From contig CAVXWZ010000011.1 in the NCBI GenBank assembly GCA_963765575.1, forward strand, positions 608,001 to 672,000: a stretch of 64,000 nt of DNA, in the 5' to 3' direction. The stretch is from an uncultured cyanobacterium (GTDB lineage Bacteria; Cyanobacteriota; Cyanobacteriia; PCC-6307; Cyanobiaceae). Position 1 is the first letter of the stretch, and each line of letters opens with the position of its first letter. The notes under the pieces were generated by a model. That model had not been told where the DNA came from, ran no database searches, and saw nothing but the letters and a program-made list of their open reading frames with translations. Shown piece after piece: positions 1 through 64,000 of the stretch. The translations under genes and the position numbers were made by a program.

Positions 1-2
1 CC

Positions 3-203
3 AAGGCCGATGCGGTGCCGCAGCAGTCGCGGGCGGCCACGGGGGTGCGCCTGCAACGGCTCGATGCCCGTGATCGCCTCGCCGAGGTGGTGCTGGTGCC
101 GCCGGCGGCCGAGGAGGAGGAGGCTGCCCCGGAAGATGGCGCTCAAGATGCTGCTCCGCCGTCGTCAGCGGAGGCCGATACCGCTGAGGGGAGTGGGAGC
201 TGA
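3..203 (+). CDS. gyrA: DNA gyrase subunit A, C-terminal end (partial, runs off window start)
   Basis: KADAVPQQSRAATGVRLQRLD matches the last GyrA beta-pinwheel repeat, followed by an acidic tail; frame open from position 3. Confidence 0.85.
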   Translation, partial: KADAVPQQSRAATGVRLQRLDARDRLAEVVLVPPAAEEEEAAPEDGAQDAAPPSSAEADTAEGSGS

Positions 204-238
204 CCAGTCCAGGGGCTCCGTGGCAAGCTCCGGCGGAT

Positions 239-1552
239 GTGCTGGTGGTGGGGGGCGGCCCGGCGGCCCTGGCGATCGCCGCCGCCCTGGGCACTGAACA
301 GCTGCGGGTGACGGTGCTGAGCGCGGCCGATCCGGCCGAGCCCTGGCCCAACACCTACGGCATCTGGGCTGGGGAGGCGGATGACGCCGGGCTGTCCCAC
401 CTGCTCGAGCACCGCTGGAGCCACACCTGCAGCTACTTCGGAGCCGGCGGCGCGTCAGGGCCCGCCGCTGCCCCCACGCCCCATGGCCGCGACTACGGGC
501 TGTTCGACAAGACACTGCTGCAGCGCCACTGGCTCGATCAGTGCGCCGCCGCCGGGGTGCGCTGGGAGCGGGGGCAGGCCCGGGAACTCGCCTTCTGCGC
601 CGCGGCGGGGCAGAGCAGCACGGCGGAGTCGGCCGCCAGGCCCGGGGCCCTCAGCGTGGTGCGCTGTGACGACGGCCGGGAGCTGCGGGCCCGGCTGGTG
701 GTGGATGCCACGGGACACCGGGCGGCCCTGATCAGGCGGCCGGATCGGGGGCCGGTGGCCGCCCAGGCCGCCTACGGGGTGGTGGGACGCTTCAGCGCCC
801 CGCCCGTGCAGGCCGGTCAGTTCGTGCTCATGGACTTTCGCTGCGACCACCTCAGCCCCGCCGAGCGCCTGGACCCACCCACCTTTCTCTACGCCATGGA
901 TCTGGGGGAAGGCCGCCACTTTGTGGAGGAGACGTCGCTGGCCCTGGCGCCAGCCGTGCCCTTCACCACCCTGCGCCAGCGGCTGGAGCGACGGCTGGCC
1001 CATCGCGGCGTGGTGATCGAGGCGGTGGAGCACGAGGAGTTCTGCCTGTTCCCGATGAATCTGCCGCTGCCTGATCGTGATCAACCGTTGCTGGCCTTCG
1101 GTGGGGCCGCGGCGATGGTGCACCCAGCCTCTGGCTATCTGGTGGGGGCGCTGCTGCGCCGAGCCCCGGGGCTCGGCGCAGCCCTGGCCGCGGCCCTGGC
1201 GGATCCCCAGGCCTCCCCGGCCGAGCTGGCCGCCGCCGGCTGGCAGGCGCTCTGGCCCCCGGAACTGCGCCGCAAGCAGGCCCTCTATCAATTCGGTTTG
1301 GAGAAGCTGATGCGCTTCCCTGAGGCCCAGCTGCGGGCCTTCTTCGCCACTTTCTTTGCCCTGCCGCCGGCGCAGTGGAGCGGTTTTCTGACCAACACCC
1401 TGAGTCTCGCGGAGCTGGTGAGCGCCATGCTGGGCCTCTTCGCCGCAGCCCCCTGGAGCGTCAGGGCCGGCTTGCTCAGCCTGCGGGGCCGGGAGGCGGC
1501 GCTGCTCTCCCAGGTGCTCAGTGGGGGGGCGTCACCCAGTCGGCGGCGTTGA
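239..1552 (+). CDS. crtL: Lycopene cyclase (CrtL type)
   Basis: DVLVVGGGPA FAD motif, WPNTYGIW, FLYAMDLG..FVEETSL, MVHPASGY; the true start may be slightly upstream (CTG at 200). Confidence 0.9.
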   Translation: MLVVGGGPAALAIAAALGTEQLRVTVLSAADPAEPWPNTYGIWAGEADDAGLSHLLEHRWSHTCSYFGAGGASGPAAAPTPHGRDYGLFDKTLLQRHWLDQCAAAGVRWERGQARELAFCAAAGQSSTAESAARPGALSVVRCDDGRELRARLVVDATGHRAALIRRPDRGPVAAQAAYGVVGRFSAPPVQAGQFVLMDFRCDHLSPAERLDPPTFLYAMDLGEGRHFVEETSLALAPAVPFTTLRQRLERRLAHRGVVIEAVEHEEFCLFPMNLPLPDRDQPLLAFGGAAAMVHPASGYLVGALLRRAPGLGAALAAALADPQASPAELAAAGWQALWPPELRRKQALYQFGLEKLMRFPEAQLRAFFATFFALPPAQWSGFLTNTLSLAELVSAMLGLFAAAPWSVRAGLLSLRGREAALLSQVLSGGASPSRRR

Positions 1553-3116
1553 GCTGGGGAAAGAGCCGGTCTTCGAGCCGCACCGCTGCCAGCCAGGCGA
1601 CCGGCAACTCCCGGTTGTGGTCGATGGCATCGAGCAGCCGCCAGAAGCGATCGAGGTGGCGCTTGATGCGCTCCCGGGCCAGGTCGGTGGTGGTGCCGGC
1701 CCTGAGGATGAAGCTCCAGTCGGAGCTCTGGGCCAGCAACAACTCCCGGCCCGCCTGGGTGAGCAGGTCGCGCTGGCCGCGGTTGGCCACGCCCCGGTTG
1801 ACCCGTCGCACCATGGCCAGGGAGGCCCGCTGCCACTCCGGCACCACCCAGGCGTTGCTGTCGTTGAGCCAGTAGTCGTGGTAGCCACCCTGGCCCCAGC
1901 TGCTGGGCGAGGGCCGGCACACCTGCAGGCTGGGACGCTGCTGCACGGCGTCGCGCAGGGTCACCAGGCGCACGCCGGCCTGGCGGCACTGGCTGAAGAG
2001 CGCCGCCAGGAACTGGGGCCCCTCGAACCACCAGTGCCCGAACAGCTCGGCGTCGAAGGGGGCCACCAGCAGGGGCACGGGTTCCATCGAACCGCCCAGT
2101 TCCTCCAGCTCGGCGGCCCGGCCCTGCAGGTAGGCGGCGGCGTGCTCCTGTACACGTCCGGCGGCGACGGCGGGGTCATAGGGCTGCTTGTGCTCCAGGG
2201 GGCAGCCCTGGGCGGTGACCCGGTGCAGCTTCAGGCCCAGGGGGCGGCGGCTGCCGATGCCGGCGGCATCGAGTTGCGACTCGGGCAGATCCCAGCCCAG
2301 GTCGCGGTGGAATTCCCGGTAGGCCCCGTCACCGGGGTAGCCCTCGCGGGCACTCCACACCGGCAGGGTGGCGTTGCCGTCACGCCCGAAAAAGGCCACC
2401 CCGGCGGGGGAGCAGATGGGCGCGAAGACGCCGTAGCGGGGGCGCGGCAAGGCATGCAGCAGGCCGTGGCCATCGAGCACCGAATAACGCAGCCCGCAGG
2501 CCACCAGCTGCTGATCGAGGCCTTCGTAGTAGGCACATTCCGGCAGCCAGATCCCCAGCGGCCGCTCACCCAGCTGGCGCTCGTGCTCCCGCACCGCATT
2601 GATCAGCTGGGCCTGCACCGCCTCGGGCACCTGGCGCAGCAATGGCAGATAGCCGTGGGTGGCGCCGCAGGTGATCAGGTCGAGCACGCCGCGCTGCTGC
2701 AGGCGCTGGAAGCGCTGCACCACCTGCCCCTTGTGGTCGAGCCACTGGCGCTCCACCGCCGCCAGTTGTTCACCCAGGTGGTGGGCGGCCAGCTGGTGGT
2801 CGGCCGGCGCCTGCTCCAGCAGCAGCTGCCGTTGCTCCAGCCAGGGCAGGAAGCGGGCGTTCAGCTCCCGGTCGGCCAGCAGGCTGAGCAGGGTGGGCGA
2901 GAGCCCGAGGGTGAGCCGCGCCTGCTGGCGGCGATCGGCGGCCGCGGCCTCCAGCACCGCCAGCAGGGGCAGGTAACACTCCTGCAGCGCCTGGAAGTAC
3001 CAGTCCTCCTCCAGGGAACCGGCCTCGCCGCTGCGCACATAGGGGAGATGGGCGTGGAGGACGAGGGCCAGATCACCGGAGCACCGATCGCCGCTGGCCG
3101 GATCGCCGTTGCCCAT
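1518..3116 (-). CDS. Glycoside hydrolase family 57 protein (DUF1957; GH57 branching-enzyme-like)
   Basis: LVLHAHLPYV, ATHGYLPLL, GIWLPECAY, PFDAELFGHWWFEG and LAQSSDWSF motifs; ATG at 3116 preferred. Confidence 0.9.
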   Translation of the reverse strand: MGNGDPASGDRCSGDLALVLHAHLPYVRSGEAGSLEEDWYFQALQECYLPLLAVLEAAAADRRQQARLTLGLSPTLLSLLADRELNARFLPWLEQRQLLLEQAPADHQLAAHHLGEQLAAVERQWLDHKGQVVQRFQRLQQRGVLDLITCGATHGYLPLLRQVPEAVQAQLINAVREHERQLGERPLGIWLPECAYYEGLDQQLVACGLRYSVLDGHGLLHALPRPRYGVFAPICSPAGVAFFGRDGNATLPVWSAREGYPGDGAYREFHRDLGWDLPESQLDAAGIGSRRPLGLKLHRVTAQGCPLEHKQPYDPAVAAGRVQEHAAAYLQGRAAELEELGGSMEPVPLLVAPFDAELFGHWWFEGPQFLAALFSQCRQAGVRLVTLRDAVQQRPSLQVCRPSPSSWGQGGYHDYWLNDSNAWVVPEWQRASLAMVRRVNRGVANRGQRDLLTQAGRELLLAQSSDWSFILRAGTTTDLARERIKRHLDRFWRLLDAIDHNRELPVAWLAAVRLEDRLFPQLNAADWVTPPH

Positions 3117-3234
3117 GGCACCGCCGCACTCCGGCAACTCTACGGGCGGTTTCCGCAGCCACCGGCCGAGCCCGTGCGGCGGGGCTACGGTCGGGCCAGA
3201 GCCACCCCTGCCCCGCCGTGCCCTGCCCCGATCC

Positions 3235-3858
3235 GTGACCGTTTCAGAGTTGGCCCCCTCTGCGGCCACCGGATCCCGGCGGCGCTTGGTGCTTGCGGTT
3301 GATGGCCACAGCATGTTCTACGCGCAGCAGAAGCTGGGCTGGTTCTTCGATCCCCGCCGGCTGCTGGCCCATGCCCAGAGCCAGCCGGAGCTGGAGCTCA
3401 GCAGTGCCTTCTGGTATGCCGGTCTGCGCGATCCCGGCGATCAGCGTCCCTTCCGCGACGCCCTCACCAGCCTGGGCTTCACGGTGCGCACCCGCCCGCT
3501 GCGGGAACTGAGCGGCGGCGGCAGTGGCGGCGGCGGCCCTGGCGGTGGCGGGGCCGCTGGCGGCGAGGGGGACGCCCGCCCCCACTTCGTGCGGGCCAAC
3601 CTGGATGTGGAGATCGCCGTGGATCTGATGGCGGTGGCCGGCCGCACTGAGGTGGTGTGGCTGCTCAGCGGCAGCCGTGACCTCGAGCGGCTTGTGGAGG
3701 TGCTGCGGGCCCGGGGTCTGCAGGTGGTGCTGATGAGCACCGAGGGGATGGTGGCGCGGGAGCTGCGCAACGCGGTGGACCGCTTCGTGGATCTGGCCCA
3801 GCTGCGGCTGCAACTGGAGAAGGCCGAAGCCCTGCAGCCCCCGGTGTTCTCCCGCTGA
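3235..3858 (+). CDS. NYN domain (LabA/DUF88-like) protein
   Basis: VDGHSMFY, ANLDVEIAVD, LLSGSRDL..LVE, ELRNAVDRFVDL; start codon uncertain. Confidence 0.8.
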   Translation: MTVSELAPSAATGSRRRLVLAVDGHSMFYAQQKLGWFFDPRRLLAHAQSQPELELSSAFWYAGLRDPGDQRPFRDALTSLGFTVRTRPLRELSGGGSGGGGPGGGGAAGGEGDARPHFVRANLDVEIAVDLMAVAGRTEVVWLLSGSRDLERLVEVLRARGLQVVLMSTEGMVARELRNAVDRFVDLAQLRLQLEKAEALQPPVFSR

Positions 3859-3922
3859 GGGCGGCCGCCCCAGCCCCTAGGATGGGGCTAACTCATAGTT
3901 ATTCCGCATAGGGAGCCCTGCG

Positions 3923-5566
3923 ATGGCCCGCGACCCCGGCCGGGTGCTGATCTTCGACACCACCCTGCGCGACGGCGAGCAGTCGCCCGGTGCCAGCCTC
4001 AACCTGGAGGAGAAGCTCGCCATTGCCCAGCAGCTCGCCCGCCTGGGGGTGGACATCATCGAGGCCGGCTTCCCCTTCGCCAGCTCCGGCGACTTCAACG
4101 CCGTGCAGCGCATCGCCGAGGCTGTGGGCACGGCCGACGGCCCGGTGATCTGCGGGTTGGCCCGCGCCGCTGCGGGAGACATCAAGGCCTGTGCCGATGC
4201 CGTGGCGCCCGCCACCCGCCGCCGCATCCACACCTTCATCGCCACCAGCGACATCCACCTGGAGCACAAGCTGCGCAAGAGCCGCGCTGACGTGCTGGCG
4301 ATCACCGCCGAGATGGTCGACTACGCCCGCTCCCTGGTGGATGACGTGGAGTTCTCCTGCGAGGACGCCGGCCGTTCCGATCCCGAGTTTCTCTATGAGG
4401 TGATCGAGGCGGCCATCCAGGCCGGCGCCACCACGATCAACATCCCCGACACGGTGGGCTATGCCACCCCGGCGGAATTCGGTGCCCTGATCGCCGGCAT
4501 CAACAGCCACGTGCCCAGCATCGATCAGGCGGTGATCTCCGTGCATGGCCACAACGATCTGGGCCTGGCGGTGGCCAACTTCCTCGAGGCCGTCAAGAAC
4601 GGCGCCCGCCAGCTCGAGTGCACGATCAACGGCATCGGCGAGCGGGCCGGCAACGCCTCGCTCGAGGAGCTGGTGATGGCGCTGCACGTGCGTCGCCGCT
4701 ACTTCAATCCCTTCCTGGGTCGGGCGGCCGATTGCTCCGATTCCCTCACCGGCGTGCGCACCCAGGAGATCACCAAGACCTCCCGGCTGGTGAGCAACCT
4801 CACCGGCATGGCGGTGCAGCCCAACAAGGCGATCGTGGGCGCCAACGCCTTCGCCCATGAGTCCGGCATTCACCAGGACGGCGTGCTCAAGAACCGCCTC
4901 ACCTACGAAATCATCGATGCCCGCACCGTGGGCCTCAGCGACAACCGCATCTCCCTGGGCAAGCTCTCGGGCCGCAGCGCCTTCCGGGCCCGGCTGGAGG
5001 AGCTCGGCTATGCCCTCACCCGCGACGACCTCGACGACGCCTTTGCCCGCTTCAAGGAGCTGGCCGATCGCAAGCGGGAGATCACCGACCGGGATCTGGA
5101 GGCGATCGTGAGCGAGCAGGTGCAGCACAACGACCAGGTGGTGTACACCCTGCGCAGCGTGCAGGTGAGCTGCGGCACCGGCCTGCAGCCCACCGCCACG
5201 GTCAGCCTGCTCAACGCCGACGGTGCCGAGCTCAACGAGGCCGCGATCGGCACCGGTCCGGTGGATGCCGTCTGTCAGGCCCTCAACCGTCTCGCCCAGG
5301 TGCCCAACGAGCTGGTGGAGTTCTCGGTCAAAAGCGTCACCGAGGGCATCGATGCCATGGGCGAGGTGACCATCCGCCTGCGTCATCAGGGGGCGCTCTA
5401 CTCCGGCCATGCCGCCGACACGGACATCGTGGTGGCGGCGGCCCAGGCCTTCGTCAATGCCCTCAATCGGTTGCTGGCGTGCAGCCAGCAACTGCCGCTC
5501 CATCCCCAGAAGGCCCCCCTGCCGGCGCTGGGAGATCTGCCGCTGGCGCAGCGGCCGCGGGTATGA
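3923..5566 (+). CDS. leuA: 2-isopropylmalate synthase
   Basis: [39 protein letters not shown]-terminal regulatory domain. Confidence 0.97.
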
Positions 5567-6411
5567 GCCAGCTCCGTCCCGGCACCCCCCGCTCGCCCCT
5601 GGCGGCGGGTCTGCAGCTGGCCCTGCTGCTGTTGGTGGCCCTGGCCATGCTCGTGCCCCTGCTGTGGCTGGTGAGCACCTCCTTGAAGGGGCCGGCCGAG
5701 AACATCTTCACCAGCCCGCCGGCGCTGCTGCCCGCCGAGCCCAGCCTCGAGGCCTACCGGCGTCTGTTCGCCGACAGTCCGATGGGCACCTACCTGCGCA
5801 ACAGCACGATCGTCAGCGCCCTGGCGGTGTTCGCCAACCTCAGCTTCTGCTCCCTGGCGGCCTACCCCCTGGCGCGGATGCGCTTCGCCGGCCGGGGGCT
5901 GGTGCTGGCCCTGGTGGTGGCCACGATCCTGATCCCCTTCCAGGTGGTGATGATTCCGCTCTACCTGCTGATGGTGCAGATCGGCCTGCGCAACACCCTC
6001 TGGGCCCTGATCATTCCCCAGGCCGCCACCGCCTTCGGCATCTTCCTGCTGCGGCAGAGCTTCCTCGGCGTGCCGGTGGAGCTGGAGGAGGCGGCCCGCA
6101 GCGATGGCTGCACACCCATCGGTGAATGGTGGAACGTGATGATTCCCGCCGCCCGGGCCGATCTGATCACCCTGGCGATGTTTGTGTTCATCGGCACCTG
6201 GAGCGACTTCCTCTGGCCGCTGGTGATCCTCGATGAACCCGAGCTCTACACCCTGCCGCTTGGGCTGCAGCAGCTGGCCAGCAGCTTCTCGCTCGACTGG
6301 CGGCTGGTGGCCGCCGGTGCGGTGGTGTCGATCCTGCCGGTGCTGCTGCTGTTCATCGGCCTGCAGCGCTACATCCTGCCCAGCGCCAGTGGCGATGCCG
6401 TGAAGGGCTGA
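5563..6411 (+). CDS. Carbohydrate ABC transporter permease
   Basis: ATGA overlap with leuA stop; six TM segments; EAA loop [18 protein letters not shown]. Confidence 0.9.
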
Positions 6412-6423
6412 GAGACCTGGGAG

Positions 6424-6915
6424 TTAGGGCGGTCCTGCGGCTCCCGGGCTGGCGGGGCGTGGGGCACCAGCGGCGGCTGCCGGCTCAGCTCCTGCCGGGT
6501 TCCCCTCGCCGCTGCTGGGGGGTGTGGCCGGAGGCGTTGGTGGCGGAGCAGGGGGCTGCCGGCTGAGCTGTTCGCTCAGGGCCTCGATTTCGGCCTGCAG
6601 CACATCCACCCGGCTGTCGTTGCGCTCCAACGTCTGCAGGCGCTCCACGGCGGCGCGCAGCTGATCCTCCAGCCCGGTGGTGCGTTCCAGGGCACGGCTG
6701 TTCTCGAGGCCCTGGAGGCGCTCCTGCAGCTCCTGGATCTTGGTGCCCTGCTGGCGCGTCTGCACCAGCAGGGCCACGAACAGCACGGCCACCAGCGCGG
6801 TGATGCCGGCCTGCACCCACAGCAGCCAGTCGGGCAGCGGCGGCAGGCCGCCCGCCGCCGGGCCGGAGCCGGAATCGCTGCCGGAAGAGCCTGGGGCCAG
6901 TGGGCTGGGGTCCAT
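6424..6915 (-). CDS. Hypothetical single-TM coiled-coil protein
   Basis: One hydrophobic helix, heptad-rich segment, Pro-rich tail; host-like codon usage. Confidence 0.65.
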   Translation of the reverse strand: MDPSPLAPGSSGSDSGSGPAAGGLPPLPDWLLWVQAGITALVAVLFVALLVQTRQQGTKIQELQERLQGLENSRALERTTGLEDQLRAAVERLQTLERNDSRVDVLQAEIEALSEQLSRQPPAPPPTPPATPPSSGEGNPAGAEPAAAAGAPRPASPGAAGPP

Positions 6916-6977
6916 CCGATCGGCTCGCCTGCCCCAATCCTGCCCGATTGCCGCCAGGGCTTCAGGGATCAGCGGGG

Positions 6978-7262
6978 TCAGCTTTTGTCGGTGCGGTCGG
7001 ATCGGCTGCGGCCCACCCCATAGCCCACCAGCACCCCCACCAGACCTCCCGCCATGGCGCCCTGCAGGCGCAGAAAATCACGCCGCATGCGCAATGGCAG
7101 TCGGCCCAGCTGCAGGCCCACCAGCAGCGCCAGGGTGATGGTGAGGGCCAGCCCGCCACCGCCCACCAGTCCCAACCCGCCCCGGCCGGATGTCTTCGCT
7201 GGCATCGGTGGCTGGGGTTGCTGAGTTTGGTGCTGAGGTTGTTGCGGTGGCGGGGGCGTCAT
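6978..7262 (-). CDS. Hypothetical small membrane protein
   Basis: Two Gly/Leu-rich hydrophobic segments; start uncertain (7262 or 7205). Confidence 0.55.
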   Translation of the reverse strand: MTPPPPQQPQHQTQQPQPPMPAKTSGRGGLGLVGGGGLALTITLALLVGLQLGRLPLRMRRDFLRLQGAMAGGLVGVLVGYGVGRSRSDRTDKS

Positions 7263-7362
7263 CAGCGAGTGGTGCCCTGCGGTCTGGGTCTGATCATTGT
7301 CGATGGGGGCGCAGCGCGTCGACGGCCGTTCAAGGATCCAGGACCACCGCCTGCGGTGGCGG

Positions 7363-7512
7363 GGCGCCACTCCACTCCTGTTCAGCTCCACCTGCGGCAT
7401 CCCCGATCCCGAGCAGATCCCAATCCGCGAAGCCACCCCCCAGCGGCCGATCAATCCCTACGGCCGCAGCCAATGAACGGTGGAGCAGTTGCTGGCCGAT
7501 TTCGCCGCTGGC
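7363..7512 (+). pseudogene. galE: Internal fragment (relic) of UDP-glucose 4-epimerase
   Basis: Frame reads GATPLLFSSTC-GIPDPEQIPIREATPQRPINPYGRSQ*TVEQLLADFAAG, matching GalE FSSTCATYG...PINPYGRSKxMVEQLL; ATY deleted, K>Q, TGA at 7474-7476. Confidence 0.75.
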
Positions 7513-7515
7513 TGC

Positions 7516-9027
7516 TCACGCTGCACCACGGCTCTCGGCGGCCTGCAGCAGCTGGGCCGCCGTGGCGCCATACACCGCTTCGGCCTCCGCCGCGCTGCGG
7601 CCGATGCAGGTCATGCCCAGCTTGCCGAATTCCGACAGGCAGCCCAGCAGGTGGAACACGCTGCCGCGCAGCTGGGCCGGGTCGTAGTGCAGGCCCGCCT
7701 CGGCGACGATGTCGATCAGGTCGATCGGCAGCAGTCCGCGCAGGCGCGGATCGCAGAGGTTGTCGGTGGCCCGGTAGAAGAGCGGCGAGCCGGTGGGCGA
7801 GCGGTAGAGCCCGTCGTCCTCATGCATGCGGCCGCTGGTGATGGCGTTGAGGGCCATGTAGGGGTGGGTGGTGCCGCCCTGGCGCAGGTTCACCTCGATC
7901 GCCTGCAGCTCCCAGCGCTCGCCGAAGCGGCGGGCGATGAAGTCCACCGCATAGCGCTCCAGCGCTCCCTCCGCCGCCAGCGCCTCCCCCACCGCCCGGC
8001 CGTGGCGCAGCAGCAACCGCCGGTAGGCCTCGGCGGCCGGGAACTGGCAGCCCAGGTAGGTCTGCTGGTGCTCCCCGCCGAGCACCTGTTCGTGGCTGGA
8101 GAGCACCTCCACCTCCCCGGGCCCACCGTCGCTGCCGGGATGGATGATGCCCTGCACGCTGGGGGAGCGGATCGCCTCACCCCCCTCCAGCCAGGCCTCC
8201 ACCAGGGCCCCCTGTCCGGCCAGCAAGTCCAGCCAGTCCAGGGCGGGCATCGCCAGCTGCTCCAGGGCGGCGAGGATCCGCCGCCGCCTGCCGGCGGCCG
8301 TCAGCTCCGCCAACCCCAGGGGTTCGAGAGCCAGCGGGGCGTTGCCCTGTCCGCTGAAGCCCTCGTTGAGTTTCACCACACAGCGGCGCAGCTGCGGATC
8401 GGCCTCCCACAGCTCCGCTGTCACGTCGGCCAGGGCGGCGAGATCGTGCACCACCGCGCTGCCGGGCGGATGGGGCACGCCGCAGCGGGCGAACAGGGCC
8501 CGGCTGCCGGCCTTGCTGCCCCAGTGGGCCAGGGCCGGATCGGTGCCGAGCAGGGGGATCTGCAGCCGTTCCGAGAGCTGCCGCTCCAGGTCGCTCACCA
8601 CGAAGCAGCTGATGAAGCTGCGGCCGGGGCGCAGCAGCTCGGCGATGCGCTGCAGCAGGGCCGGACGCTCCAGCAGCTTGGCCGCCAGGGGCCGGCCGGA
8701 GGCGTCATCGGTGTCCACCAGATGCAGGCGCCGCCTGGCATGGGAGGTGGGCACCCCCGGCAGCAGCTCCAGCACCGCATCCACCACCAGGTCGGCCAGG
8801 GGCTTGCTGCTGGCATAGACCATGCGCACCCCTGGATGGCGCAGGCCGATCAGGGCGAACAGCTGGCGCTCCTCGTAGTGATGGGCTCCCGTCACCAACC
8901 CCATCTGGTGTTGATCCAGGGACAGCGACGGCACCATCAGCACGTCCACCTCCGGGCCATGGCCGCCCGTGGCCCGGCCCCAGGAGGGATGCAGCTGGGC
9001 CTGCAGCTGCCGGAAGCTGAGGGGCAT
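7516..9027 (-). CDS. ATP-grasp protein, peptide ligase PGM1-related
   Basis: HYEERQLF, WGSKAGSR, VVKLNEGFSGQGNA, SPSVQ, IEVNLRQGGTTHP, GKLGMTCIG; ATG overlaps upstream TGA. Confidence 0.85.
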   Translation of the reverse strand: MPLSFRQLQAQLHPSWGRATGGHGPEVDVLMVPSLSLDQHQMGLVTGAHHYEERQLFALIGLRHPGVRMVYASSKPLADLVVDAVLELLPGVPTSHARRRLHLVDTDDASGRPLAAKLLERPALLQRIAELLRPGRSFISCFVVSDLERQLSERLQIPLLGTDPALAHWGSKAGSRALFARCGVPHPPGSAVVHDLAALADVTAELWEADPQLRRCVVKLNEGFSGQGNAPLALEPLGLAELTAAGRRRRILAALEQLAMPALDWLDLLAGQGALVEAWLEGGEAIRSPSVQGIIHPGSDGGPGEVEVLSSHEQVLGGEHQQTYLGCQFPAAEAYRRLLLRHGRAVGEALAAEGALERYAVDFIARRFGERWELQAIEVNLRQGGTTHPYMALNAITSGRMHEDDGLYRSPTGSPLFYRATDNLCDPRLRGLLPIDLIDIVAEAGLHYDPAQLRGSVFHLLGCLSEFGKLGMTCIGRSAAEAEAVYGATAAQLLQAAESRGAA

Positions 9028-11084
9028 CAGGCGCTGAAGGCCTTGCGGGCCGGGATCGGGTAGGGAATGCGGCGGTGGCGCATGCGTTTCCACACCCGCA
9101 CGAAGGCCCGGATCAGCAGCTCCAGCTCCGCCCGGCTGATGCCGCTGGCCGCCAGCTGGCCATCGCGCTGGCGGGCCTCCAGGATGCGGCGCACCATCTG
9201 GCGGGCCTCGACTTCGGTGGTGGTGGGCGACAGCGAGCGCAGGGCGGCTTCGCAGCCGTCGGCCAGCATCAGGATTCCCGTTTCGCGGCTGCGCGGGGTG
9301 GGTCCGCGGTAGCGGAAGCGCTCCTCGGGCACCTCCGGATTGCGCTCCCTGGCGTGGTGCAGGAAGTAGCCCATCTTGAGGGTGCCCTGGTGTTCGGGGA
9401 TGAAGTCGGCGAGGGGGCGCGGCAGCCGGTAGCGGCGCGCCAGACGCAGGCCCTCATCCACGTGGGCCTGGAGGATGGCGGCGCTGGCGTAGGGATCATC
9501 GAGTTGGTCGTGGGGGTTGTGGCCGCCCTCCTGGTTCTCGATGAACCACTGCGGGCCGTGCAGCTTGCCCACGTCGTGATACAGGGCACCGGTGCGCACC
9601 AGGTCGACGTCGGCACCGATGCTGCGGGCCCCCTCCTCCGCCAGCCCGGCGATCATCAGGGTGTGCTCGAAGGTGCCCGGTGCCTCACAGGAGAGCCGGC
9701 GCAGCAAGGGCCGCTCCAGGTCGGCCAGCTCCAGCAGCCGGGCGCGGGTGAGCAGCCCGAAGGAGGTTTCCACCAGCGGCGCCAGCAGCAGCCCCAGCAT
9801 CAGCAGGCCGGCGAGCATCAGCCCCTCGCCCAGCAGGTCGATCTGTCCCGGCTGGCCGCGGCCCTGCAGCAGCAGCCACTGCAGCAGCACCGCGGCGGCC
9901 GGCAGCAGCACCGCCAGCTGCAGCAGCCCGGCGCGGCTGCGCTGGCGGTCGGCGGCCATCGCCGCGGCGGTGCCGGTGGCCGCCGCCACCAGCAGCCGCA
10001 CCCCCAGCACGCCACTGAGGGGCAGGGGCCAGAGCAGGGTGGCCGCCGCCAGCCAGGCCAGGCCGCAGCCGCTGCCCAGCCCCTGGGCCAGCAGCAGGGT
10101 GGGCGGCACCAGCAGCAGCATCGGACTGGCCAGCGGCCCCAGCCACAGGTTCAGCCCCTGCACCGCCAGCAGGGTGGCCAGGGAGAGCATCGCCTGGCGC
10201 GGCTCCAGGCTCGGCCGCCAGCGCCGCTGCAGCAGCACCAGCAGACCGCAGGCCGCCAGTGCCTCAACGAGGTGACCCAGCCAGGCCAGCGGCCGCGGCC
10301 GCCGGTTCACCAGGCCGAAGTAATCGAGCACGTCGAAGGCCTGGTCGCTGATGCGCTCGCCCTGCCGCACCACCAGATCGCCCGATTGCACCTCGATCGT
10401 GGGGATGCCCTCCTGGTTGATCAAGGCCTCGATGCGCCGCTGGCTCAGGGCGGGATCGCTGCGCAGGTTGGACTGGCCCTGGAGCACCTGCACCAGCAGC
10501 CGGGCCCCCACCTCCCGGGCCGCCTTCGGCAGACCGTCGAGCTGCAGGTTGGCCGCCTGGAGCAGTTGCTCTTCCGCCACGCCGGCCGCCAATCCCTGGC
10601 TGAGCATGCGCAACTGGGCCTGGCGCAGCTGCTGCTCCCAGGCACGGCGTTGCTCGCTGGTCAGCCCCTGCAGCCACTGGCTCTCGGCCTCGGTGAGGGA
10701 CACCGGCTTCACCAGGGTCTGGTCGCTGCCGGCCTGGGCCTCCATGGCCTGCAGGCTCTCGGCGAGCCGTTCCCGCAGCAGGGAACTGGCGGCCTCATCC
10801 ACCACCTGAACCGTGGTGCGGGGCAGCATCTGTTCGCGGCGCTGCTCCAGGGCCACGCTGTCCACCACCCGGGCCGCCTGGGGTGCCCGCACCGTGAACG
10901 GAGCCACCATGCCGGCGCGCAGGTTGGGTTCCACCAGCCACGGCCAGCTGGACACCACAGCCACCAGCAGGCACACCAGCAGCACGGCGGCGGCATCCTG
11001 GCCGCGCCACCAGGCGGGGCTCTGCAGGGGGCGCTCAGCCCGCAACAGGCGCCGCCAGAGGGTTCGCAGCTGCGGCCATCGCAT
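9027..11084 (-). CDS. 7TM-HD (HDIG) phosphohydrolase, PgpH-like putative c-di-AMP phosphodiesterase
   Basis: N-terminal TM, extracellular domain, multi-TM block, EAPGTFEH, LYHDVGK, FIENQ, EHQGT, ILMLADGCEAA. Confidence 0.88.
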   Translation of the reverse strand: MRWPQLRTLWRRLLRAERPLQSPAWWRGQDAAAVLLVCLLVAVVSSWPWLVEPNLRAGMVAPFTVRAPQAARVVDSVALEQRREQMLPRTTVQVVDEAASSLLRERLAESLQAMEAQAGSDQTLVKPVSLTEAESQWLQGLTSEQRRAWEQQLRQAQLRMLSQGLAAGVAEEQLLQAANLQLDGLPKAAREVGARLLVQVLQGQSNLRSDPALSQRRIEALINQEGIPTIEVQSGDLVVRQGERISDQAFDVLDYFGLVNRRPRPLAWLGHLVEALAACGLLVLLQRRWRPSLEPRQAMLSLATLLAVQGLNLWLGPLASPMLLLVPPTLLLAQGLGSGCGLAWLAAATLLWPLPLSGVLGVRLLVAAATGTAAAMAADRQRSRAGLLQLAVLLPAAAVLLQWLLLQGRGQPGQIDLLGEGLMLAGLLMLGLLLAPLVETSFGLLTRARLLELADLERPLLRRLSCEAPGTFEHTLMIAGLAEEGARSIGADVDLVRTGALYHDVGKLHGPQWFIENQEGGHNPHDQLDDPYASAAILQAHVDEGLRLARRYRLPRPLADFIPEHQGTLKMGYFLHHARERNPEVPEERFRYRGPTPRSRETGILMLADGCEAALRSLSPTTTEVEARQMVRRILEARQRDGQLAASGISRAELELLIRAFVRVWKRMRHRRIPYPIPARKAFSA

Positions 11085-11139
11085 CCCTTAAAACTAGCCG
11101 TCGGGGCCGATGCAAGCTGGAGCCAGCACCGATTCCGCC

Positions 11140-12021
11140 ATGGCCCTCCGACTCGACGGTCGCCAGCTCGCCGCTGAAATCGAGGCGCGGCTGCGCGCCA
11201 CCATCGACGCGGGCCGGGCCACCGCTGGTCGGCCGCCCGGGTTGGCCGTGCTGCGGGTGGGCGACGATCCGGCGAGTGGCGTCTACGTAGCCAACAAGGA
11301 GAAGGCCTGCGCCCGGGTGGGCATCGCCAGCCTTGGGGAGCACCTCAGCGCCACGGCCCCAGCCGAGGTGGTGCTGGCGGCCGTGCAGCGCCTCAATGGC
11401 GATCCCGCCTGCGACGGCATCCTGCTGCAGCTGCCCCTGCCCGCTGGCCTGGAGGAGGGGCCGCTGCTGGCGGCGATGGATCCGGACAAGGACGCCGATG
11501 GCCTGCACACCCTCAACCTGGGTCGCTTGCTGAAGGGCGAACCGGGGCCGCGCAGCTGCACCCCGGCGGGGGTGATGGCGCTGCTGGCCCGCCACCGGCT
11601 GCCGCTGGCGGGCCGCCGCGCCGTGGTGGTGGGCCGCAGCCTGCTGGTGGGCAAGCCGATGGCCCTGATGCTGCAGGCGGCCGACGCCACCGTCAGCGTG
11701 GCCCACTCCCGCACGGCCGACCTGGTCGGGCTCTGCCAGCAGGCCGAGGTGCTGGTGGTGGCCGCGGGCCGCCCCGGGATCGTCGGCGCCGCCCACGTGC
11801 GGCCGGGGGCCGTGGTGGTGGATGTGGGCATCCACCGGCGCCCGCAGGGCGGGCTGTGCGGGGATGTGCGTGCCGCCGAGGTGGAGCCGATTGCCGCGGC
11901 GCTGACGCCGGTGCCGGGGGGCGTGGGGCCGATGACCGTGACGATGCTGCTGGTGAACACCGTGCTGGCCTGGTGCCGGCGCCATGGCCTCGATCACGGA
12001 CTCGAGGATCTGGTGGCCTGA
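11140..12021 (+). CDS. folD: Bifunctional methylenetetrahydrofolate dehydrogenase/cyclohydrolase
   Basis: [44 protein letters not shown]. Confidence 0.96.
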
Positions 12022-12032
12022 GTGCCCGGCGC

Positions 12033-14934
<2,902 letters not shown>

Positions 14935-14967
14935 ACCCCGCCCGGCCGCCGCGGCTCAGGAGCGCCA

Positions 14968-16407
14968 TTGGCTGACGTCCTCACCTGCGATCAGCAAGCC
15001 GCCTGCACGGCCTTCGCCACCTGGCTGGCCGAGCCGGAGGCCGGTTTGCCCTTTGTGCTCAGCGGCTACGCCGGCACCGGCAAGACCTTCCTGTCGATGC
15101 GCTTCCTCGCCTTGGCCGAGGCTGCCGGCCTCTGCTGGACCGTGGTCGCCCCCACCCACAAGGCGGTGGGCGTGTTGCGCAGCCATCTGCTGGCGGCAGG
15201 TCTGAGCCCCACCTGGTATCCCTCCACCATCCACCGGCTGCTGCGGCTGCGGCTGCGGCGGCAGGGCGATCTGGAGCGCTGCGAGGAGGGCGAGCAGACG
15301 GCAGGAGCGCTGGAGCATCTGGGGCTGGTGCTGATCGATGAGGCCTCGATGGTGGACAGCCAGCTGCTGGAGATCACCCTGCGCTGTGCCCATCCCTTCC
15401 GCACCCGGTTGGTGTTCGTGGGTGACCCGGCCCAGTTGCCGCCGGTGGGGGAACCGCAGAGTCCGGTGTTTGCCCTGGGCCGCGCCCGCGCCATGGCCCT
15501 GACTCAGGTGGTGCGTCACCGGGGACCGGTGCTGCGTCTGGCCCAGGGGATTCGCGAGCAGTCCCTGCCCTGCCACCGGCCGCCAGCGTTGCCGCCGGTG
15601 CTCAGCGCCGGCGGCCGTGTGGCCGTGCTGGATCGCCAGGAATGGCTGCTGGAGGCCCAGGCCGCCCTGCGCCGCAGTGCCGAAACCGACAACCCCGACC
15701 TGGCGCGGATCCTCTGCTACACCAACCGCTCCCTGGAGCAGCTGGTGCCGATCGCCCGCCGCGCCCTGCACGGGGCGATGGCCGACCAGTTGCCGGTGCT
15801 GCCGGGGGAGGTGCTGATCAGCCGCAGCGCCGTGATGGCTCCAGCCTGCCGGGAGGGGGAGGAGGCCGCGGCCGAGGAACCGGACATGGTGCTGGGCTCC
15901 AACCGGGAGCTGGTGGTGCGGGACGTGATCCCCGAACGCTGTGACCTGCGCGATCTGGGGGTGGCCGATGCCCCCCTGATCGACACCCTCAGCGCCAGGG
16001 TGGAGGCCGGCGACGCCTCCCTCAGCCTGCGCCTGCTGCCGCCAGCGGGCAGCGTCGCCCGCCAGAGCCTCGATGCGCTGCTGGAGCGGCTGCGTGCCAG
16101 GGCCCGCGACGCGGCCCGGGATGGGGGCAAGGCCGCGGCCCGGGGGCTGTGGCGGCAGTTCTTCCTGGTGCGCGACGCCTTCGCGGCCCTGGGGCCAGCC
16201 GCCGTGCTCACGGTGCACCGCAGCCAGGGAAGCACCTTCGGCCAGGTGTTCGTGGATGGCGATGTGTTCTGGCCTCGCGATCCCCTGTTGCGTCGCCAGC
16301 TGGTGTATGTGGCGGTGAGCCGGGCCAGCCAGGCGGTGGCGCTGGTGGCTGGTCCGGCCAGCCCCACGGAGCAGCGGCGTTGGCGTGACTGGCTCGCCAA
16401 CGACTGA
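14968..16407 (+). CDS. RecD-like SF1B helicase / AAA ATPase
   Basis: GYAGTGKT, APTHKA, DEASMV, GDPAQLPPV, TVHRSQGSTF, YVAVSRA. Confidence 0.9.
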   Translation: MADVLTCDQQAACTAFATWLAEPEAGLPFVLSGYAGTGKTFLSMRFLALAEAAGLCWTVVAPTHKAVGVLRSHLLAAGLSPTWYPSTIHRLLRLRLRRQGDLERCEEGEQTAGALEHLGLVLIDEASMVDSQLLEITLRCAHPFRTRLVFVGDPAQLPPVGEPQSPVFALGRARAMALTQVVRHRGPVLRLAQGIREQSLPCHRPPALPPVLSAGGRVAVLDRQEWLLEAQAALRRSAETDNPDLARILCYTNRSLEQLVPIARRALHGAMADQLPVLPGEVLISRSAVMAPACREGEEAAAEEPDMVLGSNRELVVRDVIPERCDLRDLGVADAPLIDTLSARVEAGDASLSLRLLPPAGSVARQSLDALLERLRARARDAARDGGKAAARGLWRQFFLVRDAFAALGPAAVLTVHRSQGSTFGQVFVDGDVFWPRDPLLRRQLVYVAVSRASQAVALVAGPASPTEQRRWRDWLAND

Positions 16408-16410
16408 ATT

Positions 16411-16437
16411 CGAACCGCCCGAACCGCCCGAACCGCC
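16411..16437. repeat. 9-bp tandem repeat (CGAACCGCC)x3
   Basis: Three exact copies occupy nearly all of the 30-bp gap between two convergent genes. Confidence 0.9.
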
Positions 16438-17127
16438 TCAGCCGGCCAGCCCCAGTCGCAGGCCCTCGATCCCCTGCCAGCCCAGGTAGCCGGCCAGGGC
16501 CACGCTCACCAGGCCCACCACCAGATCCCCGCGGCTGAACAGCCAGCGCTTGCCCCCCTCCAGCAGGGGCAGCACCGCCTGGGGGCCCCAAAGTCCCAGG
16601 GTGATCAGAGGCAGCAGCAGCAGCAGGCCGCTCACCAGGCAGAAGAGCCCCGCCCCCAGCGCTTCCTGCGGGGTGGTGAGCCCTGCCTCCAGCAGGCTGC
16701 CGGCGGCCTTGGCAAACAGAAACAGATCGTCGGGACTGGCCAGTTCCAGCGCCGCGCTCAACCCCAGCAGCAGGGGCAGTGGCAGGGTGCAGAACCGCTC
16801 CAGCCGTTGGGTCCAGCCGGGGGCAACGCCGTCCGGCTGGACCTCCAGCAGCTCCCGCACGCCCAGGGCCAGCAGGGCGCCGGCGGCCAGCAGGTCCAGC
16901 CCGGTGCGGTGGCCGCTGCCCTTCTCCATCGTGAGCAGCAGGCCATGGCCCACGCTCAGCAGCAGCAGCAGCGCCAGGGCCGTGGTCAGCAGCCAGCCGG
17001 CCACGAACCAGCTGCCGCGACGCAGGGGCTGGGGGCCGAGCAGGAGCAGCAGCACAAGGGCGATGTGCAGCGGTGAGAACCCCACCGCCAGGCCGAAGGC
17101 GGCCAGTTCTGCCAGCAGGTGGGCCAT
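16438..17127 (-). CDS. GAP (Sap-like) family membrane protein
   Basis: GLAVGFSPLHIA, ASPDDLFLFAKA, multiple TM helices. Confidence 0.75.
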   Translation of the reverse strand: MAHLLAELAAFGLAVGFSPLHIALVLLLLLGPQPLRRGSWFVAGWLLTTALALLLLLSVGHGLLLTMEKGSGHRTGLDLLAAGALLALGVRELLEVQPDGVAPGWTQRLERFCTLPLPLLLGLSAALELASPDDLFLFAKAAGSLLEAGLTTPQEALGAGLFCLVSGLLLLLPLITLGLWGPQAVLPLLEGGKRWLFSRGDLVVGLVSVALAGYLGWQGIEGLRLGLAG

Positions 17128-17143
17128 CAGCGCTGTGCTCCCC

Positions 17144-18586
17144 TCAACGGCCGCAGCCTTGGCGCACGGCCAGGCTGGAGTGCCGGGCCGCCGCTGCGAG
17201 CCGGCGGGGGATCTGCGGGCAGCCCGCCCAGTGCAGGTGCAGCCAGCTGGCGTGCAGCTGCCCTGTGCCCCAGCCCTCCGGCCGCGAGGGACAGCCCCAG
17301 CCCTCCAGTTGCCACAGCTCCTGGCCTGCGTTGCCCTGCTGCCCATGGTCTTGGGTCTGCAGCTGCCAGCGGTGGAATTCATGGCCCTGGAGCTGCTCGC
17401 CGCGGCGCACCAACAGCCCGTCACCGCTGACGCTTGCCTGGCGGTAGCCCAGGCTGAGGGCACCGCGCCGGGCCTGGAACGGCAGCAGGCCGGCCATGGC
17501 ATGGGTCTGGCCGAAGGGGTCGCAGAGCTCACGGCCCAGCAGCAGCAGCCCCCCGCATTCGGCCACGATCGGCACCCCGCTGGCGGCGGCCCGGCGCAGG
17601 TCGCCGAGGCTGCGCCGGGCCGCCGCCAGTTGGGCGGCATGCAGTTCGGGATAGCCGCCCGGGAGCAGCACCCCCGCGCAGCCGGCCGGCAGGGGCTCAT
17701 CGGCGAGGGGGCTCCAGGGGTGGAGCTCCACACCCAGGGCCGCCAGCAGCTCGCTGGCCTCGGGGTAGCGGAAGTGGAAGGCGCGATCGCTGGCCACCGC
17801 GACGCTGGGCCTGCGCTCGCCCGCCGCGGCCGGGGGGGGGGCCATGGGCTTGGGGCGGGTAAGCAGGGTCTGGATCGGTTCGCCCGCCGCGGCGCCGCTG
17901 CCGGCCGCTGCTGGCGCCAGCAGCGGCCACAGCCGCTCCAGGTCGAGGTGCCGTTCGGCCAGCTCTGCCCAGGTGTCGATGCGGGCATCCAGGTCGGCCA
18001 CCTCAGCGGGGGGCAGCAGGCCCAGGTGACGGCTGGGCAGCTCCAGGGCAGGGTTCTGGGGCAGCACCCCCAGCAGCGGCACGGCAATGGCCGCGAGGGC
18101 TTCAGCGAGCAGGGTGCGGTGGCGCTCGGAGCCCACCCGATTGAGCACCACCCCGGCCAGTTGCACCCGCGGCGGGCCGTGGTCGCGGAAGCCGCGCACC
18201 AGGGCGGCGATCGATCCGGCCTGGCGGGAGGCCTCCACCACCAGCACCACCGGCAGCTCCAGCAGTGCCGCCAGCGCCGCTGAGCTGCCCTCGCTGCCGG
18301 CCCCACGGCCGTCGAACAGGCCCATCACCCCCTCCACCAGGGCCAGATCGGCGCGGCTGCCGTGCCAGTGGAAGCTGCGCCGCACCCAGTCCTCGCCGCA
18401 GAGCAGGGGGTCGAGGTTGCGGCAGGTCTGTCCGCTCACCCGGCTGAGCAGCTGGGGATCGAGGTAGTCGGGCCCCACCTTGAAGGGCTGCAGCGTCAGG
18501 CCCCGGCGGCGGGCCAGGGCACTCAGGCTGAGGCTGAGCAGGGTTTTGCCGCTGCCGCTGGCGGGAGCGGCGATCAGGCAGGCCAT
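17144..18586 (-). CDS. cobB: Cobyrinate a,c-diamide synthase
   Basis: SGSGKT, FKVGPDYLDP, EGVMGLFDG, LPSRHLGL, GGYPELH, AECGG, GHEFH. Confidence 0.95.
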   Translation of the reverse strand: MACLIAAPASGSGKTLLSLSLSALARRRGLTLQPFKVGPDYLDPQLLSRVSGQTCRNLDPLLCGEDWVRRSFHWHGSRADLALVEGVMGLFDGRGAGSEGSSAALAALLELPVVLVVEASRQAGSIAALVRGFRDHGPPRVQLAGVVLNRVGSERHRTLLAEALAAIAVPLLGVLPQNPALELPSRHLGLLPPAEVADLDARIDTWAELAERHLDLERLWPLLAPAAAGSGAAAGEPIQTLLTRPKPMAPPPAAAGERRPSVAVASDRAFHFRYPEASELLAALGVELHPWSPLADEPLPAGCAGVLLPGGYPELHAAQLAAARRSLGDLRRAAASGVPIVAECGGLLLLGRELCDPFGQTHAMAGLLPFQARRGALSLGYRQASVSGDGLLVRRGEQLQGHEFHRWQLQTQDHGQQGNAGQELWQLEGWGCPSRPEGWGTGQLHASWLHLHWAGCPQIPRRLAAAARHSSLAVRQGCGR

Positions 18587-18605
18587 GGCCGCAGCCCCCC
18601 GGCGG

Positions 18606-19904
18606 TCATGCCGGCAGCAGCCGGCCGGCGATCAGGGCGGCGGAGGCCAGTAGCGGGTTGGTGGTGTCGTGGCCGCCGGCCAGCAACCGTGCCAATTCCA
18701 TCTCCTCGCTCTCGTTGGGCAGGGGCACCACGTCCTCCGCCAGTTCCATCGAGGCCATGCCACCGGCCTCCAGGCGCATGCAGCCGCCCGATTCGGAGCA
18801 GAGAATCACGCACAGGGGCGGATGGCTCTGGGGCGCGCAGATCAGCCGCAGCCCCACCAGGGCGCCGGGGTGGATCTTGGGGCTGCCCACCGGCACCGGC
18901 ATCAGACGAAACTGCACAGCAACGCCGTCCGTGCGCTCAAAGGCGGCGCCGATGCCGTCGCCGAGGTCATCCCCATCGATGGCGTAGGACTCCAGCAGGT
19001 GCCAGCCCAGCCGGTCGGCGAGCCAGGCCGCCAACAGCAGCCCCTTGATCGGGTGGTCGCCCTCCACGTCGATGTCCAGCTGCACCACGTGATCCAGGGC
19101 GTTGCGGCGGGAGGGGGGATCGAAGACCATCGCCAGCGACTCCCGCCAGGTGCGCAGCCGCAACCAGTTGAGGTCGTTCACGGCCTGCCCCGCCGCGATG
19201 CGCCCCACCAGCAGGTCGATGCAGCGGCGGGGATGGCCCAGGGAGCTGTCCACCACCAGCCGGCGGGTCGGCGGGGCCAGGTCGTCGAGCAGCTGGGGAG
19301 CTTCGTCAAGGCTGCTGTTCCACCACACCCAGCAGGGCAGGTCGGTGGTGATCAGGGGCTGGATCAGATCCATGGATTGCTGCAGCGCACCGCGCCCGCC
19401 GCGCAGCACCACCACATCGCCGCAGGCGGTGCCGCTGGCACCCTCATCGGCCAGGGGGCAATAGGCGGCCACCAGGGTTTCCAGGGCCTGGCCCTCATCG
19501 AGGGTGGGGGCCAGGGTGATCAGCCGCCGGGGTTTGTGGGCGCTGATGCTGGACTCCACGAACTGGCCGCGCAGGTCCTGGGCCTGGTGGTCTCCCGGCT
19601 GCCGGCCCAGTTCCCAGGCCAGGCGCTGATCCATCACGGCCGTGCTGAGGGGCAGGTCGAGGGTGGGCACGGCCTGTTTGGCCGCCTCGATCAGGTGGGG
19701 CTCCAGCAGGCCGGTGAGGGGACCGTCGGACCGGCCGGTGCGGATCAGCTGCTGCTGCAGCCAGGAGGCCTCGTACACCACCAGGGTGAAGGTGGTGGCA
19801 CCGTCGGAATCCTGCAGACCTTCCCCCCAGAGGGTCTGGAGATAGTTGGGAACGTCCTGGGGCGGCAGGGCCGTGGGGGCCTGGAGCGTGAGTTGGGGCG
19901 ACAT
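18606..19904 (-). CDS. opcA: Glucose-6-phosphate dehydrogenase assembly protein
   Basis: MSPQLTLQAP start, DLRGQF, VAAYCP, NDLNWLRL; directly downstream of zwf. Confidence 0.93.
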   Translation of the reverse strand: MSPQLTLQAPTALPPQDVPNYLQTLWGEGLQDSDGATTFTLVVYEASWLQQQLIRTGRSDGPLTGLLEPHLIEAAKQAVPTLDLPLSTAVMDQRLAWELGRQPGDHQAQDLRGQFVESSISAHKPRRLITLAPTLDEGQALETLVAAYCPLADEGASGTACGDVVVLRGGRGALQQSMDLIQPLITTDLPCWVWWNSSLDEAPQLLDDLAPPTRRLVVDSSLGHPRRCIDLLVGRIAAGQAVNDLNWLRLRTWRESLAMVFDPPSRRNALDHVVQLDIDVEGDHPIKGLLLAAWLADRLGWHLLESYAIDGDDLGDGIGAAFERTDGVAVQFRLMPVPVGSPKIHPGALVGLRLICAPQSHPPLCVILCSESGGCMRLEAGGMASMELAEDVVPLPNESEEMELARLLAGGHDTTNPLLASAALIAGRLLPA

Positions 19905-19926
19905 GGCGGGATGCGGTGGGCTGGGC

Positions 19927-21450
19927 TCAGGGACGACGCCAGGCCAGCCCGTTCTCGGCCAGCAGGTTGTCGGCGGCAGCGGGCCCCCAGGTGCGGGCTT
20001 CGTAGGGGTGCACCGGCAACTGCCAGGGCGCGTCCTCGATCAACTCCAGCAGGGGCGTGTAGAGGCGCCAGGCGGCCTCCACTTCGTCGCTGCGGGTGAA
20101 CAGGGTGGGATCGCCGAGCATGGCGTCGGCCAGCAGGCGCACATAGCCCTCGTCACTGGGCTCGCCGAAGCTGTCGTCGTAGCTGAAGGCCATGTCCACC
20201 GGGCGGCTGCGCATGCCCGAACCGGGAGCTTTGACCTCAAAGCGGATGTTCGCCCCCTCATCGGGCTGAATTCGGAGGATCAGCTGGTTGGGGGTGGGGG
20301 CGCCGCCAGCGGCATCGAAGAGGTGCACCGGTGCCTTCCTGAAGGTGAGCACCACCTCGCTGAGCCGCTTGGGCAGACGCTTGCCGGTGCGCACATAAAA
20401 GGGCACCCCCTGCCAGCGCCAGTTGTCGATGAACAGCTTCATCGCCACATAGGTTTCGGTGGTGCTGTTGGGGTTCACCCCATGCTCCTGGCGGTAGCCG
20501 GGAATCGGGTTGCGGGCGTTGCCGCCGGGGCCGTACTGGCCGCGGGCGCAGCACTTCCAGGGCTCGCTCGGATGGGCCAGCCGGGCCGCCTGCAGCACCT
20601 TGGCCTTCTCGTTGCGGATGGCTTCAGCGTCAAAGCGACCGGGGGGTTCCATGGCCGTGAGGGCCAGGATCTGGGTGAGGTGGTTCTGCACCATGTCCCG
20701 CAGGGCACCGCTGCTTTCGTAGTAGCCGGCCCGTTCCTCCACCCCCACCGTTTCGGCTGCAGTGATCTGCACGTTGGAAATGAAATTGCGGTTCCAGATC
20801 GGCTCGAAGATGGTGTTGGCAAAGCGCAGCACCAGGATGTTCTGGACGGTCTCCTTGCCGAGGTAGTGGTCGATCCGGAAGATCTGCTTTTCCTTGGCGC
20901 TGGCTTGCACCACCTTGTTGAGGGCCTGGGCACTGGGGTAGTCGGTGCCGAAGGGCTTCTCGATCACCACCCGGCTGCGCTCCGGGTCGGCCAGCAGGCC
21001 AGCGGCGGCGAGGGCCCGGGTGCCGCTGCCGTAGAAGGCCGGGGAGACCGACAGGTAGAAGGTGTGATTGCCGCGGGTGGCACGCTGACGGTCGATCTGC
21101 TCCAGGCGCTGGCCGAGGGCCTCGATCGAAGCCGGGTTGGAGAGGTCGGCGGGTTCGTAGAAGAGACCGGCGGCGAATGACTGCCAGATGTGGCCGTGCT
21201 GTTCGATCTCCTCGCCCAGGGCCACCTGCATGCGCGAGCGGAACTCCTCATCGCTCCAGGGACGGCGGGCGCAGCCCAGCACCGCGAACTCCGAGGGCAG
21301 GCGGCGCTGCCGGTAGAGCTCGAACAGCGCCGGGATCAACTTGCGCTGGGTGAGGTCACCGCTGGCGCCGAAGATGACGATGCACTGGGAGGGAATGATC
21401 CGCTCCTGCCGCAGGCCGACCCGCAGGGGGTTGGTGAGCACGGCGCTCAT
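19927..21450 (-). CDS. zwf: Glucose-6-phosphate 1-dehydrogenase
   Basis: GASGDL, EKPFG, RIDHYLGKE, RDMVQNH. Confidence 0.97.
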   Translation of the reverse strand: MSAVLTNPLRVGLRQERIIPSQCIVIFGASGDLTQRKLIPALFELYRQRRLPSEFAVLGCARRPWSDEEFRSRMQVALGEEIEQHGHIWQSFAAGLFYEPADLSNPASIEALGQRLEQIDRQRATRGNHTFYLSVSPAFYGSGTRALAAAGLLADPERSRVVIEKPFGTDYPSAQALNKVVQASAKEKQIFRIDHYLGKETVQNILVLRFANTIFEPIWNRNFISNVQITAAETVGVEERAGYYESSGALRDMVQNHLTQILALTAMEPPGRFDAEAIRNEKAKVLQAARLAHPSEPWKCCARGQYGPGGNARNPIPGYRQEHGVNPNSTTETYVAMKLFIDNWRWQGVPFYVRTGKRLPKRLSEVVLTFRKAPVHLFDAAGGAPTPNQLILRIQPDEGANIRFEVKAPGSGMRSRPVDMAFSYDDSFGEPSDEGYVRLLADAMLGDPTLFTRSDEVEAAWRLYTPLLELIEDAPWQLPVHPYEARTWGPAAADNLLAENGLAWRRP

Positions 21451-21577
21451 GAACGGATCTCCAGTGGGCGGTTGGATTCAGGCCAAGGCTGGCTGGCCGG
21501 TGGCCCGGAGAGGGCCCCGGTCCCGGGGCTGTGAGCAAACGGGCACCGAAAGGGCTGCCCTGAGAACAGTGCCGGCC

Positions 21578-22921
<1,344 letters not shown>

Positions 22922-22928
22922 TTAGGTT

Positions 22929-23537
22929 GTGCCCCAGCACACACGGCTCGACCCGTTGGCGCCGCTCACCCTTTTGCAGCTCAGCACCCAGACCGCCACG
23001 ACTGCGGGCTCGGCCGCCAGCCAGTTCGGCGAGCAGAGCTGCAGCCTCGACACGATTCAGCAGGAGATGGAGCGCCTGGCGCAGGGCACCCGTCGGCTGG
23101 CGGTGCTGCTCCGTCTCTCCCTCGATCCCGAGCAGATCTGGTCGGTGCTCACCGATTACGGCAACCTCGATCGCTTCATCCCCAACCTGCTCAGCTCCCG
23201 CCAGCTGTGGCGGCGGGGCAACCGGGTGGCCCTGGAGCAGGTGGGCAGTCAGCAGTTCTGCGGCCTGCGCTTCAGCGCCCGGGTGGAGCTGGAGCTGGAA
23301 GAGGATGCCGCCGCCGGTGAGCTGCGCTTCCAGATGCTGCGGGGAGACTTCCGGCGTTTCGAGGGCACCTGGCGCGTCGATCGTGATGCCATCAGCACCC
23401 GACTGCTCTATGACCTCACGGTGCAGGGCAAACCGGGGATGCCGATCGGCCTGATCGAGCAGCGGCTGCAACAGGATCTGGCCTGCAATCTCCGCGGTGT
23501 GCAGCAGGAAGCCGAGCGGCGCGCCACAGACGAGTGA
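22929..23537 (+). CDS. SRPBCC / polyketide cyclase-dehydrase family protein
   Basis: WSVLTDYGNLDRFIPNL, LEQVG, GDFRRFEGTW; start uncertain. Confidence 0.85.
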   Translation: MPQHTRLDPLAPLTLLQLSTQTATTAGSAASQFGEQSCSLDTIQQEMERLAQGTRRLAVLLRLSLDPEQIWSVLTDYGNLDRFIPNLLSSRQLWRRGNRVALEQVGSQQFCGLRFSARVELELEEDAAAGELRFQMLRGDFRRFEGTWRVDRDAISTRLLYDLTVQGKPGMPIGLIEQRLQQDLACNLRGVQQEAERRATDE

Positions 23538-23624
23538 CCTGGGCACTCTGAAGACGGATATCCTGCGACCCGGGGACAGGGGAGCCGGAAGCCGGGATCC
23601 GGAAGCGGCCCGAACCTGATGCAA

Positions 23625-23697
23625 TACCCCCAAGGGGATTCGAACCCCTGTCGCCTCCGTGAAAGGGAGGTGTCCTAGGCCTCTAGACGATGGGGGC
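23625..23697 (-). tRNA. tRNA-Glu (TTC)
   Basis: Reverse complement GCCCCCATCGTCTAGAGGCCTAGGACACCTCCCTTTCACGGAGGCGACAGGGGTTCGAATCCCCTTGGGGGTA; cloverleaf, T-loop GTTCGAAT, CCA not encoded. Confidence 0.97.
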
Positions 23698-23835
23698 GAG
23701 GCCACGGCACCCCGCCATGGGGGCTTCCGTCACGGCGCTCTGGTGGGGAGGCCTGATGGGGAAGAAGCGGCACCGGATCTGGGATCTGGGCCGTTGCGCC
23801 GATGCATGGACGCTACGGGCCGGGGCGTCCCTTCG

Positions 23836-24981
23836 TCAAGGCGCCGCCCTCTGGCCGTTCCAGACCGGCACGGTGACATGGAAACAGGCACCCTCCCCGG
23901 GTTCGGACACGACCCAGATGCGGCCGCCCTGGACCTCGGCGATGCGGCGGCACACCGACAGGCCCACCCCATAGCCGGAGGTGGTGCCGGCGGTCTGGGG
24001 CAGGCGCACCCGGTCTAGGAAGATCCGCTCCTGCTCCGCCGCCGGGATGCCGGGACCGCTGTCGCACACGCTCACCTGCAACCACTGGCTGGTGCGGTGC
24101 AGCAGGGCGAGACTCACCCGGCCGCCTTCGGGTGTGTACTTGAAGGCGTTTTCCAGCAGGTTGAGCAGCACCTGACGCATGCGGCGGCCATCGGCATGCA
24201 CGTCCGGAAGGTCGGCTGGGATGTCGGTCACCAGGCGCAGGTCCCGGCCCACCCAGAGCTTCTCGAGTTCCAGGATCGTCTCGGCAGCCACCGTGCCCAG
24301 ATTCAGGCGCTGGGGGTTGAACAGGGCCTCCCAGCGGGTGCTGCCCACCTCCAGCAGGTCCTTCGAGAGGGCCTCGATGTCATTCAGCCGGCGCCGCAGC
24401 ACATCCTGGAAGCGGTGCACATCGATCTGGCCGAGTTCGTAGCTCTGCAGTGCCAGCTTCGAGGCCGTGAGCGGGGTGCGCAGCTCATGGGCCACCATGC
24501 GCAGCAGGCGCTCCTGCACCCCGAGCCGCTCGATCAGGGCCTCATTCTCCTGGCGCAGCACCAGCAGCTGATCCTCCAGTTGCAGTTCGCGGCGACTGCG
24601 GCTGCCATCGGTTTCGGGGGGCTGCAGGTTCATGCCCAGGCTGCTCACCACCTGTTCCTGTTCCCAGCGGGGCAGCCAGCTGCGCAGCTGCTGGCTGATG
24701 GTGCTGCCGGCGAACACCTGCTTCGGCAGCGGTGCCAGCTTCACCAGGGCTGGGGTGGCGACCAGGCGGTGCAGCTCCAGCAGCTCGGGCTGGCGGGCGG
24801 GATCGACGATCGTGAGTGTGGGCGCCAGTCCCTGGTCGTCGCCTTTGAGCAGCTGCACCAGGGTGCGCAGATCGGCGCTGGCCAGGTGCTGGCGGGAGGC
24901 CAGCAGCAGCAGCCTCAGCCCTTGGCGCTGGCCTTCAGCCTCAGGGGTGGTGGTTGCAGGGCTGGCGGGGGCGGAATCCAC
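23836..24981 (-). CDS. sasA: Adaptive-response sensory histidine kinase (KaiB-like sensor domain)
   Basis: [27 protein letters not shown] KaiB-like domain, [13 protein letters not shown]-box, N and G boxes. Confidence 0.92.
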
Positions 24982-25063
24982 GGCGCCAGCCTATGGACAT
25001 CCGCGCAGGGCAGCATCCCCCAGGCGATGCAGCAGCATGGATTGATCCATTCGATGGCCCCCC

Positions 25064-25477
25064 GTGATCGTGCCGCGCCTGTCCCTGAGCTCCATGGCGC
25101 CAGCGCTGCTGGCGGCGGTGCTGCTGCTGCCGGCCAGGCCCGTGCAGGCGGCGCCGGCCACCGAGGCGGAGATGGAGGTCTACACGCGCCTCGCCGCGCT
25201 CAACCTGTGCATCGCCCGCACGGCCGGGGTGGAGTTTGACCTGGCGGTGTCGGTCGCGGCGGAAACCATCAGTGTGTGGATCCAGGGCAACCACGACGGC
25301 GGTGTGGCACCGGTGTCGGCCACTCCCCTGAGCATTGATGAGCTGCGCAAGGGTTCGATCAATTCCGCCGTGCTCGGCGCCGCCGAACTCTGCCCGGACC
25401 AGTTGCCTGAGGCCGTGCTGCGCGATGTGCAGCAGGCCGTCAAAACCGCTGCTCCCCAAGCCCCCGCCCGCCCATGA
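25064..25477 (+). CDS. Conserved hypothetical exported protein
   Basis: Signal-peptide-like N-terminus (VQA/APAT), two Cys; ATGA overlap with pepN. Confidence 0.7.
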   Translation: MIVPRLSLSSMAPALLAAVLLLPARPVQAAPATEAEMEVYTRLAALNLCIARTAGVEFDLAVSVAAETISVWIQGNHDGGVAPVSATPLSIDELRKGSINSAVLGAAELCPDQLPEAVLRDVQQAVKTAAPQAPARP

Positions 25478-28188
25478 CCAGCGTGCGCCTTGCCGACTAC
25501 CGCCCCGCGGCCCAGCTGCTGGATCGCACCGACCTGACGGTGCGTCTCCACGACGACCATGCCGAGGTGGAGGCGCGGCTGGAATTCCGCCCCAATCCGC
25601 TGGCAGCCCCCGGGCCGCTGGTGCTGCAGGGGGTGGAGCTGGACCTGCAGGAGTTGCGTTGCGATGGCCAGCCCCTGGCGCAAGACGCCTACCAGCTGGA
25701 TGGCCAGCGGCTGGTGATCCCGGAGCCGCCCAGCGCTGCGTTCGTGCTCGAGAGCCGGGTGTTGATCCGGCCCCACGCCAACACCAGCCTGGAAGGGCTC
25801 TACGTGAGCAGCGGCCTGTTCACCACCCAGTGCGAGGCCGAGGGCTTCCGCCACATCACCTTCCATCCCGACCGGCCCGACCTGCTCAGCCGCTTCCGGG
25901 TGCGCATCGAGGCCGACCGCAGCACCTGTCCGGTGCTGCTCTCGAACGGCAACTGCGTGGCGGCCGGCGAGCTGGCTGACGCTGCGGCGGGATCCCCGGG
26001 GCGCCATTACGCCATCTGGGACGATCCCTTCCCCAAACCCTCCTATCTGTTCGCCCTGGTGGCGGGACGGCTGGAGGAGGTGCGGGACCGCTTCCGCACC
26101 GCCAGTGGCCGCGAGGTGGTTCTGCGCATCCATGTGGAGCCCGGCGATGCGCCCTACACCGCCCATGCGATGGCATCGCTGAAGCGGGCCATGGCCTGGG
26201 ATGAGCAGCGCTACGGGCTGGAGTACGACCTCGATGAATACAACATCGTCGCTGTGCGTCACTTCAACATGGGCGCCATGGAGAACAAGAGCCTCAACAT
26301 CTTCAACTCCAAGCTGGTTCTCGCCGATGCCGAAACCGCCACCGATGGTGAGCTCGAGCGCATCGAGAGTGTGATCGCCCATGAGTATTTCCATAACTGG
26401 ACCGGCAATCGCATCACCTGCCGCGACTGGTTCCAGCTCTCGCTCAAGGAGGGGCTCACCGTGTTTCGGGATCAGAGCTTCAGTGCCGATCTGCATGGCG
26501 CTGCCCTGAATCGGATCGAGAACGTGGCGATGCTGCGTAACACCCAATTCCGTGAAGATGCGGGACCCACCGCCCACCCTGTGCAGCCCGATTCCTATCA
26601 AGCGATCGACAACTTCTACAGCACCACGATCTACGAAAAGGGATCGGAGCTGATCCGCATGCTCCACACCCTGCTGGGGGAAGCCGTCTTCCAGCGCGGC
26701 ATGGCGCTGTACGTGAGCCGCCACGATGGCTGCGCCGCCACCTGTGACGACTTCGTGCAGGCGATGCAGGACGCTGCCGAGCCGAGCTGGACCAGCGGCG
26801 AGGCATCGCCACGCTTCGACTTCACCCAGTTCCGGCGCTGGTATCACCAGGCGGGAACGCCCCGGCTGGAGGTGCATCGCCACTGGGATGGCGCCACCGG
26901 GCAACTGGATCTGCAGATCCGCCAGCACACCCCCCCCACCCCGGGGCAGCCGCACAAGCAGCCCCTGGTGATCCCTCTGGCCCTGGGCCTGCTCGATCAG
27001 GCGGGCGATCCCCTGCCGGTGCAATTAAGTGGTGAAACCGAGGAACAGGCGCTGCGGGTCAGCCGCCAGGACCAGGCCGGACGCCTCACCCGCCTGCTGG
27101 TGGTCGACGCGCCGGAGCAGGGTCTGCAGCTGGTGAACCTGCCCCGCCAGCAGCATCCACCGGCCCTGTCGCTGCTGCGCCACTTCTCGGCTCCGGTGAA
27201 GCTGGAGCTGGGCCGGCCCACCGCCGAGCTGGTGCACCTGCTGGCCAGCGACAGCGACGCCTTCGCGCGCTGGGATGCAGCTCAGGCGTTGCTGCGGGAG
27301 GCCCTGCTGCGCCGGGCCGGTGGCCAGGTGGACGGGCTGCTGGAGAGCGAGCTGATCGATGCCTTCGGCCGCATCCTGGCCGACCCCGCCCTCTCGGAGG
27401 CCAGCCGTGCCGCCCTGCTGGCCCTGCCCGGCATGCCCGAACTGGAGGACGCCGCCGCCGCCACGGCCCTCGAACCCGATCCACCGGCCCTGTTCGCCGC
27501 CCGCATGGGCCTGCAGCAGCGCTTCGGCGAAGCCCTGGCCGACCCCCTCGGCGAGACCCTGGAGCGCTGCCAACACCAGTGGCAGCTCACCTGGCCTGAG
27601 GGCAGCGGGGCCCGCAGCCTCACCGCGGCGATCTGGCGTTGGCGCGTGGCCGCCTGTGATGGGACCGTGATCGCCGCCGCCCGCGCGGCGGTGGATGGCC
27701 CCTCGATGACCATGGCCCGGGCTGGCCTGCAGGCGTTGCAGTGCTACCCGATCCCGCAGCGCCAGGAGGCGGTGGAGGGCTTCTACCGACGCTGGCAGCA
27801 TCGGCCGGTGATCCTCGACGCCTGGTTTGCGCTGGAGGCTTCGGCCCCCTTCGCCGATGGCCTGGAGCGGGTGGGCCGGTTGCTGGAGCATCCCCGCTAC
27901 GACCCCGCCGCCCCCAACTCGGTGCGGGCGGTGCTGGGGGGTCTGGCCGGCAACGCGCCGGTGTTCCACGCCGCCGATGGCAGCGGCTACCGCTTCCTGG
28001 CGGAGCAGATCGCTGCCCTCGATCGCCGCAACCCGATCACCGCCTCGCGCCTGGCGAAGGTGTTCAGCCGCTGGCAGAGCTACGGCGTCCAGCGCCAGGG
28101 GCGGCTGCGCGAGGCCCTCGAGCAACTGGCGGCAGGGGAGCTCTCCACCAACAGCCGCGAGGTGGTGGAGCAGTGCCTGGCCGCCTAG
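25474..28188 (+). CDS. pepN: Aminopeptidase N
   Basis: TQCEAEGFR, GAMENK, HEYFH..W, YEKG. Confidence 0.96.
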   Translation: MTSVRLADYRPAAQLLDRTDLTVRLHDDHAEVEARLEFRPNPLAAPGPLVLQGVELDLQELRCDGQPLAQDAYQLDGQRLVIPEPPSAAFVLESRVLIRPHANTSLEGLYVSSGLFTTQCEAEGFRHITFHPDRPDLLSRFRVRIEADRSTCPVLLSNGNCVAAGELADAAAGSPGRHYAIWDDPFPKPSYLFALVAGRLEEVRDRFRTASGREVVLRIHVEPGDAPYTAHAMASLKRAMAWDEQRYGLEYDLDEYNIVAVRHFNMGAMENKSLNIFNSKLVLADAETATDGELERIESVIAHEYFHNWTGNRITCRDWFQLSLKEGLTVFRDQSFSADLHGAALNRIENVAMLRNTQFREDAGPTAHPVQPDSYQAIDNFYSTTIYEKGSELIRMLHTLLGEAVFQRGMALYVSRHDGCAATCDDFVQAMQDAAEPSWTSGEASPRFDFTQFRRWYHQAGTPRLEVHRHWDGATGQLDLQIRQHTPPTPGQPHKQPLVIPLALGLLDQAGDPLPVQLSGETEEQALRVSRQDQAGRLTRLLVVDAPEQGLQLVNLPRQQHPPALSLLRHFSAPVKLELGRPTAELVHLLASDSDAFARWDAAQALLREALLRRAGGQVDGLLESELIDAFGRILADPALSEASRAALLALPGMPELEDAAAATALEPDPPALFAARMGLQQRFGEALADPLGETLERCQHQWQLTWPEGSGARSLTAAIWRWRVAACDGTVIAAARAAVDGPSMTMARAGLQALQCYPIPQRQEAVEGFYRRWQHRPVILDAWFALEASAPFADGLERVGRLLEHPRYDPAAPNSVRAVLGGLAGNAPVFHAADGSGYRFLAEQIAALDRRNPITASRLAKVFSRWQSYGVQRQGRLREALEQLAAGELSTNSREVVEQCLAA

Positions 28189-29390
28189 GGGCGCCGCAGG
28201 CTGCGGTGCAGGTCGGTGAAGGAGCGCTGGCGCAGGGCCGGGCCCTCGCGGCCGGCGTGCTCCCCCCAAAGCCCCTCCCAATAGAAGTAGATCACGCCAT
28301 GGCCGCGGGCCTTGGACAGCCGCACCTTCTCGGCCACGGTGCTCATGTCGGTGGTGCGTCCCCCGAAGCCGGCCAGGATGCCGATCTCCACCGGCATGCC
28401 CCATTCCCTGGCCTTGACCAGCGCCGGCTGGTTGAGGTCATTGGCGAAGCCCTTCACCGAGAAGGCGTAGTTCTGCACCACCAGGTCGTCCACCAGGCTG
28501 CCGACGGTCCACAGCTCCCAGTCCTGCAACCAGCGGTTGTAGGCGAACCGGAACGGTCCCGGTGAGAGGCTGATCCAGGTGGGGTGACCCTTGTCCTTGC
28601 CATCCTTGCGCGCCTGCTCATCGAGCTCGCGCAGGGCGGTGCGCAGCTCGCGCAGCAGTTCGGTGAGCTGCTGGCGGCGCCAGCGCATCCAGAAGCGATC
28701 GGTGTGGTTGGCGGGCGGCTCCTGGCCGGTGGCCTGGCGATAGAGCTGGCGGGTGTAGGGGTCGTAGCCCAGTTCCACCGGCCAGGCGAAGTGGTCGTCC
28801 AGCTGGATGCCGTCCACCCCGCAGCGCTGCACGATCTCGGTGATCAGGCCGATGAAGCGCTCGCGCACCCCGGGATGGGCCGGATTCAGCCACACCATGG
28901 TGGTGCCGTGCATGGGATAGGCGGTGCTGCCGTCCCGCCGTTGCAGCACCCACTCCGGTCGCGTTTTCACCACTTCGGCGGTGGCCGGTTCCATCAGGCC
29001 GTACTCGAACCAGGGGAACACCTCCATGCCGCGGCGCTGGGCGGCGCGGGTCATGTGGCAGATGGGATCGAAGTTGGGGTTGGCCTTCTGCAGCGCCGGC
29101 TCCATCGGCGCCCAGCGGCTGCGATGGAAGGTGGTGCCCCGGCTCCAGACGTTGGGATAGAGGGTGGTGAAGCCGGCCGCCGCCAGCTCCTTCACCGCCT
29201 GATCGATCCGGGCCGGCTGGTAGTAGAGGGGGCTGGGGCTGTTGGTGAGCCACACACCGATGCGTGACGCCGCCTGGGGACGGGCCTGCTCCCGGGCCGC
29301 TCCAGGGCCCTGGGTGCCGGCCAGGATCGCCCCGCTCAGGGTCGCTGTGGTCAGGGTTGCCGCCAGCAGGCGGCGGATCCGGGATCGCAC
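28185..29390 (-). CDS. Glycoside hydrolase-like family 10 (GHL10/DUF187) exported protein
   Basis: GVWLTN, PWFEYG, WLNPAHP, DGIQLDDHF, QDW; signal peptide. Confidence 0.85.
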   Translation of the reverse strand: MRSRIRRLLAATLTTATLSGAILAGTQGPGAAREQARPQAASRIGVWLTNSPSPLYYQPARIDQAVKELAAAGFTTLYPNVWSRGTTFHRSRWAPMEPALQKANPNFDPICHMTRAAQRRGMEVFPWFEYGLMEPATAEVVKTRPEWVLQRRDGSTAYPMHGTTMVWLNPAHPGVRERFIGLITEIVQRCGVDGIQLDDHFAWPVELGYDPYTRQLYRQATGQEPPANHTDRFWMRWRRQQLTELLRELRTALRELDEQARKDGKDKGHPTWISLSPGPFRFAYNRWLQDWELWTVGSLVDDLVVQNYAFSVKGFANDLNQPALVKAREWGMPVEIGILAGFGGRTTDMSTVAEKVRLSKARGHGVIYFYWEGLWGEHAGREGPALRQRSFTDLHRSLRRP

Positions 29391-29401
29391 GGCGGCCTGT
29401 C

Positions 29402-30409
29402 TCAGCGGAACATCGAGCTCACGGAGCTCTCCTCGTGGATCCGCCAGATCGCCTCGCCGAGCATGTTGGCCACCGACAGGACGCGCAGCTGGGGGAAGCG
29501 CCGGTCCGCCGCCAGGGGGATGGAGTTGGTCACCACCACCTCCTCAAACAGCCCAGGCTCCGACATGCGCTCGGCCGCCGGCGGTGAGAACACCGAATGG
29601 GTGGCGCAGCAGAGCACCCGGGCCGCACCGCTGCGGCGCAGCAGCCGCGCCCCTTGGCAGATGGTGCCGCCAGTGTCGATCATGTCATCGATCAGCACGG
29701 CGGTCTTGCCGGCCACATCGCCGATCACCGTGAGGCTTTCGGCCACGTTGTGGCCGGCGCGGCGCTTGTCGATGATCGCCAGCGGCGCGTCGTTCATCTG
29801 CTTGGCAAAGGCCCGGGCCCGGGCCACGCCTCCCACATCCGGCGACACCACCACCACCTCGTCAAGGTTGCGGGTCTTGAGGTAGTCCACCAGGACAGGG
29901 GAGCCGTAGATGTGATCGCAGGGGATGTCGAAGTAGCCCTGGATCTGGGAGGAGTGCAGGTCCATGGCCAGCACCCGGTCCACGCCGCTCATGGTGAGCA
30001 GGTTGGCCACCAGCTTGGCGGTGATCGATTCGCGGCCGGCGGTCTTGCGGTCGGCCCGGGCATAGCCGTAGTAGGGGATCACGGCGGTGACCTGGCGGGC
30101 CGAGGCCCGTTTGCAGGCATCCACCATGATCAACAGCTCCATCAGGTGGTCGTTCACCGGCACGCAGGTGGGCTGCACCAGGAACACGTCGCAGCCCCGA
30201 ATCGACTCCTGGATCTGCACGTAGGTCTCGCCGTCGGCGAAGTGCTTGATCACCCGCGGACCGTCGGGAACGCCGAGGTAGATACCGATTTCGCGGGCCA
30301 GCTCCTGGTTGGCGGTGCCGCTGAACAGGCGCAGGCGCCGGGTGTCCTGCCCGGACTGTGCCGCCTGGTTCGCCTGTGCCAGCCGATCGGCGGTGAGGAA
30401 ACTGGTCAC
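29402..30409 (-). CDS. prs: Ribose-phosphate pyrophosphokinase
   Basis: FADGE, PYYGYARADRK, VSPDVGG, DDMIDTGGT; GTG start (MTSFLTA). Confidence 0.96.
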   Translation of the reverse strand: MTSFLTADRLAQANQAAQSGQDTRRLRLFSGTANQELAREIGIYLGVPDGPRVIKHFADGETYVQIQESIRGCDVFLVQPTCVPVNDHLMELLIMVDACKRASARQVTAVIPYYGYARADRKTAGRESITAKLVANLLTMSGVDRVLAMDLHSSQIQGYFDIPCDHIYGSPVLVDYLKTRNLDEVVVVSPDVGGVARARAFAKQMNDAPLAIIDKRRAGHNVAESLTVIGDVAGKTAVLIDDMIDTGGTICQGARLLRRSGAARVLCCATHSVFSPPAAERMSEPGLFEEVVVTNSIPLAADRRFPQLRVLSVANMLGEAIWRIHEESSVSSMFR

Positions 30410-30477
30410 GGCGGGCGCAGACGCGTCAGCGGAATCCTGATGGTAGAAGCGGGGCGGTGCGGCATTTGCAAACATCA

Positions 30478-31026
30478 ATGACGCTTGCGATCCCCCCGTT
30501 GACGTCGTCGCCTGCTGCTTTGGTTCTGCTTGCGGTCGGCCGGCCCTCAAAGGTGGCGGCCCGCCTGGCCCAGGCCGCCCCCCCTCTCGCCGAGGCCCTG
30601 GGCCTGCCCCTGGCGGCCCCCCTGGCCCCCGCTGATCCCCAGGCCGCCCTGGCCGCGCTGGCTGCTGCTGCTTCGGCTGTCGGGGGCACGTTGCCGCAGC
30701 TGGTGCCCCTGCCACGGGATCCCGGCCACGGGTTGCCGGACGGCAGCCACTGGGCCGAGGCCCTGGGTGCCTGGCGTCAGCCGGTGCTGGTGCTCTTCAC
30801 CGCCCGGCAGCTGGATAGCGGCCTGCCCGCCGCCACCACGGCGTTGCTGGAGCGCTCGCAGGTGCCCTGCGCCGGCCTGTTGCAGTGGGGCGGCACCTGG
30901 GACGCCGCTCGCCGGCGCCTGGACGCCCTGCCCTGGTTGGGGGGGCAGCCCCAGGGCGGCCACGGCGACCCTGAGCACCTGCGCCGGGCGCTGGCCCTGC
31001 GCTGGGCGCAGCTGGAGGACCGCTGA
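30478..31026 (+). CDS. Conserved hypothetical protein
   Basis: WAEALGAWRQPV and WDAARRRLDALPWLG segments; divergent from prs; start uncertain. Confidence 0.6.
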   Translation: MTLAIPPLTSSPAALVLLAVGRPSKVAARLAQAAPPLAEALGLPLAAPLAPADPQAALAALAAAASAVGGTLPQLVPLPRDPGHGLPDGSHWAEALGAWRQPVLVLFTARQLDSGLPAATTALLERSQVPCAGLLQWGGTWDAARRRLDALPWLGGQPQGGHGDPEHLRRALALRWAQLEDR

Positions 31027-31033
31027 CCGCCGC

Positions 31034-32083
31034 CTAGGGGGTCGGGGCGCTCGCCTGCTTGCCCTCAGCGCTTGGGTTCTGGGCTTGGCTGCCTGCTGTC
31101 GGCTCGGGCCAGAAGGGTTGCGGCAGCTCGGCCTTCCGCTCGCGCAGGCCTGTGGCCTTGGCCGCCGTGCTCTGGCGGGGAGCGGCCAGGGGCAGGGTTG
31201 TGAAGCTCACGCTGGTGTCGGGCCTGAGGGCCGCCGCCAACAGGCTCAGCACTTCGCCGCGGGTCAGGTTGGTGCTCACCTGGCCCCGCAGCCGGTTGGC
31301 GAGCTCCGGCAGGTTGGCGCCCATGCCCTGCAGGCGCATCTCCTGGTGCAGGCTGTCCACCACCTGTTGATGGTTCTCCAGGCGGCTTTCCAGGGGGCGG
31401 GCGGGGTCGCGCCAGCGGGCCAGATGCTCGATCTGTTCGGGACTCAGGCGCTGCAGGCCGGCCTGCAGATCAATCTCCAGCTCCTGGGTTTTGTCGCTGT
31501 AGCGCATGGTGCGCTGGGGATTGACCTCCACCGTGCCCAGCCCATCGACCAGGGCACGCAGGGCGCTGCGGCTGACCACCAGGAAGCGATCAGGGCGGCC
31601 CGCCGGCAGCCCCACGAGATCGCGCACCGCATCGGCCGTCAGCGCCGCACCACCGCTGCGATACAGGCTCGCGAGGGACTGGGGTTGCTTTTCGCCCGGC
31701 AACTGCACCGCCAGGCTGGTGGGCAGTGCCAGCACCTGCAGGGGCCCCTTGGGGTTGAACCGCAGCAGCACCAGGGCGTCGGCGTTGGCGGGGCCTGCCG
31801 GTGCCGCCCCGTTGACGGGTGCATTGATCTCGTCGGCGTCGATGCCGATCACCAGCAGGGTGATCGCACGGCTGGGGAGATTGGCGAGGTCGCTGATGCT
31901 CTCGCTCAGGCCCTCGCCGCCGAGGCTGCTCGGTTCGGGTTCGGGCCACAGCAGGTTGAGCAGGGACACACCCACCACCGCCCCCAGGGCGGCCAGAGCG
32001 AATCGCTTCAACAGCTGGCCCCACTGCCCCGGATGGCGGGGGAGATTCAAGCGGTTCTTGATGGTGGGCAGGCGGCGAGGCAT
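31034..32083 (-). CDS. LytR-CpsA-Psr (LCP) family protein
   Basis: N-terminal TM, LLVIGID, NADALVL, MRYSDKTQELEIDLQAGLQRL, STNL. Confidence 0.85.
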   Translation of the reverse strand: MPRRLPTIKNRLNLPRHPGQWGQLLKRFALAALGAVVGVSLLNLLWPEPEPSSLGGEGLSESISDLANLPSRAITLLVIGIDADEINAPVNGAAPAGPANADALVLLRFNPKGPLQVLALPTSLAVQLPGEKQPQSLASLYRSGGAALTADAVRDLVGLPAGRPDRFLVVSRSALRALVDGLGTVEVNPQRTMRYSDKTQELEIDLQAGLQRLSPEQIEHLARWRDPARPLESRLENHQQVVDSLHQEMRLQGMGANLPELANRLRGQVSTNLTRGEVLSLLAAALRPDTSVSFTTLPLAAPRQSTAAKATGLRERKAELPQPFWPEPTAGSQAQNPSAEGKQASAPTP

Positions 32084-32181
32084 CGGCGCAGGATCGCAAG
32101 GTCGCGGCAACCGGCCACACTCTCGCGCAGCAACTTGCCGGGTCCCCCTCGCAAGCGGTGCAGCCGATAGGTTGAGGCGCA

Positions 32182-33387
32182 GTGTCCCGCCCGCCCGTGC
32201 CGGCTCCCCACGAGAAGGCCCGGCCCCTGGCCAAGGGCAGCGTCTATCCCGCCAAGGACCTCTGCAGCCAGTGCGGCCTCTGCGACAGCCGCTGGGTGGC
32301 CTACGTGAAGCAGAGCTGCGCCTTCCTCACCCAGCGCTTCGAGGCGATGGAGGCTGAGGCCCACGGCCGCAGCCGCGATCTCGAGGATGAGAACGAGCTC
32401 TATTTCGGCGTGCATCAGCGGATGCTGATGGCCCGCCTGCGCCAGCCCCTGGAGGGGGCCCAGTGGACCGGAATCGTCAGCCGCATCGGCGTGCGGGCCC
32501 TGGAAACCGGCCTGGTGGATGCCGTGCTCTGCGTGGGCCAGAGCGAGCACGACCGCTTCACGCCCGTGCCGCGCCTGGCCCGCACCCCCGCCGAGGTGCT
32601 GGCCGCCCGGGTGAACAAGCCCACCCTGTCGCCCAACCTGGAGGTGCTCGAGCAGCTGCCCGGCAGCGGCATCCGCCGGCTGCTGGCCATCGGCGTGGGC
32701 TGCCAGATCCAGGCCCTGCGGGCCGTGCAGCCCACCCTGCCCCTCGATGAGCTCTACGTGCTGGGCCTGCCCTGCGTCGACAACGTGTCCCGCGAGGGCC
32801 TGCAGACCTTCCTGGAGAGCACCGTGAGCTCCCCCGACACGGTGGTGCACTACGAGTTCATGCAGGACTTCCGCATCCACTTCCGCCACAGCGACGGCCG
32901 CAGTGAAACCGTGCCCTTCTTCGGGCTCGACACCCCCAAGCTCAAGGACGTGTTCGCCCCCAGCTGCCTGAGCTGCTTCGACTACACCAACGCCGGCGCC
33001 GACCTGGTGGTGGGCTACATGGGGGCCACCTTCGGCAGCCAGTGGATCACCGTGCGCAACCCCCGGGGCCAGCAGCTGCTGGATCTGGTGGCGCCCGAGC
33101 TGGAGACGGCGCCCGTGACCTCCAGTGGTGATCGCCGCGCGGCGGTGCAGCAGGGCATTGGCGCCTACGACAAGGCCCTGAAGCTGCCCCTGTGGCTCGC
33201 GCGCCTGATCGGCCTGGTGGTGGAGCGCGTCGGGCCCAAGGGGCTGGAGTACGGCCGCTTCTCGATCGACTCCCACTTCACCCGCAACGCCCTCTGGGTG
33301 CGCCGCCACCACCCCGAGAAAGCTGAGGCTCACATCCCCGCCTTCGCCCGCAAGATCGTGAGCCGCTACCGGCTGCCCGAAGCTTGA
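32182..33387 (+). CDS. bciB: Ferredoxin-dependent 8-vinyl (3,8-divinyl chlorophyllide) reductase, FrhB family
   Basis: PAKDLCSQCGLCD, GAQWTGIV, GVGCQ, PCVDN, SCLSCFDY, GLEYGRFSIDSH. Confidence 0.88.
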   Translation: MSRPPVPAPHEKARPLAKGSVYPAKDLCSQCGLCDSRWVAYVKQSCAFLTQRFEAMEAEAHGRSRDLEDENELYFGVHQRMLMARLRQPLEGAQWTGIVSRIGVRALETGLVDAVLCVGQSEHDRFTPVPRLARTPAEVLAARVNKPTLSPNLEVLEQLPGSGIRRLLAIGVGCQIQALRAVQPTLPLDELYVLGLPCVDNVSREGLQTFLESTVSSPDTVVHYEFMQDFRIHFRHSDGRSETVPFFGLDTPKLKDVFAPSCLSCFDYTNAGADLVVGYMGATFGSQWITVRNPRGQQLLDLVAPELETAPVTSSGDRRAAVQQGIGAYDKALKLPLWLARLIGLVVERVGPKGLEYGRFSIDSHFTRNALWVRRHHPEKAEAHIPAFARKIVSRYRLPEA

Positions 33388-34922
33388 GCGGCCAGGCCGG
33401 CGTGCTCCTCCACCCCACGGCCCTGCCGGGTCCGGGGGGCTGCGGCGGTGTGGGCCGTTCGGCCATGCAGTGGATCTCCCTGCTGGCCCGCCACGGCCTC
33501 GGCGTGTGGCAGCTGCTGCCCCTGGCCCCGCCGGACGGCACCGGCTCCCCCTACAGCTCGCCCAGCGGGTCGGCCCTCAACCCCTGGCTGCTGGATGGGG
33601 AGCTGTTGCTGGAGCAGGGCTTTCTGGATCCGGCTGACGCAGCGCTGCTCGAGGTGGATCCGGGGGAGCGCCTCGATCCGGCCCTGCAGACCCGCCGCAG
33701 CCTGGCCCTGGGCCAGGCCCTGGCGCGGCACTGGCCCGGCCAGCCGCGCGATCGCCACCGGGCCCTGCGCCACTGGTGTCGACGGGAGGGCTTCTGGCTG
33801 CGGGACCACTGCCGCTTCATGGTGTTGCGGCGTCTGCAGGCCGGCCGGCCCTGGTGGCAATGGCCCGAGCCCCTGGCCCAGCGGCAGCGCGGTGCCCTGC
33901 GCCGCTTTGATCGCGAGCACCGCCCGCAGCTCCTGGAGGAAGCGCTGCTGCAGTGGTTGTTGCAGGGGCAATGGCAGGCGCTGCGCCGTCACGCGGCCCG
34001 GGAGGGCGTGCGCCTGTTCGGTGACCTGCCCTTCTACGTGGCCCACGACAGTGCCGATGTCTGGAGCCATCCCGGCCTCTTCTCCCTGGCGGCAGGCGGG
34101 GGACTGGAGGAGCAGAGCGGCGTGCCGCCCGACTACTTCTCGGCCAGCGGCCAGCTCTGGGGCTCGCCGGTCTACCGCTGGCGGCGCCACCTGCTCAGCG
34201 GCTTCCACTGGTGGCTGGGCCGGCTGCAGCGCCAGCTGGAGCTGTTCGACCTGCTGCGGCTCGATCACTTCCGTGCCCTCGAGGCCTACTGGAGCGTGCC
34301 GGGTGGGGACGACACGGCCCAGGGCGGCTGCTGGAGACCATCCCCCGGCAACCCGCTGCTCACGGCGCTGTGGCTGCAGCTGGCCCTGCGCGGGGGTCTG
34401 GTGGGCGGTCGGCTCCGGGGGCTGCTGGGCGGCCGCCTGCCGCTGGTGGCCGAAGACCTGGGCGTGATCACGCCGGCGGTGGAGGCGCTGCGCGATCGCC
34501 ACCACCTGGCGGGCATGAAGATCCTCCAGTTCGCCTTCGACGGCAACACCGACAACCCCTACCTGCCGGCCAACATCCACGGCTCCCCCTGGGTGGTGTA
34601 CACGGGCACCCACGACAACGCCACTGCCCTGGGGTGGTGGCAGGGGCTCGACGGCGAGGTGCGCCAACGGGTGGAGGCGGTGCTGGGGGCCGAGGTGACG
34701 GCGCCGGGCTGGCAGCTGCTGGAGGTGGCCCTGGGCACCTCTGCCGAACTGGTGGTCGTGCCTCTGCAGGATCTGCTCGAGCTCGACGATGGCGCCCGCT
34801 TCAACACCCCCGGCACCCTCGGGAACAACTGGACCTGGCGGCTGCAGCGGCCCCTGGAGGAGCTCGACGGCCCGCTCAAGGGCTACGGCGAGCTGGCCTC
34901 CCGCCACCGCCGCAGGGCCTGA
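33384..34922 (+). CDS. malQ: 4-alpha-glucanotransferase
   Basis: GVLLHPTALP, GDLPFYV, GVPPDYFS, RLDHFR, AEDLG, YTGTHDN. Confidence 0.95.
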   Translation: MSGQAGVLLHPTALPGPGGCGGVGRSAMQWISLLARHGLGVWQLLPLAPPDGTGSPYSSPSGSALNPWLLDGELLLEQGFLDPADAALLEVDPGERLDPALQTRRSLALGQALARHWPGQPRDRHRALRHWCRREGFWLRDHCRFMVLRRLQAGRPWWQWPEPLAQRQRGALRRFDREHRPQLLEEALLQWLLQGQWQALRRHAAREGVRLFGDLPFYVAHDSADVWSHPGLFSLAAGGGLEEQSGVPPDYFSASGQLWGSPVYRWRRHLLSGFHWWLGRLQRQLELFDLLRLDHFRALEAYWSVPGGDDTAQGGCWRPSPGNPLLTALWLQLALRGGLVGGRLRGLLGGRLPLVAEDLGVITPAVEALRDRHHLAGMKILQFAFDGNTDNPYLPANIHGSPWVVYTGTHDNATALGWWQGLDGEVRQRVEAVLGAEVTAPGWQLLEVALGTSAELVVVPLQDLLELDDGARFNTPGTLGNNWTWRLQRPLEELDGPLKGYGELASRHRRRA

Positions 34923-35578
34923 CCTTCGGCGGCCCGCTGCAGCGGGCGCAGCTCGGGATAGGCCATCAGCACCGCCTGCTCGGCCGTGGCCGGCTCGCCG
35001 CCCGGTGGGCGTTCGCTGCCTCCGGCGGAGTTGGGCGCGGGGCCGCTGGCGGGCCGCGGCGCCAGTGGTGCCACGGTCAGTTGGCCGGCCGCCGCCAGGC
35101 GCTGCTGCTGCAGGTTGAGCGCGTAGATCAGCCCCAGGGTGAGCAAGCCGTAGAGCACCGTCCCCTGCCAGGTGGTGAACACGTCGATCGAGCCGGGGGT
35201 GAAGCGCAGCAGCAGCCCGCCGCGGGAGCGGGCCGCGGCGCCCCGGCCGTCGCCCTGGGGCAGCACCGCCTCAAGGCTGCCGGGCTTGAGCTCCAGGTGC
35301 CGCTCGATCAGCGGCAGCATCGTGCGCAGGTAGGCGGGCTCCGGTAGACGGTCGCGCCAGCCCCGCTCCAGGGCTTCCAACACGGCGGTGCTGATGCGGG
35401 TTTCGTCGGCGAGCTGGCGCAGGCTGAGCTGCCGTTGTTCGCGGCGCTGGCGCAGTTGCTGGCCGGCCGCCAGCAGCGGATCCACCGCAACGGCTGCCGG
35501 CTGTTGGGCGCCAGCCCCCGAGCGCCGGCGCCAGAGGCGGCCGAGACGCGCGCGCAGGGTGGCGGGGAAGGGGCTCAG
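34883..35578 (-). CDS. RodZ-like helix-turn-helix membrane protein
   Basis: LRQLADETRIS..VLEALERG..LPEPAY HTH followed by a TM segment; start uncertain (CTG overlapping the upstream stop). Confidence 0.75.
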   Translation of the reverse strand: MSPFPATLRARLGRLWRRRSGAGAQQPAAVAVDPLLAAGQQLRQRREQRQLSLRQLADETRISTAVLEALERGWRDRLPEPAYLRTMLPLIERHLELKPGSLEAVLPQGDGRGAAARSRGGLLLRFTPGSIDVFTTWQGTVLYGLLTLGLIYALNLQQQRLAAAGQLTVAPLAPRPASGPAPNSAGGSERPPGGEPATAEQAVLMAYPELRPLQRAAEGQALRRWREASSP

Positions 35579-36300
35579 GGCTGGGGGGCCAGGGCCTCCC
35601 AGTCTCGGCGATCGAGGTGGCGCCACTGTCCTTCGCCCAGCTCGCCCAGCTGCACCGGCCCGATCGCCAGGCGCTGCAGATCCAGCACCGGATGGCCGAG
35701 CAGAGCGGCGGTGCGGCGGATCTGGCGGTTGCGGCCCTCGCCCATCACCAGTTCCAGCTGGCAGCGATCGGCCTGCTGCCGCCGTCGCGACACCACCACC
35801 GGCTGGCTGGGGCCCTCCTCCAGGGGCACCCCTGCCGCCCAGCGCTCCAAGGTGGCGGCTGCCGGCACCCCTTCGACCCACACCCGGTAGGTCTTGCGGT
35901 GGCCATAGCGGGGGTGGGTGAGGCGCAGGGTGAGCTCGCCGCGGTTGGTGAGCAACAGGGCGCCCCGGCTGTCGCCATCGAGGCGGCCCACCGGATGCAG
36001 CCCCAGCCCCCGGCGCAGCTGCGGGGGCAGCAGGTCGAGCACGGTGGGGCGGCCGCGGGGGTCGCTGCAGCTGCAGAGCACGCCGGCGGGTTTGTTGAGC
36101 AGCAACAGCAGTGGTGCGGCGGCCGGGCTCAGGGGCCGGCCGTCCACGGTGATCGCGTCAGCGGCGGGGTCGGCCCGGTCCCCGAGGCCGGCCAGCCGCC
36201 CATTGACCTGCACGCGGCCCTGGCTGAGCAGGTCCTCGGCGCTGCGGCGGGAGCAGAGCCCGGTGGCGGCGATCAGCTTCTGGATCCGTTCGGCTGGCAT
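35575..36300 (-). CDS. rRNA pseudouridine synthase (RsuA/RluB family)
   Basis: ERIQK S4 domain, LNKPAG, VGRLD, EGRNRQIRR. Confidence 0.92.
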   Translation of the reverse strand: MPAERIQKLIAATGLCSRRSAEDLLSQGRVQVNGRLAGLGDRADPAADAITVDGRPLSPAAAPLLLLLNKPAGVLCSCSDPRGRPTVLDLLPPQLRRGLGLHPVGRLDGDSRGALLLTNRGELTLRLTHPRYGHRKTYRVWVEGVPAAATLERWAAGVPLEEGPSQPVVVSRRRQQADRCQLELVMGEGRNRQIRRTAALLGHPVLDLQRLAIGPVQLGELGEGQWRHLDRRDWEALAPQP

Positions 36301-36390
36301 GGCTCCATCCTCTCCAGGAGCGGGCGCTGGAGCGGGTCGGGCAGCGGCGGGACTGGCCTGCTGGGGAGAACCGGAACGGAAGTGATAGGT

Positions 36391-36414
36391 TTGCGAAACG
36401 AGAATGTTTCGTAA
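36391..36414. promoter_or_regulatory. Imperfect inverted repeat (TTGCGAAAC-N6-GTTTCGTAA) upstream of sigma factor gene
   Basis: 8/9 complementary arms in an AT-rich patch, flanking GAGAAT, 12 bp before the ATG. Confidence 0.4.
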
Positions 36415-36426
36415 CTCGCGAACGCC

Positions 36427-37461
36427 ATGGCTCCTCGTCCCGCCGCTGCCCCCGCCGCTGCCCTCCGGCCTGCGGCCGCTGAGGCCTCCCAGATGGGTGG
36501 CGGCGACCTGGTGCGCAGCTACCTGCGGGACATCGGCCGGGTGCCGCTGCTGAGCCACGAGCAGGAGATCACGCTGGGCCGCCAGGTGCAGGAGCTGATG
36601 GGTCTGGAGGAGATCGAACAGGAACTGACGATGCGGGCCGGCGGCAGCAAGCCGAGCGGTGTGGAGCTGGCGGCGGCGGCGGGTCTGAGCCCGCTGCTGC
36701 TGAAGAAGCGGCTGCAGGCGGGCCGGCGGGCGAAGGAGCGGATGGTGGCGGCGAACCTGCGGCTGGTGGTGAGCGTGGCGAAGAAATACACCAAGCGGAA
36801 CATGGAACTGCTGGACCTGATCCAGGAGGGCACGATCGGCCTGGTGCGGGGTGTGGAGAAGTTCGACCCGACGCGGGGCTACAAATTTTCAACCTATGCC
36901 TACTGGTGGATCCGGCAGGGGATCACGCGGGCGATCGCCGAGAAGAGCCGCACGATCCGGCTGCCGATCCACATCACCGAAACGCTGAACAAGCTGAAGA
37001 AGGGTCAGCGGGAGCTGAGCCAGACGCTGGGTCGCACGCCGACGGTGACGGAACTGGCGGAGTTCGTGGAGCTGCCGGAGGAGGAGGTGAAGGACCTGCT
37101 GTGCCGTGCGCGGCAGCCGGTGAGCCTGGAGACGAAGGTGGGCGACGGTGAGGACACGGAGCTGCTGGAGCTGCTGGCCGGGGATGAGGAACTGCCGGAT
37201 GAGCGGGTGGACGGTGAGTGCCTGAAGGGTGACCTGCGGGCGCTGCTGGAGCAGCTGCCGGAGCTGCAGGGGCGGGTGCTGAAGATGCGCTACGGCATCG
37301 CCACGGATGGAGAGGGCGAGGGGCTGAGGGATCCGATGAGCCTCAGCTCGATCGCCAAGACCCTGGGGATGAGCCGCGACAAGACCCGCAACCTCGAGCG
37401 CAAGGCCCTGGAGGGGATTCGCTCCCAGTCATGCCGGCTGGAGGGCTATCTGGCCGCCTAG
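36427..37461 (+). CDS. RNA polymerase sigma-70 factor, group 2 (RpoD-like)
   Basis: [49 protein letters not shown]. Confidence 0.95.
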
Positions 37462-37463
37462 GT

Positions 37464-37937
37464 CTAGAAAAACTGGTCGAAGTTGTCGAAGTCGACGGCG
37501 CTGAAGGTGCCGTTCTCGACCTGCTGCATCAGCCGCTCCAGCTGCACCCAGAGGCCACCGGCGGTGGCGAGCGAGAGCACGAAGGACACCAGCAGCGCCA
37601 CCCCTGAGGAGAAGCCGAACACCTGCAGGCTGCCGCCGATGAACAGGGTGATGCCGATCACCACGCCGATGTAGGGCATGGTGGTGGCGGCGCTGGCCAG
37701 GGGCAGCAGGGCCAGTCGGTCCTGTTTCCAGGCCTCCAGCTTGTTCTCCACCAGCTTGGCGAAGGTGAGCCCGCAGAGCACGCCGATGGCCAGGCCCACC
37801 CCCGCCACCAGATAGGGCGGCTGCATGAAGGTGGCCACCTCCAGCAGCAACTCGGCGCCATCGAGGTCGCTGAACAGCTCGCCGGCCGCATCCCCGCTCG
37901 ACAGAGCGGTGGACAGCGTGGTGGGGGAATCGATCAC
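37464..37937 (-). CDS. Conserved hypothetical membrane protein
   Basis: QPPYL, CGLTF, three TM helices, VDFDNFDQFF C-terminus. Confidence 0.75.
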   Translation of the reverse strand: MIDSPTTLSTALSSGDAAGELFSDLDGAELLLEVATFMQPPYLVAGVGLAIGVLCGLTFAKLVENKLEAWKQDRLALLPLASAATTMPYIGVVIGITLFIGGSLQVFGFSSGVALLVSFVLSLATAGGLWVQLERLMQQVENGTFSAVDFDNFDQFF

Positions 37938-37990
37938 GGGGGACTGCTGGGCAGGGGGAGCGGTGGGCTGGCAGCGACCCTAGAGGCGTC

Positions 37991-39658
37991 TCAGGCCGCC
38001 GCGGACAGCGGGTTGAGCCGGGCCAGCACGCCGCCGGCCAGCTTGGCCGGAGTGAAGGTGCGCCGCAGCAGGCCCAGCAGGGCGCTGAGATCGTCGGTGT
38101 GCAGGTGGTCACCCTGCACCAGGGTGAGCAGCAGCCGCTGGCGCAGGCTGCTGCCCTGCGGCCCCAGCAGCAGCTTCAAGCCCGAGCCCATCACCGGCAG
38201 CAGGTCGGGGCTGGTGCCGGCCTCGTCCACCACCGCCAGCAGGTTCTCGAGCCGTTGCACGCGCAGGTGGCCATCGCTGTCGAACAGCACCTCCAGCAGC
38301 TTCTCGCGCATCTCGGCGGTGTCGCCGGCCAGCAGCCGCCGCGCCACGTAGGGATAGGCCACGCGGATGATCTTGAAGTCGGGGTCGAGCCGCAGCGCCA
38401 GGCCCTCCTGGCTCACCACGGCTCGGATGATCAGGGCGAAGCGGGCCGGCACCCGGAAGGGGTAGTCGAACATCAGCTCCGAGAAGCGATCGGTGACCGA
38501 CTTGAAGTTGAAGCTGCCCACGTTTTCCCCCAGCGCCCCCCCCAGCACCTCGTCCAGGGCCGGAATGATCGGTTCCAGGTCGGTGTCGGCGGTGAGGAAA
38601 CCGAGTGCCACGAAGTCGTGGGCCAGGGCCCGGAAGTCACGGTTGATCAGGTGCACCACAGCGCCGGTGAGGGTGAGCCGGTCGGCGTCGCTGATCGAAT
38701 CCATCATCCCGAAGTCCACATAGGCCACGTGGCCCAGGGCGCCGTGGCGACCCGGCAGGGCGAAGAGGTTGCCGGGATGGGGATCGGCGTGGAAGTAGCC
38801 GAACTCCAGCAGCTGGCGCAGGCCGGCGATCACGCAGGTGCGGATCAAGGCGGCGGGGTCAAGGCCCTGGGCCTGCAGGGTGCGGCGGTCCTGGAGCTTG
38901 GTGCCGTGGATCCAGCTGGTGGTGAGCACGTGCCGGGAGCTGAGCTGGCGCTCCACCCGCGGCACGCTGACCTCCGGGTGGTGCTCAAAGAGGGCGGCGA
39001 AGCGCTCGGCGTTGTCGGCTTCGCTGTGGTAGTCGATCTCCTCGAACAGGGAGCGGCCAAACTCGTCGATGATCTCGCTCAGGCCCACCCCCAGGTTGAG
39101 GGGGAGCAGCGGCGCGCTGAGCACCGCCAGCAGCCGGATCAGCACCAGATCGCGGCGCAGGATGCGTTCCAGCCCTGGCCGCTGCACTTTCACCGCCACC
39201 CAGCGGCCGTCACTCAGCCGGGCCCGGTACACCTGTCCCAGGCTGGCCGCCGCCACCGGGTAGTCGGGAAACTCCTCGAACAACTGATCGGCCGGCGCCC
39301 CCAGCTCCGCCTCGATCAGCGCCAGGGCCACCTCCTCTGGGAAGGGCGGCAGGTTGTCCTGCAGCTGGGTGAGCTCCTCCAGCCAGTCGCGCCGCACCAG
39401 ATCAGGGCGGGTGGAGAGGGCCTGGCCCACCTTGATGAAGCAGGGGCCCAGATGGGTGAGGGTGGCGAGGATGCGCTGGCCGAGCCTGCGCTGCACGCCG
39501 GCATCGCTGCTCTTGCCCTGCACCAGCAGCACCAGCGTGAGGCTGCCCAGTTGCCAGAGCACGCTGCTCAGCCGGCTGATCAGGATCCAGGGACGGCGCA
39601 GCAGCCAGACCCGATCGGCCTTCGCGTCGTAGGCGGGACTTGCGGTGGCAGCGGTCAA
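37991..39658 (-). CDS. ABC1/UbiB atypical kinase family protein
   Basis: LGPCFIKVGQALSTRPD, AAASLGQVY, VAVKVQRP, FHADPHPGN, DFGMM; upstream part of the 1239-aa ORF is antisense shadow. Confidence 0.92.
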   Translation of the reverse strand: MTAATASPAYDAKADRVWLLRRPWILISRLSSVLWQLGSLTLVLLVQGKSSDAGVQRRLGQRILATLTHLGPCFIKVGQALSTRPDLVRRDWLEELTQLQDNLPPFPEEVALALIEAELGAPADQLFEEFPDYPVAAASLGQVYRARLSDGRWVAVKVQRPGLERILRRDLVLIRLLAVLSAPLLPLNLGVGLSEIIDEFGRSLFEEIDYHSEADNAERFAALFEHHPEVSVPRVERQLSSRHVLTTSWIHGTKLQDRRTLQAQGLDPAALIRTCVIAGLRQLLEFGYFHADPHPGNLFALPGRHGALGHVAYVDFGMMDSISDADRLTLTGAVVHLINRDFRALAHDFVALGFLTADTDLEPIIPALDEVLGGALGENVGSFNFKSVTDRFSELMFDYPFRVPARFALIIRAVVSQEGLALRLDPDFKIIRVAYPYVARRLLAGDTAEMREKLLEVLFDSDGHLRVQRLENLLAVVDEAGTSPDLLPVMGSGLKLLLGPQGSSLRQRLLLTLVQGDHLHTDDLSALLGLLRRTFTPAKLAGGVLARLNPLSAAA

Positions 39659-39724
39659 GGGCGATGCCGGCCTGGCGCGGCGGCTGGGGAGATGGCCAGA
39701 CTCTAGAAACCGCGGACCGGCGCC

Positions 39725-41158
39725 TTGGACAGCTCGCCTGCGAACAGCTCGCCTGCGAACAGCTCGCCGCAGCCTTCCCTGTTGGCCCGGGCCCTGAGGC
39801 CACGGCGGATCGCGGCCCCCTGGGCCCGGTCCCTGCCCCTGCACCTCCCCGCCCACGGCCGCGGCCGCGGCCTGGCGCCGGAGCTGGGGCGGCTGCTGCG
39901 TCAACGGCCCGGCTGCTGGGACCTGCCCGAACTGCCGGCCATCGGCGGCCCCCTGGAGCCCCGTGGCGTGGTGGCCGAGGCCCAGCGGGCCTGTGCCGAG
40001 CTGCTGGGCGCCGAGCACTGCTGGTTTGGGGTGAATGGTGCCAGCGGGCTGCTGCAGGCCGCACTGCTGGCCCTGGCGCCGCCGGGCGCTCGCGTGCTGC
40101 TGCCCCGCAACCTGCACCGCTCCCTGCTGCACGGCTGCGTGCTGGGGCAGCTGCGGCCGGTGCTGTTCAACCTGCCCTTCGATCCGGCCAGCGGCCTCTG
40201 GCAACCCCCCGATGCCGCCTGGCTGCGGCGGGTGCTGGCGGCGGCCCTGGCCGAGGGTCCCCTGGCGGCGGTGGTGCTGACGTCCCCCAGCTACCAGGGT
40301 CTGGCCAGTGATCTGGGCCCCCTGGCGGCCGTGGTGCACGGGGCTGGGCTGCCGCTGCTGGTGGATCAGGCCCACGGCCGCGGCGAGGCCCTGGCGGCCG
40401 GTGCCGACCTGGTGGTGCTCTCCTGCCAGAAGGATGGAGGCGGCCTCGCCCAGAGCGCCGTGCTGCTGGGCCAGGGCCCGCGGCTGGAGCTGCCGGCGAT
40501 CGAGCGCAGCCTGCTGTGGCTGCAGACCTCCAGCCCCAGCGCCCTGCTGCTGGCCTCCAGCGAGGCGTCGCTGCGGCACGGCTGCAGCGACGCCGGCCGC
40601 GAGCAGCGCCACCGCGCCGAGGCGGTGGCGGCCCGGCTGCGCCGGCGCTGCGCCGCGCTGGGCCTGCCGCTGCTGGCCAACCAGGACCCCCTGCGCCTGG
40701 TGCTGCACAGCGCCGCCCTCGGCATCAACGGACTGGAGGCCGATGCGTGGTTGCTGGCGCGGGGGGTGATCGCCGAGCTGCCGGAACCCGGCACACTCAC
40801 GTTCTGCCTGGGCGCGGTGCCCCCCCCTGGCGTGGTGCGGCGCCTGCCGCGGCTGTTGGCGGCCCTGGCCAGGGCGCTGGGGGGCGCCCCGCTGCCACCC
40901 TTCAGCGCCCCGCCCCTGCCGCTGGTGGCCGAGCCGGAGCTGGCGCTGGAGCGGGCCTGGCGGGCGCCGTCGCGGTCGCTGCCGCTGGCCCGCGCCGCCG
41001 GGGAGCTGGCCGCCGAACCCCTTTGCCCCTATCCCCCCGGCATCCCGCTGTTGGTGCCCGGCGAGCGCATCGATGCCGGCCGGGCGAACTGGCTGGCCGC
41101 CGAGGCTCGTCGCTGGCCCGGTCAGATCGCTGATACGGTGAAGGTTGTGGCCAGTTAG
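39725..41158 (+). CDS. Orn/Lys/Arg decarboxylase family PLP enzyme
   Basis: LHLPAHGRG, VNGASG, PRNLHRS, DQAHG, QTSSPS, PYPPGIP..PGE; start uncertain. Confidence 0.85.
   Translation: MDSSPANSSPANSSPQPSLLARALRPRRIAAPWARSLPLHLPAHGRGRGLAPELGRLLRQRPGCWDLPELPAIGGPLEPRGVVAEAQRACAELLGAEHCWFGVNGASGLLQAALLALAPPGARVLLPRNLHRSLLHGCVLGQLRPVLFNLPFDPASGLWQPPDAAWLRRVLAAALAEGPLAAVVLTSPSYQGLASDLGPLAAVVHGAGLPLLVDQAHGRGEALAAGADLVVLSCQKDGGGLAQSAVLLGQGPRLELPAIERSLLWLQTSSPSALLLASSEASLRHGCSDAGREQRHRAEAVAARLRRRCAALGLPLLANQDPLRLVLHSAALGINGLEADAWLLARGVIAELPEPGTLTFCLGAVPPPGVVRRLPRLLAALARALGGAPLPPFSAPPLPLVAEPELALERAWRAPSRSLPLARAAGELAAEPLCPYPPGIPLLVPGERIDAGRANWLAAEARRWPGQIADTVKVVAS
39729..39768. repeat. 15-bp tandem repeat (ACAGCTCGCCTGCGA) x2.7
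   Basis: Two exact units plus a 10-bp partial unit; encodes (D/N)SSPA repeats. Confidence 0.9.
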
Positions 41159-41164
41159 GACCCC

Positions 41165-41788
41165 GTGTCCGGACCACCAGCGCCCTGCGGCCAGCCCTAC
41201 AGCTGGGACTTCGTGACTCCCGGGCTGCCCGACGGAGCCTTCGACGATGCCCCCGGTTTCAGCCCCACGCCGATGGAGCTGAGGGTGATGCTGCTGGCCC
41301 ATCTGCGGCCCCGCAGCGAGTCGCTGGTGTGGGACGTGGGCGGCGGCACCGGCGCCCTGGCCCTGGAGATCGCCCGGCTGATGCCCGCCGGCGCCGTGCA
41401 CACCCTGGAGCGGGATCCCGAGGCCATTGCCCTGCTGGAGAAGAACCGGCAGCGCTTCGGGATCAGCAACCTGCACATCCATGCCGGGGCGGCCCCCGAC
41501 GACCTCGCCTTGCTGCCGCCGCGGCCCGACCGGGTGCTGCTGGAGGTGGGCCGTCCCCTCGGCGCGGTGCTCACGGCGGTGTGGCAGGCGCTGCAGCCCA
41601 CCGGGCGCCTGGTGATCAGCACCGCCAGCCTGGAGGGACTGGTGGATGCCACCGACACCCTGGGCCAGCTGGCCGCCCGCGACGTGCAGGTGGTGCAGGC
41701 CACGGTGCACCGGATGCAGCGCCGCGGCAGCCAGACGAAGCTGGCGGCGGCCGAGCCCCTGTTCGTGATCGCGGCGGAGCGTCCTTGA
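41165..41788 (+). CDS. cbiT: Precorrin-6Y C5,15-methyltransferase (decarboxylating) subunit
   Basis: WDFVTPGLPD, ELRVMLL, WDVGGGTG. Confidence 0.88.
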   Translation: MSGPPAPCGQPYSWDFVTPGLPDGAFDDAPGFSPTPMELRVMLLAHLRPRSESLVWDVGGGTGALALEIARLMPAGAVHTLERDPEAIALLEKNRQRFGISNLHIHAGAAPDDLALLPPRPDRVLLEVGRPLGAVLTAVWQALQPTGRLVISTASLEGLVDATDTLGQLAARDVQVVQATVHRMQRRGSQTKLAAAEPLFVIAAERP

Positions 41789-42657
41789 GCTCGCCGCCGC
41801 CGCCCGTGTCCGTGCCGCAGCGATCCCCCAAGGCCACCTCCCTGGCCCGGCTGGCCAGTGGCTGGGCGGTGGGGGCGTTCGGCTTCGTGGTGGTGATGCT
41901 GGGTGGCTGGTGGTTCACCGTGGCCGTGGGGGTGATCGTGCACCTGGGCCTGCTGGAGTTCTTCCGCATGGCCCAGTTCAAGGGCATCCGGCCGGCCACC
42001 AAAACCACCCTGGTGGCGGTGCAGCTGCTGCTGTTCACCACCCAGCTCGCCGGCAGCGGCAGCTGGCTCACGGGCGATGTGGCCGCGGCGGTGCTGCCCG
42101 CCTCCGGCGCCGTGATCTGCGGCTGGCTGCTGCTGCAGCCGGTGACGGGCACGATCGCCGACATCGCCGCCTCGATCTTCGGGCTCTTCTATCTGGGCTT
42201 CCTGCCCAGCCACTGGATCAAGCTGCGCGATCTGCCCGACTCCGGCCTCGAGCTCACCCTGCTGGCCTGCTTCCTGATCGTGGCCACGGACATCGGCTCC
42301 TATGCCATCGGTCGGCGGCTGGGCCGGAGGCCGCTCTCGCCGATCTCGCCGGGCAAGACCGTCGAGGGGGCCCTGGGTGGGGTGGCCTGCGCCATGGCGG
42401 TGGGCGTGATCGGCGGCCTCTGGATCGGCTGGAGCTGGGGCTGGCTGATCGGTGCCCTGCTGGGGGCGGTGGTGGCCCTGTTCGCCCTGGTGGGCGACCT
42501 CACCGAGTCGATGATGAAGCGGGATGCGGGGCTGAAGGATTCCGGCGATGCCATCCCGGGGCACGGCGGCATCCTCGATCGCATCGACAGCTATCTGTTC
42601 GTGCCGGCGGTGGTCTATTCCCTGGTGACCCTGGTGTTGCCGCTGCTGCAGCGCTAG
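41785..42657 (+). CDS. cdsA: Phosphatidate cytidylyltransferase
   Basis: ATDIGSY, ISPGKTVEG, GDLTESMMKRDAGLKDSG..IPGHGGILDRIDS; TTG start overlapping cbiT stop. Confidence 0.94.
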   Translation: MSSPPPPVSVPQRSPKATSLARLASGWAVGAFGFVVVMLGGWWFTVAVGVIVHLGLLEFFRMAQFKGIRPATKTTLVAVQLLLFTTQLAGSGSWLTGDVAAAVLPASGAVICGWLLLQPVTGTIADIAASIFGLFYLGFLPSHWIKLRDLPDSGLELTLLACFLIVATDIGSYAIGRRLGRRPLSPISPGKTVEGALGGVACAMAVGVIGGLWIGWSWGWLIGALLGAVVALFALVGDLTESMMKRDAGLKDSGDAIPGHGGILDRIDSYLFVPAVVYSLVTLVLPLLQR

Positions 42658-42691
42658 GGCCGGCCATCCGCCGGGGGCGCCCCAGGGCACT

Positions 42692-43366
42692 TCAGGGAGT
42701 CACCGTGGCCTCACCGGCGAGCACCAGCATGCCGGCCTCCACCGTGGCCTGCTCCACCCGCAGCGAGGCATCCAGGGGCAGCAGGGTGCGCTGAGTGCCA
42801 TCCAGGGTCACCAGCTCCAGGCCGCCCTCACTGGCCTCAATCGTGGTGGCCTGTTCCACCGGCCCGGCTGCGCCCACCCCCTGAGCCGCCAGCACCAGGT
42901 TGTTGTCCCCCAGCCGCAACCCCACCAGGGGGGTGATGCCCAGCAGCTCTTCGGCCAGCTGGTCGGCGAGGCTGCGCCAGCGGGGCTCGGCCAGGGAGTG
43001 GTTGAGACCGGCGCTGGTGAAGCTCACCAGGCCTCGGATCGTGAAGGCGTGCTGCAGCTCCAGAGCCTTTCTCTGCCAGAGGTTGCCCATCTGGATCCGC
43101 AGCGGCCCGCTGGTGAGGTCCACCAGCTCCAGCTGCAGGTTCTGGTAGCGGACCCCCCGCGCCCGCACCCGCACGCCTGCCAGGCGGCCCCGCAGCAGGG
43201 ACCAGGCCGAGCCCTGCAGCGCGATCTCGAGACTGTCGGCCCGCTCGCACTGCTGCCGCAGCCAGAGCTGCAGGGCGCCGGAGAGCAACCGCAGCACCGG
43301 CCCGTCGGAACCGTCTCCGGGGGTGATCCCGGCCGGCTCGTGCTGGGGGCCGGGGGCGGCGCTCAT
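42692..43366 (-). CDS. DUF2993 (LmeA-like) family protein
   Basis: LQLWLRQQC..LEIAL.GS...LLRG.L.GV; ATGA overlap with upstream hydrolase. Confidence 0.7.
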   Translation of the reverse strand: MSAAPGPQHEPAGITPGDGSDGPVLRLLSGALQLWLRQQCERADSLEIALQGSAWSLLRGRLAGVRVRARGVRYQNLQLELVDLTSGPLRIQMGNLWQRKALELQHAFTIRGLVSFTSAGLNHSLAEPRWRSLADQLAEELLGITPLVGLRLGDNNLVLAAQGVGAAGPVEQATTIEASEGGLELVTLDGTQRTLLPLDASLRVEQATVEAGMLVLAGEATVTP

Positions 43367-44241
43367 GGGGCGAGGGCCGGCTCGGTCAGCCAGGAGGCGG
43401 CGACGGTTTCGGGTTGATCGATGTGGGGCAGGTGACCGCAGCCCTCCAGCTCCCGCACCCGCTGGCCCAGCAGGGCCAGGGCGGCCCGCTTCTGGGGCGG
43501 CCGCAGGATGCGGTCCTGGGCCCCCCACAGCACCGCCAGGGGCTGGGGGGGCAGGGGGGCGCCGCAGCCTGCGAAACCACCGCTGCGGGCGAAGGCGGCC
43601 AGGGCTTCGGCCCAGAGCGGCGCCTGCAGGTGCAGGGAGGCGATCTCCAATTCCGCCGCTCCCACGCTGTGGTCGGGATCGGCGAAGGCGCTGCGGCAGA
43701 GCCCCCGTCGCACGGCGGGCAGGGCCAGAAAGCGAACCCCCAGGCCATCCAGCAGCGGCGGCAGGGGCATGGGCCGGCCGGTGAGGCCCGCCGGCGCCAG
43801 CAGCAGCAGGCGCCGGATTTGCTGGGGCAGGCGCCGGGCCAGCTCCACCGCCACCGATCCGCCCATGGAGGCGCCGATGACGCCGATGCCGGCCTGCGTC
43901 CCTGCGCCGAGTCCCTTGCTGGGGGCGTCGATGGCGGCCAGCAGCCTCACCAGCTGATCGAGCACCGGCCCCGGTCCGAAGGGGCCGCCGCTGGGGCGCG
44001 GGCTGAAGCCGAAGCCGTGCAGATCGGGAATGAACAGGCGGTGGTGTCCCGCCAGCAGCGGCGCCAGGCGGCGAAATTCCAGGAAGGAGCTGTCGAAGCC
44101 ATGCAGCAGCAGCAGCGGTGGCCCCTCGCCCAGCACGGCCACGGGCCACTCCCCGTCCAGCCCGGCCAGATCCCACCACTGCACGCTGGCGGCCAGGCTG
44201 CGGCCCTGGGGGTCGAGCAGGCCAGCGGCCGCCTCGCTCAC
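43363..44241 (-). CDS. Alpha/beta fold hydrolase
   Basis: LLHGFDSSFLEFRR, PDLHGFG, GASMGG nucleophile elbow, CGHLPH. Confidence 0.9.
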   Translation of the reverse strand: MSEAAAGLLDPQGRSLAASVQWWDLAGLDGEWPVAVLGEGPPLLLLHGFDSSFLEFRRLAPLLAGHHRLFIPDLHGFGFSPRPSGGPFGPGPVLDQLVRLLAAIDAPSKGLGAGTQAGIGVIGASMGGSVAVELARRLPQQIRRLLLLAPAGLTGRPMPLPPLLDGLGVRFLALPAVRRGLCRSAFADPDHSVGAAELEIASLHLQAPLWAEALAAFARSGGFAGCGAPLPPQPLAVLWGAQDRILRPPQKRAALALLGQRVRELEGCGHLPHIDQPETVAASWLTEPALAP

Positions 44242-44276
44242 CAGCGCCCTGCAGCGGTCTTGTTGGGGGCGAGGGA

Positions 44277-45425
44277 TCACGCCGGCTGCCGCTCGGCGGC
44301 CCGGGCGCTGGCGGTGCTCACCAGCGCCGCCAGCAGGTCGGCTTCGCCCACCGCAAAGGGCAGGTGGTGCAGATCGGAGCCCGGGGCGCAGGCACAGGCG
44401 CACACGGCCTGCAGGTCGCTGAGGCTGGCCTGAGCCAGCCCCAGCTCCGCCAGGGTGCAGGGAATGCCCAGGCTCTGGAACAGCGGCAGCAGCTGGCGGC
44501 GGGCCTGGGCCGCCAGCTGCTGAGCGCCCACCAGTTCCTCCAGCCGCAACTGCACCAGCACACCGAAGCCCACCTTTTCGCCGTGCAGGCTGCCGTGGCA
44601 GGCCGCCAGTTGGGTGAGGCCGTTGTGCACCGCATGGGCGGCCACGGTGCGGCAGCGGGAGCCACCCAGGCCACCGATCAGGCCGGCGGTGAGAGCGCAG
44701 GCTTCGGCCACCCTCACCCAGGCCGCGCTGGGGGGACTGGTGGGCTGGGTGGCGCCGGCCGTCATCCCATCGGCCATGGCGGCCTCGGCCTCCAGCAGCA
44801 GCTGGTCGCGCAGCACCCGGGCCATCTGCACCGCCTGCTGAATCAGGCCGTCGTGGCTGCCGCCGCTGCTCACCGATGCCTCGTACCACTTGGCCATGGC
44901 GTCGGCGATGCCACTGGCCAGGGTGCGTGGTGGCGCCTGACGCACCAGACGGTGGTCGAACACCAGCAGATCCGGGCAGCGCTCCAGCGCCACATCCCCC
45001 AGAAAGGCGCCCTGGGGTGAGTAGAGGTTGGAGAGGGCGGTCCAGCCGGCGCAGGTGGCGGCGCTGGTGGGCACGGTGACGCAGGCCAGCCCCAGGCGCT
45101 GGGCCAGGAGCTTGCCGGCATCGAGCACCTTGCCGCCGCCGGCGGCCAGCACCAGATCCACTCCGGCGCTGCGGGCTTCGGTTTCCAGCCGCTGCAGATC
45201 CTCGGGGCAGCAGTCGTGGGCCAGGGCGGCCTGGGTGACCTGCAGGCCGCTGGCGTTCAGCTCCGTGGCCAACTGCTGGCGCAGGGCCGCGGTGGCCGAG
45301 CTGCGGCCGAGCAGCAAGCCATGGCTGCCGAGACCCCCCACCAGGGGCAGCGCCTCCTGCCAGGCGCCCGGCCCGCGCAGCACCCGGGCTGGGGCGATGG
45401 CGTGGGCACTGGTGAGGGGCGTCAT
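44277..45425 (-). CDS. Iron-containing alcohol dehydrogenase family (glycerol dehydrogenase-like)
   Basis: GGGKVLD, PTSAATCA, GIADAMAKWYE, AHAVHNGLT, HGEKV. Confidence 0.88.
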   Translation of the reverse strand: MTPLTSAHAIAPARVLRGPGAWQEALPLVGGLGSHGLLLGRSSATAALRQQLATELNASGLQVTQAALAHDCCPEDLQRLETEARSAGVDLVLAAGGGKVLDAGKLLAQRLGLACVTVPTSAATCAGWTALSNLYSPQGAFLGDVALERCPDLLVFDHRLVRQAPPRTLASGIADAMAKWYEASVSSGGSHDGLIQQAVQMARVLRDQLLLEAEAAMADGMTAGATQPTSPPSAAWVRVAEACALTAGLIGGLGGSRCRTVAAHAVHNGLTQLAACHGSLHGEKVGFGVLVQLRLEELVGAQQLAAQARRQLLPLFQSLGIPCTLAELGLAQASLSDLQAVCACACAPGSDLHHLPFAVGEADLLAALVSTASARAAERQPA

Positions 45426-45447
45426 CGGGCGATCGTATGCAGCGGGA

Positions 45448-45477
45448 TCAGGACCATGGAGGGGTCAGGACCATGGA
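45448..45477. repeat. Direct repeat TCAGGACCATGGA x2 (17-bp period)
   Basis: Exact 13-mer at 45448-45460 and 45465-45477, upstream of the dehydrogenase gene. Confidence 0.75.
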
Positions 45478-45480
45478 CGT

Positions 45481-45509
45481 GCCCCCCGCCGGCTTCGCTG
45501 GTGGGGGGC
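45481..45509 (-). terminator. GC-rich hairpin downstream of clpC
   Basis: GCCCCCCGCCGGC-TTC-GCTGGTGGGGGGC imperfect stem; no clear U-tract. Confidence 0.4.
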
Positions 45510-45557
45510 TGTGATTGGCGATGGGCGGCACTGACTGGCGGCGGCGGCTGAAGGGCC

Positions 45558-48143
45558 TCAGGCGCCGGCGCCGGCCAGTTCGGGCACGGCTGGCTCGGCG
45601 GTGTCCTGCTTACGGATCACCACCTGCTTGGCCTCGTTCACGTCCACCAGGGCATGGTCGCCCTCGCTGATGCGGGAGCTGAGGAACTCCTCGGCCAGGG
45701 AGTCTTCCAGCAGGCGCATCACGGCCCGGCGCAGGGGGCGGGCGCCGTAGGAGGGGTTGTAGCCCTCCTCCACAAGCCGTTCCTTGAAGGCATCGGTGAC
45801 GGCCAGGTGAATCCCCTTCTCCTCCATGCGGTTGAACACTTCCTTGAGCATGATCTCGGCGATCACCTTGACCTCGTCGCGGGTGAGCTGACGGAAGACG
45901 ATGATCTCGTCCAGCCGGTTGAGGAATTCGGGGCGGAAGTACTGCTTGAGCTCCTCGTTGACCAGCGCGCGAATGCGGTTGTACTGGCTGTCTTCCGCAG
46001 CCTCTCCGGAAAACTCGAAGCCCAGGCCACCGCCACCCTTCTCGATCACCTTCGAACCGATGTTCGAGGTCATGATGATCAGGGTGTTCTTGAAGTCAAC
46101 CGTGCGGCCCTTGGAGTCGGTGAGGCGACCGTCCTCGAGCAGCTGGAGCAGCAGGTTGAAGACGTCGGGGTGGGCTTTCTCGATCTCGTCGAACAGCACC
46201 ACGGTGTAGGGCCTGCGGCGCACGGCCTCGGTGAGCTGACCGCCCTCGTTGAAGCCCACATAACCCGGAGGCGACCCGATCAGCTTGCTGACGGTGTGGC
46301 GCTCCATGAACTCCGACATGTCGAGACGGATCATCGACTCTTCGCTGCCGAAGAAGTAGGTGGCCAGGGCCTTGGTGAGCTCGGTCTTGCCCACGCCGGT
46401 GGGGCCGGAGAAGATGAAGCTGGCGATTGGCCGGTTGGGGTTCTTGAGGCCGACGCGGGCGCGGCGGATGGCCCGGGAGACGGCCTTGACGGCTTCGTCC
46501 TGGCCGATCAGGCGCTGGTGGAGGGTCTCCTCCATGTTCAGCAGCTTGGCCGACTCACTTTCGGTGAGTTTCTGCACCGGCACGCCGGTCCAGGAGGCCA
46601 CGATGTGGGCGATGTCCTCTTCGGTGACGGTGGGTCCGCGATCGAGATCCTCCAGGGCATGGGCCTCGCTGACGGCGGGGCTGGTGATGGCACTGCCGGC
46701 CACGGCGGTGTCGGTGGCCTCGGTGCTGGAGCCCTCAGCTGCCGGGGCGGATTCGGTCTTGCGGGCCTGGAGGATGGTGCGGATCTGATCCCGCAGTTCC
46801 ACCTCCTTGTCGCGCAGCTCGCCGGCCTTGGTGAAGTCCTGCTCGCGCACGGCCTCCTCCTTCTCCTTCTGCACGGCGCGCAGCTGCTTGTCGATCTCCT
46901 TGGCCGCCGGCGGCAGCTTGGAGTTCATCAGGCGCACGCGGCTGCCGGCCTCATCGACCAGGTCGATGGCCTTGTCGGGCAGGAAGCGATCGGAGATGTA
47001 GCGATCCCCGAGGGTGGCAGCCGCAATCAGGGCATCGTCTTCGATCGTGAGCCGGTGGTGCTCCTCGTAGCGGTCCTTGAGACCGCGCAGGATCTCGATG
47101 GTGTCCACCACGGACGGCTCGCCCACCATCACCGGCTGGAAGCGCCGTTCCAGGGCGGCATCGCGTTCGATGTGCTTGCGGTATTCGTCGAGGGTGGTGG
47201 CGCCGATGCACTGCAACTCGCCGCGGGCCAAGGCCGGCTTGAGGATGTTGGCGGCATCGATGGCGCCTTCGGCGGCGCCGGCGCCGATGAGGGTGTGCAC
47301 CTCGTCGATGACGAGGATCACATTGCCCGCACCGCGGATCTCCTCCATGATTTTCTTGAGGCGCTCCTCGAACTCGCCCCGGTACTTGGTGCCGGCCACC
47401 AACAGGCCGATGTCGAGGGTGAGAACGCGCTTCTCCTCCAGGATGTCGGGAATGTCGCCCGACTGAATGCGCTGGGCCAGGCCCTCGGCGATGGCGGTCT
47501 TGCCGACGCCGGGCTCGCCGATCAGCACGGGGTTGTTCTTGGTGCGGCGGCCGAGGATCTGGATCACCCGCTCGATCTCGTTCTGGCGGCCCACCACCGG
47601 GTCGAGCTTGCCGTCGGAGGCCTGCTGGGTGAGGTTGCTGCCGAATTCGTCGAGGGTGGGGGTCTTGGTGGAGCCCTTGCCGCCGCCGCTGCCGGCGGCC
47701 ACCTCGGCGGTCTCGCCGAGCATGCGGATCACCTGGGTGCGCACCTTGGCGAGATCCACGCCGAGGTTTTCGAGCACGCGGGCGGCGACCCCCTCACCCT
47801 CGCGGATCAGGCCCAGCAGCAGGTGCTCGGTGCCGATGTAGTTGTGACCAAGCTGGCGAGCTTCCTCCAGGGACAGCTCCAGCACCCGCTTGGCGCGGGG
47901 GGTGAAGGGAATCTCCACGGCCACGAAGCCGGAGCCTCGGCCGATGATCTTCTCCACCTCAACGCGGGCGTCCTTGAGGTTGACCCCCATGGACTTGAGC
48001 ACCTTGGCGGCGACGCCGGTGCCCTCGCCGATCAGCCCCAGCAGGATTTGCTCGGTGCCCACAAAATTGTGGCCCAGCCTTCGCGCCTCCTCTTGGGCCA
48101 GCATGATCACTTTGATGGCCTTCTCGGTGAACCGCTCGAACAT
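45558..48143 (-). CDS. clpC: ATP-dependent Clp protease ATP-binding subunit
   Basis: [12 protein letters not shown], two Clp-N repeats, [11 protein letters not shown] domain, GPTGVGKT. Confidence 0.98.
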
Positions 48144-48289
48144 GGGGCGGGACCTGTTGCAAGTTGATCCAACCTATCAGGGTTGACAGGGGCTGTGTGG
48201 CTGCCAGGACCAGGAGGCCAGATCCCCTGTGCCGGCGCTGGAGGCAGGGGAGTTCATGACAATCGAGGCGGTCTAAGTAGCGGAAAGCG

Positions 48290-48295
48290 ATTATA
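48290..48295 (-). promoter_or_regulatory. Consensus -10 hexamer TATAAT, candidate clpC promoter
   Basis: Perfect TATAAT on the minus strand in an AT-rich patch about 150 bp upstream of the clpC ATG. Confidence 0.5.
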
Positions 48296-48366
48296 AGAAA
48301 AGCCGGATAACCGTACCGTTTCTGAGCGGCCATTCCCAGCACCCCTCTCAAGGCGCCGTCGCCGGC

Positions 48367-48816
48367 TCAGCCCAGCTGCATCCAGAGGATCAGGGCGTCG
48401 TCGCCATTGCGGTAGTAGCCGGGGCGGCGGCCGGCCTGCCGGAAGCCCAGGCTTTGGTAGAGGGCCAGGGCCGCCGCGTTGCCGCAGGCCACCTCCAGCG
48501 TCGCCCGCTCGGCGCCCTGGCCGCCGGCGATCTCCAGCAGGCCCCCCAGCACCTGCCGGCCGAGGCCGCGGCGGCGTTGCCCGGGATCCACGGCCACCAG
48601 GGTGATGTGCAGTTCGTCGAGGATCAGCCAACCGCAGGCCATGGCCTGCAGCTGGCCATCCCGCCCCACTCCCAGCCCCGGCCGCCGCGGATCGGCCAGC
48701 TCGGTGCCCCATTGCTGGCGGCTCCAGAGCCCCCCCAGGCTGAGGCCATCGAGGGCCAGGCAGGCCTCCAGGTGGGCGGGGCCCAGGATCACGGGTTCAC
48801 AGGACAGCCGGTTCAT
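48367..48816 (-). CDS. rimI: Ribosomal protein S18 N-acetyltransferase (GNAT)
   Basis: LDELHITLVAVDP..RRRGLG, ATLEV..GN.AA..LY, RPGYY..GDDA. Confidence 0.85.
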   Translation of the reverse strand: MNRLSCEPVILGPAHLEACLALDGLSLGGLWSRQQWGTELADPRRPGLGVGRDGQLQAMACGWLILDELHITLVAVDPGQRRRGLGRQVLGGLLEIAGGQGAERATLEVACGNAAALALYQSLGFRQAGRRPGYYRNGDDALILWMQLG

Positions 48817-48881
48817 CAGGCACGGCAACAGCCGCCAGGCATTCCGTACATTCGACGTTTGGCAACCCACCGCGTCCGGCC

Positions 48882-50294
48882 ATGGTGATCTCCACTCAAG
48901 CCACCGGCCTGGATCGCGCCGGTGAGGGCTGCAGCGGTCAGCCCTACGAGGTTGGCTGTGACCGGGCCAGCCCCAACCGCAACCTGGCGCCGCTCAGCAC
49001 CAGCCTGGATGCCGAAGGCCGGATGATGCTGGGCGGCTGCCGGCTGAGCGAGTTGGCCCGCACCTATGGCACACCGTTGTATGTGCTCGATGAGGCCACC
49101 CTGCGGGCCAGCTGCCGGGCCTACAGGCAGGCGTTGGAGACCCACTACCCCGGCCCCTCGCTGGCCCTCTACGCCTCCAAGGCCAACAGCTCGGTGGCGC
49201 TGACGGCCCTGATCGCGTCCGAAGGACTGGGACTCGATGCGGTGTCGGCCGGGGAGCTGCTCACCGCCCTGCGCGGCGGCATGCCGCCGGAGCGCATCGT
49301 GCTGCACGGCAACAACAAGAGCCGCGAGGAGCTGGCCCTGGCTGCCCGGCGCGGGGTGACCGTGGTGCTGGACAACTGGCGTGACATCGAGCTGCTCACG
49401 GAGCTGGCCCCCGGCCTCGATGAGCCGGTGGGGCTGATGCTGCGCTTCACCCCGGGGATCGAGTGCCACACCCATGAGTACATCCGCACCGGCCACCTGG
49501 ACAGCAAATTCGGCTTCGATCCAGACCAGCTGGAGACGGTGCTGAAGCATCTGGCGGCCTGCCCCTGGGCGCGGCTCACCGGGCTGCACGCCCACATCGG
49601 CTCGCAGATCTTTGAGCTCCAGCCCCACTGCGACCTGGCCGGGGTGATGGCCGAGGCCCTCGCCCTGGCCCGCGCCTGCGGCCATCCGGTGAGCGACCTC
49701 AACGTGGGGGGCGGCCTGGGCATCCGCTACGTGGCCAGCGACGATCCCCCCAGCATTGAGGAGTGGGTGGCCGCGGTGGCCACGGCCGTTGTGCAGGCCT
49801 GCCACCAGCGCCACCTCGACCTGCCTCGGCTGCTGTGCGAACCCGGTCGTTCCCTGGTGGCGACCGCCGGCCTCACGCTCTATGTGATCGGCAGCCGCAA
49901 GGAGATTCCCGGCATCCGCACCTACCTTGCGGTGGATGGGGGCATGAGCGACAACCCCCGACCGATCACCTACGAGTCGCCGTACACCGCCGTGCTGGTG
50001 GACCGGCCCGGGGCCGAGGCCAGCGACACCGTGACCCTGGCCGGCAAACACTGCGAGTCGGGGGACGTGCTGCTCAAGGACCTGGCCCTGCCCCCCGCCA
50101 CCAGTGGCGATGTGATTGCGGTGCTGGCCACCGGCGCCTACAACGCCTCGATGGCCTCCAACTACAACCGCATCCCGCGGCCGGCGGCGGTGCTGGTGCA
50201 CGACGGCATGGCTGACCTGGTGCAACGGCGTGAACAGCCGGAAGACCTACTGCGCTACGACGTGCTGCCAGCCCGCCTGAGGCCGGTAACGTAA
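48882..50294 (+). CDS. lysA: Diaminopimelate decarboxylase
   Basis: YGTPLY, YASKA, HGNNKS, SKFG, HIGSQ, EPGRS, HCESGD. Confidence 0.96.
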   Translation: MVISTQATGLDRAGEGCSGQPYEVGCDRASPNRNLAPLSTSLDAEGRMMLGGCRLSELARTYGTPLYVLDEATLRASCRAYRQALETHYPGPSLALYASKANSSVALTALIASEGLGLDAVSAGELLTALRGGMPPERIVLHGNNKSREELALAARRGVTVVLDNWRDIELLTELAPGLDEPVGLMLRFTPGIECHTHEYIRTGHLDSKFGFDPDQLETVLKHLAACPWARLTGLHAHIGSQIFELQPHCDLAGVMAEALALARACGHPVSDLNVGGGLGIRYVASDDPPSIEEWVAAVATAVVQACHQRHLDLPRLLCEPGRSLVATAGLTLYVIGSRKEIPGIRTYLAVDGGMSDNPRPITYESPYTAVLVDRPGAEASDTVTLAGKHCESGDVLLKDLALPPATSGDVIAVLATGAYNASMASNYNRIPRPAAVLVHDGMADLVQRREQPEDLLRYDVLPARLRPVT

Positions 50295-50315
50295 GCCACA
50301 GGTTTCGGTGACGGT

Positions 50316-51158
50316 GTGGGCGGGCCCTGGCTCGGGAGTTGGCTCCGCATCGCCGATCCACGTCTGTTTCTCGGGCCCTTTCTCGACCTGCTTCTGGCCG
50401 TTGGCCTCGGCGTGCTCGTGCTGGGGCGGGTGCGCGACTCCCGCACCCTGTGGCTGCTGCGCGGTTACCTGCTGCTGGTGGCCCTGGCCTGGGCGGTGCA
50501 GCGCTTCGCCAACCTGCCCCTCACCGCCAAGCTGGTGGATGCGCTGGTGCTGGCCTGCAGCCTCTCCCTGGCGATTCTCTGGCAGGGGGAGCTGCGCCGG
50601 TTCATGGAACTGCTCGGCACCGGCCGGCTGGACCTGCTGCTCGGCACGCGCAATGGCGATGCCCTCAAGTCGGGGGCGGTGGGGGTGATCAGCGAGGCCG
50701 CCGGCCGCCTGTCCCAGGCGCGGCGCGGGGCCCTGATCGTGGTGGACCACGGCAGTGATCTGAGTCCGGAGGATTTCCTCAATCCCGGCATCCCCCTGGA
50801 TGCCCAGCTGTCGGTGGATCTGCTGCTCAACCTGTTCGCCACCGACACGCCGCTCCATGACGGCGCCGTGGTGGTGAAGGGCAACCGCATCCAGGCGGCC
50901 GGCGTGATCCTGCCCCTCTCCCGCCAGGGGATCAACCGCTACGGCACCCGCCACCTGGCGGCCCTCGGTCTCACGGAGCGCTTCAACCGCTGCCTGGCGA
51001 TCGTGGTGTCGGAGGAAACCGGCACCCTGTCGCTGGCCTGCCGGGGCCGGCTGGAGCGGCCGATCACCAGCAGCCGGCTGCACGACCTGCTCAGTGACGC
51101 CCTCGCCAAGCCTGGTGGACGTAGCGTGGCCAAGGACACGCCGGATTCCCGCGGATGA
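50316..51158 (+). CDS. cdaA: Diadenylate cyclase
   Basis: Three TMs, [19 protein letters not shown]. Confidence 0.93.
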
Positions 51159-51943
51159 GTCGCGCCCTGGCGACCGACAGCCATTCCATCCACAGCGCCG
51201 CCCGGCAGGGATCGCCGGCCGGGCTTGATCGCTCCCGGCTGCCGGTCCATGTGGCCGTGATCATGGATGGCAACGGCCGCTGGGCCCGGGGCCGCGGCCT
51301 GCCGCGGGTGATGGGCCACCGGGCCGGGGTGGAGGCGCTCAAACGCACCCTGCGCCTCTGCAATGACTGGGGCATCGGCGCCCTCACCGCCTACGCCTTC
51401 TCCACGGAGAACTGGAACCGGCCGGGGGAGGAGGTGAACTTCCTGATGGCCCTGTTCGAGCGGGTGCTGGAGCGGGAGCTGGAGGCGCTGGATCGCGAAC
51501 GGGTGCGGATCCGTTTCCTCGGCGACCTCACCCCCCTGCCGGCTGGCCTGCAGCGGCTGATCGCCGAGGCCACCAGCCGCACCGCCGCCAACGACGGCAT
51601 CCATTTCAACGTCTGCACCAACTACGGCGGCCGCGCCGAACTGGTGGGGGCGGCCCGTCGCCTGGCCGAGCGGGTGGCCCGGGGCGAGCTGGACCCCACG
51701 GCCATCGACGAGGCCAGCTTCGCCGCCGAGCTGCACACCGCCGGAGAGCGCGATCCCGACCTGCTGATCCGCACCAGCGGCGAGCAGCGCATCAGCAACT
51801 TCCTGCTCTGGCAGCTGGCCTATGCGGAGCTGCACATCACCGAGGTGCTCTGGCCCGATTTCAACGAGGCGGCGCTGCTTGCCGCCCTGCTCGACTACCA
51901 GAGCCGTCACCGCCGCTTCGGCGGCGTGGATCCCGGCCACTGA
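51155..51943 (+). CDS. uppS: Isoprenyl transferase (undecaprenyl diphosphate synthase)
   Basis: [35 protein letters not shown]. Confidence 0.96.
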
Positions 51944-51966
51944 TTTCCCTCGCCCCCCAGAGCCCC

Positions 51967-52989
51967 TTGCCTGTGCCCGTGACCGCCACCGCGCCCGTTG
52001 CCGCCACCCCTGGCCTGGTGATCCGCCACGACTGGAGCCGCCCTGAGATCCAGGCCCTGCTGGAGGCGCCGCTGATGGATCTGCTCTGGCAGGCCCAGCA
52101 GGTGCATCGCGCCGCCAATCCGGGCTATCAGGTGCAGCTCGCCTCGCTGCTGAGCGTCAAGACCGGCGGCTGCGAGGAGGACTGCGCCTACTGTCCCCAG
52201 TCGCTGCACCACAGCGCCGATGTGGCCGGACGGCCGGAGCTGGAGGTGGAGCCGGTGCTGGCGCGGGCCCGGGCGGCCAAGGCCGCCGGTGCCCACCGCT
52301 TCTGCATGGGCTGGGCCTGGCGCGAAATCCGTGACGGCGCCCCCTTCGAGGCGATGCTGCAGATGGTGCGCGGCGTGCGCGCGCTGGGCCTGGAGGCCTG
52401 CGTGACCGCCGGCATGCTCAGCGACGCCCAGGCCGCCCGTCTGGCCGAGGTGGGCCTCACCGCCTACAACCACAACCTCGACACCAGCCCCGAGCACTAC
52501 GAGCGCATCATCAGCACCCGCACCTACCAGGAGCGGCTCGAAACCCTGGAGCGGGTGCGGCGCGCCGGGGTGACCCTCTGCTGCGGCGGCATCATCGGCA
52601 TGGGCGAGGCGCTCAGCGACCGGGCCGGGCTGCTCGAGGTGCTGGCCAACCTCGATCCCCACCCCGAGAGCGTGCCGATCAACGCCCTGGTGGCGGTGGA
52701 GGGCACGCCGCTGCAGGAGCAGCCGCCGCTGGATCCGCTGGAGCTGGTGCGGATGGTGGCCACGGCCCGCATCCTGATGCCCAGCAGCCGCGTGCGGCTC
52801 AGTGCCGGCCGCGAACAGCTCAGCCGCGAGGCCCAGATCCTCTGCCTGCTGGCCGGCGCCGATTCGATCTTCTACGGCGACACCCTGCTCACCACAGGCA
52901 ACCCCGATGTGGCGGCGGATCAGGCCCTGCTGGCCGCCGCTGGCGTACGGGCCTGGCAGCAGCCAAGCGAGCCCGCCCGCTGCAGCTGA
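51967..52989 (+). CDS. bioB: Biotin synthase
   Basis: [43 protein letters not shown]. Confidence 0.96.
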
Positions 52990-53954
52990 TGGGCAAGGGC
53001 GTCACGGTGGCCGCCTTCTACCGCTTCGCGGCATTGGAGCCGGCCGAGCTGCCGGCCCTGCGCCAGGGGCTGCTCACCTGCGGCGCGGCCGGCGACGTGA
53101 AAGGCACGGTGCTGCTGGCCCCCGAGGGGGTGAACGGCACCGTGAGCGGGCCGGCGGCCGGGGTGGAGGCCTTGCTCCAGGCCCTGCGGGCGGATCCACG
53201 GCTCCAGGCCCTGGAGGTGAAGGAGGCCGCCGCCCCGCAGCAGGCCTTCCACCGCTTCAAGGTGCGGCTCAAACGCGAGATTGTCTCGATGGGCGATCCG
53301 GGGCTGCAGCCCTACCTCGCGGCCCCGGTGGGCACCCATGTGGATGCGGCCGGCTGGGATGCCCTGATCGCCGACCCCGGCACGTTGGTGGTGGACACCC
53401 GCAACGCCTACGAGGTGGCCCTGGGCAGCTTCGAAGGCGCCATCGATCCGGGCACCGCCAGCTTCCGGGAGTTCCCCGCCTGGGTGGAGCGGGAGCTGAG
53501 GCCCCTGGTGCAGGAGCGCCGGCCCCGGGCGATCGCCCTGTTCTGCACCGGCGGCATCCGCTGTGAGAAGGCCACGGCCCACCTGCTGCGCCAGGGTTTT
53601 GACGGGGTGCACCACCTGCGGGGCGGCATCCTGCGCTATCTGGAGGAGCGGCCCCAGCTCGGCAGCTCGTGGCGGGGCGAGTGCTTCGTGTTCGATCAGC
53701 GGGTGGCGGTGAACCACCGGCTCGAGCCCGGTGAGGCCAGCCTCTGCCATGGCTGCCGCAGGCCGCTCACGGCCGCCGATCGCCAGCTGGCCTCCTATGT
53801 GGAGGGGGTGAGCTGCCGCCATTGCGCCGACCAGCGCGGTCCGGCCGACCGGGCCCGCTTCGCTGAACGCCAGAAGCAGATCGGCCTGGCCCGGCAGCGG
53901 GGGGAGCCCCACCTTGGACGGGCCTTCGCACCGCCGCCTCCAGGCGTTGACTGA
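52989..53954 (+). CDS. trhO: Rhodanese-domain tRNA uridine(34) hydroxylase family (TrhO/UPF0176)
   Basis: GTVLLAPEGVNGT, DTRNAYE, FCTGGIRCEKA, GECFVFD.RV. Confidence 0.88.
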   Translation: MGKGVTVAAFYRFAALEPAELPALRQGLLTCGAAGDVKGTVLLAPEGVNGTVSGPAAGVEALLQALRADPRLQALEVKEAAAPQQAFHRFKVRLKREIVSMGDPGLQPYLAAPVGTHVDAAGWDALIADPGTLVVDTRNAYEVALGSFEGAIDPGTASFREFPAWVERELRPLVQERRPRAIALFCTGGIRCEKATAHLLRQGFDGVHHLRGGILRYLEERPQLGSSWRGECFVFDQRVAVNHRLEPGEASLCHGCRRPLTAADRQLASYVEGVSCRHCADQRGPADRARFAERQKQIGLARQRGEPHLGRAFAPPPPGVD

Positions 53955-54993
53955 GCCCCCACTGGTGCTCTACAGCTTCCGCCGTTGCCCCTATGCGATC
54001 CGGGCACGGCTGGCCCTGGCGGCCGCCGGTCTGGCGCCTGGCCCGGGGCTGGAGCTGCGGGAGGTGAGCCTGCAGGCCAAGCCGCCGGAACTGCTGGAGG
54101 CGTCGGCCAAGGCCACCGTGCCGGTGCTGGTGGGCCCCGGAGTGATCGAGGAAAGCCTGGCGATCATCCACTGGGCGCTGGATCAGGCCGACCCCCACGG
54201 CTGGCGGGCCGGCTGGTCGCCCGCCGATCGGATTGCAGCCGATGCCCTGATCGCCGAGAACGACGGTGTGTTCAAGCAGCACCTGGATCGCTTCAAGTAC
54301 GCCGCCCGCCACGGCCCCGAGGGCGAGGCGGAGCGCGAGCAGCACCGCCAGGCGGCCCTGGCGATCCTGGAGGTCTGGAGCGGGCGGCTGCAGGAGGGCG
54401 GCTGGTTGCTGGGATCCCGGCCGTCGCTGGCGGACTGGGCCCTGCTGCCCTTCGTGCGCCAGTTTCGTCTCGCCGACCCCGAGGGTTTTGACAGCCTCAG
54501 GGGCCTGGAACCCCTGCAGGCGTGGCTGGGCCGCTTCCTGGTGAGCGACGCGCTGGCGGCGGTGATGGCACCCCCCTGGGCCAGCCGCCAGCCCTGGCGC
54601 TCTCTCCGCTGGCTGTATCACCTGGCTCTGCAGCCGGAGTGGCAGGCGGCTCAGGGGTCCGGGAGCTACCGGCGCTCCACCCGCGGCCGCAGCCTCGAGC
54701 AGGAGGGCTTCATCCACGCCAGCTACGCCCACCAGGTGGACGCCACGGCCCAGCGCTTCTACGCCGATGCAGGCCCGGTGGTGCTGCTCAGCCTCGATCC
54801 CGCTGCCCTGGAGCAGGCCGGGGTGGCCGTGCGCGCCGAACCGGCCCCGGGCAATGGCGAGCTCTTCCCCCATCTGTATGGGCCGCTGCCGCTGGCGGCG
54901 GTGCTGCGGGCTGAGCCCTGGCGGCCCCCCCCTGAGCCCGCCGTGCCCGAGGGGCGCCCTGAGGTGAGCCTTGGGGGAGCAATGCCAAAGTGA
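53947..54993 (+). CDS. Glutathione S-transferase fused to a C-terminal DUF952 domain
   Basis: LYSFRRCPYAIRAR, TVPVL, FKQHLDRFKY, PFVRQF, then LYHL, STRG.SL..EGFIH, FPHLYGPL, all in one frame. Confidence 0.85.
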   Translation: MTEPPLVLYSFRRCPYAIRARLALAAAGLAPGPGLELREVSLQAKPPELLEASAKATVPVLVGPGVIEESLAIIHWALDQADPHGWRAGWSPADRIAADALIAENDGVFKQHLDRFKYAARHGPEGEAEREQHRQAALAILEVWSGRLQEGGWLLGSRPSLADWALLPFVRQFRLADPEGFDSLRGLEPLQAWLGRFLVSDALAAVMAPPWASRQPWRSLRWLYHLALQPEWQAAQGSGSYRRSTRGRSLEQEGFIHASYAHQVDATAQRFYADAGPVVLLSLDPAALEQAGVAVRAEPAPGNGELFPHLYGPLPLAAVLRAEPWRPPPEPAVPEGRPEVSLGGAMPK

Positions 54994-55013
54994 AAGGCCG
55001 CCTGCAAACGGTC

Positions 55014-55136
55014 ATGCCCGAGACGAACGACAGCGGTTCCGAGAGGTCGCGCATGATCGGAACCCTGCTGGTGTTGGGGTCGGTCAGCGGGCTGGCCGTG
55101 GTGGTGTGGTCGATGATCTTGATGCTCGATCTCTAG
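55014..55136 (+). CDS. Putative 40-aa single-TM small protein (below ORF-track cutoff)
   Basis: MPETNDSGSERSRMIGTLLVLGSVSGLAVVVWSMILMLDL*; one hydrophobic helix, mostly G/C-ending codons. Confidence 0.45.
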   Translation: MPETNDSGSERSRMIGTLLVLGSVSGLAVVVWSMILMLDL

Positions 55137-55256
55137 CCTCTGAAGGCCTCCAGCTTCACTCTCCCTGGAGGCCTGCCCGGTGGCTGGGAGACGGGCCGCC
55201 AGCCGCTTCCGCCCTTAGGTTGTCGCCAATCAAGCCCCCGCTGGAGCCAGACCCGC

Positions 55257-55862
55257 ATGGATGTGATCGACGCCATCTACGCCCGGCGCTCGGTGAAGCA
55301 GTTCGATCCCTCCCACCGGCTCACGGCTGAGGAGGAGCGGCAGCTGCTGGAGGCGACGATCCAGGCGCCCTCCAGCTTCAATATTCAGCACTGGCGCTTT
55401 GTGATCCTGCGGGATCCGGCCCTGCGGGCCACGCTGCGCCAGGAGTACGGCAACGACCAGGCCCAGATCACGGATGCCTCGCTGCTGGTGCTGTTCACGG
55501 CTGATCTGAAGGCCTGGGCGAAACAGCCGGAGCGCTACTGGGTGAACGCCCCCAAGGAGGTGGCTGATCTGCTGGTGGGCTGGATGGGCCCCTTCCACGA
55601 GGGCCGCGAATGGCTCCAACGCGATGAGGCCCAGCGCTCGATCGGCCTGGCGATGCAGACCCTGATGCTCGCCGCCACCGGCATGGGCTATCAGAGCTGC
55701 CCGATGATCGGCTTTGAGATTGAAAAGGTGGCTGAGCTGATTCACCTGCCGGCCGACCATGTAATGGGTCCGATGCTGGCCATCGGCAAGGGCACGAAGG
55801 AACCCTGGCCCAAGCCGGGCCAGCTGCCGCTGGAGCAGCTGGTGGTGGAGAACGGGTTCTGA
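55257..55862 (+). CDS. Nitroreductase family protein
   Basis: RRSVKQFD, APSSFNIQHWRF, SCPMIGF; GGAG RBS. Confidence 0.92.
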   Translation: MDVIDAIYARRSVKQFDPSHRLTAEEERQLLEATIQAPSSFNIQHWRFVILRDPALRATLRQEYGNDQAQITDASLLVLFTADLKAWAKQPERYWVNAPKEVADLLVGWMGPFHEGREWLQRDEAQRSIGLAMQTLMLAATGMGYQSCPMIGFEIEKVAELIHLPADHVMGPMLAIGKGTKEPWPKPGQLPLEQLVVENGF

Positions 55863-55928
55863 TCGCCCCAGCTCGCTCATCACGCTGGGCCTGCGGCTGA
55901 AGCCTGTCCGCTTGGACGCATGCCGCGC

Positions 55929-56061
55929 AGATCCCCCCGCCGGTCGCAGACGGATACGCCGAGACTGGTGGCAGGCGATCGAAGTGGTGCGGGCAACTGG
56001 GCGATGTTCCCTGGAGGTGGGCCCGGGGGGCTTCTGTATTCGTTTACGCAGGGTGTTATCG
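55929..56061 (+). mobile_element. Degenerate attC-like site (candidate)
   Basis: Arm CGCAGACGGATAC (55945-55957) is complementary at 10/13 positions to GTATTCGTTTACG (56036-56048); GTTATCG at 56055 as R'; R'' eroded. Confidence 0.3.
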
Positions 56062-56091
56062 GGTCCGCATAACATGTTTGGCGAGAGGACG

Positions 56092-56221
56092 GCAGCTCAA
56101 CAATCGCTTGCACTCACAGGCTTTTCCTCGTTGCTGTTCCTACCTTCGATGCTTATGCTTATGCTGCCAGTGAATGCCTTGATCGGGTGGTTCGCGGATC
56201 CGCCTAAGCATTGTTAGCTGC
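56092..56221 (+). mobile_element. Degenerate attC-like site preceding the TA cassette
   Basis: GCAGCTCAACAATCGCTT at left pairs with AAGCATTGTTAGCTGC at right; core GTTAGCT at 56213-56219; central stem poor. Confidence 0.55.
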
Positions 56222-56269
56222 ACAGGAAGGCCATGCTCGGTATCATCGGAGTGATGGCTGTGATCACGG

Positions 56270-56503
56270 ATGCCGACAGTCCTCAGAAGCGGCCCGTACA
56301 GGTTCTACTTCTACAGTCACGAACCCAACGAGCCTCCTCATGTCCATGTTGACAGAGATCAGGCGTCATGCAAAGCCTGGCTCGCACCGGTCGCACTTTC
56401 CTCAAGCCTTGGTTTTAAGGCCAAAGAGCTGCGTGAGATTGAACGGCTAGTCAGCATGAACCGAGCTATCCTGCTGAAAGCATGGGAGGAGTTTCATGGC
56501 TGA
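56270..56503 (+). CDS. DUF4160 domain protein (putative toxin)
   Basis: MPTVLR.GPYRFYFYSHEPNEPPHVHV...WEEFHG pattern; overlaps downstream gene by 8 bp. Confidence 0.85.
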   Translation: MPTVLRSGPYRFYFYSHEPNEPPHVHVDRDQASCKAWLAPVALSSSLGFKAKELREIERLVSMNRAILLKAWEEFHG

Positions 56504-56756
56504 CCCAGGCCAGCGTGTCACAGACGTTGCCTCGACAGAGGACAGGCTCACTGTCGACCTAGCTGATGGACGATCCATCTCGGTGCCTTTGGCTTGGTAT
56601 CCGCGGCTTCTGCATGCCACCTCTCAGGAGCGTGAGAATTGGGAGATTGCTGGGGCTGGCTATGGAATCCACTGGCCAGATATTGATGAGGATTTAAGTG
56701 TGGAAGGCCTACTTCGCGGAGCGCCAGCGTCCCAGGTCAAGACACTGGTCAGCTAA
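56496..56756 (+). CDS. DUF2442 domain protein (putative antitoxin)
   Basis: LADGRSISVPLAWYPRL..AT..ER.NW..G.G.GIHWPDIDEDLSVEGLLRG; GGAGG RBS. Confidence 0.88.
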   Translation: MADPGQRVTDVASTEDRLTVDLADGRSISVPLAWYPRLLHATSQERENWEIAGAGYGIHWPDIDEDLSVEGLLRGAPASQVKTLVS

Positions 56757-56840
56757 CACCGCCATGCACCAGAGCCGCCACCTAGAGGATTGCATCTGCA
56801 TTCCCAACTCTGTGCGGCCAGGTGATGGCGAGTGTTAGCT
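56751..56840 (+). mobile_element. attC: Integron attC recombination site (90 bp)
   Basis: R'' AGCTAAC (contains the stop codon), 5-nt spacer, L'' CCATGCACC pairing with L' GGTGATGG leaving one unpaired base, inner GCCGC/GCGGC stem, spacer, R' GTTAGCT. Confidence 0.85.
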
Positions 56841-56879
56841 GGGCGGGAATCTCTTCGAATCAACCAACCGGAAGATCAG

Positions 56880-57517
56880 ATGACCAGCTATGTGCAAATT
56901 TTGACCGCACTGAGTATTGGCCTATTTGGAGTTTTCGGAACTCCGAAGCTATTGAGCGCTGCTGAGCAGATCCCAGTCACGGCCATTGACATCTTGCTGG
57001 ACCCGGACGCCACGATGCTTGACCGGGCCCGAGATAACAACGCCCGATTGCTCAAGGTCTTCCCAAAAGGATTTGCCTTGGATGCAGCGTACCACCTTCA
57101 TATCACACTAGTGTAGCGTTTCGTGAATACGACAGATCTTGTTAAACTTATACCGCCACCGGTAAGGTCTTTGCCCGTGCCAACATCTAGGGCATGAAGC
57201 TGGAGGCGTTCAAGTACTACTACGCCACGGGCGGGGAAATGGGTGTTGCCCGGATTGTTGCCAGGTCAACGCCTGAGTTGCTCAAGCTGCAGCAGGAATT
57301 GATCGCCGCCGTGGCCCCGTTCACGGTGGTAACCGGACCGATTGGCGCGTTCAGCGCATCCCACGGCGATCCTGCCACCGATGCAATTCTCATCAACTAT
57401 GTGTCCACCTTCGTTCGGAAACAATCCGGCGAGAACTTCAGTCCGCACGTCAGCACCGGCGTCGCTCCCAAGAACTACCTTGACAATATGCTCGCCGAGC
57501 CGCTACAAAAAAGCTAA
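56880..57517 (+). pseudogene. Disrupted exported 2H-phosphoesterase-like protein
   Basis: Signal peptide, HLHITL and PHVST motifs; TAG at 57114, 1-nt frameshift near 57150, TAG at 57188; two ORF pieces join into one reading. Confidence 0.7.
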
Positions 57518-57552
57518 AGGGATGGAACTTAAAATCCTGTGACGCTTGTCAC

Positions 57553-57753
57553 GACGGCAATCAAGCCGATGCACAGAAGTGAAGACTTCCGGGTGAACCG
57601 TTGATTACCGCGTCCAGTAGCGATGAGCGCAACGCCTCATCCTTTGCTTCAGCCGACCTGCTACAGCTGGCTTCATAACCCTGCGCAGGGGGCAGAGCTC
57701 AAATGCTGGGGCAGTTTTCAAAACTTCCAGCGATCTTGATCGGCTCGTTCCGC
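57553..57753 (+). mobile_element. Degenerate attC-like arms at the right edge of the low-GC island (candidate)
   Basis: GCCGATGCA (57565-57573) pairs with TGATCGGC (57737-57744) leaving one unpaired base, followed by GTTCCGC; spacing longer than a typical attC. Confidence 0.3.
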
Positions 57754-57899
57754 TTCCCGAGGGCAGCCTCGGCCATGGCGACGCCCACCGCCTCAAGACC
57801 ATGGTGCGTTCCCCCCTGGCGGTGACCCAGATCGTTGGCGGCGGTGCTGGCGGCCAAAAGGTGCTGGCGGCCCGAGCATGGGGAGCAGCGCAGAACACG

Positions 57900-58958
57900 A
57901 TGGTGAATCCTTCCCGTGGCCCGGAACGGCTGGTGCGCAGCGGCCAGTGGCTGATCGCCCTGCTCTTCGCCTATTTCCTCATCCAGGTGGGCGGGGCCCT
58001 GATCGCCGACCTGCCGCTGCTCTCCAGTCCGCCCCAGCTGGAGCAGTTTCTTGACCAGCCGCGCCTTGCCGAGCTGGAGGCCGAGTTGCAACCCCTGCAG
58101 GCGCGGCGGCAGGGGCTGCAGGAGGAGGCCGATCGTCTGCGCGAGCGACAGCAGCAGGCGCAGGAGGCCTACGGGCGGGAGCAGGCCAGCTTCGAGACCT
58201 GGCGTTCCACCCGCTCCGCCACGGCCCAGTCCGACCAGAACCCGGAGGTGATCGCCCGGGCCCGCCAGCTCGATGGGCTGTTGCGGCAACAGCAGCAACG
58301 CAGCACTGAGCAGGCGGAGATCAGGGCCCAGCTGCGGGTCGTGCAGGCCTCGATCGCGCCGCCCCAGGAGCAGCTTCAGCAGCTTCGGGCCGAGGCCCGT
58401 GAGCGCTGGCAGCGGGCCCGACAGGAGGCGGAGCTGCGCTCCTTCGGCATCCGTCTGTTGTTTGTGGGGCCGCTGCTGGCCCTGGCGCTGTGGCAGTTCC
58501 GCCGCTTCCGCCGCAGCGACCAGTGGCCCTTCGTGTGGGGCTTTCTGCTGTTTGGCCTGTACGCCTTCTTTGTGGAGCTGGTGCCCTACCTGCCCAGCTT
58601 CGGGGCCTACATCCGCTACGGCGTTGGGGCGCTACTCACATTCCTGGTGGGCCGGGCCCTGATCCGCTGGCTCAACGCCTACCTGGCGCGCAAGCAGCGG
58701 GAGCAGGCGGCGCCCCAGCAGCAGCGCCAGCACGCCATACGCTACGAGAAGGCCCTGCAGGCCCTGGGGCGCAGCCAGTGTCCGAGCTGCGAGCGCAACC
58801 TGCCGCGCCGCGAGGGGGGGCTGCCCAACTACTGCATGCATTGCGGCCTGCAGCTGCAGCACGACTGCCGCCAATGCGGCTTCCACCATTACGCCTGCTT
58901 TCCCTACTGCCCCAGCTGCGGCCATCCCGCAGAGGTGGCCCCGGAGCGGCCGGCATGA
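57900..58958 (+). CDS. Membrane protein with coiled coil and C-terminal double zinc ribbon
   Basis: TM, long Q/E-rich coiled coil, three TMs, CPSC, CMHCG, CRQCG, CPSCG. Confidence 0.8.
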   Translation: MVNPSRGPERLVRSGQWLIALLFAYFLIQVGGALIADLPLLSSPPQLEQFLDQPRLAELEAELQPLQARRQGLQEEADRLRERQQQAQEAYGREQASFETWRSTRSATAQSDQNPEVIARARQLDGLLRQQQQRSTEQAEIRAQLRVVQASIAPPQEQLQQLRAEARERWQRARQEAELRSFGIRLLFVGPLLALALWQFRRFRRSDQWPFVWGFLLFGLYAFFVELVPYLPSFGAYIRYGVGALLTFLVGRALIRWLNAYLARKQREQAAPQQQRQHAIRYEKALQALGRSQCPSCERNLPRREGGLPNYCMHCGLQLQHDCRQCGFHHYACFPYCPSCGHPAEVAPERPA

Positions 58959-59467
58959 CCGCGGCACCGTTGGCCGCCCTGCCCACCCTGGCCGGGCTGG
59001 AAGCTGAAGCCCGGCGCCGGGATCTGTTGCTGCGGCTGCAGGTGCAGCGTCGTGCGGGGCTGCTGTGGAGCCTGCGGGTGGGGGTGGCGCGGCCGCAGCC
59101 GCTGGAACTGCTGGGTGAACTCAAGGGCTGGGCGCTGCCCACCGCCGCCGGCCTGCGGCTGGACACGATGCGGGTGCAGGGGGAGCGCACCGCAGCGGTG
59201 GGGGCGCTGATCTGGGCCGCCACCTTCGCCTGGGCCCTGGAGGCCACCCCCTGCCGGCGGGCGCGGCTGCTGGCGATTCGCGACCACGAGCAGCAGCACC
59301 GACGCCTGGTGCGCTACTTCCGCCAGCTGGGCTTCACGCCGCTGCGCCACCTGGGCGCCGGAGCGGCCGACCTGGCTCCCCGGCTGCTCTGGGGCGGCGC
59401 TGGCCTGCTGATGGAGGGCGACTGCGCCGAGGGCCTGCGGCGCAGTGCCCGGCGGCTGGGGCCATGA
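58955..59467 (+). CDS. Conserved cyanobacterial hypothetical protein (possible GNAT-like fold)
   Basis: ATGA overlap; LDTMRV, ARLLAIRD..QHRRLVRYF..LGF, RLLWGGAG. Confidence 0.7.
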   Translation: MTAAPLAALPTLAGLEAEARRRDLLLRLQVQRRAGLLWSLRVGVARPQPLELLGELKGWALPTAAGLRLDTMRVQGERTAAVGALIWAATFAWALEATPCRRARLLAIRDHEQQHRRLVRYFRQLGFTPLRHLGAGAADLAPRLLWGGAGLLMEGDCAEGLRRSARRLGP

Positions 59468-59480
59468 CCTCCCGGCGGCG

Positions 59481-59981
59481 TCAGGGGGCCAGGGGCGCCC
59501 AGGCCATGGTGGCGTTGAACTGCTCGCACCAGATGATCACCGAGCCATAGTCGGCCAGCTCAAAACCGGCGGGCAGTTCGTAGGTCTGGGCACCGGTGAC
59601 CTCCCGCAGGGGGGCGATCACGGTGTAGGTGCCCTCCTGCAGTGGGTAGGCCGGCGGCGGGCTGCCGGCGAGAGGGTCGGCGGTGCGGCCGAAGGTGACC
59701 TTGAGATCGGGCGCCTGGGGGCTGGTGCTGAAGTCGTCGCTGAGCACCAGCAGGGTGCGCTGGCCCTCGCGGCGAATCGTGAAACCACCCCGCACAGGCT
59801 TCTCGGCCTCGCGGAAAACGCCGCTGTGGAGCTCCTTGGCCGGCTTCTCGGCCATGGCCACCGCTGGGGCGGCGGCATCCGTGGCCGGGGCGGATCCCTG
59901 CTGGGAGGCCGTGGCGCAGCCGGTGCCGCCGAAGGCCAGGGCGAGCGAGAGCAACAGGGCTGGACGGGGAGACATGGACAC
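59481..59981 (-). CDS. DM13 domain protein, possibly a lipoprotein
   Basis: Signal peptide ending GTGC, APDLKV, GAQTYELP, YGSVIIWCEQFN. Confidence 0.85.
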   Translation of the reverse strand: MSMSPRPALLLSLALAFGGTGCATASQQGSAPATDAAAPAVAMAEKPAKELHSGVFREAEKPVRGGFTIRREGQRTLLVLSDDFSTSPQAPDLKVTFGRTADPLAGSPPPAYPLQEGTYTVIAPLREVTGAQTYELPAGFELADYGSVIIWCEQFNATMAWAPLAP

Positions 59982-60058
59982 GGGAGAGCGGTCGACTGCT
60001 ATCCATCTACAGCCGAACCGCCCCGATGGATGGGAACGCCCGCCTGCTCGCCAGGCCC

Positions 60059-60307
60059 TCAGCGCTGCCCCAGCAGCTCCTGCCAGCTGGGGGGCGGCTC
60101 GGCGGCAGCGCCGGGGATGGTGAAGGAATCGAGCGGCAGGGCGCGAGCCGCGAGGCTGCAGCAGGGTCCGCTGAATGGCCAGGGCGGCAGGTCGAGGGGC
60201 TGGGGAGCAAAGTCGCGCATGGGTACGCCGCAGGCCCCATCAGGCTGAACGCAACCGGCTGTGGGCCACGGCTGCCTGGATGGCAGCGCGAGGGTGTCGC
60301 CGGGCAC
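60059..60307 (-). pseudogene. Possible 3' remnant of an unidentified gene
   Basis: 82-codon frame with largely G/C-ending codons (WPTAGCVQPDGACGVPMRDF...FSGPCC) filling an otherwise empty gap; in-frame stop just upstream. Confidence 0.3.
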
Positions 60308-60345
60308 AGGGCCCTGTCACTCAGGGGCACCCGCCAGGGCGGAGA

Positions 60346-61200
60346 TCACACCAGCTCCAGCACGCGCCAGCTGCCGGCGGCCGCCGCCTCCCGGCAGTAG
60401 GCGGAGAAGTCGCGCGGAGCACGGCCGAGGGCGCGCTGCACCCCATCGCCGAGAACGGCGTTGCGGCCATCCAGCACGGTGGTGAACAGATAACCCATCA
60501 GCCACACCACCTCCTCGGGTGCACCTGAGCTCGCCACATCAGCCACAAACTCCTGATGCGGCACCTGGAGATAGCTCACCGGCCGGCCTGTGGCGCGGGA
60601 GATCTCCCCGCTGGCCTCGGCGAAGCTGAGCAGCCGCGGCCCGGTGAGCTCGTAGATCTCACCGGCATGGCCGGGTTCGGTGAGGGCCGCCACGACCACA
60701 TCGGCGATGTCGTCGGCATCCACGAAGGGTTCGCGCACCTCTCCCGCCGGCAAACTGAGCTGCGCGGCATTCACCATCTCGGCGAAGGGTCCCTCGGAAA
60801 AATTCTGGTTGAACCAGCTCGCCCGCACGACGGTGGCAGGGAGGCCGCTTGTCAGCACAAGTTGCTCACAGGCCTGGGCCTCGGCTTCGCCGCGTCCAGA
60901 CAGGATCACCAGCCGTTGAACACCTGTTTGCTTCGCCATGGCGACGAAATCTCCGATCGCCTGGGTGGCACCGGGCACGGCGAGGTCGGGGGCGTAGTTG
61001 ATCGACACGGCCGCCACGCCATCGAGGCAGGCCTGCCAGCTCGAGGGATCACTCCAGTCGAACGCGGGTGATGCCGAGCGGGAACCGATCCGGGTGGGCA
61101 CGCCCAGATCAGCGAGCCTGGCGGCGATGCGACGGCCGGTCTTGCCGGTGCCTCCCAGCACCAGGGTGAGGGGCGCCTGTGATGCGGTGGTCGGGGTCAT
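60346..61200 (-). CDS. NmrA-like NAD(P)-binding protein (atypical SDR)
   Basis: LVLGGTGKTGRR, FDW, LSGRGE, WFNQNFSE, PFVDADDIA, YELTGPR. Confidence 0.9.
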   Translation of the reverse strand: MTPTTASQAPLTLVLGGTGKTGRRIAARLADLGVPTRIGSRSASPAFDWSDPSSWQACLDGVAAVSINYAPDLAVPGATQAIGDFVAMAKQTGVQRLVILSGRGEAEAQACEQLVLTSGLPATVVRASWFNQNFSEGPFAEMVNAAQLSLPAGEVREPFVDADDIADVVVAALTEPGHAGEIYELTGPRLLSFAEASGEISRATGRPVSYLQVPHQEFVADVASSGAPEEVVWLMGYLFTTVLDGRNAVLGDGVQRALGRAPRDFSAYCREAAAAGSWRVLELV

Positions 61201-61252
61201 GGATGAATCCGTGGTGGGCGACCCGTTTGAGGTCTGCGGGCCATGGCTCCAG

Positions 61253-62332
61253 CTAACGGGAATCGCTGCGATCCTTCTTGACTGCGGGCGCCAGCGGATT
61301 GACGGATCGCGCCATCGAAGTTGGTGGAGGCTGTTGGCTTGCCAACCGGAACGCGCCGGGGGTCTGGCCGGACCAGCGTCTGAAGGCCCGCTGGAAGGCA
61401 CTCTGCTCGGAGAAGCCGCTCAGAAAAGCAATCTCAATCAGGGGGTAGTCGCTATCCCGCAGCAGGCTCTCAGCGAGCCGTCGCCTGGTGCTGCCGATCA
61501 ACCCCTGGAAGGACTGGCCCTTCGCCATCAACCGGCGCTGCAGGGAGCGGCCACTGATCCCCAGCTCCCCGGCGATCGTGCTGATCGCCGGGACGCCTTC
61601 ACTCAGCGACTGAGCGATCAGGGTCTGCACGCGGCGCTCCAGGGAAATCGGCTCCTGAATCTGGGTCAGCTCCGCATCGAGATGGGCATCGATGTAGCGC
61701 GACACACTGACGTCGCCGATGCGGCTGGTCGTCTGCATCGCCGCCTGTTCAAACACCAGGCTGTCCTCAGCGGCCCCGAAGTGCACGGCGCATCCGAAGA
61801 AGTGTTCGTGGGCGGTGGGATTGGCTGGGGCCGGATGGCTGAAATGAACACACTGGGGGGTGATGGGCTGGGCCGTGATCTCGCCAGCAAGGGTGTACAG
61901 ACTCGCCAACGTGGCCTCATTGGAGAGATACAGACCCAGGCGTCGTTCGCCTGCACGATGATGCACAAGCGCGGTGGATTGGGATCCATCCCGCAGCTCA
62001 TAACGGGCCACGCTGGTGAGCACCTTGGCGTAGCGAACCGCCCGCTCGTAGGCGTGCCGGAGTGTTGTCGCCGACTTCATCGCCAGGCCGATGGCGCCGT
62101 AGTCGCTGCAACGCATCGAGGCGCCGGTGCGCAGGGGCAGGTCGTCGATGCAGGCATCAAGGCCGGCGATCTTTTCCAGGAGTTCATAATAATCGATGTC
62201 CACAACCATCTGCCGAGGGTCCCAGGCGCTGGCGGGATCGACGCCCACGTTCCGCAGCAGGTCATCCTGATCGATGCCGTCGCTCACCTGAGCGACCATC
62301 TTTCGCACAAACAGGGAGGTGACGTGACCCAA
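61253..62332 (-). CDS. AraC family transcriptional regulator
   Basis: DYGAIGLA N-terminal domain, SGRSLQRRL, IAFLSGFSEQSAFQRAFRRWSGQTP; TTG start (MGHVTSLF) preferred. Confidence 0.92.
   Translation of the reverse strand: MGHVTSLFVRKMVAQVSDGIDQDDLLRNVGVDPASAWDPRQMVVDIDYYELLEKIAGLDACIDDLPLRTGASMRCSDYGAIGLAMKSATTLRHAYERAVRYAKVLTSVARYELRDGSQSTALVHHRAGERRLGLYLSNEATLASLYTLAGEITAQPITPQCVHFSHPAPANPTAHEHFFGCAVHFGAAEDSLVFEQAAMQTTSRIGDVSVSRYIDAHLDAELTQIQEPISLERRVQTLIAQSLSEGVPAISTIAGELGISGRSLQRRLMAKGQSFQGLIGSTRRRLAESLLRDSDYPLIEIAFLSGFSEQSAFQRAFRRWSGQTPGAFRLASQQPPPTSMARSVNPLAPAVKKDRSDSR
61278..61314 (-). promoter_or_regulatory. Tandem direct repeat TGGCGC-N5-GTCAA x2 (21-bp period), candidate AraC operator
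   Basis: TGGCGCGATCCGTCAA and TGGCGCCCGCAGTCAA on the minus strand, about 80-115 bp upstream of the NmrA-like ATG. Confidence 0.65.
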
Positions 62333-62525
62333 GGCACTGGCTGGCCGCTCGGTGACGGCCTTCACGCAGGTTTGGACTGTAGCGAGACCCATTCATTGCT
62401 GCAGGGCAAGGGAGCAGCATGACCATGCGCTATGAAGCACCAAGAAGGTTGGATTACACTCAGATTGTCCTCGGCTTGATTCCTGGCTTAAGCCTCAAAG
62501 TCCAGCGCTACAAGCAGACACAATC

Positions 62526-62828
62526 ATGATCATGTTTCGTACGCTGCTGATCACCATCTTTGTTGTCATCACTGGCTGCACCCTGGTCACCATCAGCCGG
62601 GAAGGCCTCAATCTCTTGCCCGTCTTTTTTGGGGCTATGGCCACGATGCAGTGGCCAGGACAGTTCAACCTTGACTTCACCTGCCTGCTGTTGCTCTCAG
62701 GTCTGTGGATCAGCTGGCGGCATCAATTCTCACCGGGCGGCGTGGTCCTGGGCCTGGTGGCCACCGTGGGTGGTGGCCTGTCCCTGAGCGTCGACCTGCT
62801 GTTCGGGCCCAGCCGCGCCGCAGCTTGA
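62526..62828 (+). CDS. Hypothetical membrane protein
   Basis: Three hydrophobic segments, WPGQFNLDF and WISWRH motifs; divergent from AraC. Confidence 0.65.
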   Translation: MIMFRTLLITIFVVITGCTLVTISREGLNLLPVFFGAMATMQWPGQFNLDFTCLLLLSGLWISWRHQFSPGGVVLGLVATVGGGLSLSVDLLFGPSRAAA

Positions 62829-62874
62829 GTGAAGCCTCTCCCAGTCCTGGTCCGATCCCAACGCCAGTCCGCCC

Positions 62875-63849
62875 ATGAAAGCCTGCCTCTATCACCGCTA
62901 TGGCTCCCCCGATGTCCTGAACCTTGAGGAGATCGACAAACCCATCCCCAAGGCCAACGAGGTGTTGATCAAAATCCTCGCCACCACCGTCACCTCGGGT
63001 GACTGGCGGCTGCGCAGCCTGGAGGTGCCAGCCGGATTTGGGTTGATCATCCGCCTGGTGGCGGGGCTGAAGCGACCACGGCAACCGATCCTGGGTTCGG
63101 AGCTGGCGGGGCTGGTGGAGGCGACGGGCCAGGACGCGAGCCGCTTCCAGGTGGGCGATGAGGTCGTTGCGTTCAGCGATCTCGCCCTGGGGTGCCATGC
63201 CGAGTACCGCTGCCTGCCGGAGCACGGGAGCGTGGTCCTCAAACCCAGATCGCTCAGCTTCCAGGAGGCCGCCGCACTGTCGTTCGGTGGCACCACGGCC
63301 CTGGATTTCCTGCGTCGCGCCCGCCTGAAATCGGGGGAGAGGCTGCTGGTCGTTGGCGCCTCCGGGGCGGTCGGCAGCGCCGCCGTGCAGCTCGCCTGTC
63401 ACCTGGGAGCGGAGGTGACGGCCGTGTGCAGCACCCGCAATCAGGAGCTGGTGCGATTCCTGGGTGCCCACCAGGTGATCGATTACACCCGGGACGACTT
63501 CACCCGTGATGGTCAGACCTACGACGTGATTCTCGATGCCGTCGGCACGGCTCCCTTCGCGCGCTCCCGGGCGTCGCTGCGGCCAGGGGGGCGCCTGCTG
63601 CTCGTGGTGGCGGGCCTCCCCGCCCTGATGCTCAGTGGCTGGCAGACCCTCACCACCGACAAACGGGTGATTGCCGGGCCAGCCAGTGTGAAGCCCGGTG
63701 ACCTGGCCCATCTCGCTGAGCTGGCCGACGCTGGGGCCTTCCGGCCCGTCGTGGATCGCTGTTATCCCTTTGAGCAGATTCCGGAGGCCCACCGCTATGT
63801 CGACAGCGGCCACAAGCGGGGCAATGTGGTGATCACGCTGGATCCCTGA
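62875..63849 (+). CDS. NAD(P)-dependent alcohol dehydrogenase / quinone oxidoreductase-like (MDR family)
   Basis: YGSPDVL, ILGSELAG, GASGAVGSAAVQLA, IDYT, HKRGNVVI. Confidence 0.92.
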   Translation: MKACLYHRYGSPDVLNLEEIDKPIPKANEVLIKILATTVTSGDWRLRSLEVPAGFGLIIRLVAGLKRPRQPILGSELAGLVEATGQDASRFQVGDEVVAFSDLALGCHAEYRCLPEHGSVVLKPRSLSFQEAAALSFGGTTALDFLRRARLKSGERLLVVGASGAVGSAAVQLACHLGAEVTAVCSTRNQELVRFLGAHQVIDYTRDDFTRDGQTYDVILDAVGTAPFARSRASLRPGGRLLLVVAGLPALMLSGWQTLTTDKRVIAGPASVKPGDLAHLAELADAGAFRPVVDRCYPFEQIPEAHRYVDSGHKRGNVVITLDP

Positions 63850-63866
63850 GCTTGTGGAGTGGCCGC

Positions 63867-64000
63867 TCAGATCAGGGAGTGCAGCCCGATCGGATTGCCT
63901 TCGGTGTCGCGCACCACGGAGATGAAGCCGAATGCGCCGATTGCCATTTTGGGACGATTCACTGTACCCCCGGCGGAGACCACCCGGCTCTCTTCCACGG
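63867..64000 (-). CDS. VOC/glyoxalase family protein, C-terminal part (partial)
   Basis: VEESRVVSAGGTVNRPKMAIGAFGFISVVRDTEGNPIGLHSLI*. Confidence 0.8.
   Translation of the reverse strand, partial: VEESRVVSAGGTVNRPKMAIGAFGFISVVRDTEGNPIGLHSLI

Follow-up and report, generated by a model that had tools for sequence, protein, structure and literature searches.

A likely attI site without an adjacent integrase gene heads a predicted DhiTA-type cassette in a picocyanobacterial genome

The window analyzed here is a stretch of 64,000 nucleotides from a genome of 2.71 Mb in 11 contigs (G000). Near its right end lies an island (56049-57730) with 54.9% GC, compared with 70.1% for the whole window, and the list of open reading frames shows short genes in one orientation across it, as an earlier note made from the letters of the window had described. 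The island carries an attI homologue, an intact cassette with a DUF4160/DUF2442 gene pair, an attC site and a broken gene (Table 1). With an attC site, an attI homologue and a mobile cassette all present, its integron origin, also proposed in that note, is borne out. An Rfam scan of the window gave nothing but one tRNA, outside the island.

The island is strain specific. When 14 relative loci were compared, 55863-57730 was found in none of them, and it is thus not core DNA conserved in synteny; the flanks at 54927 and 57833 were directly joined in 8 of these loci and were separated by other short inserts in 2. Some portion of the island was matched in 16 of the 31 other genomes of the genus. 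At both sides of the strain-variable segment, 30 to 40 nt from the end of a DUF952 gene are present (repeat D6); apart from this short repeat, a generic repeat search returned nothing informative. In the relative G012, a Coq4-family gene directly follows the nitroreductase gene. Given this adjacency and the Coq4 remnant at the right end of the segment, the array headed by the attI occupies a place between the nitroreductase and Coq4 genes. At 57801-58958, the window encodes a 385-aa membrane/coiled-coil protein with a cysteine-rich C-terminal part, which had no Pfam match and is patchy in the genus (20 of 31 genomes).

Table 1. Positions of the features discussed (window coordinates unless a genome or locus is named)
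Feature	Position	Strand	Remarks
Strain-variable segment	54927..57833		Small ORF, nitroreductase, attI array, Coq4-like remnant
Nitroreductase	55257-55862		PF00881
TGTA motif	56035..56038	+	In register with motif overlapping or following intI stop at integrase-linked sites
attI homologue (docking site), ~170 bp	56049..56219	+	Model R1 match; three repeated boxes and crossover
Distal palindromic box of attI	56055..56073	+	Probable accessory IntI binding site
Middle half-box of attI	56158..56168	+	
Proximal palindromic box of attI	56190..56208	+	Common to hoxH-linked orphan site
G/TT crossover point of attI	56213..56215	+	GTT invariant in alignment A3; cassette homology to other copies starts here
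Intact gene cassette, 621 bp	56214..56834	+	Core GTTAGCT and inverse core AGCTAAC, exact complements
DUF4160 protein, 77 aa, predicted DhiT-type toxin	56270..56503	+	PF13711, E 1.4e-19
DUF2442 protein, 86 aa, predicted DhiA-type antitoxin	56496..56756	+	PF10387, E 2e-25
attC, 90 bp, member of genus-wide attC family	56751..56840	+	Fold and L-box pairing
Broken 2'-5' RNA ligase/2H-superfamily pseudogene	56835..57505	+	Two in-frame stops, frameshift, 3' end missing
Coq4-family gene remnant	57732..57833	+	blastn 77-87% to L086 (G012); PF05019 on intact gene
Orphan attI array (L005)	G000:C11:393641-395700		Just after hydrogenase gene hoxH (PF00374); HicA/HicB-type cassettes, at least 2 attC
Orphan attI array (L124)	G000:C2:555695-557900		After NYN/OST-HTH gene; DUF4357 gene, at least 2 attC
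Gene-less ~138-bp cassette	L042/L243, L111, L223 (G008); L244, L161, L163, L086 (G012); L047 (G019)		

The stop codon of the DUF2442 gene lies inside the inverse core of the attC site. Full-length copies of the cassette, with both ends at G/TT, were found at 6 loci in 5 of 31 relatives, with 76 to 87% identity; three of them stand behind an attI and three behind an attC. In the genome G007, the cassette of the window is carried by an attI at the end of hoxH that has no integrase gene nearby. With its exact G/TT ends in varied contexts, the unit behaves as an integron cassette, and sequence comparison shows it to be mobile with exact ends.

DUF4160 and DUF2442 are the domain pair of DhiTA, a toxin-antitoxin system functional in Dickeya and Escherichia coli according to two papers (PMC8198452; also PMC12065111). 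The gene order of DhiTA in Dickeya dadantii (PMC8198452) is also that of the window: DUF4160, the toxin, comes first and is followed by DUF2442 in an overlapping reading frame. The two differ in that the pair lies here in a cyanobacterial integron cassette, with an overlap of 8 nt instead of 3, and they are likened by their domains alone. We predict the pair to be a DhiTA toxin-antitoxin system, in which the DUF4160 protein would be toxic. NCBIfam has no family for this pair or for the 2H homologue described below, and the PDB holds one uncharacterised DUF2442 relative, 3K8R. In the metagenomic runs X2 and X3, loose ends in the DUF4160 gene (56264; 56357-56360) look like insertion-sequence ends, and a similar end follows an intI fragment on contig C1 of this genome; in other strains, the cassette may have been hit by an insertion sequence.

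An attC site consists of R'', L'', L' and R' boxes between AAC and GTT, with spacers of 5 and 5-6 nt and an extra base in L'', and its bottom strand forms a stable hairpin. Four such sites had been read into the island by the earlier note, and only the one called well formed, at 56751-56840, held up. The fold of its bottom strand has -28.9 kcal/mol and a z of -6.37, which 0 of 200 shuffles equalled, its outer core is paired at 4 of 4 positions, and among 64 AAC/GTT pairs in 55860-57900, compared under canonical spacing, it alone has 7/7 L-box pairing, the next best having 5/7. The extra base is a C on the bottom strand, where attC sites usually have a G. This site shares 76% identity with two other attC of the genome, at C2:326671 and C11:395071; in an alignment of the family, the stem was conserved and double compensatory changes were found in 0 of 22 pairs. 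The other three candidates neither fold nor pair like attC. The supposed degenerate site at 56092-56221 (z -1.45; 16 of 200 shuffles equal or better) falls within the attI, the left-edge candidate at 55929-56061 (z +1.55) overlaps the distal part of the attI, and at the right edge z was -1.78 for 57553-57700 (10 of 200 shuffles as good) and -0.55 for 57610-57753. An attC cluster without an integrase (CALIN) requires two or more attC sites by definition; therefore, the island, although it has no intI nearby, is not a CALIN.

The second gene is 58 to 64% identical to an intact 211-aa ORF in the locus L141, and the homologue matches PF13563 (E 3.9e-8). No attC was found 3' of the pseudogene by the scan for AAC/GTT pairing in 55860-57900. 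Its position suggests that it was once a cassette. The word "decaying", used in the earlier note for the whole array, is apt for this gene, which has two stops, a frameshift and a lost 3' end, but not for the first cassette and the attI boxes, which are intact.

The attI homologue was recognized by comparing the DNA 3' of the intI stop codon in 30 integrase loci. Members of the genus share there a conserved element of about 170 bp, composed of two palindromes, one distal and one proximal, with a half-box between them, and of an invariant GTT, beyond which the sequences diverge (alignment A3). A sequence-only profile, R1, was made from 15 intI-adjacent sites of relatives, with this genome and the two closest intI orthologues excluded. 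It matched the window at 56049-56217 with 39 bits and an E value of 3.8e-11, the next independent match having an E value of 0.36. In the whole genome only three places were matched, the window site with an E value of 1.6e-9, and the best E value in a shuffled-genome control was 2. R1 recovered the attI at 11 of 16 full-length intI loci outside the training set; the five misses were three copies of a divergent type, including that of this genome, and two sites at contig ends. Judged by homology and position, 56049-56219 is likely an attI without an adjacent integrase gene. Its three boxes, to which IntI would bind, and its crossover are intact, and its spacers have diverged. The GTT motifs at 56055 and 56213 that the earlier note assigned to attC sites are real, but they belong to the distal box and the crossover of the attI. 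No orthologue of this attI was found in the 31 genomes of the genus, and an exact 23-nt pattern from it had 0 matches in metagenome contigs. A sigma-70 scan for a promoter of the Pc type gave one site, at 56219-56246 inside the cassette, with 0.6 expected by chance.

The attI match bears directly on the interpretation first given to the island, namely a decaying attC cluster, or cassettes that a distant IntI had placed at an ordinary secondary site (attG). It would suit the low GC, the single true attC and the presence of an IntI elsewhere but not locally, and isolated cassettes are known to arise by insertion at attG (bioRxiv 10.1101/2022.09.11.507474). However, three of its four attC candidates are unlike attC in fold and pairing, and the left junction, which should be a chance site, is homologous to a full attI: the match to integrase-linked attI sites extends over 165 bp to the left of the crossover (E 3.8e-11), which is unexpected for a random attG. 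This interpretation is thus largely refuted by the R1 match at 56049-56217, and we regard it as very improbable.

Upstream of the distal box, at 56035-56050, a TGTA-N8-AACA motif is found. It overlaps the intI stop codon at linked sites and is in register in many sites lacking intI. We take it to resemble CRP/NtcA-type sites; as a CRP/NtcA- or LexA-type site, it was set aside for its unconvincing spacing and conservation.

As the earlier note had stated, there is no tyrosine recombinase in the window: all matches to PF00589 and TIGR02249 are on other contigs. One intact IntI is encoded in the genome, on contig C2 (326 aa; 464 bits against TIGR02249, with a cut-off of 265; no internal stops). 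The window therefore has no intI adjoining its attI, as a complete integron has, and the nearest IntI is on contig C2. The cassettes of the C2 integron, on the same strand as intI, comprise a MazE/PemK pair, a second PemK cassette and a DUF1349 gene. PF00589 had only three matches in the genome (the IntI, the decayed fragment on C1 and a weak one); with this query, there was thus no clear XerC or XerD. The genome has three attI without a linked integrase (orphan attI), in the window, at C11:393641 and at C2:555695, and each heads a low-GC run with attC. The integrase-linked attI of this genome is divergent. Its score was 9.4 bits, that of the window site 33.5, and the genome-wide R1 search missed it; compared by a crude box score, it is the 4th most similar to the window site among 30. 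In a midpoint-rooted tree, the resident IntI forms a separate branch with the IntIs of G008 and G011 and is about 70% identical to most others. Cyanobacteria of other families (L036-L040, L051, L053, L054, L061, L063) have a separate IntI clade, and the attI profile did not match them.

Taken together, we consider it probable that the island is an attI without a local integrase, followed by an intact predicted DhiTA cassette and a broken gene, and that it serves as a satellite platform loaded in trans. The enzyme would be the intact C2 IntI or a resident that preceded it. Bound to the repeated boxes of the attI as double-stranded DNA, it would join an incoming cassette at G/TT 56213, with the folded bottom strand of the cassette's attC as the recombination partner. 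The DhiTA cassette, in first place, would then be the newest arrival, and the decayed gene behind it an older 2H-family cassette that it displaced to second place. This IntI could also excise the DhiTA cassette by attI x attC recombination, and the toxin-antitoxin pair would penalize its loss. A local intI would formerly have existed and been lost. No intI relic was found 5' of 56049 by tblastn, profile or blastn, and a comparison of the upstream stretches of 67 orphans with the upstream neighbourhood of intI genes gave no match beyond a 60-nt repeat; the loss is therefore deduced only from other loci, where 16 attI lie beside intI fragments.

Loading in trans has evidence against it in the divergent linked attI of the resident enzyme and in the strict specificity of IntIs for their own attI, as reported in PMC2095811. 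Both would fit an inert relic, in which a complete integron lost its intI, the divergent resident IntI cannot insert cassettes, and the array, no longer exchanging cassettes, decays behind a toxin-antitoxin pair that protects against deletion; excision or copying by way of attC might at most be left. The broken second gene with its last attC gone, the decayed intI fragment on C1, which is 50% identical to the resident gene, and the frequency of attI beside intI fragments (16 among 150 matches listed) agree with such a relic. On the other hand, the three boxes and the crossover have stayed intact despite spacer divergence, and the comparisons across genomes described below speak for continued exchange. 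We consider an inert relic unlikely.

R1 had matches in 28 of the 31 other genomes of the genus, with 1 to 18 sites each, and one weak match in 29 genomes outside the genus. In a sample of the family, 38 of 121 genomes were matched, with up to 22 sites; by gene content and GC, these are probably picocyanobacterial. Among the 150 attI matches listed (13 more were obtained), 26 follow a full-length intI and 16 an intI fragment, and 108 have neither within 1.5 kb upstream; the pairing was made among the intI matches listed (55 weak ones lie beyond), and some attI are near contig ends. The full-length intI matches number 31, of which 4 have an internal stop and 15 belong to the training sites of R1. 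Orphan attI also occur in closed or two-contig genomes (4 in G002, 5 in G012, 3 in G013 and 7 in G019). From 67 orphan sites selected, 60 had enough DNA downstream to be analyzed. An attC on the same strand was present within 2.4 kb downstream in 42 of the 60 and within 1.5 kb upstream in none; in the remaining 18, no attC was detected within 2.4 kb downstream. GC falls across 58 of the 60 orphan attI, from 0.66 to 0.51.

By their upstream neighbour, the orphans form 38 groups, 13 of them with more than one member, and within none of these 13 does any pair have its first cassette in common. The end of hoxH is one such address: among 23 genomes with DNA downstream of it, an attI was found in 17 at E <= 0.01 and in 20 at E <= 0.5, 3 had none, and only one pair of these orphans has a common first cassette. 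From these comparisons, orphan attI are seen to occupy conserved loci with variable first cassettes, and such differences between orthologous orphans argue against an inert relic.

The hoxH orphans begin 9 to 241 nt past the end of the gene, and intI was found at the hoxH end in 0 of the 23 genomes. Such sites, and the lack of an intI relic at the window and at most orphans, could also be explained if the attI head had arrived alone, never with a local intI, through an attI-bounded circle or island recombination, and had then gathered cassettes; IntI1 is capable of attI-bounded excision (PMC12901181). At other loci, however, full intI genes, fragments and short relics form a graded series, and since conservation reaches leftward as far as the TGTA motif, the distal GTT is no clean insertion border. 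An arrival of the attI alone is, in our view, somewhat less probable than the inert relic, and it would alter only the step of origin and not the model of loading in trans.

A gene-less cassette of about 138 bp with its own short attC stands first at many attI, linked or orphan (Table 1). In G008, the copy at the intI-linked attI and that at one orphan have 100% identity, and the part seen at a second orphan (74 nt) is identical as well. G012, a closed genome, has identical copies at two orphans and a copy with two base differences at its intI-linked attI. Recent loading in trans is best indicated by this occurrence of identical cassettes at several attI within a genome, which also speaks against an inert relic. 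G008 has a second IntI, of the main clade, and its identical copies thus need not come from an enzyme of the G000 type. An element resembling an insertion sequence splits the integrase-linked attI in L244 (G012:C1:990500-997000) and L242 (G008:C12), and in G012 cassettes follow the proximal half of the split site. By eye, the 138-bp cassette has promoter-like hexamers, and in this it is like the promoter cassettes that a study of Vibrio reported (bioRxiv 10.1101/2023.11.21.568050).

Four DNA runs from three studies contain parts of the window stretch, all as assembled contigs. Contigs matching the window attI stop at 56215-56216 in two runs, loose contig ends follow 56836-56839 in three, and in the run X4 the identical toxin-antitoxin cassette has a different upstream neighbour of 332 nt. 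These contig ends fit branching at both att sites, to which other strains or species may contribute; with that reservation, the stops at the attI and the other neighbour in X4 also weigh against an inert relic. No joints at the cassette ends showing excision were found in the four DNA runs, and no RNA run containing the window stretch was among the matches listed.

CALINs and single attC sites lacking an integrase (SALINs) are already known. A CALIN (PMC4889954) resembles the island in having cassette DNA with attC, no intI nearby and an IntI elsewhere, and loss of intI is among the origins given; the island differs in having one attC and in retaining a full attI. That paper treats attI as unknown for most integrons and searched it for classes 1 to 3 only, so that retained attI sites such as these were not covered by the survey. 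A tool that looks for attC alone would likely call the island a SALIN, which is a single attC with one or more genes and no integrase nearby. By their description (bioRxiv 10.1101/2022.09.11.507474), SALINs lack any further att site in the vicinity, and attG sites unlike attI are proposed as their place of origin; the left junction of the island is an attI homologue, and the island is thus not a SALIN of the attG type. In integrons of the Treponema denticola type, intI is transcribed toward attI and the cassettes, and Synechococcus IntI is reported to cluster there (PMC3607928, PMC4889954). The C2 integron and the loci of the genus likewise carry intI on the same strand as attI and the cassettes; however, these papers treat one attI per integron, whereas here attI outnumber intI several-fold. 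An integrase acting from a distance, as it would in our reading of the island, is mentioned for attC-based mobilization (PMC4889954; bioRxiv 10.1101/2022.09.11.507474; among others). We found no report of dispersed orphan attI or of picocyanobacterial attI in the literature searched, outside of which lay most subscription journals and supplements, and within this scope the retained, dispersed attI sites have not been found described.

By itself, the locus in the window is ordinary, with one toxin-antitoxin cassette of a known type and a pseudogene; the wider pattern is moderately surprising. We lean slightly toward a distributed integron in picocyanobacteria of this family, in which attI specificity would be relaxed and one or two integrases would serve up to about twenty attI at conserved chromosomal addresses (the end of hoxH, for example). 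Integrase-less arrays outnumber complete integrons. Debris, rearrangements and off-target insertions are the usual explanations for them, partly because in most bacteria there is no way to search for attI. If the distributed integron is real, many CALINs and SALINs would be live satellite integrons instead. With the attI profile, integrase-less arrays in a widespread picocyanobacterial group appear to start at retained docking sites where cassettes are still exchanged. This would give a further origin for CALINs and SALINs that is directly testable, would question a strict pairing of one integrase with one attI, and maps natural hotspots of gene capture, rich in toxin-antitoxin cassettes, in aquatic primary producers.

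Away from the attI matches, an identical attC-like stretch of 94 nt is found twice in this genome, at G000:C10:21117-21210 and C11:443565-443658, and may be part of a repeated element.
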